From an uncultured delta proteobacterium (lineage in GTDB: Bacteria; Desulfobacterota; Desulfobacteria; Desulfobacterales; JAFDCJ01), in assembly GCA_963769935.1 (NCBI GenBank), contig CAVYNY010000013.1, positions 160,001 through 224,000 of the forward strand: 64,000 bases of DNA. Reading direction: 5' to 3'. This document shows, piece after piece, positions 1-64,000 of this stretch. A program made the position numbers and the translations under genes. Under the pieces are notes generated by a model that saw only the letters and a list, made by a program, of their open reading frames with translations, did no database searches and was not told the origin of the DNA. The stretch's first letter is position 1; the number at the start of each line of letters is the position of its first letter.

Positions 1-34
1 TTCGTATTGTTTTCACCGGTGTGTCCGGCCTGCA

Positions 35-376
35 TTATTCTATGTTTGCGCCGACAACAGCGGCCATTTGCAGCATGTTGATCGTCTGGCCCACCTTCAG
101 GTTTGTAAGGTCGGTGAGCTTGCCTGATTTGCTTTTTGATTTTGTGTTTTTGAAGATCGGGAGCAAACGATCATCCGCCACAATGAACTTGCCTGCGTTC
201 TCGGGCTTTCCATTTTCAGCCTTTGTCTGAAGCTTATTCGCTTTAATATAGTCCCATAGTTTTTTGTTTATCTCTGTCCTGGGAAGTTCGGTTGCACCCA
301 GAAGCTCCGCCAGCTCCTTTTTCAGCTTTACCGGTTTCATCAATCCTTTTGCTTCTGCCATTTTTAACTCCTTCAT
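35..376 (-). CDS. Stand-alone SWIB/MDM2-domain protein
   Basis: KGLMKPVKLKKELAELLG..LPRTEINKKLWDYIKANKLQ is a SWIB-type signature; true start may be MAEAK at 361. Confidence 0.8.
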   Translation of the reverse strand: MKELKMAEAKGLMKPVKLKKELAELLGATELPRTEINKKLWDYIKANKLQTKAENGKPENAGKFIVADDRLLPIFKNTKSKSKSGKLTDLTNLKVGQTINMLQMAAVVGANIE

Positions 377-514
377 GTTTAGATTTAGTGGTTTATTTAT
401 TGCATTTTTTAGGTCACATACGCCCCGGCTTACAGATGATGGTCAAAAAGTAGCTCCAATCCCTGTGCAGCCTGTTGTTATGAGCTTTTACACTCCTCAC
501 GGCCAATCGCAAAT

Positions 515-718
515 TCATTTATTGTCTGAGGTTTCCTTGCTTTTGTTCGGTGAAGGCTCGTCACTGCCGTACACCTCAACATAGGCGTTATGCGACATGC
601 AACCTTTTTTCCAGTGATTCCTCACTTTCTTGCCGATAAAGGAATCTGGATATTTGCGCCCAATGTTGCAGCCAGGGCAGATATTGCTCCATCCCGCCAG
701 CACTTTTTTCATTTCCAT
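515..718 (-). CDS. Small hypothetical protein with CPGC and CxxH motifs
   Basis: 67-aa ORF with an AAGGA RBS; possible metal ligands. Confidence 0.55.
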   Translation of the reverse strand: MEMKKVLAGWSNICPGCNIGRKYPDSFIGKKVRNHWKKGCMSHNAYVEVYGSDEPSPNKSKETSDNK

Positions 719-1332
719 TTTCGCATCCTTTCAGCAGGCGCACTCGCCTGCCGTAATTTTTGAACTGGGAAATTATAGCCGTTATGAGCACATTACATTG
801 GCAAGATTCAAACACAAAATATCTTCATCCAATTAAAAAGCAGGACCATTTCTGACCCTGCCGGATTTTTGCCTCCAAAGGTGCCGTTATTCACAGAGAA
901 GATGCACGCACACCCAAGAAGAGGCTTAAATGCCGCCCAAACATTCCTTTTTAAAATGTAACCTTTGGCGGCCATTAGCCAGCGCATGGTTTATTAGGGT
1001 TTATCGAAGTTGGGTGGCAATAATTATAATATAAGGTATGCACGAATAATGTAAAGTCAATAAAATACAGTGGATTTCCTAGTAAAGGCTAAAAGCTACT
1101 CCCACCTATCAGTGGCCTAATGTCTAACAATGACCCAAGATTTCATGATGTTTTAGACTAGGTTTCAAGTGTTGCGCCTTGCGCCGTGAACCCTTTGCCG
1201 TGCACCTTACCTTTCGCCCACTCAATCCGCAATCTGCAGTCGGATGATTCCCACTTCTGCATTCCACCTTCCGGATGTTTCTTTACTCTATGCGCTATGC
1301 GCTCTGCCCGATGCGCTTTATTCCACCTTCCA

Positions 1333-2160
1333 TCATCCTTGCTTATGCTCGTAGATATGCACGTCCCGCTGCGGGAACGGGATGCTGACGCCCTGGGCAT
1401 CAAACTGCTTTTTGACATTTTCGATGGTATCGAAGTAAAAAGACCAGTAATCAGCCGCCGAAGTCCAGGCGCGTACCGTGAGGTTGACGCTGCTGTCGGC
1501 CAGTTCTGAAACGACGATTGCCGGCTCCGGCTCTTTCATAACGCGCTCATCCTGATCGATAATCTCTTTGATAATGCCGCGGGCCTTGTCGATATCATCC
1601 CCATAGCTGATACCGAAAACAAAATCCACCCGGCGGGTTCCCTTGACGTTAAAATTCGTAATATTGTCCCCGGTTAGTTTGGCGTTCGGAATGATGATGG
1701 TTTTGTTATCCGGCGTTTTCAGCTGAGTCGTAAATATCTCAATCTTTTCGACGGTTCCGGCCACCCCCCCGCCCTCGATGAAATCTCCCACTTTAAATGG
1801 TTTGAAGATGATCATCAGCACACCGGCCGCAAAATTTCCCAGCGACCCCTGCAAGGCCAGGCCGATAGCGAGGCCGGCGGCGCCCACAACGGCAATAAAG
1901 GATGCGGTTTGAATACCCAGCTGATTTAAGGCGGCGATGACGACAAAAGCCAGCAGGCCGACATAACTCAAATGCCGGACAAATGACACCAGGGTCTCAT
2001 CCAACTTGCTCTTGAGCATGATGCGCTCGATGATCTTGGCCACCATTAGGGCCACCCAGCGCCCCAGGATAAAAATAACGATGGCGGCGATGACTCTTAA
2101 TCCATAAACAGTCAACAAGCCGTAAACGGTATTCAACAATTTGGAAAAATCCAAATCCAT
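1333..2160 (-). CDS. mscS: Small-conductance mechanosensitive channel
   Basis: GAAGLAIGLALQGSLGNFAAG, PFKVGDFI and IPFPQRDVH motifs; GGAGG RBS. Confidence 0.95.
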   Translation of the reverse strand: MDLDFSKLLNTVYGLLTVYGLRVIAAIVIFILGRWVALMVAKIIERIMLKSKLDETLVSFVRHLSYVGLLAFVVIAALNQLGIQTASFIAVVGAAGLAIGLALQGSLGNFAAGVLMIIFKPFKVGDFIEGGGVAGTVEKIEIFTTQLKTPDNKTIIIPNAKLTGDNITNFNVKGTRRVDFVFGISYGDDIDKARGIIKEIIDQDERVMKEPEPAIVVSELADSSVNLTVRAWTSAADYWSFYFDTIENVKKQFDAQGVSIPFPQRDVHIYEHKQG

Positions 2161-2474
2161 TTTTCAGCCTCCTTTGCTTAAATGTGTGACAGGTGATTTG
2201 CTTCTCATGATGAGATATCGACGAATTTTGAAAGGAACAGCCACCACTCCCAATCTGGCAGATATGTAATTACGTGAAAAATAAATCGCTTCTGAGGAAT
2301 TGCAAGCCATGGTTGAAATTATAATCAAAAACCGCGGCCGTCCATACCGGCATCAACGCAATGCCAATTCAATTTGATTTAAGTAATTTTTAATATTGCC
2401 GATATAAAGAATCAGGTAATCTAACTCGATACTGAATGGGCTATTTTTCAGGGCGGAGTAATTAAGGAAAAAAA

Positions 2475-3590
2475 ATGGGAACAGACCTAATCGGAATAAG
2501 CGCAAATATTGAAAAAATAAAGCAGCAAATTTTACAGGTTGCCCAAACCGGTCTTAACACGATAGTCTGCGGTGAAACCGGGGTCGGTAAAGAGCTTGTG
2601 GTTAAGATGCTGTTCGAACAATCGCCCCGGTTCGGCAAACCCTTTGTGAAAGTCAACTGTGCTGCCCTGCCGGATACGCTGCTGGAAAGCGAAATGTTCG
2701 GCTATGAACAGGGGGCCTTTACCGGGGCGGTTCGAAAGATGCGCGGTAAATTTGAACAGGCCAACGGGGGGCTGCTGTTTCTGGATGAAATCGGCGACAT
2801 GCCTTTTGCACTTCAGGCCAAACTTCTGCACGCTCTGCAGGACGGTGAATTCACCCCGCTGGGCTCTGAAAATATCTTTCGCAGCAATGTGTGGATTATC
2901 GCTGCGACCAACCACGATCTACAAAAGGACCTCAAGGAAGAAAATTTCCGCGCCGATCTTTATTACCGAATAAATGAGACGACCATTTTTATCGAGCCGC
3001 TGCGCAATCGACCGGAGGATATCCCATTTCTAATCAAATACTATGCCGACAAGTACGTCATGCAATTCAACAAAAAGCAGCCGGGCGCCATCAGCTGCGA
3101 AATAATTGACCGCCTTTGCCGATACAACTGGCCGGGCAATGTTCGGGAACTTCAGAATGTGCTCCGAAGGCTCATTCTGCTCAATGAAGACGCAGAGGCC
3201 TTCGAATCGATGCTCGGCGGCAACGTCAATGGCAACCGAAATGGGCGCACGCCTGTCCACGGTGAGCCGGAACCTCACTGGATTAATTTTTTGGGGCTCA
3301 ACGGTGAAGAGCCTAAACTAAAATCCTTGTCTTTGAAAGAGATCGGCAAAAAAACATCGGACTTTGTTGAAAAACAGGTGATTTCTTATGTTCTTGACCG
3401 GACCGGCTGGAACCGCAGCAGAGCCAATAAAATCCTGGGCATCAGCTATAAGACCCTGCTGTCCAAAATTCAAGACCTGGAACTGAAACCCGAACACCCG
3501 CTTAATGACCCATCGATTTTAGATCCAGCCCCCTTAACGGCGGATAAAGCCGGTCTGAAGCACAGTCCCAGGATGTCATCGGTTTGGTGA
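2475..3590 (+). CDS. Sigma-54 enhancer-binding protein lacking an N-terminal sensor domain
   Basis: GETGVGKE, GAFTGA, LFLDEIGDM, WPGNVREL and a C-terminal Fis-type HTH. Confidence 0.93.
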   Translation: MGTDLIGISANIEKIKQQILQVAQTGLNTIVCGETGVGKELVVKMLFEQSPRFGKPFVKVNCAALPDTLLESEMFGYEQGAFTGAVRKMRGKFEQANGGLLFLDEIGDMPFALQAKLLHALQDGEFTPLGSENIFRSNVWIIAATNHDLQKDLKEENFRADLYYRINETTIFIEPLRNRPEDIPFLIKYYADKYVMQFNKKQPGAISCEIIDRLCRYNWPGNVRELQNVLRRLILLNEDAEAFESMLGGNVNGNRNGRTPVHGEPEPHWINFLGLNGEEPKLKSLSLKEIGKKTSDFVEKQVISYVLDRTGWNRSRANKILGISYKTLLSKIQDLELKPEHPLNDPSILDPAPLTADKAGLKHSPRMSSVW

Positions 3591-3794
3591 CATCGGACTC
3601 GGTCCTAAACAGAATGTAATTAATCCACCGGATCATCAATGAACAATTTTCTTCAATTTTCAAAGAAAAATATGCGCAGCATAAAGTAATCAAGCCGCCG
3701 GGGCTTCGATCAAACACATTTCTTCGGTCTTCCGAGAACCAAATCCAACACTGACACTGAATCGCCTATTAACGCTGCTTTGTCATATTACGGA

Positions 3795-4619
3795 TTATTT
3801 ATATGTTTCAGCCGCTGCAAACCCGTGCCGCCGGGCGAGTCTTTCGAACATTTGGGCAAGCCCGGTCCCTAGATTGAAAACGGAGCCGATAGAAAGATTC
3901 TCGTCGGCGGTGTCGTCGAAAAAAACATTAAGAGTAGACGCCAGGCCGTCTTCCGGCAGCCGGTAGCATATCATCATCGGCACTCTGGGCAGGGGATTAA
4001 GAACCACGGAAATATCGGATTCGAACTGTCTTGCCACCTGCTTGCCGCCGAAAATTCGAACCAGGTCGTCAAAAAGTTCGGTATAGGCATCTGCAATCCG
4101 CTTCATTGGCGCTTCACATCGTTTCTGAAAAAGCGGGTAGCGCTCTTGGCCCTCTCTTAGCTCCCGGAACGACATCCAGTGGCCCGACGGCGTCAGCCCT
4201 TTACCGTTAACGATGTAATCAAGAAAGGGAATGGCCACCCAGGGATTGATATGGATGTCTGCGGCCAGGTGGCCCTTGGTATCAACACTGAAGTTCCTGC
4301 CAAGTATCTTGAGGGTCAGCCTTTCGCCCGAGTATTGACCCCCGACTCTCCCGGCGGCCGCCTCAAGGTCAAGACCGGCGATCGCTTTTCTCATCGTTTT
4401 CAGATATTCATCCCGGTTCTGTTCGGCGCTGCGTTTATTTTGCGGTCCGCCTGAAAACCGGTCGATGATGGCCTGCGCCAGTTTCGGGCAGCGATCGATC
4501 TTTTTTTGATCTTTGAAAACCGCGCCGGCAAATGCCAGGCAGGTCTTTTCTCCGCATTCCCGGCAATTGGATTTGTCGAGCAGCAAAAAAATTTCCATGG
4601 CGTTTTTGGGATGCGGCAT
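3795..4619 (-). CDS. Fe-S cluster-binding domain + DUF3786 protein
   Basis: N-terminal NCRECGEKTCLAFA...CP motif followed by a DUF3786-like body. Confidence 0.8.
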   Translation of the reverse strand: MPHPKNAMEIFLLLDKSNCRECGEKTCLAFAGAVFKDQKKIDRCPKLAQAIIDRFSGGPQNKRSAEQNRDEYLKTMRKAIAGLDLEAAAGRVGGQYSGERLTLKILGRNFSVDTKGHLAADIHINPWVAIPFLDYIVNGKGLTPSGHWMSFRELREGQERYPLFQKRCEAPMKRIADAYTELFDDLVRIFGGKQVARQFESDISVVLNPLPRVPMMICYRLPEDGLASTLNVFFDDTADENLSIGSVFNLGTGLAQMFERLARRHGFAAAETYK

Positions 4620-4894
4620 AGAAAAACTTCCCCTTTATTCTTACATTAAAAACCTGGTTCCTTAGCCCAGGTCAGAAAAAATTGGCTGTGCATCATAAGA
4701 TTGTCGTGGAAAGATGAAATATTGGAACGTTGGAATACTGGATTTGGCGGACTGAGATCTATTTTTCTTTAGATGGCAGTGAGCAGCAAATAAAATCAGG
4801 AAATCATCCGCTTTCCACCCCAATATTCCATTATTCCACCATTCCATTCCTGTTATTTTTCATTTTTATTACCCCCCCATGGAGGATCGGATAT

Positions 4895-4954
4895 CAAAAA
4901 AAGAGGTGCCCGGTCAAATCAAAAACGAAATTAACCGGGCACCTGATTTTTTTT
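4895..4954. terminator. Bidirectional intrinsic terminator-like hairpin
   Basis: aggtgcccggt/accgggcacct stem flanked by an A-run and a T-run. Confidence 0.6.
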
Positions 4955-5046
4955 ACATTATTATTGGGCCGATGGCCTAGTGCCGCCGTTGCCGGGCGTT
5001 TGGATATTTTGCAGGGCGCAGAGAGCGTTATCTCTCAAATCAGCTG

Positions 5047-5511
5047 CTACATTAGTCTTATGATCACCAGCACTAAAATGACGATGACCAAAACAACAAT
5101 GGCCAATCCCAAGATATCCCCCCCGGCGGGCAGTTGATTAATCTGGTCCGCGAGTTGGATAACTTCGGCATCCGTTAGACTGTTAAGCCGGGCGTCCGCC
5201 TCAGCGGGAGCAACGCCCTGGGCCACGATCGCAGACCTCACATCTTCGCGTGCCATGAATTGCCTTAAAGTTTCACGAGCCTCATGGCTGCGGCTCATGT
5301 CCAGCATTGACTCTGTTCCAACCAGCGCAGCGACAGCCGGTTGATAAGGGACCGACAACAGAAGCGTTAAAATTGTCATGAAAATAGCGACTGGTTGGGC
5401 TTTCCTTCTAATTGGATGCATGCTCTTCCTCCTAAGTAATCCGCCCTGAAAAATCGCACTTTCAAGGCTATTTGGGGTTCTTTGAAAAGGAAACATCGCC
5501 GGTATTAACAA
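5047..5511 (-). CDS. PA2779-family exported/membrane protein
   Basis: Signal peptide, REDVR..GV..EA.ARL.SLTDAE..LA.QI.QLPAGGD and hydrophobic C-terminus; likely start MHPIRR near 5421. Confidence 0.8.
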   Translation of the reverse strand: MLIPAMFPFQRTPNSLESAIFQGGLLRRKSMHPIRRKAQPVAIFMTILTLLLSVPYQPAVAALVGTESMLDMSRSHEARETLRQFMAREDVRSAIVAQGVAPAEADARLNSLTDAEVIQLADQINQLPAGGDILGLAIVVLVIVILVLVIIRLM

Positions 5512-5707
5512 ACAGCGACCAAAATCAGCTAAAAAAAGGGCGATGAAACCGTCTTCGAGCCGGACGTTTTTCCACGTTCCGGCAGGGTTTTCACCGCATA
5601 TTTTTACTTATAATCAGAACATAAATTTTGCTAAATTTCAACAAAACTTTTTTATCTAGTTGAATTTAAAAGGAAAGCCTTTAAGATTGAGGAGGCTGCA
5701 GCGAAGG

Positions 5708-6181
5708 TTATTTAAGAAATTCGCGAATTTTTTTGTCCAAATATGCCACCGGAGGTTTTCCGCGCAACCGTTCAGTAATCTTTCCCTGTTTAATAAACAG
5801 CAGCATCGGTATGGCGTTGAGGTTATACTTGGGTATGGCCTTTTCGCCATACCAGTATATAGGGAAATCAATTCTCAGTTGATTTACAATAGGCTGCATA
5901 GCCTCCGGCCCTTCCAGGTCGATGCTGACACCGATTAAATCGAAACCCTGGTTTTTATATTTGTTATGGAGCCTGTTTAAATCCGGCAGTTCCTGAATGC
6001 AGGGTCGGCACCAGGAAGCCATGAAAACAATCACAATTCGATTGTCGCCGGCCCCAATTATCTCATCCAAGGCCGCTTCTTCAATTTTCCTGATGGTGAC
6101 GTTCGTTTCAGCATGAACGGAAAAGGGAGTGAAAAAGACAATCTGCAAAACAGCCATGGCATAAAAAAATGAATATCGCAT
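5708..6181 (-). CDS. TlpA-like thiol:disulfide oxidoreductase
   Basis: Signal peptide, FMASWCRPCIQELP active site, cis-Pro AIP. Confidence 0.9.
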   Translation of the reverse strand: MRYSFFYAMAVLQIVFFTPFSVHAETNVTIRKIEEAALDEIIGAGDNRIVIVFMASWCRPCIQELPDLNRLHNKYKNQGFDLIGVSIDLEGPEAMQPIVNQLRIDFPIYWYGEKAIPKYNLNAIPMLLFIKQGKITERLRGKPPVAYLDKKIREFLK

Positions 6182-6417
6182 ATGATTTTAGTCTTTTAGA
6201 ATATGAGTTTGCCACGAATGGACACGGATAACCACGAATTATGGGAATAGGCAAAAGCAGGGTCATTTATACCGAAAAATAAATTCGTGAAAATTCGTGT
6301 TAATTTGTGGCTTTTTCAAACAGCTAAAATGTTACAAAACCGCTAATTTAACTCTAAGCCCTATGCGGCCTGCTCTATGCGCATTGCCTCGCACCCCGCC
6401 CCCCGCAACCCGTAACC

Positions 6418-7017
6418 CTATTTGTTCATCTGCTCCAGGGCCGTCGCACAGTACTCCAAGTCGGGCCGCTTATTAATATCATTGACCTGAATATCTCGGA
6501 TAACACCTTTTTTATCAATGAAAAACAGGGCTCTTTCAGAAACACCATCGGATCGCAAAACGCCGTAGCGGGATGCCACCTGCCCATGCGGCCAGAAATC
6601 CGACAACACCGGAAACCATAGCTTGCCCATCTGACGGGTCCAGGCATACAGCGTTGGAATGTTGTCGACTGTTATGCCGAGCAGAACGGCATCGTTCCTA
6701 TCGAACATATCTTTGACGATGTTGTATCCCGGCCATTGATCGGAGCAAACCGGCGTCCAGGCGGCCGGTACAAATGAAATCACCACATTTTTCTTTCCGC
6801 GATACCGGCTTAAGGCAATTTTCTGCCCGGAAACAGAAGGCAGTTCAAAGTCGGGCGCCGCATCGCCGATTTTAACCTTCAATTTGCTGTCAATGGGTTT
6901 AAGCGGCCCCGGGTTATAGATATTGTCCTTAAAAGCGGCCGATGCACCCCATGCCGGCGTAAACGGTAAGGTCGCCATCAGGCCCGCAAAGATAAATAAA
7001 ACGATTGATGTTTTCAT
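6418..7017 (-). CDS. Exported peroxiredoxin-like (AhpC/TSA, AhpE-like) protein
   Basis: GDAAPDFEL, PAAWTPVC, LSDFWPHG and SERALF motifs. Confidence 0.88.
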   Translation of the reverse strand: MKTSIVLFIFAGLMATLPFTPAWGASAAFKDNIYNPGPLKPIDSKLKVKIGDAAPDFELPSVSGQKIALSRYRGKKNVVISFVPAAWTPVCSDQWPGYNIVKDMFDRNDAVLLGITVDNIPTLYAWTRQMGKLWFPVLSDFWPHGQVASRYGVLRSDGVSERALFFIDKKGVIRDIQVNDINKRPDLEYCATALEQMNK

Positions 7018-7128
7018 GGATCACCTCCATATCCGGACAAGCCGGAATTGAATATTGAAAATTGAATATCTAATATTTATTGATAGAATTCCTTAAGTCA
7101 TCAATCTTCAATCATCAATAGTCAATCA

Positions 7129-7707
7129 CTACAGCCCCGAACCCGCCAACAGCATCTTCATCAATTCATCGGCACTATTGGCACCGCCGAGTTTCGAATA
7201 GTAGATTTTATAGGCGCCTTCGCCCAAGATCCGAATTCCGATATAATACGGAGTCCTCACCTCTCCCAGTTTTTTATGGATTTCAAAATCACCATCCGGA
7301 AAGAGCGGAAACGGAATATTGTATACTTTTTTAAAGTAGCCGACTTCAAAAGCTGAATTGCCGGCGCCGATGCCGATGAGTTTGACTTTGCCTTTGAGCC
7401 GCTCGCTGCTTTCGATCCGGCGATACATTTCATTGACAGAAGGAGCCTCCTTCTGGCAGAAGGGTCAGTACATGCTGAAAATTTCGATGAGCACGACCTC
7501 GGCTTTGATCTCGGGGATGGTAAAGGTTTCTTGGCCGCCGATCCCCAGATATTGCCGCAGTTCGATGTCCTGGGGTGCAGGAAGAATAATTTCAGGCAGC
7601 TTGCCCCCTGCCGCCGGAGGTTGCGAAGCCGAGTCGGCCAATCCGGCGAAGGCGAATAAAAAAAGGCAGGCTGCCATGCCCAACACCATCTTTGAATACA
7701 ATTTCAT
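7129..7707 (-). CDS. Thioredoxin-fold selenoprotein with UxxC site (192 aa, UGA at 7465-7467)
   Basis: Two ORF-track pieces are in frame across ATG TAC TGA CCC TTC TGC = M-Y-U-P-F-C; hairpin right after the UGA. Confidence 0.88.
7437..7455 (-). promoter_or_regulatory. Candidate bacterial SECIS hairpin
   Basis: CAGAAGGAG-G-CTCCTTCTG on the minus strand, 9 nt after the UGA, with a G-containing apex. Confidence 0.65.
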
Positions 7708-8107
7708 TGGATTCGGATCTCCTTAATTTTAATTGGAACCTATGCCTCCACCGGGAAAAATTAAGGTGGTGAAAAGGTCACATGATCGTAAGCGGCCGGT
7801 GTTCATAAATATAGGGCGCTATCCACTGCGGGTCAAATAATTTGAAGCGCTGCGAATTAATTTGTGCTTCGACAGGATACCTTAATTATTCCGCCCGGGC
7901 AACATCAAGTATCTGCATCCGTTTCGATTGAACGACTCTGTTTTATCCAAAGCTGGTACCGCTATTTTTCGAGACGGAGTAATTAAATCCTTAAAAAATT
8001 TCTTTTAAACGGCGAAATACTCTGGTAAGGTGCGTCACGTTTTGTCCGAATCCAGGCTGTAAAAGGTCATTCGAAATGGAATAATCAAAGGCTGAGGGAG
8101 CGACTCC

Positions 8108-9673
8108 ATGGCACGGATGAGAATTTCTGCGACGGTTTTTGGGTTGGCAATTCTGGTATTTTCCATAGCGGTTTTCGCCTCCGACAAGACGCCTACCGAG
8201 CAGTCGGCAATAATGCCGGCGGCAACCGATCATCAGAGTGAAACTGCCCCGCCCGATTCAGCACTCCACGGCAACGAGAGCACGGCCGAAGGCCATGGCC
8301 CATCCGGCGAGGGCCAAGCAGCGGGCCATGCGGATCTGGGAGAAATTCTTCCCTTGTGGAGCTGCATTCCATTTGCCGGCATGCTTCTTTCCATTGCCCT
8401 CTGCCCGCTCTTAATGCCGAATTTCTGGCACCATCACTTCGGCAAGGTTTCCGCATTCTGGGCGGCCGCGATCGGTATACCGTTTTTAATCGCTTTCAAA
8501 GGCGACGCCCTCCATGAGATTCTCCACATAATACTGGCGGATTACGTTCCTTTTATAATCCTGTTATGGTCACTTTACACTGTCTCCGGAGGCATTCTGC
8601 TGCGCGGTGCACTGCGCGGCACGCCCGTCGTAAATTTGTGCATTCTGATCATCGGGACAATTCTGGCTTCCTGGATGGGCACCACCGGTGCCGCCATGCT
8701 TCTGATCCGGCCTTTTCTGCGGGCCAACAATTATCGCAAAAACAGAACCTTCATGGTGGTTTTTTTCATCTTTCTGGTGGCCAATGTCGGCGGATCGTTG
8801 ACTCCGCTGGGCGACCCGCCGCTTTTTTTAGGATTTTTGCACGGGGTGTCATTCTTCTGGACCTTGAATATCCTGCCCCTGATGCTGACGGTTGTGGTTA
8901 TTCTTTTGGTGATTTATTTTATTATTGATACTTACTATTACCGCAAGGAAGGTGTTTCGGCTCCCGAGGAGAACGGAGTCAAGGAGCCTTTGAAATTGGA
9001 TGGAGTATACAACTTTATTTTTCTGGCGGGTATTGTGGGTGCCGTTCTGATGAGCGGCATGGTAGACTGGGGCCATTTCAACACTTTCGGCGTACTCCGT
9101 GCCGGCCAGGATTGGGTTCGTGACGGGCTGCTGATTTTTATGGGAATCCTGTCATTGCTGTTCACTCCGGTCAGATTGAGAGAAGACAACGACTTTACCT
9201 GGTTTCCCATCCTCGAAGTAGCCTATCTTTTCGTCGGGATTTTCATCACCATGCTCCCTTGTCTGCTGATTCTCAAGGCCGGACCGAATGGGGAGCTGGC
9301 GTTTTTGATCAACAACGTAACCCGGCCCGCCCATTATTATTGGGTAACCGGCGCCCTATCCAGTTTTCTCGACAATGCACCGACTTATCTTACATTTTTT
9401 AACAGTGCCTTGGGCAGTTTTTATTCCGGATTACCGGAAGTCCAATCCGTCCCGCGGTTGATGGCAGAAAATGCCGCCTATCTCAAGGCGGTTTCCGCCG
9501 GGGCCGTTTTCTTCGGGGCCTGCAGCTATATCGGAAATGCCCCGAATTTTATGGTGCGCTCCATTTCCGAAGAGGCCGGAACACCCATGCCGAGCTTTTT
9601 CGGCTACATCCTGAAGTACTCATTATTATTTTTAATCCCAACCTTTGTGGTGGTTACCCTTATCTTTTTTTAA
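8108..9673 (+). CDS. IT-superfamily transporter (putative Na+/H+ antiporter, CitMHS-like)
   Basis: Many TM helices; ANVGGSLTPLGDPPLFLGFL, SSFLDNAPTYL and YIGNAPNFMV motifs. Confidence 0.85.
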   Translation: MARMRISATVFGLAILVFSIAVFASDKTPTEQSAIMPAATDHQSETAPPDSALHGNESTAEGHGPSGEGQAAGHADLGEILPLWSCIPFAGMLLSIALCPLLMPNFWHHHFGKVSAFWAAAIGIPFLIAFKGDALHEILHIILADYVPFIILLWSLYTVSGGILLRGALRGTPVVNLCILIIGTILASWMGTTGAAMLLIRPFLRANNYRKNRTFMVVFFIFLVANVGGSLTPLGDPPLFLGFLHGVSFFWTLNILPLMLTVVVILLVIYFIIDTYYYRKEGVSAPEENGVKEPLKLDGVYNFIFLAGIVGAVLMSGMVDWGHFNTFGVLRAGQDWVRDGLLIFMGILSLLFTPVRLREDNDFTWFPILEVAYLFVGIFITMLPCLLILKAGPNGELAFLINNVTRPAHYYWVTGALSSFLDNAPTYLTFFNSALGSFYSGLPEVQSVPRLMAENAAYLKAVSAGAVFFGACSYIGNAPNFMVRSISEEAGTPMPSFFGYILKYSLLFLIPTFVVVTLIFF

Positions 9674-9691
9674 ATCGAAAGGGATCGATCG

Positions 9692-12217
9692 ATGATTGCC
9701 GAGCTGCTGAAATCCAATATCGCCATTGTAGGCGGGGGGAGATTTTGCAAAAGATTTCTGCAATTGCTCTTCAGCGAGGATTTTGAGGATCAGCATCCGA
9801 AGGTTTTAGGGGTGGCCGATCGGAACAGCTCCGGGCAGGGGATGGTATACGCCCGGGAGATGGAAATATTTACCACGACCGACTTCAACGATCTTCTCAG
9901 CCTCGCTGACCTGCAGGTTGTGGTGGAGCTGACCGGCGATGTGAAACTCGGCAGCATCATCAAAAAAAACGCGCCGGCCGGAATCAAAATAATTAATCAC
10001 ATCGAGGCGCGGTCGCTATGGAGTTCCCTCCAGGTCGAAAAAGAAAAGCGAAAAGCATTAAAGGAATTACGGCAGAACAGTTTTAAGGCCGGCGAATTAG
10101 ACACTCTATTTGAAAAATTTGCCGACCGCTTGGGCGAAGTTGTTAAAGAGCGCAGTGACCGGTACGTGGAAATCGAAAGGGAACTGGTAGAAAGCGAAAG
10201 GGCCCTGTCCCAGATAATAGGGGGCAGTACGATACCGACATTTGTCATCAACAAAGACCATATCGTAACCCATTGGAACAAAGCCATGGAGCGGCTTACG
10301 GGCGCTCCGGTCGAGGAGATGGTGAACACCAACCGCCAGTCGACGCCTTTTTGGGGTGAAGAACGCCCCACGATGGCCGATGTTATCCTGGATCAAATTG
10401 ATGAAGACGAAATTCAGAAATTGTACGGCGAAAAATGGCGCAAATCGGCATTGATTGAAGAAGCTTATGAAGCCGAAGTGTTTTTCCCCCGGCTGGGCGA
10501 AAACGGAAAATGGTGCTGGTTTACGGCCGCTCCCATAAAAGCACCGGACGGCACCATCGTCGGCGCCATCGAAACCCTCTGGGACAAAACCGAGGACAAA
10601 AAAGCTGAAGAAGAACGGGAGCGCTACAACCGGGAACTGAGCACGATGTGCACCATTTACAGTGCCTTGAATGTTCCCGCCGATCTGGATTCGCGCATCA
10701 ACCAGACCGTGGATGAATTGTTACGGTTTTTATCGGCCGACGCCGTTGGTATCTATTTGCGGGAACAGGACGGCAACTACTATCTGCGCAATTGCCGGGG
10801 GCTATCGGCGGCAGGCTGTGAAAAGGTGAGCGTTCTTGACCAAGACAGCGCGATTCACCGTGTTGCCCAGATGAATGCATACACCATCAATGATTCCTCG
10901 CTCAAAAGGTGTTCGGATGAAGTCTTCCTCCTGCAGGAAGAAGGGATCGCTTCCATTGCCTATATTCCCATCAGCAGCAAAGAAAAGAAAACGTTCGGCG
11001 TCATCCGCATCGGCAGTAAAAAGCCGAAGTATTTCAATCATGAGCTGAAAAGCGTTCTTGAATTGATCGGCAATCGTATCGGGGTGGCCATCGAAAATGC
11101 CATGCTGCAGGATCAGTACATTAAATCGGAAAAAAAATATCGCACACTGTTTAACAGCGATCCCCATCCTATATTCATTCTTGACAGCCGGACATTTGAG
11201 ATTCTGGACATGAATCAACGGGCTCAGGTCAGCTACGGATATACCCGGGAGGAATTGCTGGGCCTGCAGTTTCTTGAGATCGGGGTAGAAGACGATAAAG
11301 AGCTGGCCCAGGCGCTGGCGAATCTTACCGAAGATCAATCGCTTCTATTCACCAAGAAACGGCACTACCGCAAGGGCCGCAAGCCGTTTTACGTCAATAT
11401 CAACATAAGCTATGCAAAATACGGCGAAGGCAATGTTATCATGGTTTCCACCACCGATATCACTGAAGTGGTCGAGAAAGAAACCCAGCTGATACAAGCC
11501 GGCAAAATGACCACGCTGGGCGTGATGGCCGCCGGCATGGCCCATGAAATCAACCAGCCTTTGAACGTCATCCAGGTGTGCGCCGACTTTTTCTTGAAGA
11601 TGCTGAAAAGGGGTGCCAAGATTGACGACGAAGACCTGCGGACCATGGCCAACGACATCGTCGCCAATGTGGAGCGGGCCACCGGTGTTATCAAACACGT
11701 CCGGGATTTTGCCAGACAATCCGAACCTATTCGCAGCAGGGTGAACATCAACGATCCAATCCGGGATGTTTTCAAAGTCCTCGGTCATCAGCTCAAAGTC
11801 CATGATATTGAGGTGCATCTGGATCTGGACCCGGATTTGCCGGATATTATGGCCGAGCACAACCGTCTGGAGCAGGTGTTTATCAACCTGGTTTCCAATG
11901 CCATCGATGCCATGGATCAAAAAAGCAGCGAGCCCGGTTCCGGGGGGGATGCGCTCAAGCGGCTATCCATTAAATCGTTCGGGAAAGACGGCCAGGTCGC
12001 AGTGCATGTCACTGATACGGGTACCGGGATGTCGGAAGAGGTTAGAAACAAGATTTTCGAACCCTTCTATACGACTAAAAAAGTCGGCAAGGGCACCGGG
12101 TTGGGAGTGAGTATCAGCTACGGAATTGTCAAAGACTACGGCGGCAGCATTGATATCGACAGTGAAATCGGCCAGGGCACGTCGTTTAAGCTGATGTTTC
12201 CGGTGGCCGGTGTTTAG
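9692..12217 (+). CDS. Sensor histidine kinase (Rossmann-like, PAS, GAF, PAS, HisKA, HATPase)
   Basis: AHEINQPL H-box, NLVSNAIDA, DTGTGM, GKGTGLG; N-terminal IAIVGGG. Confidence 0.93.
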   Translation: MIAELLKSNIAIVGGGRFCKRFLQLLFSEDFEDQHPKVLGVADRNSSGQGMVYAREMEIFTTTDFNDLLSLADLQVVVELTGDVKLGSIIKKNAPAGIKIINHIEARSLWSSLQVEKEKRKALKELRQNSFKAGELDTLFEKFADRLGEVVKERSDRYVEIERELVESERALSQIIGGSTIPTFVINKDHIVTHWNKAMERLTGAPVEEMVNTNRQSTPFWGEERPTMADVILDQIDEDEIQKLYGEKWRKSALIEEAYEAEVFFPRLGENGKWCWFTAAPIKAPDGTIVGAIETLWDKTEDKKAEEERERYNRELSTMCTIYSALNVPADLDSRINQTVDELLRFLSADAVGIYLREQDGNYYLRNCRGLSAAGCEKVSVLDQDSAIHRVAQMNAYTINDSSLKRCSDEVFLLQEEGIASIAYIPISSKEKKTFGVIRIGSKKPKYFNHELKSVLELIGNRIGVAIENAMLQDQYIKSEKKYRTLFNSDPHPIFILDSRTFEILDMNQRAQVSYGYTREELLGLQFLEIGVEDDKELAQALANLTEDQSLLFTKKRHYRKGRKPFYVNINISYAKYGEGNVIMVSTTDITEVVEKETQLIQAGKMTTLGVMAAGMAHEINQPLNVIQVCADFFLKMLKRGAKIDDEDLRTMANDIVANVERATGVIKHVRDFARQSEPIRSRVNINDPIRDVFKVLGHQLKVHDIEVHLDLDPDLPDIMAEHNRLEQVFINLVSNAIDAMDQKSSEPGSGGDALKRLSIKSFGKDGQVAVHVTDTGTGMSEEVRNKIFEPFYTTKKVGKGTGLGVSISYGIVKDYGGSIDIDSEIGQGTSFKLMFPVAGV

Positions 12218-12336
12218 GGTTGATTGGGCTTGACTTTTAGGTGTCAGGTGTCAGCACTGCCGCTGCCCGTTCTGACACCTGAACACTGAAGCCTTTAACC
12301 TTTAGCCATTAACCTTGAACCAATCATTTTAAAATT

Positions 12337-13857
12337 ATGGACAAACTATTACTCATAGATGATGAGCCCGACATTCTGAGGGTTCTTGGCATATCGCTGA
12401 AAGCAGACGGATATCATGTCATCCCGGCCCTCAATGGCGCTGAGGGCCTGGAGGCATTTTCCCGGGATAGGCCTTCCATTGTTATCACCGACATCAAAAT
12501 GCCGGGTATGGATGGTATCGAAGTTCTGGAAAAAATAAAAGAAATTGATCCCGATACGGAAGTGATTATCATAACCGGCCACGGTGATATAGACAATGCC
12601 ATCGAATCGCTTAAATATGGGGCCTCGGATTTCATCAACAAACCTGTGCGGGACGAAGCGCTGTCAATCGCCCTGGCAAGAGCCAAAGAAAAACTCGATA
12701 TCAAACGCCGGTTAAAGGAATATACGACTGATCTCGAAAAAAAAATCGAGCTTGCCACCAGTGAATTAAGAAGACAGACCAATTTTCAAATCAAACTCAT
12801 TCGAAGCTCAAATGATGGAATTGTCGCTACCGATCAGGAGTTGAAGATTGTTATTTATAATCCCGGCGCGGAGAAAATTTTCGGGTATTTCCAGTCCGAG
12901 GTCATATATAAGATGCAGTTGGAGGCGCTTTACCCGGCTGAAATCACGGGCTTGTTTCACGAGGCCTTGCGGGCGGATACCAGCCTGAAGGAAATTGCCT
13001 GGCGGGAAACCGAGATAACTTGCAAGGACGGCGAACAGATTCCGGTCAGGTTTTCGGGCACGATTTTAACGGAAAATGAACGGGAAATGGGCACGGTTGC
13101 TTTTTTTCAGGATTTGAGAGAAATTAAACGGTTGGAAAAAGAACTGGTCAAATCTGAGCGGCTGGCCGCCGTCGGGCAAACCGTGGCCGGTCTGGCGCAC
13201 GGCATTAAAAATATTTTGCACGGACTCAAGGGCGGCAGCTATCTGGTGGATATCGGAATCCAACGCAATGACACCGAAAAGCTAAAAAAGGGATGGGAAA
13301 CGATAAAAAGAAACATCGGCCGGACCTCTAATCTTGTGATGGATCTGCTGTCGTATTCCAAAGAACGCACGCCGGAATACGAAGTGTGCCGGCCCAATGA
13401 AATCATAAATGATGTTTGCGAACTGCTCAAAGCTAAAGCCGAGGAGAACAACATTGAAATCCTCACTGAATTTGACGACGCCGTCGGTGAAGTGGTTATG
13501 GATGGCAGCATAATTCATGAAGCCTTGCTGAACCTGGCGTCAAATGCCGTGGATGCCTGCCTGTTCGATGAGGACGTCGGCAAAAAATGGCAAGTCAGAC
13601 TGAAAACCGTGATGGAACCGGAAAATATCATCAAATTTGAAGTCACGGACAACGGGGCCGGCATGGACCAGGAGGTATTGCAGAAGCTCTTTACCTCATT
13701 TTTCAGCACCAAAGGGCATAGAGGCACCGGTCTGGGTCTGATGGTCACTCGCAAAATCATCGAAGAACACCAGGGCCGGATAGAAGTGGCATCCCAACTG
13801 GGCCAGGGAACCACTTTTACCGTCCGGTTGCCGTATAAGGTGGCTGATGCGGCCTAG
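12337..13857 (+). CDS. Hybrid receiver-PAS-histidine kinase
   Basis: LLIDDE/ITDIKMPGMDG receiver, AHGIKNIL H-box, GTGLGL. Confidence 0.93.
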   Translation: MDKLLLIDDEPDILRVLGISLKADGYHVIPALNGAEGLEAFSRDRPSIVITDIKMPGMDGIEVLEKIKEIDPDTEVIIITGHGDIDNAIESLKYGASDFINKPVRDEALSIALARAKEKLDIKRRLKEYTTDLEKKIELATSELRRQTNFQIKLIRSSNDGIVATDQELKIVIYNPGAEKIFGYFQSEVIYKMQLEALYPAEITGLFHEALRADTSLKEIAWRETEITCKDGEQIPVRFSGTILTENEREMGTVAFFQDLREIKRLEKELVKSERLAAVGQTVAGLAHGIKNILHGLKGGSYLVDIGIQRNDTEKLKKGWETIKRNIGRTSNLVMDLLSYSKERTPEYEVCRPNEIINDVCELLKAKAEENNIEILTEFDDAVGEVVMDGSIIHEALLNLASNAVDACLFDEDVGKKWQVRLKTVMEPENIIKFEVTDNGAGMDQEVLQKLFTSFFSTKGHRGTGLGLMVTRKIIEEHQGRIEVASQLGQGTTFTVRLPYKVADAA

Positions 13858-13934
13858 TAATGGCTAAGATATAGTTTTGGTTAAAATCAATTTTTAAGAT
13901 ATATTGCTGAGTATTTTCATAAGGAGGATGCATC

Positions 13935-14327
13935 ATGGGTAAAAAAGTACTGGTTGTTGATGATGATCCGGATGTCCGGCTGTTCAGCGTTGCGGTTCTG
14001 GAAGAAAACGGCTACACCCCCCTGGAGGCGACCAACGGTGAAGAAGGCCTTACGATGATCAAAGCAGAAAAACCGGATTTGGTTATTCTGGATATTCTGA
14101 TGCCGAGGCAAAGCGGAATCCGACTATACCGCGAACTGAAGACTGACAAATCGCTGAGGACTGTTAAAGTTATCATTCTATCCGGCATCGCCAAAAAGAC
14201 GTTTCTGCGTTCCCAGAAGGCTCTGACCGAATTCGGCGGCGAGGAGGTTCCGGAACCCGAGATTTATTTGGAAAAACCGGTCGAACCTGAGGTGCTGGCA
14301 GATAATATTAAGAAAATTTTGGCCTGA
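13935..14327 (+). CDS. Single-domain response regulator
   Basis: VLVVDDD, LDILMP and LEKP motifs; AGGAGG RBS. Confidence 0.92.
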   Translation: MGKKVLVVDDDPDVRLFSVAVLEENGYTPLEATNGEEGLTMIKAEKPDLVILDILMPRQSGIRLYRELKTDKSLRTVKVIILSGIAKKTFLRSQKALTEFGGEEVPEPEIYLEKPVEPEVLADNIKKILA

Positions 14328-14365
14328 TGCCGTAAAAATCAAACAGCAAAACGCAGTGGAGAGCA

Positions 14366-15250
14366 ATGGAAACCATGAAGATTACGCGACTACTTTTCGT
14401 CACCAAGTTCGAGGAACTGGGATACGATGCCGTGCAGTCATTGCTGAGCCTGACAAAAGCCGACTTGAACCACATTGTCTTTTTAAACGTCATCGAAAGG
14501 GAACGCTTCGCCATGAGCCGGGTGGGCTACCGCAAGGATGAGGAAATAAGACTGCGGGAAGCGGCCAATATTCGGTTTATAGACTGGTCCGAAAACCTGT
14601 TTGAGCAGGGCTTGGAGGTCGGCGTCTATATCGTGGTCGGCAGCCTGGTTCCGCAAGTCATCAAAGCCGCGCAAAAAGAGGAAGCCGATCTTATTGTCAT
14701 CGGGCGTTCGCCCAAAGGTGTGCTGGAGCATCTGTACACAGGCTCGGACATCACGGAATTATTGCGCAGGGCGGAAACTCCGGTTCTGGTGTATAAACAT
14801 TTATCGGAGACGGTGATTTCCATCGCGAAACCCTTTGAAAGACCTCTACTGGCAATGGACTGGTCAGCTGCCAGTATGAAAGCGGTAGGGTATCTAAAGG
14901 AGCTTAAAGATGTGATTCAGGAGATAAGTGTCGTTCATGTGGTCAGTGAAAAGGACTTGAAAGCCACATCGGCCATGTCCGTCCAGAAAACGCGCAAACA
15001 GGCAAGGAAGAAGCTTGAGGAGATCAGCGCCATATTCGCAGCCGAGGGCATTGAGGCCAGAGAGCATGTTTACATCGGCGAGCCGGAGGAGGAGCTTGAA
15101 AAGGCGGCCCGGGAGTGCCAGTCGACCATGATTGTGATGGGCTCGTCTGCCAAGGCGGCCTGGGTTGAAAGATGGCTGGGCAGCATACCGCAGACGATAG
15201 CCGAAAAGTCAATGTATCCGAGCCTGTTGATACCGCCGGAGAAAAAGTGA
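14366..15250 (+). CDS. Tandem-domain universal stress protein
   Basis: Two USP repeats (ADLIVIG..GS..; MIVMGS..WLGS). Confidence 0.9.
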   Translation: METMKITRLLFVTKFEELGYDAVQSLLSLTKADLNHIVFLNVIERERFAMSRVGYRKDEEIRLREAANIRFIDWSENLFEQGLEVGVYIVVGSLVPQVIKAAQKEEADLIVIGRSPKGVLEHLYTGSDITELLRRAETPVLVYKHLSETVISIAKPFERPLLAMDWSAASMKAVGYLKELKDVIQEISVVHVVSEKDLKATSAMSVQKTRKQARKKLEEISAIFAAEGIEAREHVYIGEPEEELEKAARECQSTMIVMGSSAKAAWVERWLGSIPQTIAEKSMYPSLLIPPEKK

Positions 15251-15322
15251 TAACCGTTCTGCCGGCACCAAAGTACATCGATAACATTGCAATTCAATTT
15301 AACGTATAAAAGGTGACAGTTA

Positions 15323-15946
15323 ATGGAGGATTTAATGGCGGTAATCACCATTTCAAGACAATTCGGGGCCGGTGGTATCACCCTCGGGAAAATGGTTGCG
15401 AAAAGACTAGGCTATTCATTCGTCGACACGGAAATCATCAAAATGGTCGCCGAGATGGCCAACGTTTCTACCGATTTTGTCGAGACGGTGGAAAAGGAGG
15501 CCGGCGGCAAGTTTTCGAAGTTTGTTGCCAAATTGGTTTCAAAGCCCTTGCTGGAGCGAGTGCTGAAAGATGAGCGCGGCTATATCGACGAAGAAATATA
15601 TCTGGATTACCTGGTTTTGACCATTGCTCAAATGGCTGATGAGGGCAACGTTGTCATTCTGGGTCGAGGCAGCCAGTACATCTTGGGCGACCATCCCGAC
15701 GCCTATCACTTCCTGCTGATTGATGAGTTCGCGAACCGGGTGCGGTTCATTCAGGAGCGCTATGCCCTTTCAAAAAGCCGGGCGGAGCAGGTTGTAAAAA
15801 GCGAAGACAAGCGCCGATTAAATCTTTATCGAAAATTGCATAAAACCGACTATGACAGATCCAGTCTGTATCATCTGGTGCTGAATATGCACAGGATCAG
15901 CCTGGATCAGGCGCAGGAAATGATGTGCGGTCTGGTGGCGCCATGA
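15323..15946 (+). CDS. Cytidylate-kinase-like family protein
   Basis: VITISRQFGAGG, NVVILGRG and YHLVLN motifs. Confidence 0.88.
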   Translation: MEDLMAVITISRQFGAGGITLGKMVAKRLGYSFVDTEIIKMVAEMANVSTDFVETVEKEAGGKFSKFVAKLVSKPLLERVLKDERGYIDEEIYLDYLVLTIAQMADEGNVVILGRGSQYILGDHPDAYHFLLIDEFANRVRFIQERYALSKSRAEQVVKSEDKRRLNLYRKLHKTDYDRSSLYHLVLNMHRISLDQAQEMMCGLVAP

Positions 15947-15972
15947 ATTTGAAATGAATTCGATTTTCACCC

Positions 15973-16000
15973 TTGACAGATTCAAGGAATGTCTGATAAT
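15973..16000 (+). promoter_or_regulatory. Putative sigma-70 promoter of the F0 genes
   Basis: TTGACA-N16-GATAAT about 60 nt upstream of the first atp ORF. Confidence 0.5.
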
Positions 16001-16059
16001 AAAAAAAGCTTTATTAACTTTGCTGTCACACGTGCACCAACCAATTCCAATTCAGGCGA

Positions 16060-16332
16060 ATGTTTTTTGATTTTAAAAAAAACCGCGCCTGGGCCGAAAA
16101 CCTCTCCATTGTGATGCAGATCGGCCTTACCATGGCCGGTTGTATCGTCTTTTGCTTCTTTGTAGGGCTATACATAGACAAGTGGATCGGCACAAAAGGC
16201 ATTTTTGTGGCGATTTTCACCGTGCTGGGGGTTGTCGGTGGGGCGGTAACGGTATACCGGCAAATTTTAAGTATCACCCAGGACGGGACAGGGAAAAGCA
16301 AGCCGGGAGATAAAGATCATGGAAAAAGTTAG
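16060..16332 (+). CDS. AtpZ/AtpQ-like (ATP synthase gene 1) membrane protein
   Basis: IGLTMAG..GLYIDKWIGT two-TM pattern; first gene of the F0 set. Confidence 0.85.
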   Translation: MFFDFKKNRAWAENLSIVMQIGLTMAGCIVFCFFVGLYIDKWIGTKGIFVAIFTVLGVVGGAVTVYRQILSITQDGTGKSKPGDKDHGKS

Positions 16333-16708
16333 GGAAACCCAGAAAAAGTATTGCTCACGGGCCATGATGGCGGCAATTCTCATAGGACTTTTTTTTATGC
16401 TCGCCGGATATCTTCCGATTACCAAAGGGCTGATATTGGGAACCCTTTTCAGTGTGATCAATTTTGTCCTCATCGGCGAAACGCTGCCGCTCAGACTTGG
16501 AAAACCAAAACGGAAGACCTTTTTTATTTCTCTGGGCTCGATTCTTTTCAGGTACGCACTATTATCTATTCCTCTGATTTTGGCTGTAAAATTTGAGCAG
16601 TTTAACCTGATTGCCGCTGTTGGCGGTCTTTTTGCGGTTCAGCTCGTCATTCTTGCGGACCACTTGTTCTCCTTGCTGCTTTCCCCCCAGAGAAAGCAAA
16701 TATTCTAA
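16319..16708 (+). CDS. atpI: ATP synthase protein I-like membrane protein
   Basis: 4 TM helices, GTLFSVINF and FRY motifs; lies before subunit a. Confidence 0.8.
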   Translation: MEKVRETQKKYCSRAMMAAILIGLFFMLAGYLPITKGLILGTLFSVINFVLIGETLPLRLGKPKRKTFFISLGSILFRYALLSIPLILAVKFEQFNLIAAVGGLFAVQLVILADHLFSLLLSPQRKQIF

Positions 16709-16735
16709 CCCATTTTTAAAGATGATTGAGTCACA

Positions 16736-17410
16736 ATGGAACAATTAGGCAGGATACATCAGCTGATAATTTCGGTCTGGGGGTATCACGTCACCCTTAA
16801 TCTTGAAGTCATCTTGATGACATGGATCGTCATTGTTATATTGCTGGTCTTTGGATTCTTGGCCGGCAGAAAAAAAAGCCGTCTGCCCGGCCCGCTTCAA
16901 AACGTCGGTGAATTGCTCGTTTCCAGTCTGTACGGCCTGACCGAAGATGCTATGGAAAAAAAATTGGCGCAAAAGTATGCCCCGCTTATCTGCGCGCTAT
17001 TCATGTTTCTCGTGTTATCCAACTGGTTGGGAATCCTGCCGCATCTCGAAGAGCCGACAAAAGATCTAAACACACCGCTAAGCCTGGGACTGCTGGGATT
17101 TGCAATCGCCCATTTCGCCGGTATTCGATCCAAAGGATTTAAACCTTATATCAAGGCCTATTTTGAACCCATTTTCTTTATGATGCCGCTGAATTTGATC
17201 GGAGAACTGGCGAAGGTGGTATCCATATCCTTTCGTCTTTTTGGCAACATTATGGGGGGGTCAATCATTATCATGGTAGTTTCCTATTTGACCTACAATT
17301 TGATTCTGCCGCCTGTTCTCAATGCATTTTTCGGGTTATTCGTCGGCACCATTCAGGCGTTTGTATTTACTATGCTCACGGTAGTTTACATTTCGGTTCA
17401 GGTAAAATAA
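16736..17410 (+). CDS. atpB: F0 ATP synthase subunit a
   Basis: PTKDLN, SISFRLFGNI (essential Arg) and IQAFVFTMLT. Confidence 0.96.
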   Translation: MEQLGRIHQLIISVWGYHVTLNLEVILMTWIVIVILLVFGFLAGRKKSRLPGPLQNVGELLVSSLYGLTEDAMEKKLAQKYAPLICALFMFLVLSNWLGILPHLEEPTKDLNTPLSLGLLGFAIAHFAGIRSKGFKPYIKAYFEPIFFMMPLNLIGELAKVVSISFRLFGNIMGGSIIIMVVSYLTYNLILPPVLNAFFGLFVGTIQAFVFTMLTVVYISVQVK

Positions 17411-17414
17411 TCAA

Positions 17415-18389
17415 ATGACAGCTGATATTCAGACGTGGATCAAGGCAGCGGCATTTGCAGGAGGCGGTTTGGCCATGGGATTCGGTGCCATCGGCGCCGC
17501 CATTGGGGAAGGTTATACAGCCGCAGAAGCCAATGAGGCCATCTCCAGAAACCCCCTGATCTCCGGAGATATTTTCAAAACCATGCTGATCGGCCAGGCA
17601 ATTGCCGAATCCGCTTCAATATTCGCCCTGGTCATTGCCATGATACTCTTGTTTACCGATTACGCCCCGACCTCCATTTTAACGGCTTGCGTACTGTTGT
17701 CCGCGGGACTATCTATGGGTCTTGGTGCCATCGGTTCCGGTATTGGTTCCGGGTTTCCGGCTGGGGCTGCCTGCCGCGGCATGTCCCGTCAGCCGGCCAT
17801 GGGCGGACGCCTCACCACCAACATGCTGATCGGATCAGCGGTTTGTCAGACACCGGCAATTTTCGCGCTGGTGACGTCGTTCATTCTGCTGTTCACCGAT
17901 TTTACACAGCGTTCGATTTCCCCGACCTGGGCCGCTATCCTGGGCGCCGGTTTGTCGTCGGGACTATCGGCCATCGGTTCGGGGTTGGGGGGGGGGCTTG
18001 TTGCCGAAGCAAGTTGTGAGGGCGCGGCCCGGCAGCCGGCCGCGGTAACAGCTGTTACCAATGTCATGCTGCTGGGACAGGCCGTTACCCAAACCACCGC
18101 AATATATGGACTTTTGATCAGCTTTATCTTGATATTCAAAAGTTTTCCGGAAACACAGGCTCTCGCTCCGGCCGCAGCACTTCTCGGCGCGGGCGTGTGC
18201 ATGGGCATCGGGGCGATCGGCCCCGGCATCGGAGAAGGGTTTACGGCCAAAAGTGCCGTAAGTTGGATAGCACGCAATTCAAACGCTGCGGCCGATATTA
18301 CCAGAGTCATGCTCGTCGGGCAGGCCGTTGCCGAATCGACCGGTATATATTCATTGGTAATTGCATTTATTTTGATATTCGTTGTGTGA
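17415..18389 (+). CDS. atpE: Four-hairpin (quadruplicated) F0 c subunit
   Basis: Four ~80-aa proteolipid repeats; carboxylate position is E65, Q145, Q226, E307. Confidence 0.92.
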   Translation: MTADIQTWIKAAAFAGGGLAMGFGAIGAAIGEGYTAAEANEAISRNPLISGDIFKTMLIGQAIAESASIFALVIAMILLFTDYAPTSILTACVLLSAGLSMGLGAIGSGIGSGFPAGAACRGMSRQPAMGGRLTTNMLIGSAVCQTPAIFALVTSFILLFTDFTQRSISPTWAAILGAGLSSGLSAIGSGLGGGLVAEASCEGAARQPAAVTAVTNVMLLGQAVTQTTAIYGLLISFILIFKSFPETQALAPAAALLGAGVCMGIGAIGPGIGEGFTAKSAVSWIARNSNAAADITRVMLVGQAVAESTGIYSLVIAFILIFVV

Positions 18390-18435
18390 TTTCAAATTCT
18401 TCCAGGGAAAAAATTAAAAATTCAGGAGGTTACAA

Positions 18436-18684
18436 ATGGCTATTGAAGGTGTAGATATTGTAAAAGCGGCAGCGTTTTTGGGCGCAGGAATCTCAATGGG
18501 ACTGGGTGCAATCGGACCCGGCGTCGGGGAGGGCATGGCAGCGGCCAAAGCGTGCGAAGCCATCGGCAAAAATCCGAAGGAAGCCGGTCTTTTAACCCGA
18601 ACCATGCTGGTCGGACAGGCGGTGACCGAGTCCACCGGAATTTATTCGCTGGTAATCGCGCTACTTCTGTTGTTTGTCGTCTAA
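18436..18684 (+). CDS. atpE: Single-hairpin F0 c subunit, Na+-type signature
   Basis: E32, E65, S66, T67, Y70 (ESTGIY); AGGAGG RBS. Confidence 0.96.
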   Translation: MAIEGVDIVKAAAFLGAGISMGLGAIGPGVGEGMAAAKACEAIGKNPKEAGLLTRTMLVGQAVTESTGIYSLVIALLLLFVV

Positions 18685-18848
18685 TTTATCCGCTCTGAAA
18701 AATGGCATATTCAGGATGTTCAGTTATTTTATGGATTCTGAAGCATGTTGTTTGATTATCGGTCCGGCCGATCAATTAATTTATGCTGTGCCTGTTTGAT
18801 TTTATTTTTTTAAGTTAATTCATTTCAGCGACTTGTGTATCAAGTTAA

Positions 18849-19352
18849 ATGGTTTCGCAGCTTAACCGTGAAACCGGCGCCGATGGAATACGTCTTATGC
18901 AAATCGTCAGCAATATCGCTCTCATTACCATCAATGAAACGTTGATTGTGCAGTTGATTTCCTTTCTGCTGTTTTTATACCTCATCAATCGGGTGATGTT
19001 TCGTCCGTTACGCGAGGCAATGTCCGAGCGCGACAGTTACATCGAAAATCTGCGGCGCGAAATCTCCGATCAGCAAAAAGAGCTTCAAAAACTTTCAGCC
19101 CGGATGAAGGAAAGCGAGCAGGCCGTCGTTCGGGAAGCACACCATTTGAGCAATGTGCACGAAGAAACCGGCAGCCGCGAAGCTGCTCAGCTTATAGCCA
19201 CAACCCGGACCGAACTCCACGCACTTAAGGTAAAAACCGGCCAAGAAGTCGAAAACAGGATTGTAGAGGCTCGTGAACAATTGAGAACGGAGACACATGT
19301 CCTGGCAATGAATATCATGGAAAAGATTCTTGAACGGAGATTGGCTTCATGA
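18849..19352 (+). CDS. atpF: F0 subunit b'
   Basis: INETLIVQLISFLLFLYLINRVMFRPL followed by a coiled coil; likely start MQIVSN at 18897. Confidence 0.88.
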   Translation: MVSQLNRETGADGIRLMQIVSNIALITINETLIVQLISFLLFLYLINRVMFRPLREAMSERDSYIENLRREISDQQKELQKLSARMKESEQAVVREAHHLSNVHEETGSREAAQLIATTRTELHALKVKTGQEVENRIVEAREQLRTETHVLAMNIMEKILERRLAS

Positions 19353-19936
19353 AAATTGTCAAAAATATACGTATCCTCTGCATCTTTCTGTTTGCGGGCA
19401 CCACCGCTTTCCACTTATTCGAAACTGCGGCCCTGGCGGCTGAAAGCGGAAGCAGCTGGCGTTCGAATTTCGATCTGATTATGATGTGGCTGAATTTCGC
19501 GATCCTGGCAATCGTGCTGATCAAATACGCCAAAAATCCGATCAAGGGGTTTTTCCGGGACCAGAAGGAAAGCATTGCCAAAGCCATAAGCGATATTGAA
19601 GCGCAAAAAGAAGCCAATGACATCGAAATCCGTAAGGCCCAGCAATTAATGCAGGAAAGCAGTGCTCGTTTTGAAGAAATAAGGGGAAAAATTATCGCCG
19701 AAGGTGAACGCAAGAAACAAGCCATCATCGAAGGCGCCCAGCGGGAAAGCAGACTGATGATCGAACATGCCGAGTTTTGGATAGAGCGCCACATCCAGCA
19801 GGCCAAAGAAAGGCTCAGATCCGAATTGATAGACGAATCCATTGAGCAGGCCCTGCAGCGGCTGCCGCAGGTGCTTACCCCGGAAGACAACCGGAAATTC
19901 ATAAGCCGCTACCTGACCGAGATCAAGACGCCTTGA
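19349..19936 (+). CDS. atpF: F0 subunit b
   Basis: WLNFAILAIVLIKYAKNPIKGFF followed by a coiled coil; ATGA overlap with b'. Confidence 0.88.
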   Translation: MKIVKNIRILCIFLFAGTTAFHLFETAALAAESGSSWRSNFDLIMMWLNFAILAIVLIKYAKNPIKGFFRDQKESIAKAISDIEAQKEANDIEIRKAQQLMQESSARFEEIRGKIIAEGERKKQAIIEGAQRESRLMIEHAEFWIERHIQQAKERLRSELIDESIEQALQRLPQVLTPEDNRKFISRYLTEIKTP

Positions 19937-19956
19937 CCAAGTAAAGAACAAATACG

Positions 19957-20650
19957 ATGGCTAAAGAAAAAATTTCAATCAAACAGTTTGTCGGCAACCA
20001 GGTGAAGAAGTGGGAGCGGATGTACTCCCAGGCGGCGAAGACAAGCCGAACCGCGCCTGCCGACCATAACCCTTAATATGGAACCCGGCAGCGGCGGCAG
20101 CATCCTGGCGCAAAAAATAGCGGATCGACTGGATTTCGACCTCTTTAATCGGGAAATAGTTGAAGCGATAGCCAAAAGTTCCGAAATCAGAGAAACCGTT
20201 ATTGAAACCTTGGAAAAAGACCGTCTGTCCGGGATGGAAGATTTCATCGCCTCCCTGGTCAAGGATTATTACATCCATCCCGATCTTTATCTCGAGCATC
20301 TTCTCAAAGTCATCAACACGATTGCCAAGCACGGTCGGGCGGTGATCGTCGGCCGGGGCGCCAATTTTATCCTGCCGGCGCATGAAATATTTTCCGTACG
20401 CGTCATAGCGCCTCTGGAAATCAGGATCCGCAACGTGGCCCTCAATTACAAGGTTGCTGAAGAGGAAGCCAAGCGGCGGATCATCCAGCGGGAATCGCGC
20501 CGCAAAGCTTTTGTAAGACATTCCTTCAATGCCGATATATCCGATCCCCTCCATTACGACATGGTCATCAACACCGGCAAGATGAATATTGACGCCGCCG
20601 TGGAGGCGGTTATCGCGGCCGTTATGGCCTCCCTGGTGGGCAATCCTTAA
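19957..20650 (+). CDS. Second cytidylate-kinase-like protein with an apparent 5' frameshift
   Basis: PTITLNMEPGSGG, VIVGRGANF and YDMVINT; the plausible N-terminus MAKEKISIKQFV from 19957 is 1 nt out of frame. Confidence 0.75.
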
Positions 20651-20668
20651 ATCGAACAAAAATTCCGG

Positions 20669-21556
20669 TTAAGCTTTGCGCTGGATCTTGGGATTCATTT
20701 CTTCTCTGAGCCAGTCGGCAAACAGATTGATGCCCACCACCAGCAAAATCAAGGCGGCCCCCGGAAAGACGATCATCCACCACATGCCGGCGTAAATATA
20801 ATTTTTGCCGATGGAGATCATCATCCCCAGCGAGGGCTCGGTGAGGGGAACGCCGACACCCAGAAAACTCAGGGTCGCCTCCAGCATGATCACCACTGCC
20901 AGATCGACGGCAATCACCACAAAAATCGGCGCCACCGCATTCGGCAGAATATGTTTGGCCAAAAGCCTGAAATCACCGGCCCCGCTGGCCCTGGCCGCCA
21001 GTATATAAGCTTCCTCTTTGACCTGCAGGACGCTGCCGCGCATGGTGCGGGCGTATCGAACCCAGTCGGCAATGCAGATCGCAATAATCACAATAAAGAT
21101 ACTGCTGCGGCCGAAGACACCGAGAAATAAAATCGCCAGGAGCGTGGTGGAAAACGAAAAAACCGTGTCGGCCAATCGCATGGTAACGGCATCCAGCCAA
21201 CCGCCGTAGAAGCCGGCCAGCAGACCGATGACAATTCCAAAGCTTCCGGCGATCAACACAACCCCGAATCCCACGATCAGCGAGGTGCGGCAGCCATAGA
21301 CGATCGTGCTGTAAATCCCGCGCCCCTGATCGTCGGTTCCCAGGATGAACGGCGCCTGCCCCCCCTCGATCCAAATCGGCGGCGTTAAAAAATGCTCCAG
21401 GCTGACCTTTTCCAGGTCATAGGGGTTCTGGGGGGTGATCCAGGGGGCCAGCACGGCCATGGCCAGGAATGCCAGCAGAATAACGCTGCCGGCAATGGCG
21501 GAAGGATCGTTCAGATAGCTGTAAAGCATTCTGGATTTGATGCGGTGCTCAGTCAT
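20669..21556 (-). CDS. Peptide ABC transporter permease (DppC/OppC-like)
   Basis: LGTDDQGR, EAA-loop YILAARASGA, KHILPN. Confidence 0.93.
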   Translation of the reverse strand: MTEHRIKSRMLYSYLNDPSAIAGSVILLAFLAMAVLAPWITPQNPYDLEKVSLEHFLTPPIWIEGGQAPFILGTDDQGRGIYSTIVYGCRTSLIVGFGVVLIAGSFGIVIGLLAGFYGGWLDAVTMRLADTVFSFSTTLLAILFLGVFGRSSIFIVIIAICIADWVRYARTMRGSVLQVKEEAYILAARASGAGDFRLLAKHILPNAVAPIFVVIAVDLAVVIMLEATLSFLGVGVPLTEPSLGMMISIGKNYIYAGMWWMIVFPGAALILLVVGINLFADWLREEMNPKIQRKA

Positions 21557-22514
21557 AGCGAATCTTCGGATTTATGATTCCGTAAAGAATATCGACGACC
21601 ATATTCAGGGTAATAATGATCATCGCGGCCAGCATGATATAGGTGATCACGACCGGCTGATCCGTCTCATAGATCGATGTCAGGAGCAGATTGCCCATCC
21701 CCGGCCATTGGAAGATCGTTTCGGTGACAATCGAAAAGGCGATGACTTCGCCGAACTGAAGGCCGGTGATGGTAATCACGGGAATCAGGGCATTGCGCAG
21801 GGCATGCTTGAAGATCACTTTCAGGGGCGGCAGCCCTTTGGCCCAAGCGGTTTTGATGTACTCTTCGGTCATGACCTCGCGCATGCCGGCCCGGGTCAGC
21901 CGCAGCAGCACGGCCAGCTGATACATGGCCAGGGTCAACGCCGGCAGGATCAGATGCTTGAGGCCGTCCAGGGTCAGGAACCCGCTGCGCCAGAATCCCA
22001 CCTGCACGGTTTCCCCGCGGCCGAAGGGCGGCAGAATCCTCAGATAGACCGCAAAGACCATGATGAGCAAAATTCCCATCAAAAATGTCGGTATGGAAAT
22101 GCCGCCCAAAGACCCGGCCATGATCAGCCGGTTGCGCCAGGCATAGGGCTTCAGGGCCACCAGGACCCCGAGCCCCACGCCGATCACAAAGGCCAGGCAG
22201 ACGGCTGTGGAGGCCAGCTCGAAGGTGGCGGGAAAGCGCTCCAGGATCAGCCCCAGGGCCGGCACCCGCGTAACATAGGACACCCCGAAATGGCCGTGGA
22301 CGGCGTTCCACAAAAACCGCCCGTACTGGACGTACATGGGCTTGTCCAATCCCAGGGCATGCCGCACCTCTTCCCGCTCCTGGAAGGTGGCATATCGTCC
22401 GGCCATGGTGATGACGGGATCCCCCATGTAGCGGAAGATAAAAAAACATATCATCGACGCCGCCAGCAGGACGACAACCCCTTGAAGCAGTCTGCGTGCA
22501 ATGTATGTAACCAT
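21549..22514 (-). CDS. Peptide ABC transporter permease (DppB/OppB-like)
   Basis: GDP..GLDKP, EYIKTAWAKGL, HALRNA. Confidence 0.93.
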   Translation of the reverse strand: MVTYIARRLLQGVVVLLAASMICFFIFRYMGDPVITMAGRYATFQEREEVRHALGLDKPMYVQYGRFLWNAVHGHFGVSYVTRVPALGLILERFPATFELASTAVCLAFVIGVGLGVLVALKPYAWRNRLIMAGSLGGISIPTFLMGILLIMVFAVYLRILPPFGRGETVQVGFWRSGFLTLDGLKHLILPALTLAMYQLAVLLRLTRAGMREVMTEEYIKTAWAKGLPPLKVIFKHALRNALIPVITITGLQFGEVIAFSIVTETIFQWPGMGNLLLTSIYETDQPVVITYIMLAAMIIITLNMVVDILYGIINPKIRYD

Positions 22515-22538
22515 ATACTTAAAGATACCGGTGCAATG

Positions 22539-24104
22539 TTATTTCAGCGAAATTTCCTTGTACACCATCCAGCGATCCGGACGGGGCTGGAAGTCGATCC
22601 CCTTTCCTTTTTGGAGGGCATACAGGTCCACCTGATAGTGCAGGGGGATCCACACGATCTTGTCCACCATGGCCATCTTGTTGAGTTTCTGCAGAACCTG
22701 GCCCCGCTGCTGGGGGTCGATGATGGCAGCGGTGGACTCCAGCAACCGGTCGATTTCAGCATCGCTGTAATCGGCCCCGTTCAGCTCGCCGTAGCCTTTG
22801 GCTTCATCCCGGGTATGGGCCAGCTTAAAATAGGTTCGCCCCATGTCGAAGGTGCCGTCGAACCATCCGATCAGGTAGAATTCCAGCTTGCCCGCACTGA
22901 CTTCCGGGAAAAAGATAGACTTCGGCTTCACGTCCAGCTCGGCTTTGATGCCCACCTTGGCCAGGTATCTGGCCACCGCCTCGGCAATTTTAGCGTCCTG
23001 AATGTAGCGGTCGTTGGGCCCGGTCAGTTTGATATTAAACCCATTGCCGTACCCGGCTTCCTGCAGCAGCTGCTTGGCCATCTCGGGATTATAGGGCAGC
23101 CGTGTCAGTTCGCTGTTGTAGCCGATGGTCGGCGGGTCCGGAATCTGGGCGGCCGGTGCGGCATGGCCCCGCATCACCTTGGCGATAATTTCATCTTCGT
23201 TGATTGCCATATAGATCGCCTTGCGAACCCGGATGTCCGCCATGGGCGAACCGGGCTTATTGCCCAGCGCCAGAAAGATCGAGCGTCGCGCCGGGCGGCT
23301 GATGATTTCCAGTTTGGGATTTTTACGGATCTGCTCGTACAATTCCACCGGCACGCCGGTAGCCAGGTCGACCTGGCCGGAGGCCAAGGCCGCAAAACGG
23401 GTGGAGGACTCCGAAATCGGGCGGATGTCCACCTTTTTGATCGGTGGCGCACCTTCCCAGTAGTCCTCGTTGGCTTCCATTTTGATATAGGAGCCTTTGA
23501 CCCATTCCTCCAGTTTATAGGCCCCGGTGCCGATAGGATGAACCATCACATCACCCGGATCCCGGGACTCGGTGGATTCCTTGTCCATGATGAAAATCTG
23601 GTGCATGTTGTTGGCAAACCAGGGAATCGGTTCCTTGGTCCTGATAATGACGGTGTAGTCATCCGGGGTTTCAATAGACTCAATCGATTTGCCGGTGTTG
23701 ATGAATTCCGAAACTTCCGGATTGCTGAGCCGTTCAAAGGTAAACTTGACGTCGGCCGCCGTAAACGGATTGCCGTTGTGAAACTTGACCCCTTGACGCA
23801 GATAAAACTTCCAGGTCAGCAGGTCCGGGTGCTCCCAGCGCAGCGCCAGGGCCGGTGCCAGAGTGCCGTCGGGACCTTTGCGCTGCAGCATTCCGTCAAA
23901 AAAATTGGCCATGTACTGCAGCCCGGCATCAGAGTCGTCTCCTTGCGGGTTCATCATGCGCGGCGAGTCGTCCTGGGCCACGACGATGGACGAAGCCGCC
24001 AGGGCCGGCGCATCATATCCGGCCAGGATAACCAGCGCCAATAGAATAAACGGCAGTAACTTGATCTTTCTCATTTTTCCCTCCTTTGGTTGATGGTGAG
24101 ACAA
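22539..24104 (-). CDS. Peptide ABC substrate-binding protein (family 5)
   Basis: LRQGVKFHNGNPFTAADVKFT and PIGTGAY; likely start MRKIK near 24074. Confidence 0.93.
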   Translation of the reverse strand: MSHHQPKEGKMRKIKLLPFILLALVILAGYDAPALAASSIVVAQDDSPRMMNPQGDDSDAGLQYMANFFDGMLQRKGPDGTLAPALALRWEHPDLLTWKFYLRQGVKFHNGNPFTAADVKFTFERLSNPEVSEFINTGKSIESIETPDDYTVIIRTKEPIPWFANNMHQIFIMDKESTESRDPGDVMVHPIGTGAYKLEEWVKGSYIKMEANEDYWEGAPPIKKVDIRPISESSTRFAALASGQVDLATGVPVELYEQIRKNPKLEIISRPARRSIFLALGNKPGSPMADIRVRKAIYMAINEDEIIAKVMRGHAAPAAQIPDPPTIGYNSELTRLPYNPEMAKQLLQEAGYGNGFNIKLTGPNDRYIQDAKIAEAVARYLAKVGIKAELDVKPKSIFFPEVSAGKLEFYLIGWFDGTFDMGRTYFKLAHTRDEAKGYGELNGADYSDAEIDRLLESTAAIIDPQQRGQVLQKLNKMAMVDKIVWIPLHYQVDLYALQKGKGIDFQPRPDRWMVYKEISLK

Positions 24105-24180
24105 TTCGGATTACATCCGGCAGATGTGATCCATCAGCAACATTTTTTCCTGATTGAATACCTTGCATCCCCTGCCGGCG

Positions 24181-25143
24181 TCAATACAAATAGCAGGCCA
24201 CGTAATGCCGACCGCCCAGATCTTTCAACACCGGCACCTCTTTGTCGCAAACCTCCATCCGGTGGGGACACCGGGGATGAAAGGAGCAGCCTGGCGGCGG
24301 ATTGATCGGACTGGGCACATCGCCTTTGAGAATGACTCTCTTTTTCCTGGTTTTCGGATCGGGCAGCGGAATGGCCGAAAGCAGTGCCTGGGTATAGGGA
24401 TGTTTGGGGGCGTCATACAGTTCGCGAAAGGAGGCCATCTCCACCACCTTTCCCAGATACATGACCGCGATGCGATCACAGACATGTTCCACCACCCCCA
24501 GATCATGGGCTATGATGATGTATGACAGATTGAAATCCTGCTGCAGGTCGATCAGCAGGTTGATGATCTGGGCCTGGATGGAAACATCCAGGGCCGACAC
24601 GGGTTCATCGCCGATGATAAGCTGCGGGTTAAGGGCCAGGGCCCGGGCAACCCCGATCCGCTGGCGCTGCCCGCCGCTGAATTCGTGCGGATAACGGCGT
24701 CCCTGCTCGGGTGTCAGGCCGACTTTTTCCAGCAGGTATGCGATCCGTTCGCTCCTCTCGCGTCCGGCATAAACATCGTGGATCTCCATGGGATCAGCGA
24801 GGATCTGACTTACCGTCAGGCGGGGGTTGAGGGACGAATATGGATCCTGAAAGATCATCTGGATATTCCGCTTCAGAGACCGCAGCTGGGACTTATTCAT
24901 GCGGGTGACGCTTTGCCCGTTGAACGCAACCTCTCCGCCGGTGGATTCGATCAAACGCATGATCGCCAGCCCGGTGGTGGTCTTGCCGCATCCGCTTTCT
25001 CCCACCAACCCCAGGGTTTCGCCTTTTTGCAGGGTCAAGGATACCCCGTCAACCGCGTAGACGTAGCCGACGGTCTTGGACCACAGACCTTTTTTAATCG
25101 GAAAATGAACTTTTAAGTTATCGACCGTCAGCAGGTTTTGCAA
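24181..25143 (-). CDS. Peptide ABC ATPase (DppF/OppF-like)
   Basis: GESGCGKT, FSGGQRQR and a C-terminal Cys cluster. Confidence 0.94.
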   Translation of the reverse strand: MQNLLTVDNLKVHFPIKKGLWSKTVGYVYAVDGVSLTLQKGETLGLVGESGCGKTTTGLAIMRLIESTGGEVAFNGQSVTRMNKSQLRSLKRNIQMIFQDPYSSLNPRLTVSQILADPMEIHDVYAGRERSERIAYLLEKVGLTPEQGRRYPHEFSGGQRQRIGVARALALNPQLIIGDEPVSALDVSIQAQIINLLIDLQQDFNLSYIIIAHDLGVVEHVCDRIAVMYLGKVVEMASFRELYDAPKHPYTQALLSAIPLPDPKTRKKRVILKGDVPSPINPPPGCSFHPRCPHRMEVCDKEVPVLKDLGGRHYVACYLY

Positions 25144-25308
25144 AGCGAATATACCAATTTGTAGGGGAACTAAAAAATAGATTAATCACGAAATCACGAA
25201 AGGACGAAAACACGAAAGGCAGACAAGGCAAATTTCGTGTTTTCCAGATTTCGTGTTTTCGTGATGAAATCCGTGAATCATAAAATTGGAAGAAATCCAT
25301 ATAACCCT

Positions 25309-26307
25309 TTAATATAAAAAGCAGCGAACCCGATGAGATTCGCCGGCTTCGATCAACTCCGGAATGCGCTGGTTGCAGACTTCCATTGCGTGCGGGCACC
25401 TGGGGTAAAACCGGCATCCGGCCGGCAGATCATAAAGGCTGGGAACGATACCCGTTATTTCCTGAAGCCTCCGGCGGCCGGTTCGCGCCCGCTCGCCAAG
25501 CTTGGGAATCGATTTCAACAGTCCCCAGGTATAGGGATGTTTGGGTTCATCAAAAATGGCGACCGTAGGGCCCTCTTCCACCACTTTGCCGGCATACATC
25601 ACCTCAGTCCGCCCGGCGATCTCGGCGATTACTCCCAGGTCGTGGGTGATCATCATGATGGCCGAACCATAGTCTTCCTGCAACTGCATCATCAGGTCAA
25701 GAATCTGGGCCTGGATGGTCACATCCAGCGCGGTGGTGGGCTCGTCCGCGATCAGGATTTCCGGGTTGCAGGCCAGGGCCATGGCGATCATGGCCCGCTG
25801 CCGCATGCCGCCGGAAAGCTGATGGGGGTACTCGTGCACTCTTTTTTCCGGTGCCGGAATCTGGACTTTTTTGAGCATTTCAATGGATCGGTGCCGGCTT
25901 TCGCGCTTGGAGCAATTTTCATGCAGCATGAACATCTCAGAAATTTGATTACCGATGGTATACACCGGGTTGAGCGAGGTCATCGGCTCCTGAAATATCA
26001 TGGAAATTCGATTCCCCCGAATCGATCGCATATCGGCTATGGGCAACCTGGTGATATCGATTCCGTCAAATAGGATCTTGCCGTCTACGATCTTGCCCGG
26101 CGGCTCCGGAATGAGGCGCATGATTGATTGGGCGGTAACACTCTTGCCGCAGCCGGATTCGCCGACAATGCCGAGAACCTCGCCCTTTGCAAGGGTAAAA
26201 CTCACATCATCAACTGCTTTGGCAATGCCTTCAAAGGTGTAAAAGTAGGTCTTAAGCCCTTCAATCTGAAGCAGGTAAGTGGCGCTGGTCATAATATCAT
26301 TTTTCAA
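25309..26307 (-). CDS. Peptide ABC ATPase (DppD/OppD-like)
   Basis: [24 protein letters not shown]. Confidence 0.94.
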
Positions 26308-26324
26308 TTTTAGATTGGGCTGAT

Positions 26325-27212
26325 TTATCCATCTTTAACAAACGGTTCCGGAACCCGGCCGACATAGATCAACAGACCGGAAGCGGTGGGAAAGGAAAAA
26401 TATTGCGGTAGAAACTCCGGCTCCGTGTCGAGCACCAGGCGAACCTTGTCCGGGTAGGCCAGGTAGCGAATTTGCTTCACCCATCTGGACGCAACGGGGA
26501 TGATTTGCTCTTTTTCATAAGGACTTTTAAGGTTGTAAATGTCGAAAACGATACGGGCCGGATTTTCAATTGCAAACGATTTGTAATCGCCGATGGTGCC
26601 GTCGGCATTGACATTGACAATAAAATGATCTTTAAGGGATGTCGTCGTAACAGTTTCCAACACAGTTGCGACGGCAGAATCTTTATCAGCCGGGCCGGTT
26701 TCGTTTTCTGCGGCTGCGGGATTAATCGCGGCGTCCGTGTCCGCCCCGCGATGGGTTGTCTTGGGAAAGGAAACCCTGACGCCGTCTTCGTCCGGGGAGA
26801 AGGCGTAAGGCCGCTCTACCTGCAGGACAATTAACAGGCGCGCATCTTTTATATCCCCATCGATAACTTCGTCGGCTTCAAGGGACTTAAAAATTTCATT
26901 ATCCGGCGGGATAAAAATTGTCCGGCCGGCATCGAGGGCGGTATCGGGAAAATACAGCAAAAGTCCGGCCGGAGCAACCTGGTTGACGGCGGTAAAGGTT
27001 AAGGGCCCCTCGCCTTTTATGGTGCAATACCAGGATTTATCGTCTTCGCTGACCCGGATTTCGGTGATGCGCTTGGGCACGGAGGACTTTACCGCGGTGG
27101 ACTGGTTGGAAGGGCAGCCGGTCCAAAGTACAAGCAGGGACGCCGTCAGGACGATTGCCGCAATTGTTGGGCCTGCCTCTGCCGTCTGATAGAAAATGCC
27201 TCGGTTTTTCAT
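26325..27212 (-). CDS. AMIN-domain exported protein (like the PilQ N-terminus), possible lipoprotein
   Basis: NPARIVFDI and DKVRLVLD AMIN patterns, two repeats, LWTGC. Confidence 0.75.
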   Translation of the reverse strand: MKNRGIFYQTAEAGPTIAAIVLTASLLVLWTGCPSNQSTAVKSSVPKRITEIRVSEDDKSWYCTIKGEGPLTFTAVNQVAPAGLLLYFPDTALDAGRTIFIPPDNEIFKSLEADEVIDGDIKDARLLIVLQVERPYAFSPDEDGVRVSFPKTTHRGADTDAAINPAAAENETGPADKDSAVATVLETVTTTSLKDHFIVNVNADGTIGDYKSFAIENPARIVFDIYNLKSPYEKEQIIPVASRWVKQIRYLAYPDKVRLVLDTEPEFLPQYFSFPTASGLLIYVGRVPEPFVKDG

Positions 27213-27290
27213 GACTCGTAAACGTACTCCCGGCGCATCCTGTGAATCATCGGTTCAGGCTTTTCATCAATCCTGAGCCTTCCTTTTCGT

Positions 27291-28064
27291 TCAAACCGGC
27301 CGCTTTTCAGGCCAGGGGCTGAGCTGAAACTTGAACGGGTACGCTTTTTTTCTTTCGCGTTTTTGAATGATCACCAAATTACCATCATAGGTTAATATGC
27401 CCAACATAATGGCACAAACCAGGCGGTAAATACTGACTGAGTAGTATCGACTATCCGCCACCGGGTTTGTTTTGAGCGGATCGGCAACCGACACGCTGCG
27501 ATTTTTGCTGTCATAACCGGTCAGAACCACGAAATGGCCCACCGAATCGCCGCGGACGTCGTCATATTTTAATTCGTCGCCATTACCAAATTCGCGGGCG
27601 GAATTATAAAGATAAGTGGCACTCAATCCCGTCAGAATTGGAATCGATTTTTTCAGATAGCGCCGAACCAGAGCCGCCGTCATCACCTCGAACCGCAGCC
27701 GGCCGCCGAGTTCCAGATACTCGAGGTATGCATTGGTAACGACCTCAATTCCCGGAATATGTTTTTTAAAAGTCACTTGACGCTGCAGCTTGACGGCAAT
27801 TTCATTGCTCCGGATGGCAGACCAGGTTGGGTCGAAAATTTGCAGGTTATAGGGAAAAATGGTGGCTTTGTAACCGCGCCGCAGCGCATGACAGGCCAGA
27901 TAGACATCAAGCGTGCCGCCTTCCGCGATGCTGGGAACTTCAGCCGTCACCTTTTGCAGAGGAATCTGATCATTGTAATAACGGTAGATGGCATGCAGAC
28001 ATGTTGGCCCGCAGGTCGTATTGTCCGGCTGCCAGTTTATGTCAAAATGCAGTTTAGAATCCAT
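27291..28064 (-). CDS. Peptidase C39-like protein
   Basis: QPDNTTCGPTCL, GHFVVLTGYD and VADP give a Cys-His-Asp triad. Confidence 0.8.
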   Translation of the reverse strand: MDSKLHFDINWQPDNTTCGPTCLHAIYRYYNDQIPLQKVTAEVPSIAEGGTLDVYLACHALRRGYKATIFPYNLQIFDPTWSAIRSNEIAVKLQRQVTFKKHIPGIEVVTNAYLEYLELGGRLRFEVMTAALVRRYLKKSIPILTGLSATYLYNSAREFGNGDELKYDDVRGDSVGHFVVLTGYDSKNRSVSVADPLKTNPVADSRYYSVSIYRLVCAIMLGILTYDGNLVIIQKRERKKAYPFKFQLSPWPEKRPV

Positions 28065-28410
28065 GGTCGGTTCGCTATGTGTCAGGAATCCCGGCCCTGA
28101 GGGTTCGGCTTTGACTTCATCACCCCAGCTTCCGGCTCGTAGAGCCTACAGCTCGGTGAGAGGGGTGGTGTTGGAAGTCACATAATCCCTGGAATATTGA
28201 AATAGTGGAAAAGATGATGAGCGCAATTGAATTCAAGGGTCCGTGAATACCTGTCCGCTAAAAGATATCTGAAAACTAGGCTAAATGTCAATACTTGTCT
28301 GGCTGGATCAAAATCCCTCTCGTACCATTGGGCGAATCAGCGGAAATGCAGGCGGGACCGCCCCTTTTGCAGCCGAGTGGCCCCGGTTCCTATTGATTAT
28401 GATTTCACGT

Positions 28411-29220
28411 TTATCTTGCAATCGGTATCATGCCATACTTGCGGATAATTTTCTGACCGTCTTCGGAAAAGGTGTAATCGATAAATTTCTTTAAGTTTCC
28501 GGTCGGCTCCCCCTTGGTAACATAATAGAATATCTGATAATAGGGATAATCGGCATCGGTCGGCAACAGGCCGTCGATCTTTAACGTCTTTAACTCCTTG
28601 TGGTGCACGGCAGCCCCCTGGGAGATAAAGGACACGGCGCCACAGGGAAAATGTTTTATCGCTTCGATCACCATGGTGGAATCATAGGCCATAAAATCAT
28701 AGTTAATATCTTTGAGCTTCATTATCTGGCGTCTGAAGTTCTTATGGGCCGCCGTATCCTTGTCCGGTACGACGATCATAATCGGCAGATCGGCGCCACC
28801 GACTTCCTTCCAGTTGGTAATGTCACCTGCGAATATGTCCTGAAGTTGTTCTTCCGTCAAAGTATCAACTCCGCATTCAGCTCTGGCAATCACGGCAATA
28901 GGATCTTGGCAGAAAGGCGTTTCCTTGAAACCGTAAACTTCATGGCGGTTATACAGTTTCCGGGCACTGCTGGCGATATCACAATTGCCGGTCGTCAGGC
29001 GATAGGCGCAGGAACCGGAGGAAGCGGTCTTCACATCCACCTGGATGCCGGTCGCCTCGGTAAATGCTGCTATTTTTTCCTTTTCAAAGGCCGCATACAC
29101 TTGATTGGAACAACTGTACTTCAATACATCCTGGGCCGCGGCCTTGATCGCGGGCGCAGCAATCCAGGCCCCTGCCAGAAGAGATATCAACGCAATTTTT
29201 AAAAAAGATTTGAGTTTCAT
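28411..29220 (-). CDS. PstS-like periplasmic substrate-binding protein
   Basis: Signal peptide, DIASSAR, LQDIFAGDITNWKEVGG. Confidence 0.8.
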   Translation of the reverse strand: MKLKSFLKIALISLLAGAWIAAPAIKAAAQDVLKYSCSNQVYAAFEKEKIAAFTEATGIQVDVKTASSGSCAYRLTTGNCDIASSARKLYNRHEVYGFKETPFCQDPIAVIARAECGVDTLTEEQLQDIFAGDITNWKEVGGADLPIMIVVPDKDTAAHKNFRRQIMKLKDINYDFMAYDSTMVIEAIKHFPCGAVSFISQGAAVHHKELKTLKIDGLLPTDADYPYYQIFYYVTKGEPTGNLKKFIDYTFSEDGQKIIRKYGMIPIAR

Positions 29221-29238
29221 TTTTTCCCTCCTTGCTTT

Positions 29239-29916
29239 TCAAAAAATTTCACGTATATTCTCGCGCTGGTCTACCATGTAAATCAGCGCGACCATCCGGC
29301 TGAGATCTAACTGGAGTTGTTTGAGCCTGGAGCGATCGATGCTGTGCATTCGAATAAAAACCTTGCGGTACCCGTCCGGGACTTTGTCGTAAGATGAGAG
29401 GATGCTTACCATCCGCCCGCCGTATTTCCGAATGACATCAGCCACCTCCTTAATGGAACCTGTCCGGTCTTCAAGTTGAAAAGCAAACTGAATACCGCCC
29501 TTGCCCACGCCGGTGAGCGCTATGAGAACCCGAAACAAATCCGTCTGGGTGATGATTCCGACAAGTCCCCCGTTCTGATCCACAACCGGAACGCCGGATA
29601 TTTTATTTTCGAGCAGCACCTGGGCGCTTTCCTCAACCGTATAATTGTAGGGGACCGTGACAGGGTCTTTAGACATGATGCTGCCGACCTTGATCTTTGA
29701 AATCAGGTACAGCAGTTCATGAATATCCAGGGTCGTGGCATCTGAAGCAGAGGCCCTTTTCAAATCACGATCGGTGACCACCCCGACCAGTTTTCCCTTT
29801 TTTAAAACCGGCAGGATGCGAATGCCGTTTTCCTTCATCAATTTCAGCGCATCCTGCATGGAATCATCGACATCGACGGTGATCACATTTTTGCTCATCC
29901 AATTGCTTACTAACAT
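29239..29916 (-). CDS. CBS pair + ACT domain protein (AcuB-like)
   Basis: LPV..LVGVVTDRDLK..S.ATTL; ACT segment LEDRTGSI. Confidence 0.9.
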   Translation of the reverse strand: MLVSNWMSKNVITVDVDDSMQDALKLMKENGIRILPVLKKGKLVGVVTDRDLKRASASDATTLDIHELLYLISKIKVGSIMSKDPVTVPYNYTVEESAQVLLENKISGVPVVDQNGGLVGIITQTDLFRVLIALTGVGKGGIQFAFQLEDRTGSIKEVADVIRKYGGRMVSILSSYDKVPDGYRKVFIRMHSIDRSRLKQLQLDLSRMVALIYMVDQRENIREIF

Positions 29917-30037
29917 GATTTTACCTCCCTTTAGTCAGCCATTTATGTCATTGACAAGCCAACATGAACGACAACGAAATTACGCCCTAACCTCTGATCC
30001 GTAAATGCCTGCATCCAGGCTTTTCCAACAATCATAA

Positions 30038-30053
30038 AGCAAGGGATATGCCA
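30038..30053 (-). promoter_or_regulatory. Sigma-54 -24/-12 promoter
   Basis: TGGCATATCCCTTGCT on the minus strand, about 120 nt upstream of the CBS-ACT gene. Confidence 0.75.
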
Positions 30054-30363
30054 GAATAAGAAATCCCGCCGGGTGCTTGTAAGTTGTTGGATTTTTGAGC
30101 GATAAAATCTGGCGTTGAAGAAAACGCAGGCAAGGTCTTCTCAACGGTGTCGAAATTTTTTACAGGATGTAAACGCTTGACCAGGAGTTATCAGGTGCCC
30201 CTGCTTCGCCTTCCAGGCTTCCGACTTCGTCACGCCTGCAGCGTGACTATGACGGGAGTAGAGTAGAGACGAGCTCCATGTTCAATGGCCAAGGCGGGAT
30301 CTTCGACATGCCCAGGGTCCTCTGCGAAGATGGATAAATCCCAAATGAGGGTTACCAGCCGTT

Positions 30364-30675
30364 TTAAAACAATTTGACGGCCCGGCACAGAAGATCAACG
30401 GCGGCATTTATTTCTACAGCATTTCCCGCATGCTTCGCCTTCTCGGTAAACAACCACCTGGTAACCATGTGGCTGAATATTCCCATGAAAAGGTTTACAA
30501 AAATGCGATTGTTGATTTCAGGTCGAATGCTGCCGTCTCGCTTTCCCTCTTCCAGGATGTCGTAAATACTTTCCAGATAATTTTTAAACGGCTGATAAGC
30601 CCTGGAAGCATAGAACCGGGGATTATAAATGGCGTCGAACAAAAAAACCTTCGTGAAAACCGGCTTATTCACCGG
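30364..30675 (-). pseudogene. C-terminal fragment of a TetR-family regulator
   Basis: ILEEGKRDGSIRPEIN..FMG TetR_C pattern with no HTH. Confidence 0.6.
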
Positions 30676-30711
30676 ATTACCGCCTTCCCATTCAATCGGG
30701 AGCCACCCGGC

Positions 30712-30920
30712 TGTTTGGCGCACTAAAGCCCTGGGCGCCCTCTTTTTCTTACGGTCTCATCATGATTCTGGATTCGGATTTCATGCCGATGGCCAGCGCC
30801 CAGTCAAGGGCCAACGGCCGGCGCCACGGCATTACCGCTGCGTTGGAATGGCGGGGCGATTTAATCGCCGTCAGCAAGGGAAGCAATGAACTGCTTAAGC
30901 TCAGTATGAAGGGACTGTAA
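30712..30920 (+). pseudogene. 3' fragment of a hypothetical gene (possibly strictosidine-synthase-like) from a sugar ABC cluster
   Basis: GALKPWAPSFSYGL..SRANGRRHGIT; its stop overlaps the next ATG (TAATG). Confidence 0.4.
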
Positions 30921-31461
30921 TGACCGCCAACGCCCTCCTGGAAACCAGAAAAGTCACTAAAACCTACGGCGGCATTCCCGCCATTGATGCCGGGGACTTT
31001 GATTTGCAGCAGGGGGAGGTCCACGCCCTGGTGGGTGAAAACGGGGCCGGCAAGTAACCCTGTGCAAGGTTATCGCCGGCGTTGTCGCCATGGACCAAGG
31101 TGAAATGCTGCTCGAAGGAAAACCGCTGACCATTGCAAGCCCACGTGATTCATTTAAGCAGGGCATCTCGATGGTTTTTCAGGAAACCAGCCTTGTGCCC
31201 CAGCTCACGGTCGCTCAAAATATGGTTATTATTTTTGACGAACCCACGCGCGGGGTAGATGTCGGGGCCATTGCCGAAATTCGCAGCATCATCAGGAAGT
31301 TAGCCGACGGTGGTGCCGGTGTCGTCGTGATATCTTCTTATCTTCCGGAAATCCTGGATATTTCAGATCGAATCCTGGTGGCCCGCGGCGGGACGATTGT
31401 GGCGGAATTTTCCAAGGATGAAGCCACGCCCGAAAAAATACTGCACGCCGCAATTCACTAA
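30920..31461 (+). pseudogene. RbsA-like sugar ABC ATPase pseudogene
   Basis: HALVGENGAGK then a 1-nt frameshift; LTVAQN joins directly to IFDEPTRGVDVGA (large internal deletion). Confidence 0.85.
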
Positions 31462-31767
31462 TTATGGATTGGACTCCTTCTTGATAATTCGATAGGTTTC
31501 TTCGTAGATAGTTTTGCGAGGTCCGACAGCTACAATATCGATGGTTTGTTTTGAAGATATGCGATAAATTATTCTAAACCTGCTGATTCGGCAGCTCCTT
31601 AACCCCTCCAACTCATCTTTGAGAGACTTGCCGGACTCAGGTTCAGTTATGATGTGTCGCAATCCAGCCTTGATTTTTCTTTTTAACTGCGGATGACACC
31701 CCCTGATTAAAGCAACGATCTCGTCGGGCACCCTGAGCTTTCTTCGAATACGGTCCTGCGGAGCCAT
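31462..31767 (-). CDS. RelE/ParE-family toxin
   Basis: P..GKSLKDELEGLRSCRISRFRIIYRI..IVAVGPR. Confidence 0.88.
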   Translation of the reverse strand: MAPQDRIRRKLRVPDEIVALIRGCHPQLKRKIKAGLRHIITEPESGKSLKDELEGLRSCRISRFRIIYRISSKQTIDIVAVGPRKTIYEETYRIIKKESNP

Positions 31768-31770
31768 GAT

Positions 31771-32067
31771 TTATTTGAAAAGCTCCTCTAAGGTATACAC
31801 GCTTGCATTCTTCTTTAGCGCGGCGATGCCTTTTTTTACCTCGCTCATCAAGTCTGCATCGGCTTTTATTGTAATGGTTTCACGCCAGCCCTCAAATTCA
31901 TCCGGACTTATCAGAACAGCCGCGGGTCGTCCATTTTTGGTTATAACGATCTCTGCATCGGTTGATTGAACCTTCTCGATAAGTTCGCTCAGTTTCATTT
32001 TTGCTTCGGATAATGATAAAATATCCATAAAGAGACCTCCATTATAGTCGACCAGAATTATGACCAT
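31771..32067 (-). CDS. Phd/YefM-family antitoxin
   Basis: LSEAKMKLSELI..IVITKNGRPAAVL; likely start MDILS near 32028. Confidence 0.92.
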   Translation of the reverse strand: MVIILVDYNGGLFMDILSLSEAKMKLSELIEKVQSTDAEIVITKNGRPAAVLISPDEFEGWRETITIKADADLMSEVKKGIAALKKNASVYTLEELFK

Positions 32068-32140
32068 AAATTAACCGATTTATCTTCCAGTGTCAACAAA
32101 ATAAGAAAGCCCCGGCAAAATCTCACCAGGACTTTTTCTA

Positions 32141-32291
32141 TGGTGCCGAGGGACAGAATTTTAGTCGCCTCCGGCGATCGAATGCGCCATAGGCGCACAA
32201 GCTGCCGACACGTGAATTGTCATTCCCCTGTCCCCTTGCACCTAACTCCTTATACCTTTTAATGCAATCCCCATTACGCTCTGCTCTATGC
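32141..32291 (-). repeat. Degenerate tRNA-Phe 3' remnant plus conserved flank (copy 1)
   Basis: tggtgccgagggacagaat...ctgccgacacg and its downstream flank are shared with 62242-62351. Confidence 0.75.
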
Positions 32292-32470
32292 GCTAGGCCC
32301 ATCCCCCGCAACACGAGACGGAAAGAAGAGCAGAAGATAAGAAGATGAGAAGCCGGGAAGTTGAGAGGCTAAAGGCCGGAACCTCCTAAATTCCCCTGCG
32401 CCGTAAGCCGTGTGCCGTCCGCCGTGAGCCTTGCGGCGTAAGCCGTGTGCCGTGGCCCCGCAACGCGCAC

Positions 32471-33265
32471 TTAAACCGCCACCGGCGCCCGAATGCCGGG
32501 ATACGGATCGTAGCCGACTACCTCGAAATCCTCGTATTTGAAATCAAAGAGCGAGGACACGTCGGGATTGATTTTCATCTGCGGCAGCGCCCGCGGCTCA
32601 CGCGTGAGCTGAAGCTCCGCCTGCTCCCGGTGATTGAGATAAAGGTGCGCATCGCCAAGCGTATGCACGAAATCACCCGGCTCAAGTCCCACGATTTGCG
32701 CAACCATCAGGGTCAGCAAAGAATAGGAGGCGATGTTAAAGGGAACGCCGAGGAAAATATCTGCGCTGCGCTGATACAGCTGGCAGGACAGTCGGCCGTC
32801 GGCCACATAAAATTGAAACAGGGTATGACAAGGCGGCAGCGCCATTTTTTTAATTTCACCCACATTCCAGGCCGATACGATATGACGCCGGGAACTGGGA
32901 TTCGATTTGATCTGCTCTACCACCTGGGTGATCTGATCAACGTGCCTTCCATCAGCCGTTGGCCAGGAGCGCCACTGATAGCCGTAAATGGGACCCAGGT
33001 TGCCGTCCTTGTCGGCCCATTCGTCCCAGATCGACACACCATTTTTGTGAAGCGAACGGATGTTCGTGTCCCCACTTAAAAACCAGAGCAGCTCGCCGAT
33101 AATTGATCGAAAGTGCAGCTTCTTGGTCGTGATCGCCGGAAATCCCTGGGACAGATCAAAGCGCATCTGGTAGCCGAAAACACTGATGGTTCCCGTGCCC
33201 GTGCGATCGTCCTTGGGTACACCGTTTGTGCTGACATGACGTAGTAATTCCAGGTATTGTTTCAT
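32471..33265 (-). CDS. thyA: Thymidylate synthase (264 aa)
   Basis: [42 protein letters not shown]; start MKQYL. Confidence 0.97.
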
Positions 33266-33651
33266 AGTGTTTAGACTCCAGGAGGCTATAATTAATGGAT
33301 TGATCGTCTCGTGCCCACCCACGGATTCGCGGTTGTGCGAAGATACCGCGTAGGATGATGCACCTGCCCGTCTGCGCAACAGTTGAGAATACCGTGTCAA
33401 CACGCAAAATCAGGATTGGCCGCGCCATGCGAACGACTTGCGATGAATAGATATAACTCGAATTATATCATAAACTTGGGATTATATTCGTGTTTTTCCA
33501 ATCAGCACAAGCGGCGGCAAGTATTAAAAACGTATACCAGAAATCTTGTATGTCAATCCCCCTCCAAATACATGATGTTGTGGTTTTGCGGGGCAGCCCT
33601 GGGAACTAAGCGGTGCCATTGGATCACCATGCGATTGATAAATTGAAAAAA

Positions 33652-33697
33652 TATCCATATATAGTGGTTGATTTTTTTCAAACGCTATATATAGTAT
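33652..33697. promoter_or_regulatory. Tandem NrdR boxes
   Basis: tatCcAtATaTaGtgg (33652) and acgCtAtATaTaGtat (33682) match acaCwAtATaTwGtg, 30 bp apart, upstream of nrdA. Confidence 0.75.
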
Positions 33698-33975
33698 ATA
33701 TGCGAGTTTTAATCTGGTACGTTGTGAAAAATCAATCGGTATTAAAGTGGATTGACGACCGGCTCAGCGGGCGACGGTTCTATTAGCCCACGTATTGTGA
33801 ATTAGCACAGTGAATCGAGTTGGTTTCAAAACCCCATATAGTCCGCCTCAGACAGATTACGAATTTCTTCGAACAGAATCCCTTTGACCTGAGTTGAACG
33901 GGGATTTTTCAGCCCGGTCCGCTTGGGGCGGAACCCTGTATCGCTCAACCTATGTCTTTATAAAGGATTTTAGCT

Positions 33976-36792
33976 ATGGCGCATAACTATGTTACCAAAA
34001 GAAACGGTGAAAAAGTGTTATTTGATTCCGAGCGAATCAAAAGGGCTGTCGAAAAGGCCTGGCAAGCAGCTGATTATCCGGTCGAATCAGACCAGTTTGA
34101 GCGGGTTAATGCAGATATAATTACCGAAGTCCACGCTATTCTCACGGATTCATCCATCGGTGTCGAGGACATCCAGGATGTCGTGGAGAAAAATTTGGTT
34201 AATCATGGATTGTATGAAATATCGAAAAGATACATTCTCTACCGGGAGAATCGAGCCAAGATACGTCACGCAAAGAAAAAGACGGTTGTCGAGCAAGCTG
34301 AACAGGGCCGCTTAAAGGTTCGGAAAAAAAGCGGCGCTTTGGTGTCGTTTGATAAAAATAAAGTGATGAACACGTTGGCCCGGGCAGGGGCAGATAACGA
34401 CGTCAGTATCGATATCCATTTGATCTATCAGGAATTTCTAAAAAATATTTATAATGAAATAACGACTACGGAATTAGAAAAGCTGCTGCTGCTTTCCACC
34501 GTTGCATTTATTGAAAGAGATCCCCAACTGAGTTTTGTTGCGGCCGGATTGCTGCTCCAAAGAATATATAAAGACGTCATCGTAAAGTCGGTGCAGCGCG
34601 AAACTTTCGAATTAGAGGCCGGGAAAGCCTTTGTTCGCGGCATTCAGCGCGGCGTGGCAAACAAAATATATGATGAGCGCCTATTATCGTTTGATCTTGA
34701 ATTTCTCGCCTCGCAACTGGATTTCAGCAGGGACGCGATCCTTAAATATATCGGCCTGCAAACGCTTTATGAACGCTATCTGGTCAATTGCCGGCAGCAG
34801 CTCATCGAAACCCCGCAAGCCTTTTGGATGCGGGTTGCCATGGGATTGGCCATTCTGGAAAAGGATCGGGAGGAAAAGTCGCTGGAGTTTTATAAGCTGA
34901 TGTCATCGCTCTCATTTGTCCCTTCCACGCCGACCCTTTTTCATGCCGGCTTGTCCCACCCACAGCTGTCTTCCTGCTACTTGAGCATCGTCAATGATGA
35001 TCTATATCATATTTTCAAAGTCATCGGGGATAATGCGCAATTATCTAAATGGTCCGGCGGCATCGGCAACGATTGGACGCGCGTGCGCGCCACCAATGCC
35101 CACATAGCAAGTACCAACGTGCAGAGCCAGGGGGTCGTTCCCTTCTTAAAGATCGCCAACGATACCACCGTTGCGATTAACCGCAGCGGTAAACGCAGGG
35201 GGGCAACCTGTGCGTACCTTGAGACGTGGCATCTTGATATTGAGGATTTTCTCGATTTGCGCAAGAACACCGGTGACGACCGTCGCCGAACCCACGACAT
35301 GAATACAGCCAACTGGATCCCGGATCTATTTATGCAGCGGGTTAAAGCCGGCGGGCATTGGACGTTGTTCTCACCTGATGAGGTGCCGGATTTACACGAT
35401 TTGTATGGCAAAAAATTCAATGCCCGCTATGAAGAATATGAGCGTAAAGCTGACGCCGGCCGAATAAAGCTTTTTAAAAAGGTTGATGCGGTAACACTTT
35501 GGCGAAAAATGCTGACGCGGTTGTTCGAAACCGGGCATCCCTGGATTACCTTTAAAGATCCCTGCAATATTCGCTCGCCCCAGAAACATGTGGGAGTGAT
35601 TCATAATTCTAATCTGTGTACCGAGATTACGCTGAATAACTCAACGGATGAAACCGCCGTCTGCAACCTGGGCTCCTTAAACCTTTTGAACCATATTGAA
35701 AACAACGCCATCGATCAGCAGCGCTTGGCGGCTACCGTCAAGACGGCTGTCAGAATGCTGGACAATACGATTGATCTGAATTTTTATCCGACACCCGAGG
35801 CTGAAAACGCCAATTTAAAGCATCGTCCCATCGCGCTGGGTTTAATGGGGCTGCAGGATGTGCTGTTCAAGCTGCGGCTGCCGTTTGAAGATGAAAATAC
35901 CCTTGAATTTGTCGATGCAACCATGGAGTTCATTGCTTATCATGCCATTGCATCTTCCTGCGGTCTGGCCAAAGAGCGCGGCGCCTACCAAAGCTTTAAA
36001 GGCTCGTTGTGGGATCAGGGCATCTTTCCACTGGATACCCTGGATGAGCTTGAAAAAGAAAGGGGCGCTGCCGTAGCTGTCAATCGGAAAAAACGGATGG
36101 ACTGGAGTGCGCTTAAAGAATCCGTTGCCGCCTGGGGCATGAGAAACTCCAATGTGATGGCCATTGCGCCAACGGCAACCATTTCCAACATCGCCGGCTG
36201 CTTTCCGAGCATCGAACCCATCTATAAAAACATTTATGTCAAGTCAAACATGAGTGGAGAATTTACCGTGGTGAATGACTACCTGGTAAATGATTTAAAA
36301 CGGCTGGGCTTGTGGACTGAGGAGATGCTGGAACAATTAAAATATTATGACGGCAACATCGGTAAAATCCAGTCGATTCCCGTAGAATTGAAAACACTCT
36401 ATAAAGAGGTCTTTGAAATCGATCCGGTTTTGCTGATAAAAATGACCGCGCTAAGATCGAAATGGATCGACCAGAGTCAGTCGCATAATGTTTTCATGGA
36501 GGGCACCAGCGGAAAAAAGATGGACGAAATCTACACCGCTGCCTGGGAAATGGGATTGAAAACTACTTACTACCTGAGAACCATGGCGGTCAGCCAGATC
36601 GAAAAATCGACGCTTGACGCCGTGAAATACTACTTTACCCAGAAAAGAACCTACCTGAATGAACCGATTCCAGCAGCCCAAGCGGCGCTGGGAGTAGGCA
36701 CCAAAAATTTCAGCCTGGGGGATCAAACGCCCGCACGACACATAGCCAGTTATAAGGACATTTTGGATTCCGACTGCGAAGCGTGCTCATGA
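33976..36792 (+). CDS. nrdA: Class I ribonucleotide reductase alpha subunit with two ATP cones
   Basis: VTKRNG and VRKKSG cones, LSSCYL, SNLCTEI, KTTYYLR, C-terminal CEAC. Confidence 0.97.
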   Translation: MAHNYVTKRNGEKVLFDSERIKRAVEKAWQAADYPVESDQFERVNADIITEVHAILTDSSIGVEDIQDVVEKNLVNHGLYEISKRYILYRENRAKIRHAKKKTVVEQAEQGRLKVRKKSGALVSFDKNKVMNTLARAGADNDVSIDIHLIYQEFLKNIYNEITTTELEKLLLLSTVAFIERDPQLSFVAAGLLLQRIYKDVIVKSVQRETFELEAGKAFVRGIQRGVANKIYDERLLSFDLEFLASQLDFSRDAILKYIGLQTLYERYLVNCRQQLIETPQAFWMRVAMGLAILEKDREEKSLEFYKLMSSLSFVPSTPTLFHAGLSHPQLSSCYLSIVNDDLYHIFKVIGDNAQLSKWSGGIGNDWTRVRATNAHIASTNVQSQGVVPFLKIANDTTVAINRSGKRRGATCAYLETWHLDIEDFLDLRKNTGDDRRRTHDMNTANWIPDLFMQRVKAGGHWTLFSPDEVPDLHDLYGKKFNARYEEYERKADAGRIKLFKKVDAVTLWRKMLTRLFETGHPWITFKDPCNIRSPQKHVGVIHNSNLCTEITLNNSTDETAVCNLGSLNLLNHIENNAIDQQRLAATVKTAVRMLDNTIDLNFYPTPEAENANLKHRPIALGLMGLQDVLFKLRLPFEDENTLEFVDATMEFIAYHAIASSCGLAKERGAYQSFKGSLWDQGIFPLDTLDELEKERGAAVAVNRKKRMDWSALKESVAAWGMRNSNVMAIAPTATISNIAGCFPSIEPIYKNIYVKSNMSGEFTVVNDYLVNDLKRLGLWTEEMLEQLKYYDGNIGKIQSIPVELKTLYKEVFEIDPVLLIKMTALRSKWIDQSQSHNVFMEGTSGKKMDEIYTAAWEMGLKTTYYLRTMAVSQIEKSTLDAVKYYFTQKRTYLNEPIPAAQAALGVGTKNFSLGDQTPARHIASYKDILDSDCEACS

Positions 36793-37041
36793 TTACAGCA
36801 GCTGACAAGGCTTTCCAAATTAAGAAAGGAAGTCATAAAATCCCGGCAGTCGAATTCTATCCGTCAACTCTTGAATGCCTAAAATGAGCTAAAATGCCTA
36901 AAGTGCCTAAAATTAAGAGATGAAATTCGTCTCTAAAGTTGCCTTATCATAACGCCATTAAATAAGGCCGACGGCCAGTTCTACCAACGATATACAAATT
37001 ACAAATAACGCCTAGTCTTGGTTTAAGAGGAGGAGAGACAC

Positions 37042-38037
37042 ATGCCGATTATCAATAGTTCTAAAACGGATCCGAATAAAATACTTCCCATGACCTGCAC
37101 CTGGGCCAGAGAATACTATAAGAACGGAATTGCCAATACCTGGACGCCCGAGGAAATCCCCATGCAGGATGATATTGAGCAATGGAAGTCGTCATCCTTT
37201 TTGAATCCGAAGGAGAGGCGGCTCATTTTATGGAATCTCGGTTTCTTCTCAACGGCGGAGTCGCTTACGGCCAACAATATCGTCCTGGCCGTGTATCACC
37301 ATGTCACGAACCCGGAATGCCGCCAGTATCTGCTGAGACAGGCCTTTGAGGAAGCCGTCCATACCGATACTTTCATTTATTGCTGTGACTCTTTAGGGCT
37401 GGATCCGGAGGAGATTTACACCATGTATGCAACGATTCCTTCGATCAAAGATAAGGATCAATTTGTCGTTGACCTTACCCAAAGTGTCGACAATCCGAAT
37501 TTTACAACCGTGGGTGAAAAGAATATTCAAAAATTCCTGCACGATTTAATCGGTTTTTACGTCATCATGGAGGGTATCTTTTTTTACGCCGGCTTTGCCA
37601 TGATGCTCGCGCTCAAGCGGCAGAATAAAATGGTCGGAATTGGTCAACAGTTTGAATATATTATGCGTGACGAGAGTCTTCACCTGGCCTTCGGCTGCGA
37701 TTTGATCAACACCATTGTCGATGAGAATCCGTCGGTATGGTCATTGGATTTTCAAACCGAGATTACCGATCTTATAGTTCAATCGGTTAGACTGGAAAAA
37801 ATATATGCTCAGGATGCCTGCCCGGAGGATACCTTGGGAATCAATTCGAGCTTATTCGGTGGCTATGTGGAATATGTTGCCGACCGAAGGCTTGAGCGCA
37901 TACGGCTTAAAAAAGTTTTTGGGACGAATAATCCTTTTCCCTGGATGAGTCAGTCGACTGATTTAAACAAGGAAAAAAACTTTTTTGAAACCCGCGTCAC
38001 CGAGTATCAGAATGCCGGTGCCTTGGTTTGGAACTAG
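37042..38037 (+). CDS. nrdB: Ribonucleotide reductase beta subunit, class Ic (R2c)-type
   Basis: FFSTAES (Glu as first ligand), EEAVHTDTF (Phe at the radical-Tyr site), MEGIFF, RDESLH, NFFETRVTEYQ. Confidence 0.93.
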   Translation: MPIINSSKTDPNKILPMTCTWAREYYKNGIANTWTPEEIPMQDDIEQWKSSSFLNPKERRLILWNLGFFSTAESLTANNIVLAVYHHVTNPECRQYLLRQAFEEAVHTDTFIYCCDSLGLDPEEIYTMYATIPSIKDKDQFVVDLTQSVDNPNFTTVGEKNIQKFLHDLIGFYVIMEGIFFYAGFAMMLALKRQNKMVGIGQQFEYIMRDESLHLAFGCDLINTIVDENPSVWSLDFQTEITDLIVQSVRLEKIYAQDACPEDTLGINSSLFGGYVEYVADRRLERIRLKKVFGTNNPFPWMSQSTDLNKEKNFFETRVTEYQNAGALVWN

Positions 38038-38192
38038 GATTTTTGATCAATAAGCCGCATTTTGAGAAGAATCGGTTGAGGTTCCGCCGCCGGCCGGCCG
38101 GAACAAAGAATCTTGGTCCAAAGAACCGGGCTTTCAATAATAGAATAATACTGGACAACCCCTATCAAGCAAAAGGATGAGGAGTAAACGAT

Positions 38193-38726
38193 ATGTTAAA
38201 ATCATTAATTGTCGCGATGGCATCCAACAGCGTTATCGGCCACAACGGTGGAATCCCCTGGAGGATTCCGGGGGAACAGAAAATGTTTAAAGAGATTACC
38301 ATGGGGCATTCATTGATTATGGGCCGGAAGACATACGAAACCATCGGCCGGGCGCTCCCCGGCAGGACCAACATCGTCATTTCCCGCCAAACCGACTATG
38401 AGGCCCCGGACTGCATCGTTGTGAATGACTTAAATAGTGCTCTGCAAGCCTGCGATCCCGATGAAAGCGAGGCTTTTATCATTGGCGGGGGGCAGATTTT
38501 TCGGGACACTATTTCTTCGGCCGATAGAATTTACCTGTCCGTGCTGCCAAGGGAGGTGCACGGTGACACCTATTTTCCCGCGTTTTCCGAGTCGGACTTC
38601 GAGATCATAAAGTCCGGCTTCATCGACGCGGTCGTGCCATACTACTTCTACATATATGAGCGGATAAATGGCAGTAAACGCGAGTCTGTTTCGCTTTCCC
38701 TGTCCGAAGCATCGAATTTTTTATGA
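38193..38726 (+). CDS. folA: Dihydrofolate reductase
   Basis: VIG..G.IPW, IMGRKTYE, LPGRTNIV, IIGGGQI, GDTYFP. Confidence 0.95.
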   Translation: MLKSLIVAMASNSVIGHNGGIPWRIPGEQKMFKEITMGHSLIMGRKTYETIGRALPGRTNIVISRQTDYEAPDCIVVNDLNSALQACDPDESEAFIIGGGQIFRDTISSADRIYLSVLPREVHGDTYFPAFSESDFEIIKSGFIDAVVPYYFYIYERINGSKRESVSLSLSEASNFL

Positions 38727-38790
38727 GGGGCAGAGCGATGCCTTAGAATTGGAAGAATAAGAGAGACGGGTACTTTACCCCAACGTTGCA

Positions 38791-38887
38791 AAAGCCGGAG
38801 GGCTTCAGAGTCAAGGCGTCTGAGGGTGAAGTCGTAGTTCTTTACTTCGAACCCTCAGCAACGCAGAATCTGAAGTCCTCGGGCTTT
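38791..38887. repeat. Long imperfect REP-like palindrome
   Basis: aaagccggagggcttcaga..tgagggtgaagt / acttcgaaccctcag..tctgaagtcctcgggcttt. Confidence 0.6.
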
Positions 38888-39748
38888 CCCCGGATGCTCA
38901 ATCTTTGAAGAAGCCGCTGATTTCAACTGCAATTCCGGAGCGAGTCTTTCCGGCGGCTTCGCCGGTAGCCATGATTATCTCTTTCGAGGCCGGGAAGGTG
39001 AAAGTCATCGCAACTGCCTGTCCGACCGTCATACCGTATCGATCGTCTTGCATTCAGCGATGATCGGAGGATCGCCTTTAAAGAGCTTTCTTGAGTCTCT
39101 TCTGACATTGGTGTTTTTGCCCTGTTTGTTTTCGGAAGGCTCAATAAACACTTTCTCTGTGCACCAAGGTGTAGACAAGAATTGAATTTGGACTCATAAG
39201 TTATTTTTTAACATGATATCATAAGGTTAAATTGAAACCCGATTGCTGGACATCTAAATTCTGGAAATCACACCTCCGAGAAATTAATCCGAATAAATAG
39301 AAAGATGGAACGGACGACTCCGTTACCCAAACAGTGCAATTCTGGCAATCGCTGTGCTTTGACATAAATTGTGGCTGCGGTGCCTGTGTTCCCACATTGG
39401 TTTCTTATCTCCAACTTAGAAATAAAAAAAGCTTATTGCCCATATCTTGCCAGTATATGCAAATTGGCCTGAGTACATATACGTTTCGTAAATATCACGT
39501 GAATCAAAGCTATCAAATTCTGGGATAGCAGCAATCTGCATTTCTATGATTTATAATTTTTGCCACCGACAGGGGGATTTATCCCCCTGTACCCCCTGAT
39601 TTCTTTTTCCCCGATAGGTATGCTATCTGATATTCAACAGCCCTACGCTACGTTCAGTCCGCTCATACGCTGCCGGCTATCGCTTCGGCAGCTACTCGCT
39701 CCCCTCACTGCGCTTCGGGCCTAAAGGCAGTGCCAAGGGTACAAGGGA

Positions 39749-41152
39749 TCAAGGGCCAAGGGCAACGGACCTGGAGAGGCGAAAGCCGAAATCGCTTAGG
39801 CGGCGGCCGAGCCAGTCGGAGTCGCGGCTCGCCGACCGGCAGAGGGGAGCATCGCAGCCCCAGCAGCCGCCGCGCATCACGCGGACAGCGCCTCTGGGTT
39901 TATCGATCCAGGCACTTCCGTCATCAGGTGCACCGTTGTAGTCCTTATGCCAGTCATCTTCTACCCATTCCCAGACGTTGCCGTGCATATCGTAAAGACC
40001 CCAGCGATTAGGCTTTTTAGTTCCAACCCGATGTGTTTTGGAATCAGAATTTGAACTAAACAATGCGTATTCTGTCAACTTATCCGCGTCGTCTCCAAAG
40101 GAGAACGAAGTCGTTGTTCCCGCGCGCGCTGCATACTCCCACTCAGCCTCGGTCGGCAATCGGTAGGCTTCGCCTCCCTCCATCTCGTTAAGCATATTTA
40201 TGAATTTGTGTGCATCCTCCCAGGAAACCTGTTCAACCGGACAGTCATCTCCGCATTTTTTAAAATTTGAAGGATTATCGAAATCCACCATTACCTTTTT
40301 CCACTGGCCCTGGGTGACTTCAGTCTTTTGCAAATAAAAGGGGCGTGATATTTTTACGGTATGAGAGGGATGCTCACTGGCTTCATCCATCCCAGAACTG
40401 CTGCCCATTGTGAAACTTCCCGCAGATATGAGAACAAACTCCATTCCAATACTGTTTTTGAAAGTTTTTGCGTATTTAGGTTGCAAAAGCGACCAACCTA
40501 TAACGCTGAGTATTGCGATCACCGCTATAGCGACAATTCCAAGGGTTAACCTTTTTTGACGCCGTGATTTTGGGCTGGGAATGGACGGTCGTTCATCAAC
40601 GATTTTGCCTTTAGTTTCTTTGTTCGTACGCTGAACCACAGCATTGCGCTTTAGGTCTTCTTTGTGCTTTCCTTCGACCTCCGCATCTTTCCGCTTCAGT
40701 TCCTTTTCTGCTTTAAGTTTTGCCGCTTCCTTCCGCTCTCGTTCCTCTAACTCAACTGGTGGTTTACCGAGGATACTTACGATGTCAGTGACTAATTTCT
40801 GATACCCAGGGAAACTATCCGAGCCATCCCAATCAAATAGCTGCCCAGCATGAATGCCTTCAAACCGGAATGGAAGATCAACTTCCTCAATTGCAATTGG
40901 CACCAGTTTATTGCGATTCAGAGCAAAGGTGGCCTCATCTTTAACATATCGCGAATTGACTGAAAGTTTCGACCACATAACGATAATGCACTTGGCATCA
41001 TTTAACGCTCTCTCAATGGAATCATCAAAGTGTTCCCCTGCACGAAGTTTGGGGTCCCACCAGACTGACCAACCCGACTTTTGAAGCGCATCCGCCAGCT
41101 TTCTTGCCAGTGGCTGTTCTTCGCGCTTATAACTGATGAATATGTCGCTCAT
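39749..41152 (-). CDS. TIR domain - charged linker - TM - FGE-sulfatase (C-lectin fold) protein
   Basis: DIFISYKRE..SVWWD..SRYVKDEA TIR; TM LTLGIVAIAVIAILSVIGW; RLPTEAEWEYAAR, GLYDMHGNVWEW, RGG.W, GFRL. Confidence 0.93.
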   Translation of the reverse strand: MSDIFISYKREEQPLARKLADALQKSGWSVWWDPKLRAGEHFDDSIERALNDAKCIIVMWSKLSVNSRYVKDEATFALNRNKLVPIAIEEVDLPFRFEGIHAGQLFDWDGSDSFPGYQKLVTDIVSILGKPPVELEERERKEAAKLKAEKELKRKDAEVEGKHKEDLKRNAVVQRTNKETKGKIVDERPSIPSPKSRRQKRLTLGIVAIAVIAILSVIGWSLLQPKYAKTFKNSIGMEFVLISAGSFTMGSSSGMDEASEHPSHTVKISRPFYLQKTEVTQGQWKKVMVDFDNPSNFKKCGDDCPVEQVSWEDAHKFINMLNEMEGGEAYRLPTEAEWEYAARAGTTTSFSFGDDADKLTEYALFSSNSDSKTHRVGTKKPNRWGLYDMHGNVWEWVEDDWHKDYNGAPDDGSAWIDKPRGAVRVMRGGCWGCDAPLCRSASRDSDWLGRRLSDFGFRLSRSVALGP

Positions 41153-41447
41153 ATCTCAACACTGGTCCGTCGGCTATTATTATGCATCTCGTTTTTAACT
41201 GTTTTTCACATAGCTTGCCAGAAGTCCAACTATCAATTTTTATACGATTAATGCAGATAGATTCCGTATGTCAGCACCCTATTTGTGTGAGAATCTGGTG
41301 TAAAATGGAAATGGCTGAATATGAGTGTTATCAGATTAAAAAGTATGAACCAGACCGCCGGCCGTACCGCAATGCTTTTTTGCCAAATTTGAATTTATCG
41401 CATATATCGGAAAGCTAATTACTCAGATACCTATCAATCGTCATAGA

Positions 41448-41684
41448 TCAATGAATGAAATTTTTAGGTGTGGGGTATCCTATAATGCCTCTCAGTTTCC
41501 TGTACGGTAATCGATTTAATCTAAATGTTATTTTCTTGAAGATAGAAAATGATGTGCTGCCGCATAGATCGCATAAGTAGCGTCTCGATCCGGGGATAAT
41601 ACGCATCCAGAATTTGCGCGCAATACGAAACCGAAAAGATCGCAAGCAGGCGGGACATTGGTTTCCAATGGCAAGTCTCTTCAT
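41448..41684 (-). CDS. Small basic Zn-ribbon-like hypothetical protein
   Basis: CPAC and CDLC pairs; GGAGG RBS. Confidence 0.55.
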   Translation of the reverse strand: MKRLAIGNQCPACLRSFRFRIARKFWMRIIPGSRRYLCDLCGSTSFSIFKKITFRLNRLPYRKLRGIIGYPTPKNFIH

Positions 41685-42897
41685 ATCGATCCTCCATCAT
41701 CTGAAATCCTCAGAATTTAAAGAATCTAATTAGCCTTATAACATAATGACAATATTGGTAAAGCGAGCATTTATTTCTGAAGAGATAATAATCAAAATCT
41801 AATGGGTCAGTGCCCTGAGAGCGATAAGGCAGCTGATTAAAGCAATCCGGATGGAATTTCGGCGATGATTTTGAACTCGCTTTAAAAAAATGAAGTGCCT
41901 CAACCAATATTTCAGACACATTGAATTGTTAAGAAAAACTTATTTGATGTGCTCTGAGTTTAGCTTGATTGCAGATAGCTTTTGCCAATAGTTTTAATTC
42001 GACGGTTATTGAAATCTGTAAAGATATAATTCGAATACCAAAACAATTTGGTACTGTCAAATAATGAATAATATTCAGACCAATCTATAATAATCCTATT
42101 CGCAATGACATCTCTATTTGAGTGATAATTGGATTTCCAGCGTCATTAACCCGCTATTGTGCCCTTTTCCTTAATATGGACAATCAAACAGGATTTTAAT
42201 CCATTTTTGGTCCTTTCAGACTCTTTTGACAGGCCGATCGAAAATTAGCCAGTGCAACAGCATGATTTTTGCATAATTGCCCTATTTTGGCCCTTTGGTG
42301 GATAATCAGCCAAGAAAGATAATGGAAAGCTTGAGGGGGGACTTCAAAAAATGAAAAAAAATGTCACAGTCGAAAACCCTGAGACATTTCGTATTTATCT
42401 GGATTATTTGATAATATTTAATTTCGTAAATTCTCTATTTTGTCTATTAATTCCAACGCTCCTTGAAGCATTGGGGCACCTCCTATAGCTATAATTTCCT
42501 AATCAAGCTTGCAAATATATAAAGAAGAGAACTCGCCTCGTTTCTCGCTGTGCCCTGCATCATGTTATTGTTAGCGGTATCGAGCGTCATCGCTGGGGAT
42601 AGATTCGAATCAGGCCTGCCGGTCCGGCAAATTTCCGCCAACGGGTAAAGCCCGCGGGTTATTGAGTTATTGCGCAGTTAAAAACCTGGGTTTCAGTGAT
42701 AGCGAATTATCAAGAAAGCTGGGACACAGATCTTCACAGATTTTCACAGATAAATTATTTAAGGTCCGCCTGGCGGCGGGAAGGTGCAGTGCCGCACCGT
42801 CTGCCGGAAGAAATTAGCCTGTTTTTTCCTCGCCGAAGGCGATGGGCTTTATTGGTTCTTGAATCTGTGTGCATCTGTGAAAATCTGTGTCCAAAAA

Positions 42898-43728
42898 TTA
42901 CTTTATGCCTGCATACATGAACGACTGGACGAACTGGCGCTGGAAAAGAAGAAAGGCCACAAGAAGCGGCGCCACTGATAACAAAGTGGCCGCGGAAATG
43001 ATGGACCAGTTTACTCCGGATTCCGGGGCCCCAAATATTCCCAGCCCGACAGTCAAGGGCCTTGTCTCCACCGAATTGGTTACGATGAGGGGCCAGAGAA
43101 AATTGTTCCAATGATGGCTGATGGACACTAAACCGTAAGCCAGGTAAGTGGGGCGCGCCAGAGGTACATATACTCGCCATAAAACACCCAGCGTACCGCA
43201 TCCTTCCAGGCGAGCGGCTTCTTCCAGTTCTTTGGGTGTCGATTTGAAGGCCTGCCTCAGAAGAAAGATTCCGAAAGCACTGGCCATGTATGGCAACCCG
43301 ATCCCGAGAATTGTGTCCACCAGACCCAATCGGGCCAGGGTAACGTAGTTTTCTACGATCAGAATTTCCGGTGTGATCATTAACTGGACCAGCACCAGCG
43401 CAAAGGCAATTTTGGCGCCGCGGAACTGATAGCGCGCGAAGGCATAGGCTGCCAGGGTGCACAGAACAAGCTGGGCAGCCAAAATTGTACTGACCAGGAT
43501 GAATGTATTCAACGCATAGCGTGGAAAAGGTGCCTGGGAAAGTGCTTCCCGAAAATTGCTCAGTGTCAACGGAGCCAGAAGCTTGAAATTGACGGCATAT
43601 TCGCCGGGGTGAAAGGCGGCCCAGAAAGCATATGCCAGGGGAGAAATCCAAAGCAAAGCCAGCAGCCAGGCCGCGCCCGTTTCCAACGATGTATGAAACG
43701 CCTGAGAAAAGGACCGTAAATCTTTCAT
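42898..43728 (-). CDS. CUT1 ABC permease (UgpE-like)
   Basis: ELEEAARLEG and WNNFLWPL. Confidence 0.92.
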   Translation of the reverse strand: MKDLRSFSQAFHTSLETGAAWLLALLWISPLAYAFWAAFHPGEYAVNFKLLAPLTLSNFREALSQAPFPRYALNTFILVSTILAAQLVLCTLAAYAFARYQFRGAKIAFALVLVQLMITPEILIVENYVTLARLGLVDTILGIGLPYMASAFGIFLLRQAFKSTPKELEEAARLEGCGTLGVLWRVYVPLARPTYLAYGLVSISHHWNNFLWPLIVTNSVETRPLTVGLGIFGAPESGVNWSIISAATLLSVAPLLVAFLLFQRQFVQSFMYAGIK

Positions 43729-44603
43729 CGGTAGTGTACCCGCTTGTCCAGAACGAAAAACTGCAGCAGGGCCATAATCGCCAGCAAAATTAGCAAAACG
43801 ACGGTGAGCGCAGCAGCAAAATGTGTTTCGAAGTAAGAAAAGGCGGTTTCGAAAATATAGTAAAGCAAGAGATTGCTGGCGTTGTCAGGACCACCTTTGG
43901 TCAGCACAAATAGATGATCTACCAACTTGAAGGAGTTCAGAACCGCATTGATCAGTACGAACAAGGTGGTCGGCATGAGCAACGGAAACATCACACGACG
44001 GAAGTAATACCAGCGGGTGGCCCCTTCCAGCTGCGAAGCCTCTTTAAGCTCAGGCGGGATGTTTTGCATGGCCGCCAGATAAAAAATCATGAAGAAACCG
44101 GCCTCTTTCCATATTGTCATAACCATGATGGCAGGAAGCACCGTAGCTGGGTCCCCCAGCCAATTGTGACCGGAAAAGCCAAACCATGAAGCAATCTGAT
44201 CGATCAGGCCGATGTCAGGCGTGTAAAAGAACAGCCAGATATTGGCCACGGCGATCATGGGCAGAATCGTCGGCGTAAAATAGGCCATACGTACAAGCGA
44301 TCGTCCCGGAAGGGAACGATTCACAAACAACGCCATTATAATGGCCAAAGCGATGGATGTAGGAATGGTGCCCAAGGCGAACCAGGCATTGTTGGCCAGG
44401 ACCTTCCAGAAAATAGGGTCGGCCAACATGCGCTCATAGTTGGCGGCTCCCACGAAACGAGATGGGCGGATGGCCGTTGCCTTGGAAAACATGCTGTCGA
44501 TCACATTCGCCACTGTTGGATAGTGGGTGAAAGTGATCAGCAAAATCGCAGCGGGCATTAGCAGCAACCAGCCCTGGACATGTCTCGAAGCTCGGGTTCG
44601 CAT
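43725..44603 (-). CDS. CUT1 ABC permease (UgpA-like)
   Basis: IPPELKEASQLEGA and TKGGP. Confidence 0.92.
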   Translation of the reverse strand: MRTRASRHVQGWLLLMPAAILLITFTHYPTVANVIDSMFSKATAIRPSRFVGAANYERMLADPIFWKVLANNAWFALGTIPTSIALAIIMALFVNRSLPGRSLVRMAYFTPTILPMIAVANIWLFFYTPDIGLIDQIASWFGFSGHNWLGDPATVLPAIMVMTIWKEAGFFMIFYLAAMQNIPPELKEASQLEGATRWYYFRRVMFPLLMPTTLFVLINAVLNSFKLVDHLFVLTKGGPDNASNLLLYYIFETAFSYFETHFAAALTVVLLILLAIMALLQFFVLDKRVHYR

Positions 44604-44682
44604 ATGCTTTCCGGATCGTAAGGAACAATAACGAGCAGCGACCCCAATATCGGTCGTCTGCTCGTATCTTGCTCACGGAGAA

Positions 44683-45960
44683 TTAACGGTATTGCTTCAA
44701 CAAAAGATCAGCCTGTTTCTGGGCTTCCTTCAGGGCTGCTTCGGGCGTCTTTGAACCGGTCAGCGCTGCCTGGATGGCATCATCCAGTAATTTGCGCACC
44801 CGGCCGGTCTGATAAGTGGAAAGCTCGGCGGTCGCATATTTAAGCTGGTCACGTGCGACAGCCGCATACGGAAAGTCCTTGACATAGTCTTTAAGCTGCT
44901 GCGTTTCATACGCTGCCGGGCTTACCCCCATGTAGCCGGTCTTAATGGACCACTCCGCGGAACTTTGTGGACTGGTCATGAATTTGATCAGGCGCATCGC
45001 CGCCTTGCGTTCTTCCGGTGTGGTCTTCTTAAAAATATAGAAATTGCCGCCACCGGTTGGTGTCCCCCGGCGCTTGCTGGCAGGCAGCATCGCCACACCA
45101 AAGTCAAATTTGGCATTGTCTTTCACCGCCGTCAGGTTACCGGTGGAGTGCCACATGATCGCGGTTTTGCCTTCGAGGAAATTCTGCCTCAGGGTCCCCC
45201 ACTCAATGGTCCCTTTGGGCATGATCCGGTACTCCTCTCCGAGGCTTTTCCAGAATTGCAGCGCTCCGATCACGGCCGGATTATCGAAATAGGTGGTATT
45301 GCCATCCCCATTCATCAACACCTGGCCGTTTTGCATGGCCAGTGCACCAAACATCCAGTAAGGATATCCGGTGGAAGGAATCATGACCCCCCACTGGGAA
45401 CCGTCGGGCTTGGTCAGCTTTTTACCCGCAGCCACCATTTCGTCCCAGGTTGCCGGCGGTTTTTCAGGATCCAGGCCGGCCGCACGAAAAGCATCCTTGT
45501 TGTAGTACATGACGATAGTGGAGCGCTGGAAGGGAATACCCCAGGTCTTGCCCGCGGTGCGGCCGTTTTCCATCAGGGCGGGATAGAACGAATTCAGCCA
45601 GGCTTTCTCTTCAGCTGTATTCACCACATCATCAAAGGCAACTATGGCATCCTGCTCGATCAGTTCGTAGATGTCGATAGAGAACATCACCGACAACTGC
45701 GCCGGCTGCCCGCTTTTCAGGGCGGTCAGCGCCTTTATGCGGGCATCATTGTAGTTGCCGGCATAGATGGCTTTGACGGTGATATCCGGGTTCTCTTTCA
45801 TAAAATCGTCAACGATACCGTCGACGATCTTCGTCAACGGTCCACCAACGGCCACCGGATAGTACATGGTCAGTTCCGTGGCTGAAACAGCCGTGACGGC
45901 GGATACTAAAAAAACCGTCGCCATGATCCCAATGCCGATCAATTTTAATCTTTTTAACAT
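44683..45960 (-). CDS. CUT1 ABC substrate-binding protein (UgpB-like)
   Basis: Start MLKRL with AGGAGG RBS, signal peptide, PFQRST..YYNKDAF..GLDP..PPATW. Confidence 0.9.
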   Translation of the reverse strand: MLKRLKLIGIGIMATVFLVSAVTAVSATELTMYYPVAVGGPLTKIVDGIVDDFMKENPDITVKAIYAGNYNDARIKALTALKSGQPAQLSVMFSIDIYELIEQDAIVAFDDVVNTAEEKAWLNSFYPALMENGRTAGKTWGIPFQRSTIVMYYNKDAFRAAGLDPEKPPATWDEMVAAGKKLTKPDGSQWGVMIPSTGYPYWMFGALAMQNGQVLMNGDGNTTYFDNPAVIGALQFWKSLGEEYRIMPKGTIEWGTLRQNFLEGKTAIMWHSTGNLTAVKDNAKFDFGVAMLPASKRRGTPTGGGNFYIFKKTTPEERKAAMRLIKFMTSPQSSAEWSIKTGYMGVSPAAYETQQLKDYVKDFPYAAVARDQLKYATAELSTYQTGRVRKLLDDAIQAALTGSKTPEAALKEAQKQADLLLKQYR

Positions 45961-46052
45961 GGTCTTCCTCCTTTTTTGGGGTTGGGTGCTCTGGCCGTAC
46001 GCCTGAGGCACGGTCTGGAATTGCACATCATCGGAAAATGAATTCAATCCGT

Positions 46053-47114
46053 TCAGGCTGACACCTTCAACGGGTCGTCGATACAAATCCCGTCGGAGCC
46101 AAAACGGTGAACTGCCTTTTCGGGCCAGCTGATATGAATCTGTTCACCGGGCTCATAGCCCTGGCGGCCATCAATCTTGGCAAACAGTGTCTGGCCGCCA
46201 TGGATCATGCGCACCACCGTTTCGGCCCCTAAATAGTCGACGGCAGAAATACGCACCGGCAAGCCGTTGGGTCCCACACGCACATCTTCGGGACGCACTC
46301 CGATAAACCCGTCTGACAGGCAATCTGCTGTTAGGGCACCGCCACAGGCCGTGGCCAATGCAGAACGTTCTTCGATTAAATCGATGTTTAACAGGTTCAT
46401 GGGTGGTGAACCCAAAAACTGGGCAGCGAAGGTCGTCCGGGGGCGTTCATAAAGTTCATGGGGCCGCCCTGTCTGCTCGACACGACCTTGCTTCAGCAGC
46501 ACGACCTGGTCCGCCATGGTCATGGCCTCCACCTGATCGTGAGTGACGTATACCATGGTTAGCCCCAGCTTCTGTTGAAGGGTGCGAATCTCGTCGCGCA
46601 TTTCCGCTCTGAGCTTGGCGTCCAGGTTGGATAGTGGTTCATCCATGAGACAAACCCGCCGCCGCGACACAATGGAGCGTGCCAGCGCTACCCGCTGCCG
46701 TTGTCCGCCGGAAAGCTGAGACGGTTTGCGATTTAACAGATCATTCAAGCCCACCATGCCTACGGCTTCTTTGAGTCGGGAGCGTTGATCATCAGATGAA
46801 ATTCTCCGAACCTTTAATCCAAATAAAATATTTTCGCGCACATTGAGATGGGGAAACAAGGCGTATGACTGAAATACCATTGAAACACCGCGCTTTGACG
46901 GGTCCATGTGGGTCATTTCTTTTCCGCCAATGAAAATGGTTCCGGATGTATGCTTTTCCAAACCGGCGATAAGACGCAAGATAGTGGACTTGCCACAACC
47001 GGAGGGGCCCAGCAATACTGTCAGGCTTCCTTCAGGGACCGTAAAAGAAACGTTGTCAACAGCAACGACGGCATCCCATTGTTTGACCAGTTTATGAATA
47101 TCGATACTGCTCAT
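46053..47114 (-). CDS. CUT1 ABC ATPase (UgpC/MalK-like)
   Basis: GPSGCGKS, LSGGQRQR, DEPLSNLDAKLR. Confidence 0.94.
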   Translation of the reverse strand: MSSIDIHKLVKQWDAVVAVDNVSFTVPEGSLTVLLGPSGCGKSTILRLIAGLEKHTSGTIFIGGKEMTHMDPSKRGVSMVFQSYALFPHLNVRENILFGLKVRRISSDDQRSRLKEAVGMVGLNDLLNRKPSQLSGGQRQRVALARSIVSRRRVCLMDEPLSNLDAKLRAEMRDEIRTLQQKLGLTMVYVTHDQVEAMTMADQVVLLKQGRVEQTGRPHELYERPRTTFAAQFLGSPPMNLLNIDLIEERSALATACGGALTADCLSDGFIGVRPEDVRVGPNGLPVRISAVDYLGAETVVRMIHGGQTLFAKIDGRQGYEPGEQIHISWPEKAVHRFGSDGICIDDPLKVSA

Positions 47115-47518
47115 GGAGATTAATCTCCGCTACCCATGACATCCCGGTTTTCGTTGCACAGACAACCGCCGGCCGCGGTTACCTCGAAAGTGGGGTTGGT
47201 GCAGGCCGGTAGGGCGATGTTGAGATTGTTTGTAAAAACCCTTAAATGTTGATGCTCTAATAACGCTTTGGAAACAATTTTCGGGATAGATCTTCCACAC
47301 GGCTGAAATCCGCTTGACGGACCATCTCGGCAATGTGCGCCGGGCGCTCGGAAAGAAGCATCGATTGAAATGGTTTCGATTTAATATAGGTCGGTTTTCA
47401 TCTGAGCATTTGCTGCAATGTATGCTATTAAAACAGTAAAAATCAAACTAATTTTTGTCTGTTTGGTTTTCATTAGATTGTCATTAGCGTTCAATTAACA
47501 TGCAAATGAAAAAATTTA

Positions 47519-47763
47519 GGCGACGTTACAACCGACGGGGCTATTGCTGGGGGGGGCGCTGGGGAGACCGGTTCAAAAGCGTCATCGTAGAAAACCGCAC
47601 GCGCTATTTTACGGATTCGGGCATCAGCGGGTCAAAGGAGTTTGTGTCGACAAATTACCAGCGGTTTAGGAATCTGTTCTATTCAAAATACGAAAAGAAG
47701 CCAAAACCGATCTAGGGTCCGGATGGGATGTATTCATTAAAGCGACTGTCGGAGGTAATATGA
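47519..47763 (+). mobile_element. Relic of an IS200/RAYT-like (Y1) transposase with an internal deletion
   Basis: RRYNRRG..WGDRFKSVIVE joined to RTRYFTDSG..GSKEFV; in-frame stop. Confidence 0.65.
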
Positions 47764-47838
47764 AAACCCGATCTAATTTTATCGTTTCAGTATTTCCCGC
47801 CACTGTAGTTACCCGGTTATCGATTTATGACTTTAACT

Positions 47839-48183
47839 CTATAGAAATTCAATATGATTGATCATGTCTTCTGAACGGAGAACAATCGCCAATGTTTTTA
47901 AATTTCGGATACAATCCCCAATCCTATACGCGGTTTGATGACATTAAATCACCCCGCAGTGTGTCCTACCCTCATCAACCCATTGGGCGGCAATTCGCAG
48001 AAAATCGGTATCATGGGTAAAGATGGTGGCTTTCTCCTCCATGGCAAAAATTAATTGCTCCTCATCAGTCAAACCAAGTTTATCACTATCTCTCGCGGAA
48101 AAAGCGTCAACGCCTCTCCGTTGAAGTCCTTGGGCGATGGCGACATCCACGCTTTCATCGGTGTAGATTCTGATTTCACCCAT
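47839..48183 (-). pseudogene. DUF5615 PIN-like toxin with an internal ochre stop
   Basis: IYTDESV..DEEQL..THDTDF..HCGVI*CHQ..NHIEFL; TAA at 47944-47946, frame continues. Confidence 0.8.
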
Positions 48184-48187
48184 AGAC

Positions 48188-48499
48188 TCAAACCATTTTC
48201 GAGGGAAATTTGCTCTTTAACCGCGTAATGAACTCTGGATCCTGCTTAATGCTTTGATCCAGTTCATCTCTGTGTTCATAATAAAAGGAGAGCGCGTCAT
48301 GGATCTGATAGAGATTCATGTGGGGATGGGATCTGATAATTTCATCCGGAGAACGACCCAATACTTCATATTCAGCGGCAATATCGATTACGCGAGTTCG
48401 GGTTCCTTCAATAATCGGGCTTCCGTTACACACATCCTTATTTTTTATAATATAAGGATGGCTTGTCCTTTCTTCTTTTTTCAAAGCTTGTTCGGACAT
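48188..48499 (-). CDS. DUF433 antitoxin-like protein
   Basis: VCNGSPIIEGTRTRV..EI..HP..QIHDALSFY. Confidence 0.9.
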   Translation of the reverse strand: MSEQALKKEERTSHPYIIKNKDVCNGSPIIEGTRTRVIDIAAEYEVLGRSPDEIIRSHPHMNLYQIHDALSFYYEHRDELDQSIKQDPEFITRLKSKFPSKMV

Positions 48500-48589
48500 G
48501 GACTTTTCCTTTTAATAACTAATTAAAATCATTTGTCTTTGTATTTATCACATTCAAAAAAAGAATGCAAATTCAAATAAAAAAGGAAA

Positions 48590-49325
48590 CAGAGAGAACA
48601 ACCTTGCTGCCCTTGATCAGCTGATCAATGAAATTACTGTCGATGCATACGGCGATGACGAGGAGCTCTGGGCATTTCGGCAGGATTTCGAGGACGAGGT
48701 TATCCTGCCGTAACCCCAAAGCATGCACGCCGCAAGCGTCAACACAAGGTCACAGATGACGACCTCAACCTGAGTAAGCCAGTCGAACTCGTCGTCGTTT
48801 CGGTCAAAGAGCGCTCTGCGCGCTGCCGTCTACTGGGGAGCGAGCGAGTCATCACCCTTCGGGCAGGCGGACTCTGGGATGTGGTGCCCGGGGAAATCGT
48901 CACGATCAAGCCCCGCAGGCAGTGGCGCTATGCCGGCCACCCGTACCGCTCCGGAGAGTTTGAATCCACGAGGCTCGATGTGCCCGCACTGGGCCTTGTG
49001 CCGTTACGACTCGAAGAAATTGGGATGTGGGACCCCAAAGAGCACTATTGGGGCGAAGAGGATGAGCCGATGGACAAATGGGCTAAGGGCTCACTCAAAA
49101 ATAACTTCACATTTTATACGCCGATGCATCTCTTACGGCTGCGTTGCGAAAGCTCGGAATATCCAGATATTCCTGCGTTTTCGCGCCTTGCCGGAAGAGC
49201 GCCTCAACACCTAAAACTGTGAATTAATTTTTTCGTGAACCCTAAGCCGATTATCGCCCGTGGTCCGCGTCCGGAATTTAAGATGGAGCAGGTGTTGCCA
49301 GAAGCCGACCCCACAGACCCGTTCT
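48590..49325 (+). pseudogene. Fragmented hypothetical gene interrupted by a MITE
   Basis: Coding-like pieces EITVDAYGDDEE, VPGEIV..WDPKEHYWGEE and PIIARGPRPEF separated by stops and an insertion. Confidence 0.6.
49087..49242. mobile_element. 156-bp MITE with ~30-bp imperfect TIRs and a TAA target duplication
   Basis: taa|gggctcactcaaaaataacttcaca...tgtgaattaattttttcgtgaaccc|taa; removing it restores K-W-A-K-P-I. Confidence 0.85.
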
Positions 49326-49479
49326 CTTTACTCAGATCATGCCGCTTGGTGCAAAGCCCTGCATTAACTGAATCAAAATTCCTACGCGGCTTTACTTTCG
49401 CGGTGGCGCAAAATACATAACCGCCGCCGAAACCTGTGGCGAGATGTGAGAGCAATCGGTTTATCGGTGTGAGCTGCCA

Positions 49480-49640
49480 TCAATCGATTTTCTTGAAGCT
49501 GAAATGTTTCGACGCTCAATCCAGTGGCACCTCGGTCACCGCTTTTGATCAATTCACTGAAAATTTCCCGGAAAAGCAGCTTCGATTATGTCAAGCTTGG
49601 TCAGAAATATGATGGGGGAGCTGTTGAAAACGACTTTCAT
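49480..49640 (-). pseudogene. DUF3368-like PIN toxin remnant
   Basis: MKVVFNSSPIIFLTKLD overlaps the upstream stop, then the frame degenerates. Confidence 0.6.
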
Positions 49641-49876
49641 CGCCACTTCACTTCCGTTTCGACATCGCTTCCCTCAAGATAGGAAAATTCCACCCTCATG
49701 GCATCCAGTAATTCAAGAAAGGCTTCCTTTCCCATTCCCATGATTTCGGCGGCTTTCCTGAGACTTACCTGCCGTAGCACCAGAGCACCCGCTACGCCCG
49801 GCAGTTTCTCCAGTTCATCTACCGTCTTGAAAAACGGTAGCTCGCTCGCTATTTCCTTCAACGGGGATGATTCCAT
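49637..49876 (-). CDS. UPF0175-like antitoxin
   Basis: VSLRKAAEIMGMGKEAFLELL HTH pattern. Confidence 0.75.
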   Translation of the reverse strand: MESSPLKEIASELPFFKTVDELEKLPGVAGALVLRQVSLRKAAEIMGMGKEAFLELLDAMRVEFSYLEGSDVETEVKWR

Positions 49877-50296
49877 TTCTTTTCTTTTCCTTTTGTTTTC
49901 TTAACCCACATTTAACCTTGAGAAATATTCAATATATGGATTTTCCTCCCCGCATGAGATATCAATTTTAGTATGGAGTCCCCAGACTATCTGTGATAGT
50001 TTTCCAAAAACCAATTTTTTTACAGGGCCTACCCTGGGCATGGCCCAGGGGTGGAGCAACACGACATCATCAAGGCCGATGCTGGGCACAAAACCTCTTG
50101 CGGTGATGGAAGAGAAGGTCTTGAAATTGATTTGATAGTTGAATTAAGCGCGACCGGTTATCACAAGGGATGCATGAGACTAAATCCCGTCCCCCTCCCT
50201 TTGCAAAAGGGGCATTGAAATGAGTTTCAGTCTCAGACAGGTGCCCACTGTTTCATGTCGCCGCCACATGGATTACGAAATTTATAGGACTGACCT

Positions 50297-50995
50297 ATGC
50301 TGGGAACCTTCGTCAATACGCTTGCCATCGTCGTGGGGAGTCTCATCGGCCTTTCAGCCAGCCGGTTCATCCCCACGAAAATCACGAATACCCTGATCCA
50401 TGGCGCAGCCTTGGCCGTCATGCTGATTGGCCTCAAAATGGCCTGGAAGGATAATAATTTCATTATTCTCCTTTGCAGTCTGGTCTTCGGAGGTGTCATA
50501 GGAGAACTCATCAGAATCGAGAATCGCATCAACGGTTTAGGCAAATGGCTGGAAGAGAGGTTTTCAAGGTCCGGGGGGAGCATATCGAAGGGTTTTGTTA
50601 CCACCACCCTGCTTTACTGTGTGGGCTCCATGGCCGTCGTGGGCTCATTGGAAAGCGGTCTGACCGGAAACCATGATACCCTGTTCGCCAAGTCAGTGTT
50701 GGATGGGCTGGGATCCATCATCTTTTCGGCATCGCTGGGCATCGGGGTCCTCTTTTCCGCAGCGTCGGTGTTTCTCTACCAGGGATGCATCACCATAGGT
50801 GCGTCTTTCTTGAAGCAGTTCCTGACCGATCCGGTAATATCCCAGATGTCTGCTGTTGGCGGCTTGCTCCTCGTGGCAATGGCTTTCAATATGCTTGGCA
50901 TAGTTAAAATAAAGGTGGCCAATCTGCTTCCCGCCATATTTCTTCCGCTGATCTATTTTATGATAGTACACCTGTTCCGATGGGTGGCCACGTAG
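50297..50995 (+). CDS. DUF554 membrane protein
   Basis: GTFVN, LYCVGSMAVVGS, KSVLDG, VANLLPA. Confidence 0.92.
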   Translation: MLGTFVNTLAIVVGSLIGLSASRFIPTKITNTLIHGAALAVMLIGLKMAWKDNNFIILLCSLVFGGVIGELIRIENRINGLGKWLEERFSRSGGSISKGFVTTTLLYCVGSMAVVGSLESGLTGNHDTLFAKSVLDGLGSIIFSASLGIGVLFSAASVFLYQGCITIGASFLKQFLTDPVISQMSAVGGLLLVAMAFNMLGIVKIKVANLLPAIFLPLIYFMIVHLFRWVAT

Positions 50996-51059
50996 GGGAC
51001 TAAGGGGACTTTATGCACAAACCGGTAACAAGAATTGCATCTGTTTCCCTTAATTGGCG

Positions 51060-51282
51060 CGAACCCAAAACAAAGATAATTTTCTTTCAACCGATTTCGG
51101 ATTAAAAGAATTTAATGTCAAAAGCAAAAAGGAGCGGGTAAGACGTTATCGCCGGTATGTGTATGAAGCAGGCGTGCTAAACCAACCCGAGAAAGGCAGT
51201 GTCAAAGTCATCGAGGATAAGGCTCTTGAAAAAGAGCGCAGCAGAGAGTTTGAACTCAGCAAAACGGATCGCTTCAGATATC
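51060..51282 (+). mobile_element. Middle fragment of an IS200/RAYT-like transposase
   Basis: LSTDFGLKEF..ERVRRYRRYVYEAG..DRFRY; family assignment recalled, not searched. Confidence 0.55.
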
Positions 51283-51672
51283 CACTTAAGTTATTGAAAT
51301 AATTTATGATGAGTTCTCATCGCCCGGCGTGGATGATTATATCATCGAAGCCAATTATCCGATGGAAATCTACATTTAAAAAATCCACCTCCGGATAAAG
51401 CGGTAAATTATACTTGATTGGGCCAAAAATTTCGACCCCTACTCTAAAACTCTGCATTGACAACAAAGCTCGCTTCCGTTATTAGCTCGGGTATTGATTC
51501 CGATTAATAGACGCCTCAATATGTTGCACTGCAGCTGATGCCGGGACACAATTCACATTTTCCGATTCTTCCACTTCGGGAAAGCAACTTCTTATCTTCC
51601 CACATAGAAAGGTTGCACGAGTTTCTTCATGGCGAAGCGGAATCGATCATTGACAGAGGAGCGTAGACCTTT

Positions 51673-53517
51673 GTGAACGTTCAACTGGATGATTTTGCAC
51701 CGTTCGTGTCTTGGCTCCGGCGTTACCGTTGGGATTACTTTCGGGCCGACCTGAACGCCGGACTAACAGTGGCGGTGGTGGCCGTGCCGCAATCCATGGC
51801 TTATGCACTCATCGCCGGCCTTCCGGTTCAGTACGGCCTTTACGCAGCTATCGTCCCCACAATCGTCGGTTGCCTCTGGGGGAGTTCCGCGCAGCTGATC
51901 ACCGCCCCAACCACGGCCGGCTCTCTGGTGGTGTTCAGCTCGTTGATAGATTTCTTTCAGCCGGGCAGTCCCCAGTTCATTCAACATGCATTTTTCCTGT
52001 CCCTGATGGTGGGCGCGATTCAAATCATAATGGGAATCGCACGGCTGGGCAGGTTGTTGGACTTTGTCTCCCATGCGGTTCTGTTGGGCTTTACTGCCGG
52101 CGCGGCTGTTCTGATTGCCTTTAATCAGCTTCCCAACCTGCTTGGATTGAAGGTTGCGAAAAGCGGTGTGTTTCTGGACACGCTGATTCAGACCGCCGTG
52201 CATCTGCACGAGACGCACCTGGTGACCTTGCTGCTGGGCCTGTTGACTGCGGCGATCATCCTGGCGATCAAGAAAGTCCGGCCGGCATGGCCCGGAACGC
52301 TGATGGCCATGGTGTTGGTGGGGCTTGTGGTGGGCATATTTGATTTGGCTGACCGCGGCGTCAGCGTGGTGGGAGCAATACCCCGCAGTCTGCCGCCTTT
52401 CAGCTTTCCGGATGTCTCCGTAGGTAATGAAGCTGGTCTGCTTGCCCAGGATGCACTGGCGATCGCAATATTGGGGCTGGTTGAGTCCGTTTCGATTGCC
52501 AAAGCCATTGCCGGCCAGACCCATCAGCGCCTGAACATCAATCGGGAATTCATCGGCCGGGGGCTGGCCAACCTGGCCGGCGGGATTTTCAGCGGCTATC
52601 CTGCCGGCGGATCCTTTATCCGGTCGGCCGTGAATTTTCGCTCGGGCGGGAAAACGCCCATGAGTGGCGTGATCTCGGGCGTGGCGGTGGCCTTGACCGT
52701 CATTGCGGCGGCACCTTTGGCCGGCCATCTGCCGCGGTCAGCTCTGGCCGGCGTCCTGCTGGTGATCGCTTACGAAATGATCCGCAAAGATGACATCAAG
52801 CGCACCATTCGGGCGACCCGCAGTGATGGAATGGTGCTGATCGTTACTTTTTTGTCCGCTCTGCTGTTGAGCATCGAGTTTTCGGTCTATGTCGGCGTCC
52901 TGCTGTCCATTGGGTTGCATCTGGCCAAAACCTCTCATCCCAGAATCTACTCCACCGTACCGGATTTAAGCACCGGTAAAATGGAGGGATCGGTCTACGG
53001 AGAAATTTGCTGCCAGATGGATATCGTTTGCATCGAAGGGTCCATTTTCTTCGGTTCGGCAGCTTACGTTCTGGAGGATCTCCAGCGACGGTTGCGCAAC
53101 CATCCCGATATGGCCAATCTGCTGCTGCGTATGCGCCAGGTCAACACTATGGATGCCAGCGGGGTGCACGCCTTGGAGATCCTGCTCGAGGAGGTGCGGG
53201 AACGGGGCGGCAGCCTGTTTTTTTCGGCTTTGAATCCGCGCGTGTTCGACGTGCTCAAGAACTCCGGCTTCCTGAAAGAAGTGGGGGAACCTCATGTGCG
53301 GACGTCGACCCGGGGGGCCATCCGTCAAGCCATGCGGGAGAATTTCTGCCCCGTCATCTGCGCCGCCTGTGAGTTTGTGGTTTTTACGGAATGCCTCGAG
53401 CTCAAGCAGGGGAACTGGGGAATTTTCGGGAAGGATGTTCAACCCAGATTGTGCGTCTTGCCCAATGTGGAAAAAGAAGCAAGGCCCGGCCGGCGAACTC
53501 TTGAGCCTCGACCCTGA
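51673..53517 (+). CDS. SulP/SLC26 anion transporter with STAS domain and a Cys-rich tail
   Basis: DLNAGLTVAVVAVPQSMAYA..GLY, GSFIRSAVN, STAS MDASG, CPVICAAC..FTEC. Confidence 0.93.
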   Translation: MNVQLDDFAPFVSWLRRYRWDYFRADLNAGLTVAVVAVPQSMAYALIAGLPVQYGLYAAIVPTIVGCLWGSSAQLITAPTTAGSLVVFSSLIDFFQPGSPQFIQHAFFLSLMVGAIQIIMGIARLGRLLDFVSHAVLLGFTAGAAVLIAFNQLPNLLGLKVAKSGVFLDTLIQTAVHLHETHLVTLLLGLLTAAIILAIKKVRPAWPGTLMAMVLVGLVVGIFDLADRGVSVVGAIPRSLPPFSFPDVSVGNEAGLLAQDALAIAILGLVESVSIAKAIAGQTHQRLNINREFIGRGLANLAGGIFSGYPAGGSFIRSAVNFRSGGKTPMSGVISGVAVALTVIAAAPLAGHLPRSALAGVLLVIAYEMIRKDDIKRTIRATRSDGMVLIVTFLSALLLSIEFSVYVGVLLSIGLHLAKTSHPRIYSTVPDLSTGKMEGSVYGEICCQMDIVCIEGSIFFGSAAYVLEDLQRRLRNHPDMANLLLRMRQVNTMDASGVHALEILLEEVRERGGSLFFSALNPRVFDVLKNSGFLKEVGEPHVRTSTRGAIRQAMRENFCPVICAACEFVVFTECLELKQGNWGIFGKDVQPRLCVLPNVEKEARPGRRTLEPRP

Positions 53518-53739
53518 ACAGCGAGTATTGTCCTTGGTCCGTTGGTATTGAGTTTGACAGCATGTGCGAACTTGAGGATACGGTCGGCCCAATCGATATG
53601 GATCATTTGATTTCGGCCAACTCATAAGCAACTTTCACGGACGGCTGACATAGTCGAACGCCGCAAGTCAACGCTAAAATCAATACTGCGGAAGTACGTA
53701 GATATTTGAAAATCCCATCAATCAATCGGCTGTTGGCGG

Positions 53740-54720
53740 ATGGGGATCTGTGAATTTCTTGAGAGGACCCTGCGCGTGTTGAAGATCATGGTATATACCG
53801 ACGGCAAGCCGGTCGCTGCGTCGGCGCTGCGCTTTTCCGCCGGCTTGGCAGCGCGTCTGTCGGCTGAGATGGCGGTAGGCACGGTTCGCCCGGGCACCTA
53901 TGCCGCGGAAGAGCCGCCTCCCCTGGGGGTCGAATTCCCTTTCAGCAGGCAGCAAGACCTGCCGGTTGGCATCCAGATTCTGGTTCAGGCGGCGGAGTTG
54001 CTCACGGAAGAAGGCTTTCTCAGGCCCCAGGCAAACCTGACCATCCGCGATGTCCCCAATGGACACATTTTCGTCGGCACCACGCTTTCCGGCCAGCGGG
54101 TGCCATTCTATGAGCTTTTCGGCCCTTTTATCGACGTGTTGAACCACGAAGTGGCCGAGCGCCATTACAATCTGCTGGTCATTGCTGCACCCCGGCGCAG
54201 TACTTTTGATCGTTTTGCGATGGGGAATCCAACTCGAAAACTGGCGCTGGATCTGCACAGTTCCATGCTGGTAGTGCGCGGCGGGCGACTCGACGGCCGC
54301 TTGCTGGTCTGCACCGACGGTTCGCCCTCGGCACGACGCCAGTTTCCCATGTTGCGAGACCTGCTGCCGGCTTTGACGCAACCGGTCGAGTTGGTGTGCG
54401 TGCAAAAATCCTCGGCTCCCGAAGACGAGGTTCGCCAGGCCGACGAGTGCCTGCAACATGCGCAATCCTGGTTGGCGAACTGCGGCAAAAACGCCGTCGT
54501 GCACAAATTGAAGGGCGATCGGCCTCTGGAGCTGATTTTGGAATCTGCCGGCAATGATTCCGTGATCATGATGGGCGCAAGTCTGCGCCACGACCTGTAT
54601 CGTCACACCCGGGGCAGTCTTTGCATGCAGGTGCTGGCACAAACGGAATCCAGCGTGTTGCTGGTCAATCTTCCGCCGGAGGCTGATACGGACTACTTTA
54701 AAGATCCGTTTACCTGCTGA
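53740..54720 (+). CDS. Tandem universal stress protein
   Basis: IMVYTDG and LLVCTDGS repeats, IMMGAS..RGS..SVLLV. Confidence 0.8.
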   Translation: MGICEFLERTLRVLKIMVYTDGKPVAASALRFSAGLAARLSAEMAVGTVRPGTYAAEEPPPLGVEFPFSRQQDLPVGIQILVQAAELLTEEGFLRPQANLTIRDVPNGHIFVGTTLSGQRVPFYELFGPFIDVLNHEVAERHYNLLVIAAPRRSTFDRFAMGNPTRKLALDLHSSMLVVRGGRLDGRLLVCTDGSPSARRQFPMLRDLLPALTQPVELVCVQKSSAPEDEVRQADECLQHAQSWLANCGKNAVVHKLKGDRPLELILESAGNDSVIMMGASLRHDLYRHTRGSLCMQVLAQTESSVLLVNLPPEADTDYFKDPFTC

Positions 54721-54867
54721 CTCTCAGTGGGGTTTCAGATTTAGATTCCTCGGAGCATCACCAGGGCCAATGAGACCAGCGCCGGAATCAGAGCAGTGAT
54801 CTCGTGAAAGCCAACCGACTCGTTAAGTATCCGGCTGCTGCTCGGCACCCCAATCAACGGAATCGAG

Positions 54868-55012
54868 TATCGTACGCGCTATTTTACGGTTTCGGGCATT
54901 ATCGGTTCAAAGGAGTTTGTTTCGGCAAATTACCAGCGGTTTAGGAATCTGTTCTATTCAAAACACGAAAAGAAGCCAAAACCGATCAGGGGATTGGATG
55001 GGATGTATTCAT
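54868..55012 (+). mobile_element. 3' fragment of an IS200/RAYT-like transposase; direct repeat of 47596-47737
   Basis: 142-bp copy, roughly 90% identical by eye; encodes YRTRYFT..GSKEFV..KKPKPI. Confidence 0.7.
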
Positions 55013-55735
55013 CATAATATGCAGGTTCCAATCGTTGAGCGAAAATATCTCTTTGCAAATTGCCCTCGCCATTATTTTAATTGATTACCGATTTGCGATC
55101 TTTGGTTGAAGAGCTGTTTTCCTGTCCGGCAGCACCAGTTTTGTTAGCAGCGGGAAGCTCTGAGTTACTCAAAAATTATCTTAAAATCGACGTCTTTCAT
55201 TCGATAATGCCGGCACACTCTTATTTTCAGCCAAATCGATGGAATCATTTAGTGTCAAAATTTGATTACGGCCGGATATCTGGAACTATGCCCGGTTATC
55301 TTGAATTTGCCAAATGATGGTTTAAGAAAAAATGAGACACCTTCTGTATTTCAAGATCTGCTGCATTCAGGCTTATTCTTTTATTTCCGAGTGTCTCAGG
55401 TTCGGACAAGGTCCGATAATTATTTTTTATGTTAACTTTTGCGTGATTTTTACCACCCGCTTGCAGGCGATGAGCGGCAATGGTGGGCGTTTTTTACGGC
55501 ACGCTTCAAGATTAAACACATTCCCTTTCCGTAGTATTCCTGATACTATTCTCATAGGTTTGGACAAACCTGTGATCCAAAATAAATATCACAAAAGGAA
55601 GAACGACTGGAATCAGAGTGCGCGGTCAGATCTGTCACACTATTACTATTAGATTGGTCCAAACTGACACAGGGGCTTTGGATGTCATAGCGCCGGTTTC
55701 AAGTATGTCCTCAAGCCGCACTAATAAGATGTTGA

Positions 55736-58510
55736 TTATTCAAATTTTATTCGATCAGATAATCCCAAATCATCGAGAATCTGCCTGAGTTCAGTCTCAA
55801 AACTCTTGGCAATACCGGTTTCCATGCTCACAGAAAAATCAATCCCGATTTTAAGATCGGTTCCGCTGCGTAATTTTGGCAACACCTTCGTACCGAACCG
55901 ATTCCACACCTCGGGCGGCACATTGCCGATAATCCGGAATGTTTTTAGGCTGGGACCAGCTCCAGGCTCCGTTTCTGGTTCCGGGCCTAAAGGCTGTTCC
56001 GGTTCAGGTTCGGGTTCTGGAATAGGTTCAGGACCACCGCCAGGAATGGGTTCGGTTTCTATCTTTAAGGACTTTGCTTTTGACTTTAAGAGCAAGAAAA
56101 CACCGGATTCGAAGCTGATCTCATCGGAAGCCAAGGGTTCATTAAACCAGATCCGCTCATATCCACCGTCAGGTTTCTTCCCCGATGCCAGGCCGAAATC
56201 TCTCTTTAAAACAAACTCGACGATCTTGGACCCGAAGAACCGCGTCAGGGTCAACGAGGCGCGTGAGCGACCCATTGAGGAAGCTCTGCCGCAGGCTCGC
56301 CAGCGGCCAGGCCCCAGACTCTTTCAACGCAGGTGGCCAGTTACGCTCAATGTAGCCGGCACCGACGGACTCGTTGAACAGCGCCTCTGACTTCAGCGCT
56401 GCGAGAACGCGTCCACAAAGGGTCTCCCGCCACTGGAATGCCCGGCGCCGAGGTCAATGACCTTGAGGCCATCGGGCTCCTGGCCGTCAGCGACGACCGC
56501 AAAGCGGAAGCCTCCCCACACTTCGTCCTTCGCGGCCCCCTCTTCGGCGTCCTGGTCACTTTGGCCTGCAGGTCCGCGCGGTCGGCAGGTCGAAATCTCC
56601 GCCGAGGGTGCCGTCAGTAACCTCACTTGTGCCACGCGCTTCCACGCGAGCCACACTCGACTTTTTCGCGGAGATCCCGTCCGGGCTTCTTCAAGCACCA
56701 GACCAGCGCTCCCGGATAGAGTCTGCGGCGATTTTCCCCGCTGTTCTTCGTCCAATCGGCAATCTGTTCCCGCAGGGCTCCGCCCGCCGTCCATTCCAGA
56801 ATCCGGGTCGAATACGACCAGTGTCAATCTCGGCGTGTCCTGCATCGGCAGCCCCGTCTGCCGGGAAACGGGGCCACTGGGAATGGTCGCGCCGCTTACG
56901 GAACTCGTCCTCGACGATGCCTGCGATCGCCGGCTTGATCTCGGTCTCGTCGTCGAGCGACGCCCGGCGATCGCTGACCACCTTCTTCATTGTCGGTTGG
57001 TAGCCGATGCGGAAGCCGTCGGTGCCGGCCTGCTGATGAAATAGGACTTATCCTCGAGCGCATACGCGGCGTTATCGATCGAGGTCGTGTCCAGCTCCGG
57101 CTCTCCCAGCGCGAACCGCAGCTCGGGCAGGTGCGCGACCTTGTCCGTCTGCCCGCCGGAGGATTCGAACAGGATCGTGGTGCCGACGCGCCGATGGATG
57201 TCCTCGCAGCGGCCCCTGGGTGTCGGCGTCGAGCGCCCGTGCGTGCGCCTGCTCGCCCGAAATATCCGTATCAATGGCCGCGACGAGGCGCGATTCACCG
57301 AGCTGGCCGAGCACGACGCTTCGGAAATCCGGGCTCGTCGAGCGGGGCCGATCCCAGCGTGATCAATGGCTCGCGTACGCGCCTCGCGTAAACCCTCCTG
57401 CGTACGGCCAGCGAGACCCACTGCGCGAGCATCGCCAGCGTGCCGCGCGTCTGCTGGTACTGCTGCAGGGCCTGCCATTTCCGTTGGAACACCGAGAGCG
57501 TCGCCGGATGAAAGGGGTAGCAGGCCTCGAAGCGGCGCTGGAGAAATTCGCGCGCCTTGGCCTCCGTGCCGCCGAGTCCACCGCCGTCCATTCCGGCGGG
57601 AGCTGCGCGCGCCGCTCGAAGCACCAGTCGCCGAATGCCTTGGCGACGTTCCGTCGAATCTGCTCGCTCCCGAGGTCCTGGAATAGGCGCCGCCGGACGA
57701 CCTCGCTGATCTCGGTCTCGTCGTTGGCGATAAGGTCTTTCGCGACGCGTCGCACGACCTTGGCGATCCTGTCCTGCCACTCCTGGTCCCACTCGGTCAT
57801 CTCGACCTGGCTGCGCGGCAGGCTGATCACGCACGCGCCATGGGTGGTGCCGGTCGTCGCGACGGTCAGGTTCTGGATAAAGGCGTGAAACGAGTCTGCG
57901 CTGCCCGGTGCCGATTGAGGTAGTTCAGCACCTCGTCGAAGAGCAGCAGCACCGGCCCGCCAGCGGCCTGGAACACGCGAGCGATCGATTCGGTGCCTGG
58001 CGGCGTCGTCTTGCCGCGGACCGAGCGCCTCGACACCCTTGTCGCCCGCGAGCTGTCGCGCAACATCGATCCACGGCGTCTCGCGCCCCGCCTGCGGGTC
58101 CCACGCATTGCCCACGAACACGGCCACCTTGGCCTCGGGCACGGACGGGATCCCGGCCTCCCGCACCAGGTCCGCCACCCCGGTGTACCCGGCCGCCGAT
58201 TCGCCGTTCTTAGCCAGGTGGTAGAGCGTAGTCAGCGTGTGCGTCTTGCCGCCGCCGAACTGGGTGATGAGAGTCAGCACCGGCGCCGTATTATCGGTCT
58301 CGCCGGCGAGTCGCCGAAGCACCATGCCCGCATGCTCGCTCAGCGCCCGGGTGAAACAGGTGCGCGCGAAGAACTCCCGGGCTCGCGATAGTCCTCGGGC
58401 GCCGTGCCGGCCACGACCTGCTCCAGCGCGATGGCGAACTCGTCGGGGTTGAAGGAGCGCCCTTCGCGGACCTCCTTCCGCGGCGTGGCAACCTTGTACC
58501 AGGGTTCCAT
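55736..58510 (-). pseudogene. DUF499 AAA+ ATPase, multiply frameshifted
   Basis: MEPWYKVATPR, TQFGGGKTHTL, LLLFDEVLNY, VVRRRLF, YPFHP and QTRG spread across frames. Confidence 0.88.
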
Positions 58511-58521
58511 TCGGTGATCTC

Positions 58522-59488
58522 CTAAGGTCTCTGCATGCGGGCGAACAGCGTCCGCCGCCGGCTCCTTCAGCCGCGCGAGGTTGGCATACGCCAGCGGCGC
58601 GAATCCGCGGTCGCCGTCGTAGAGCCGGTAGCGAATGCCGTCGGTGACGATGACATCGCAGGCTACGCCGAGCGCCTTCACGTAGCCCTGTGCCTGCTCC
58701 AGGGCACCTTCGACCCCGGCTCCCAGGCGCTTCGCCTCGATCACGAAGCGGCAATCTCCGGGGTGCGCGGCAGCGAGCCAAACACCGACACGTCGATGTA
58801 CCGCCACTTTACCGCGAGACGCTCGGGTGGCCAGCCGAGCGCGCGCAGGAACGGCACCACGAAGTGGACGATCAGCTCGTCCTCGGTCGGCAGCTCGCCG
58901 AAACTCTGGCTGTTCCTGATATCAGCGGGACCAGATCGGCCGCCTGCGCCACGAGTCCTGCGAGGCACGCTGGCAACTCTTCGAGCACCGGCTCTTCCGG
59001 CCGGCAACTCCGGCAGCGGGGGCGGCCTGCCAGTGGGTCGGCGGCGAGTTCAGAAAGCGCTCTGCGAAATCTACCACCTCTTCGTTCCATACCCGCGAGC
59101 ATCGCGGTAGGGTTGGCTCCGAAGACGGCGCTACCGAAGTCATATTCCCGCCGGCAATTTCCCCCACCTGACACGTCGGGCATGCTGCAGGTCCCAGCCG
59201 TTCACATCGTCGAACGCGTTTAAATACAGATAGTCACCTGCGACGATACCAACGGCCGATATGCTGGCTATTCCGGTACGAAGAAGAAGCGCGTCCCCGG
59301 CTTGCATCTCGCTCGCAAAGCGCCGGACAAAGCTGCCCTCGAATTCATCGTCGGATCGTTCCGCTTTCCACGGTCCTGCGTCTCCCGGGCCGATCAGCGC
59401 GACACCGTGCTTCAAAAACACATCAGCGTAGGACCGTGAAGCCGGGCACCCGCGAGAGCTGCCAGATAGAGCGGTTGGGCATAGCCAT
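58522..59488 (-). pseudogene. Hypothetical protein with a C-terminal HsdR_N-like PD-(D/E)XK domain, frameshifted
   Basis: EDEL..FVVPFLRALGW, IDV, VIEAKR, A..QA.GY, VTDGIRY. Confidence 0.65.
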
Positions 59489-59504
59489 TGAATTTGCCTT
59501 GTTT

Positions 59505-61262
59505 TCACCTCGGCACCGCTAGCAGCATCGCGTCGAGCAGGCGCTTCTCCTCGCTGCCCTTCGGGTAGAGCGCCGACGAGCGCATTGGCCAGGCGCAGGA
59601 AGTCCGGACCGCGGTCCTGCTCGGCCTTGATGAGCGCACGCAGCGCATTCGGTTCGGCCGCCGGCCTGGAGCAGCATGGCCGCGTGAACGCGGTCAAGCG
59701 TTGTCGCCTCCCGGGCGCGCGGTCAGGCTATCTATGGCAGAAGGCATCAATGCGCGAGTCTTGCCGCGGCCGCGACCGCGGACCTTAGGCGGCCTTGCTT
59801 TTTCAAGCTCGGGGAACAGCGTCCCTTGCAGCGGTCGTTTTGCAGCGCCGTCGTTTGTTCGAGTCCGATCGGCAGCGGCTTTCGCGCCCTCTTCACCGAA
59901 GAGTTGCTTCGCGCGCTCGGCGACCGGCAATAGACGCACGACACCCTTTTTCGGTTTCGATCACGCGGCTTTCCCATTTGGGCAGCTCAATCCCGAGCGG
60001 CTGGGCAAAGCGGCGAGCGACATCGAAGACAAGGCGTGAAGCCCTTGGCCTTGCCCCTTGGAGCGTCTCCTCCTCGTCTTCGTCGATCCCTTCTATCTCC
60101 CCATTCTCCTCTGCTGCACTTTTACCTTTTGCCTTTTTACTCTTGCCTTCGCCATTCCCGTCGGTGCTCTGGAGTGTCCAGAGAAAGAGAGCAGTGAGCC
60201 GCGCATCCTCTTCCACGGCGCCAGCCGCCCCGTTGCGTGCCTGGGCCTCGGCGGTACCGAGCACTTGCTCAAGCGCCATGCGACCGACAACCTCCCAGAC
60301 TTTGGCCAGATACTCGTCGAGCTTGACCTCGCGCCCCTCGGCGGTCTCGACCTTGTCGGTAGCGGCTGAAAATCTCGAGCGCCGGGCCGATGCAGGCAAA
60401 GACAAGGTCTGCGCCACGAACGCCCTCTCCCTGAAGCCGCTCCATCCAGTCGCCGACACGCTTCGGGCAGCTCGCGCAGCACATCGGCCCAGTCGCCGAC
60501 GGGGGCGCATCGTCAGGGCGTGGGCGGCAGATAAGGTGGACGCTGGTGGCGAGGGACGCCGATTCTCGCGCGCACGAACGCGCGTAGCCTAATTCTGTCG
60601 GCGATAGGCCAAGAGCCGGTAATGGTCCAGCCACCACGGATCATACCGGTCAACGAAGCGCTTCCCAGCCCTCGGTGGTCTTGTGAGCGAAGACGACGGA
60701 GCCTACACCATCATTCTTGAATACGCGACGACCTTCGGATACCTCTGCCATACCACTTTCAAAGTAAGAACGCGTATATTGGTATTGAGTCTGGGGCATT
60801 TTTTGTTGTTACGGTTAGTTCGTGAGTTTTAGGGCAAAGGCCTAACTTTTTGTCAAATTCCGGAAATCGCAATAATGGATATAGGAAATCGTACGCTTAA
60901 GCCATATATAGAAGAAATCTGAGAGATCTGCATACGCTACAGCGTCATAATACGGAGGATCTGTGAACCATACGCTTGCACAGTCACTTATGTAAGGAGC
61001 AATGCCGGGCATTCTCTCGGTTAACCTGACCTGGTAAATTTAGATTTTCTGGAGTCTCTCTGCAACCCTGGATCATCGTATTCAGGGTGGTTGAACAAAG
61101 TCGCCAGCCTGTTCCGCTAACAAGCTGGGCTCTGCAAAGTCCCACATGACAGGAAGATCGTGACGGGTGAATAAGTTTCGGACCTGCGTTTCTGGTGCTC
61201 TCCCACCTACAGCATGCATTACATATGTCCGTGAACCGGCTTAGGGCGAGGCCAGCAAATTC
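59505..61262 (-). pseudogene. DUF1156-type adenine DNA methyltransferase, 5'-truncated and frameshifted
   Basis: [51 protein letters not shown]. Confidence 0.85.
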
Positions 61263-61950
61263 CCTACCCACACTGCGATCGATCTTGCCCGAGAAGAATT
61301 CTACTGCCTGGTCGATGACTTCGAGCAATCTTCCCATCATAAGGTTGCTGGGATGCGATGGGCTTACGTTTTTCCGTTCCATGGAAATGGAAGCAATGGA
61401 CTTGGGCGTTGTTGAAGAACCGGCGAGGATTCTTGCCGAAGAGAAGCATGGCTGCGTTGGTGGGTTGACCATCTCTCAATAGATCGAAGTTTTGCAGAAC
61501 AGCCTTCGGTGCGCGAGATCCTTTTGAGCTTCAGTCTTCCAGCAGCTTCGGCCATTTCAATAAAGGCTGAAACTTGAGAATTGTCGATATCGCGGAACGA
61601 TGCGCCGTCACACACGCTGTCATCAAACGGCATGGACCTGGAGCGCTCTATGATTCTCCAAGCACTCGACAAGACTGGCATAGACCTCGCGGATCAGACC
61701 GGGAATGTCAGAAAAACGGCGTCGGGTGACCTGTTGGCCTGCTCTGCTTACCAGTTTAGCCATATCAGATTCGCGCACTTTGTCGTCATTGCCTTTCACA
61801 AAGATCAGTCGTTCGCGATGGTTCTTTGGTAGCGTGTTCAAACTCCAATTCAGTCGGCGACTTGCCGTCCTCGCTCTTCCGTCCGTATTCGTTACCAAGA
61901 ATGGCCAAATAGATGTCACACTGTTGGACTTCGCTCAGATAGATAGCCAA
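61263..61950 (-). pseudogene. DUF4062 / ATP-binding regulator fragment
   Basis: CDIYLAILGNEYG..SPTELEF, PFDD, TNAAMLLFGKNP; both ends missing. Confidence 0.65.
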
Positions 61951-62201
61951 CCAGAAGGTGCAAGTATCATCCGTCTCAAAAACCTGTGATAAGTCTGACA
62001 TAACAAATTCTCCACAGGGCATTCCTTTGATAGGAGAGTGGGGGCGGAAAGGGGATAGATTCCCCCCTTACCTATTATCCTATATCTTGCTGTTCAAATT
62101 CTCAAAATATGCGTCGAAAGGATTTCCTTTGCCTGCCAAAAATGTCCCCTCTTATCCCAGATTGGACTTTTTCGTGTGCACACTATATGCACCCCACAAA
62201 T

Positions 62202-62233
62202 AAAAAAGGATTTAGCATTCTTGCTAAATCCTT
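62202..62233 (-). terminator. Intrinsic terminator after the tRNA-Phe remnant
   Basis: aaggatttagca/tgctaaatcctt stem with a U-tail on the minus strand. Confidence 0.7.
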
Positions 62234-62241
62234 GATTTTAT

Positions 62242-62294
62242 TGGTGCCGAGGGACAGAATCGAACTGCCGACACGGGGATTTTCAGTCCCCTGC
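62242..62294 (-). pseudogene. 3' part (53 nt) of tRNA-Phe(GAA), att-like remnant (copy 2)
   Basis: GCAGGGGA-CTGAAAA-TCCCCGTGTCGGCAG-TTCGATT-CTGTCCCTCGGCACCA; no 5' acceptor strand or complete D arm. Confidence 0.85.
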
Positions 62295-62821
62295 CCCCGC
62301 GTCTAATTCCTTATACCTTAAACCTAATCTGCATTACGCTCTGCTCTATGCCCGTCGTCTGTGCCGCGCAACTCGTACCCCGCTACCCGCACCCCGTATC
62401 CGAAAAAAATGACGATTGAATATTGACTAATTATGGAAGTCGCACCCGCAGCGCAGGCGCTTGCGCCGCCTGTTGCTCAGTCTTTTGATCATTTTTTAAA
62501 CAGATAGAATTCCTCCATTCGACATTCGTCATTCGACATTCGTCAATCCGTTCGTTCCCGCAAACCCGCCCTACTCTTCTTTCACCACTGTCTGCAGCTT
62601 CAAGCCGTATTTTTCGATTTTGGAATGCAAGGTGGGCTTTGAGGAGGTGTGCAGCGAGCTATGGCCTTTTTTGATTGTGGATGAGCCTCCGGTGCGAATG
62701 CCTGATGTCTCAGCGATAAGTGATCCGGCCGATTCTCAATTTGACGTCCGAATTCAACTGGATTAGTTGGGTGGAATTTAATTTGTGCCATTCACAGACC
62801 GGTTCCATCCAGAATCCAAAA

Positions 62822-64000
62822 TCACGACGCTTCCAGAAACCGTCTCAACCGCTCCATGGCCGGTTCGAGGATGGACATGTCGGCGGCGTAGCAGAGCCGC
62901 AGGGATCCTTCGCCGCCGTTTCCGAAGGCCACACCGGGTGCCAGCGAGACCTTGGTCTCTTTGAGCAGGGATACCGCAAAAGAGAAGGAGTCTTGCAGAC
63001 CGTCGATTCTTGGAAACAAGTAAAATGCTCCTTCCGGCCGGGCAACCGATACCCCCTTGATGGTGCTCAAAGCCTGAAAGCAAAACTCGGCCCTCTCTCT
63101 CAAAGAGGCCACCATGGACTGCACGAAGGATTCACCCTGTCTCAGGGCAGCCTCGCCCGCGCGCTGGATCATGGAGGAGGCATGGGAGACAATGAACTCG
63201 TTGAGCTGAGTGGCCTTTTTGACCAAATCCGGCCGGGACACCACCCAGCCCAGCCTCCAGCCGGTCATGCAGTAACTCTTCGAAAATGATTGCACCACGA
63301 TGACGGCATCGTCCCGGGTGCACAGCCGCAGGATGGAAGGCGCCACCGGTCCGGCATAGTAGGTCCGTTCATAGACTTCGTCGGCCAGCAGCCACAATCG
63401 GTGACGACGGCAGAATTCCAACAGCGTTTGCTGATCCGACGGCCGGGCCACCCACCCGAGCGGATTGGAGGGTGAGGCATAGACCAGCAGCCTGGTTTTC
63501 GGAGTAACGGCCGCCTCCAGCGCGCGCATGTCAATGTCGTATCGATTAATGCTCCAGGTATAGGGAATTTCTCGCGGCGTTCCGTTGCAGAGTCCGACGA
63601 TGGCCGAACCGTTAGGCCAGTTGGGCGTGAGCACGATGGCTTCATCGCCCGGGTCCATCACGCATCGAGTAGCCACATTGAGTGCCTGGACTCCGGAGGC
63701 CGTGACCACGATTTCACGGCGGGGATCCAGTCGGACTTGATGAAGCTCGTCATATTTCTCGGCAATGGCTTGCCGCAGGCCGGGAAGCCCGGCATTTTCG
63801 GTGTAAAACGTGTATCCGTCCTTCATGGCCTGCATGGCCGCTTCCTTGATGAAATCGGGGGTGGGCAGGTTGGACTCACCGAAATGCAGACGCAGCACGC
63901 CCTCCATGCCGAAGGCCACATCCGCCAGTTCCCGAATGCGCGAAGGCATCACCCGGGACAAGCTGGATGCGAGTGGGATTGAACTCGTTGAATCCTTCAT
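62822..64000 (-). CDS. PLP-dependent aminotransferase class I/II
   Basis: SPSNPLG, ADEVY, SFSKSYCMTGWRLG, EGAFY; start lies at the window edge. Confidence 0.93.
   Translation of the reverse strand: MKDSTSSIPLASSLSRVMPSRIRELADVAFGMEGVLRLHFGESNLPTPDFIKEAAMQAMKDGYTFYTENAGLPGLRQAIAEKYDELHQVRLDPRREIVVTASGVQALNVATRCVMDPGDEAIVLTPNWPNGSAIVGLCNGTPREIPYTWSINRYDIDMRALEAAVTPKTRLLVYASPSNPLGWVARPSDQQTLLEFCRRHRLWLLADEVYERTYYAGPVAPSILRLCTRDDAVIVVQSFSKSYCMTGWRLGWVVSRPDLVKKATQLNEFIVSHASSMIQRAGEAALRQGESFVQSMVASLRERAEFCFQALSTIKGVSVARPEGAFYLFPRIDGLQDSFSFAVSLLKETKVSLAPGVAFGNGGEGSLRLCYAADMSILEPAMERLRRFLEAS

What the first reader, a model, noticed from the sequence alone, without database searches (positions are those of the whole stretch)
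39640..41152. TIR-TM-FGE receptor whose C-terminus looks like a DGR variable region (possible remote target)
Seen: the last ~140 nt (39752-39895) turn GC-rich and adenine-poor relative to the rest of the gene. Between the scaffold residues RV.RGG.W, CRSA.R and GFRL, most codons are NNC/NNT (GTC, TGC, GGC, TGC, GAT, CTC, AGC, GAC, TCC, GAC). Downstream are CCCTTG repeats and a GCTGCCG..CGGCAGC hairpin. Known: DGRs mutate template adenines (AAC to NNC) at the C-terminus of FGE/CLec domains and use hairpins 3' of the VR, and bacterial TIR domains act in immunity. Inference: a hypervariable sensor coupled across the membrane to a TIR effector, with RT and template located elsewhere.
Basis: partly seen in the sequence, partly recalled or inferred. 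Interest (0 to 1): 0.72.

Follow-up and report, generated by a model that had tools for sequence, protein, structure and literature searches.

The report
Frozen retroelement-written tip on TIR receptor
The last 33 variable codons of this predicted membrane receptor gene carry the adenine-specific scar of a mutagenic retroelement, but the genome assembly holds no template or enzyme to rewrite it and other samples carry almost the same tip, so it is likely a frozen example of a known kind of target.

Summary
The gene (39749-41152, minus) encodes TIR, one hydrophobic helix and an FGE/C-type-lectin domain. Its last 138 nt are the most adenine-depleted tail among 2744 long frames in the genome. It aligns without gaps to a real DGR template in another genome of the order, differing at 23/33 template adenines versus 12/92 other bases. 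It belongs to a family of 30 such tips that share a 3' end, CCCTTG repeats and often the hairpin. Across 15 of them, codon positions 1-2 vary and position 3 does not, the reverse of the gene body. So a DGR wrote it. The 'RT and template elsewhere' part is not supported: this assembly has no template, no Avd and only group-II-type RTs. Five other copies differ at 0-2 sites. No matching template was found in any of 16 target-bearing genomes. Best reading: an orphaned, now static DGR target. TIR-CLec and remote targets are published, and this scan has noted similar orphans on other DNA. Signalling across the membrane is untested.

The parts
39749..41152 (-). TIR - linker - TM - FGE/CLec gene, 467 aa
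   Evidence: full-length homologs at 72% and 68% identity
40793..41143 (-). TIR_2 domain (aa 4-120). E73 (40934-40936) lies in helix 68-79 and is probably the catalytic glutamate (role recalled, not tested)
   Evidence: Pfam; E73 nearly invariant in 14 sequences; confident model segment that matches SARM1, SPARTA and AbTir TIR folds
40553..40759 (-). charged helical / low-confidence linker (aa 132-200)
   Evidence: helix 132-169, pLDDT under 50 for 161-202; variable in length among homologs
40484..40549 (-). single predicted transmembrane helix (aa 202-223), preceded by a basic stretch
   Evidence: hydropathy; helix 204-222; absent in several homologs such as P0010, P0016, P0033, P0035
39776..40441 (-). 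FGE-type C-type-lectin domain (aa 238-459)
   Evidence: Pfam; PDB sequence hits PvdO 5hha E 6e-33 and TvpA 2y3c E 2e-31
39788..39886 (-). DGR-type variable region, codons 423-455
   Evidence: 23/33 template adenines differ vs 12/92 other bases against the template in L069 (125-nt alignment); codon-position inversion across 15 family members
39771..39787 (-). GC-rich constant segment shared exactly with the L069 template; likely the start of IMH
   Evidence: identical 17 nt in window and L069, after which the two diverge
39732..39770 (-). target-specific 3' segment with four CCCTTG copies spanning the stop codon; likely the rest of IMH
   Evidence: four copies in 18 of 27 family loci, three or more in 25 of 27 (the first two copies were part of the search pattern)
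39669..39692 (-). GC-rich hairpin, 7-bp stem and 10-nt conserved loop
   Evidence: a stem of 6 bp or more around a like loop in 14 of 27 family loci; one C-G to T-A compensatory change in L026
39569..39590 (-). second GC-rich hairpin, possibly a terminator or element end
   Evidence: folds; the segment is shared with L012, L013, L026, L030

Best explanation
The 3' end of this TIR-TM-FGE gene was written by diversity-generating-retroelement mutagenesis and is now likely frozen, because the template and reverse transcriptase appear to be absent from this lineage. Shown: the adenine-specific signature, membership in a family of targets with shared 3' signals, no cassette in the assembly, and near-invariance among sampled copies. 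Inferred: an Avd-RT-template cassette related to the one in G306 once copied its template into this gene with A-to-N errors, starting at the GC-rich IMH; the cassette was then lost, or the gene arrived without it, and one variant was fixed. Also inferred and untested: the protein is a single-pass receptor with the lectin-fold tip outside the cytoplasm, and ligand binding would cluster the cytoplasmic TIR domains and switch on NAD+ cleavage or signalling.
For: (1) Gap-free alignment to a real template beside avd and RT (L069): 23/33 A vs 12/92 non-A mismatches, p 3e-9. (2) In 15 in-frame family members, entropy by codon position is 0.87/0.75/0.35 in the VR but 0.38/0.33/0.95 in the upstream FGE core (14 of the 15); mean entropy is 1.39 at template-A columns vs 0.34 elsewhere. 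(3) The window matches 56 of 58 constant family columns. (4) Homologs 86-88% identical in TIR share 1 of 13 variable residues but 14-15 of 16 scaffold residues. (5) No template in G000: after the self hit, the best A-aware match has 29 non-A mismatches in 112 nt; blastn finds none; no Avd; the 10 RT matches look like group II intron RTs (PQGG motif in 8, two are fragments) and score at best 7e-22 against a DGR RT. (6) Other copies: X5 0 differences in 385 nt, X2 0 over the 5' part, X1 1 and X4 2 in the VR, P0122 one residue in the VR. (7) Three congeners carry other genes after the same nrdB-dhfr site.
Against: The assembly is a 41-contig draft, and a cassette on a plasmid or unbinned contig would be missed. 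The four runs are contigs at depth 3-5 from one study that may include the source sample; contigs drop rare variants. Two of the three strain differences (codon 444 position 1; codon 442, seen only as S to G) fall on template-adenine codons, and the third is in a column that varies in the family. The L069 template is related but not cognate (12 non-A mismatches), so the exact donor is unknown. G061 has six targets with nearly clean constant columns and also no template in its assembly, which shows that cassettes may be missing from assemblies even where activity looks recent.
Confidence: 0.68

Rival explanations
1. A live remote target: the cognate Avd-RT-template cassette exists in the cell or population (unassembled contig, plasmid or integrative element) and still rewrites the tip, perhaps rarely or under stress.
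For: The cis signals look intact (IMH-like segment, CCCTTG repeats, hairpin). Only 2 of 58 constant columns deviate. Two of three strain differences sit on template-adenine codons. In the related P0036 cluster one member (P0128) has a wholly different 3' half of the VR on an otherwise near-identical protein. Remote targets are published (PMC5758913, PMC7517822, passages).
Against: No cassette in a 96.7%-complete genome. A homing event should change many adenine positions at once (from general knowledge of DGRs), whereas five other copies differ at 0-2 sites; X1's one VR difference is what its background of 5 in 896 nt predicts. Only 1 of 23 genomes of the genus has a DGR RT at E 1e-30, and its template is of another type.
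Confidence: 0.17
2. Hit-and-run diversification: the cassette for this target family travels on a mobile element, rewrites every chromosomal gene that carries the shared IMH and hairpin while it is resident, and then leaves, so genomes keep freshly written tips without a template.
For: 30 targets with different N-termini (TIR, NACHT/STAND-like, HD-like, metallophosphatase-like) in 16 genomes and 7 metagenome contigs keep the same DNA scaffold across families and classes, while upstream third positions are far more variable. No matching template was found in any of the 16 genomes, including well-assembled ones (G217 30 contigs, G312 20 contigs). Orthologous targets in G343 and G574 have rewritten tips.
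Against: No mobile carrier was found: three viral pattern scans were empty, viral RTs are at most 46% identical to the G306 RT, phages gave no match and plasmids only two partial FGE matches. Repeated loss, or transfer of targets alone, explains the same pattern. The G306 cassette lies on a 2.5-kb contig with no context.
Confidence: 0.12
3. Not DGR-derived: an ordinary FGE binding loop under diversifying selection on a GC-rich patch.
For: Binding-loop residues vary in any FGE family. The genome's other close FGE gene (C39) also has a somewhat A-poor tail (0.13 vs 0.22).
Against: Selection on amino acids does not fix third positions: the variable codons keep C or T at position 3 in 14-15 of 15 sequences while positions 1-2 vary. 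Non-coding 3' repeats and a hairpin are conserved too.
Confidence: 0.03

Closest known systems
FGE-type (CLec1, category b) DGR targets, type example Treponema denticola TvpA and its remote targets (Wu et al., PMC5758913, passages; PDB 2y3c)
   Same: C-terminal VR in an FGE/CLec domain, A-to-N signature, IMH-like 3' end, GC-rich inverted repeat downstream, gene far from any RT. Wu et al. list FGE targets with Toll-like-receptor, NTPase and metallophosphatase domains (b7-b11).
   Different: In those cases the template and RT are in the same genome; here none was found. The hairpin lies about 57 nt past the stop, behind CCCTTG repeats.
DGR-diversified putative antigen sensors of multicellular bacteria (Thiohalocapsa PB-PSB1; Dore et al., PMC10907252, passages)
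   Same: TIR, NACHT/nSTAND and metallophosphatase domains fused to CLec VRs; some targets are membrane-anchored with periplasmic CLec; remote or incomplete loci occur.
   Different: There diversification was shown in reads and nine DGRs are in the genome. Here there is no cassette and no hypervariation, the gene stands alone without MoxR/vWA or STAND partners, and the word start 'Desulfo' does not occur in that paper's main text.
Cyanobacterial remote variable proteins (Vallota-Eastman et al., PMC7517822, passages)
   Same: Dispersed CLec paralogs with grafted N-terminal domains including TIR-like ones; a few have TM segments.
   Different: They were defined by homology to a template in the same genome, a test this gene fails.

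Membership tests
DGR target gene (VR-bearing) | VR at the 3' end of a CLec/FGE domain | tested here: met
   Pfam FGE aa 238-459; aligns with TvpA through the VR
DGR target gene (VR-bearing) | Differences from a template concentrated at template adenines | tested here: met
   23/33 vs 12/92 against a non-cognate template of the same lineage; the cognate template was not found
DGR target gene (VR-bearing) | Variation at codon positions 1-2 with position 3 fixed | tested here: met
   0.87/0.75/0.35 vs 0.38/0.33/0.95 upstream
DGR target gene (VR-bearing) | IMH: GC-rich constant end shared with the template, then diverging from IMH* | tested here: met
   17 nt identical to L069, then divergent; assignment by sequence only
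DGR target gene (VR-bearing) | GC-rich inverted repeat downstream (present in a minority of DGRs) | tested here: met
   39669-39692; 14 of 27 family loci, one compensatory change; function untested
Active DGR or remote target | Template repeat in the same genome | tested here: not met
   draft assembly, 96.7% complete
Active DGR or remote target | DGR-class RT and Avd in the same genome | tested here: not met
Active DGR or remote target | Excess variation at VR adenine positions within the population | tested here: inconclusive
   0-2 differences in five other copies, but these are contigs, not raw reads
TIR NADase immune effector | TIR fold with the conserved glutamate | tested here: met
   Pfam TIR_2, fold matches, E73 nearly invariant; that this is the catalytic residue is recalled
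TIR NADase immune effector | NAD+ cleavage on ligand-driven oligomerisation; anti-phage phenotype | not testable with these tools
   needs bench assays
Catalytic formylglycine-generating enzyme | Conserved active-site cysteine pair | tested here: not met
   C430 and C433 sit on variable codons and are not kept in homologs; best PDB hits are PvdO and TvpA, far above the enzymes

The most novel reading that the evidence does not exclude
A phylum-wide set of chromosomal immune-type receptors shares one targeting signal (IMH, CCCTTG repeats, conserved-loop hairpin) and is re-diversified only when a mobile DGR cassette passes through, so each lineage keeps a fixed 'drawn' receptor repertoire without carrying the mutator. 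This TIR-TM-lectin gene would be a Toll-like receptor whose specificity was set that way.
Probability: 0.12. Interest if true: 0.7.

Novelty: new member of a known kind. Interest (0 to 1): 0.28.

Why it matters
As it stands it is one more orphaned DGR target, in a group of sulfate-reducer relatives not named in the main text of the paper on DGR antigen sensors that I searched. It shows that VR signatures outlast their cassettes, which template-dependent surveys miss (PMC8144416 says its method cannot see remote targets). The family's shared 3' signal is a ready search handle. If the cassette proved to be a transient visitor, that would be a new mode of DGR action. If the TIR-TM-CLec protein signals across the membrane, it would be a simple test case for bacterial Toll-like receptors with variable ectodomains.

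Tried and rejected
Template in own genome: blastn at word size 7, A-aware scans in halves and whole, motif searches: none. The one motif hit on C14 reads as unrelated sequence. DGR RT or Avd in own genome: none. The DGR cassettes in G018 (L018), G061 (L048, L063), G343 (L131), G801 (L221) and G933 (L219) have templates of other types (20-37 non-A mismatches in 112 nt), and the loci L051 and L220 hold no recognisable template. Template patterns: 1 of 401 genomes of the order (G306), 0 in viral contigs; family end in viral contigs 0. The G306 template used as query hit 38 of 401 genomes, none closer to the window than G306. No VR for the G306 template is assembled in G306. The alignment of the G933 template was out of register and was redone. 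Three frameshifted tips (L036, L038, L027), the broken L012 and length-variant L074 were left out of the entropy test; L127, L128 were also left out. The IMH columns were selected by the search pattern, so their low entropy is not evidence. The hairpin shuffle value (0.0065) used a pattern fitted after seeing the family and is not relied on. The AlphaFold model is poor over the FGE domain (pLDDT under 50 for 342-457), so no pocket analysis was made. Earlier scan notes: nothing by sequence, nothing relevant in this genome. The metagenome and genome collection scans were each spent on the target motif, so these collections were not scanned for the template itself. Supplements of the four papers were not read; their target tables could list members of this family.

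Full report
Observation. The ORF at 39749-41152 (minus strand) is 467 aa: TIR_2 at aa 4-120, FGE-sulfatase at aa 238-459, and one strongly hydrophobic stretch at aa 202-223 behind a basic run. The last 138 nt hold 10 adenines (7%) against 30% in the body, and GC rises from 0.47 to 0.71. Among 2744 stop-to-stop frames of at least 350 aa in the genome this is the largest adenine drop (0.23; next 0.14). Four CCCTTG copies span the stop (39734-39762) and a 7-bp GC stem lies at 39669-39692.

Is it a DGR variable region? Searches with the tip and its 3' end found 29 further distinct loci with the same ending: in 15 other genomes of the phylum-level group and 7 metagenome contigs. L012, L019 and L028 are one sequence and L013 and L020 another; each was counted once. 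Record titles and protein labels point to Desulfobacterales-type deltaproteobacteria. The N-termini differ (TIR, TIR with STAND-like NTPase, NACHT-like, HD-like, metallophosphatase-like; read by eye from the translations, not all scanned). In 15 in-frame members the entropy by codon position is 0.87/0.75/0.35 over codons 423-455, but 0.38/0.33/0.95 over 22 upstream FGE codons (14 of the 15). Amino-acid selection cannot give that inversion; A-to-N copying of AAC codons does. A real template of the same lineage lies in G306, directly after avd and a DGR-type RT (L069). It aligns to the window without gaps, differs at 23 of 33 adenines and 12 of 92 other bases (p 3e-9), shares the 17-nt GC-rich end exactly and then diverges, as IMH and IMH* are described to do (PMC5758913, passages). 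The gene after that template is about 51% identical over its N-terminal 277 aa to family targets in G343 and G574, which ties the cassette lineage to the family. With 12 non-adenine mismatches it is not the window's own donor. At protein level, the two closest full-length homologs (86-88% identical in TIR) share 1 of 13 variable residues but 14-15 of 16 scaffold residues. Three or more CCCTTG-like copies are kept in 25 of 27 loci, and a stem around a like loop in 14 of 27, with one compensatory change in L026. Part of the repeat was in the search pattern, and the region's overall folding is unremarkable (z -1.5).

Is the diversifier present? Not in this assembly (8.0 Mb, 41 contigs, 96.7% complete). 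The best A-aware match after the self hit has 29 non-adenine mismatches in 112 nt. There is no Avd homolog. The ten RT matches look like group II intron RTs (PQGG motif in eight, two fragments) and score at best 7e-22 against a DGR RT that scores 2e-93 on a DGR RT in G061. One of 23 genomes of the genus has a DGR RT, with a template of another type. None of the 16 target-bearing genomes yielded a matching template: 9 were searched with a template pattern, 5 had no DGR RT, and 2 had an RT with no matching template in the 3 kb around it. All are draft genomes, so this means not found rather than absent.

Is it varying? Contigs of near-identical strains cover the tip in four runs of one study: X5 0 differences in 385 nt, X2 0 over 39824-39981, X1 1 in the VR (5 in 896 nt overall), X4 2. 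A protein from another collection, P0122, differs by one residue in the VR and one upstream. This argues for a fixed allele. The limits are real: depth 3-5 contigs hide rare variants, the study may include the source sample, and two of the three differences fall on template-adenine codons. Other clusters show both states: P0001/P0123 and P0007/P0129 have identical tips, while P0128 has a rewritten 3' half relative to P0036. The site after nrdB-dhfr holds other genes in 3 of 3 congeners examined, so the gene is a lineage-specific insertion there, possibly gained without its cassette.

Mechanism. Shown: DGR signature, family membership, no cassette in the assembly, near-invariance. Inferred: past mutagenic homing from an L069-like template, then loss of the cassette or separation from it (0.68). 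Rivals: live remote target with an unassembled cassette (0.17), a visiting mobile cassette (0.12), no DGR origin (0.03). Protein function is inferred only. The TIR part models confidently and matches SARM1, SPARTA and AbTir folds, and E73 is nearly invariant; its catalytic role is recalled. The basic run before the helix suggests TIR inside and lectin outside (positive-inside rule, recalled). Several homologs lack the helix, so membrane coupling is not a family-wide need. The FGE domain is closest to PvdO and TvpA, and its two extra cysteines are variable-codon products.

Comparison with print. From passages only (supplements not read): Wu et al. (PMC5758913) list FGE targets with Toll-like-receptor, NTPase and metallophosphatase domains and remote targets more than 100 kb from the RT. 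Dore et al. (PMC10907252) describe TIR- and STAND-bearing CLec targets, TM-anchored ones and remote loci. Vallota-Eastman et al. (PMC7517822) describe remote targets with TIR-like domains. Roux et al. (PMC8144416) note that remote targets escape their survey. Three literature searches listed no paper on this target family, which is a narrow check. Earlier notes of this scan report similar orphan tips on other DNA, one on a cyanobacterial TIR-lectin gene; I did not check them.

Verdict. A real DGR-written variable region on a TIR-TM-FGE gene, a new member of a known kind, most likely orphaned and static. The open point worth following is why a family with so well conserved a DNA scaffold lacks its template in every genome tested. 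Interest 0.28.

Noticed in passing
G061 (L032, L036, L038, L040, L041, L042; L048, L063): Six family targets in one genome, two frameshifted inside the VR, several followed by long near-perfect inverted repeats (17-32 bp) around the same loop; two unrelated DGR cassettes are present but no matching template.
   Followed up: partly
G306:C338 (L069): avd-RT-template cassette on a 2.5-kb contig, followed by an HD-like gene homologous to family targets in G343 and G574; no VR for it is assembled.
   Followed up: partly
P0036 cluster (P0036, P0125, P0127, P0128): A TIR-deleted TM-FGE variant; most members have a decaying tip while P0128 has a rewritten 3' half that restores the family ending, a possible homing or recombination event.
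   Followed up: no
L012 (G018:C253): Family gene with an internal deletion that joins the start of the FGE domain to the VR out of frame, while the downstream repeats and hairpin are intact.
   Followed up: no
L018 (G018:C1192): Complete DGR (FGE target, avd, RT, template) whose template and VR differ almost only at adenines by eye; a positive example within the genus.
   Followed up: partly
window 38700-38890 and 42710-42890: Dispersed repeats flank the low-GC interval that holds the gene: about 117 nt at 97% on C33 and C31, and about 180 nt at 87-90% on C21, C1, C35, C8; MITE- or REP-like.
   Followed up: no
G000 C9:5319, C11:199940, C33:42175, C34:18124, C39:23590: At least five more TIR-linker(-TM)-X genes with other C-terminal domains (WD40-like, repeat beta domains, acyl-carrier-like), suggesting a modular TIR receptor family in this genome.
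   Followed up: no
window 32471-38726: thyA, nrdA, nrdB and dhfr cluster just before the insertion site; a second dhfr-like match lies on C28. Gene names are from reading the translations.
   Followed up: no
G000 C11, C13, C17: Four near-identical group-II-type RT copies, plus others at contig ends.
   Followed up: no
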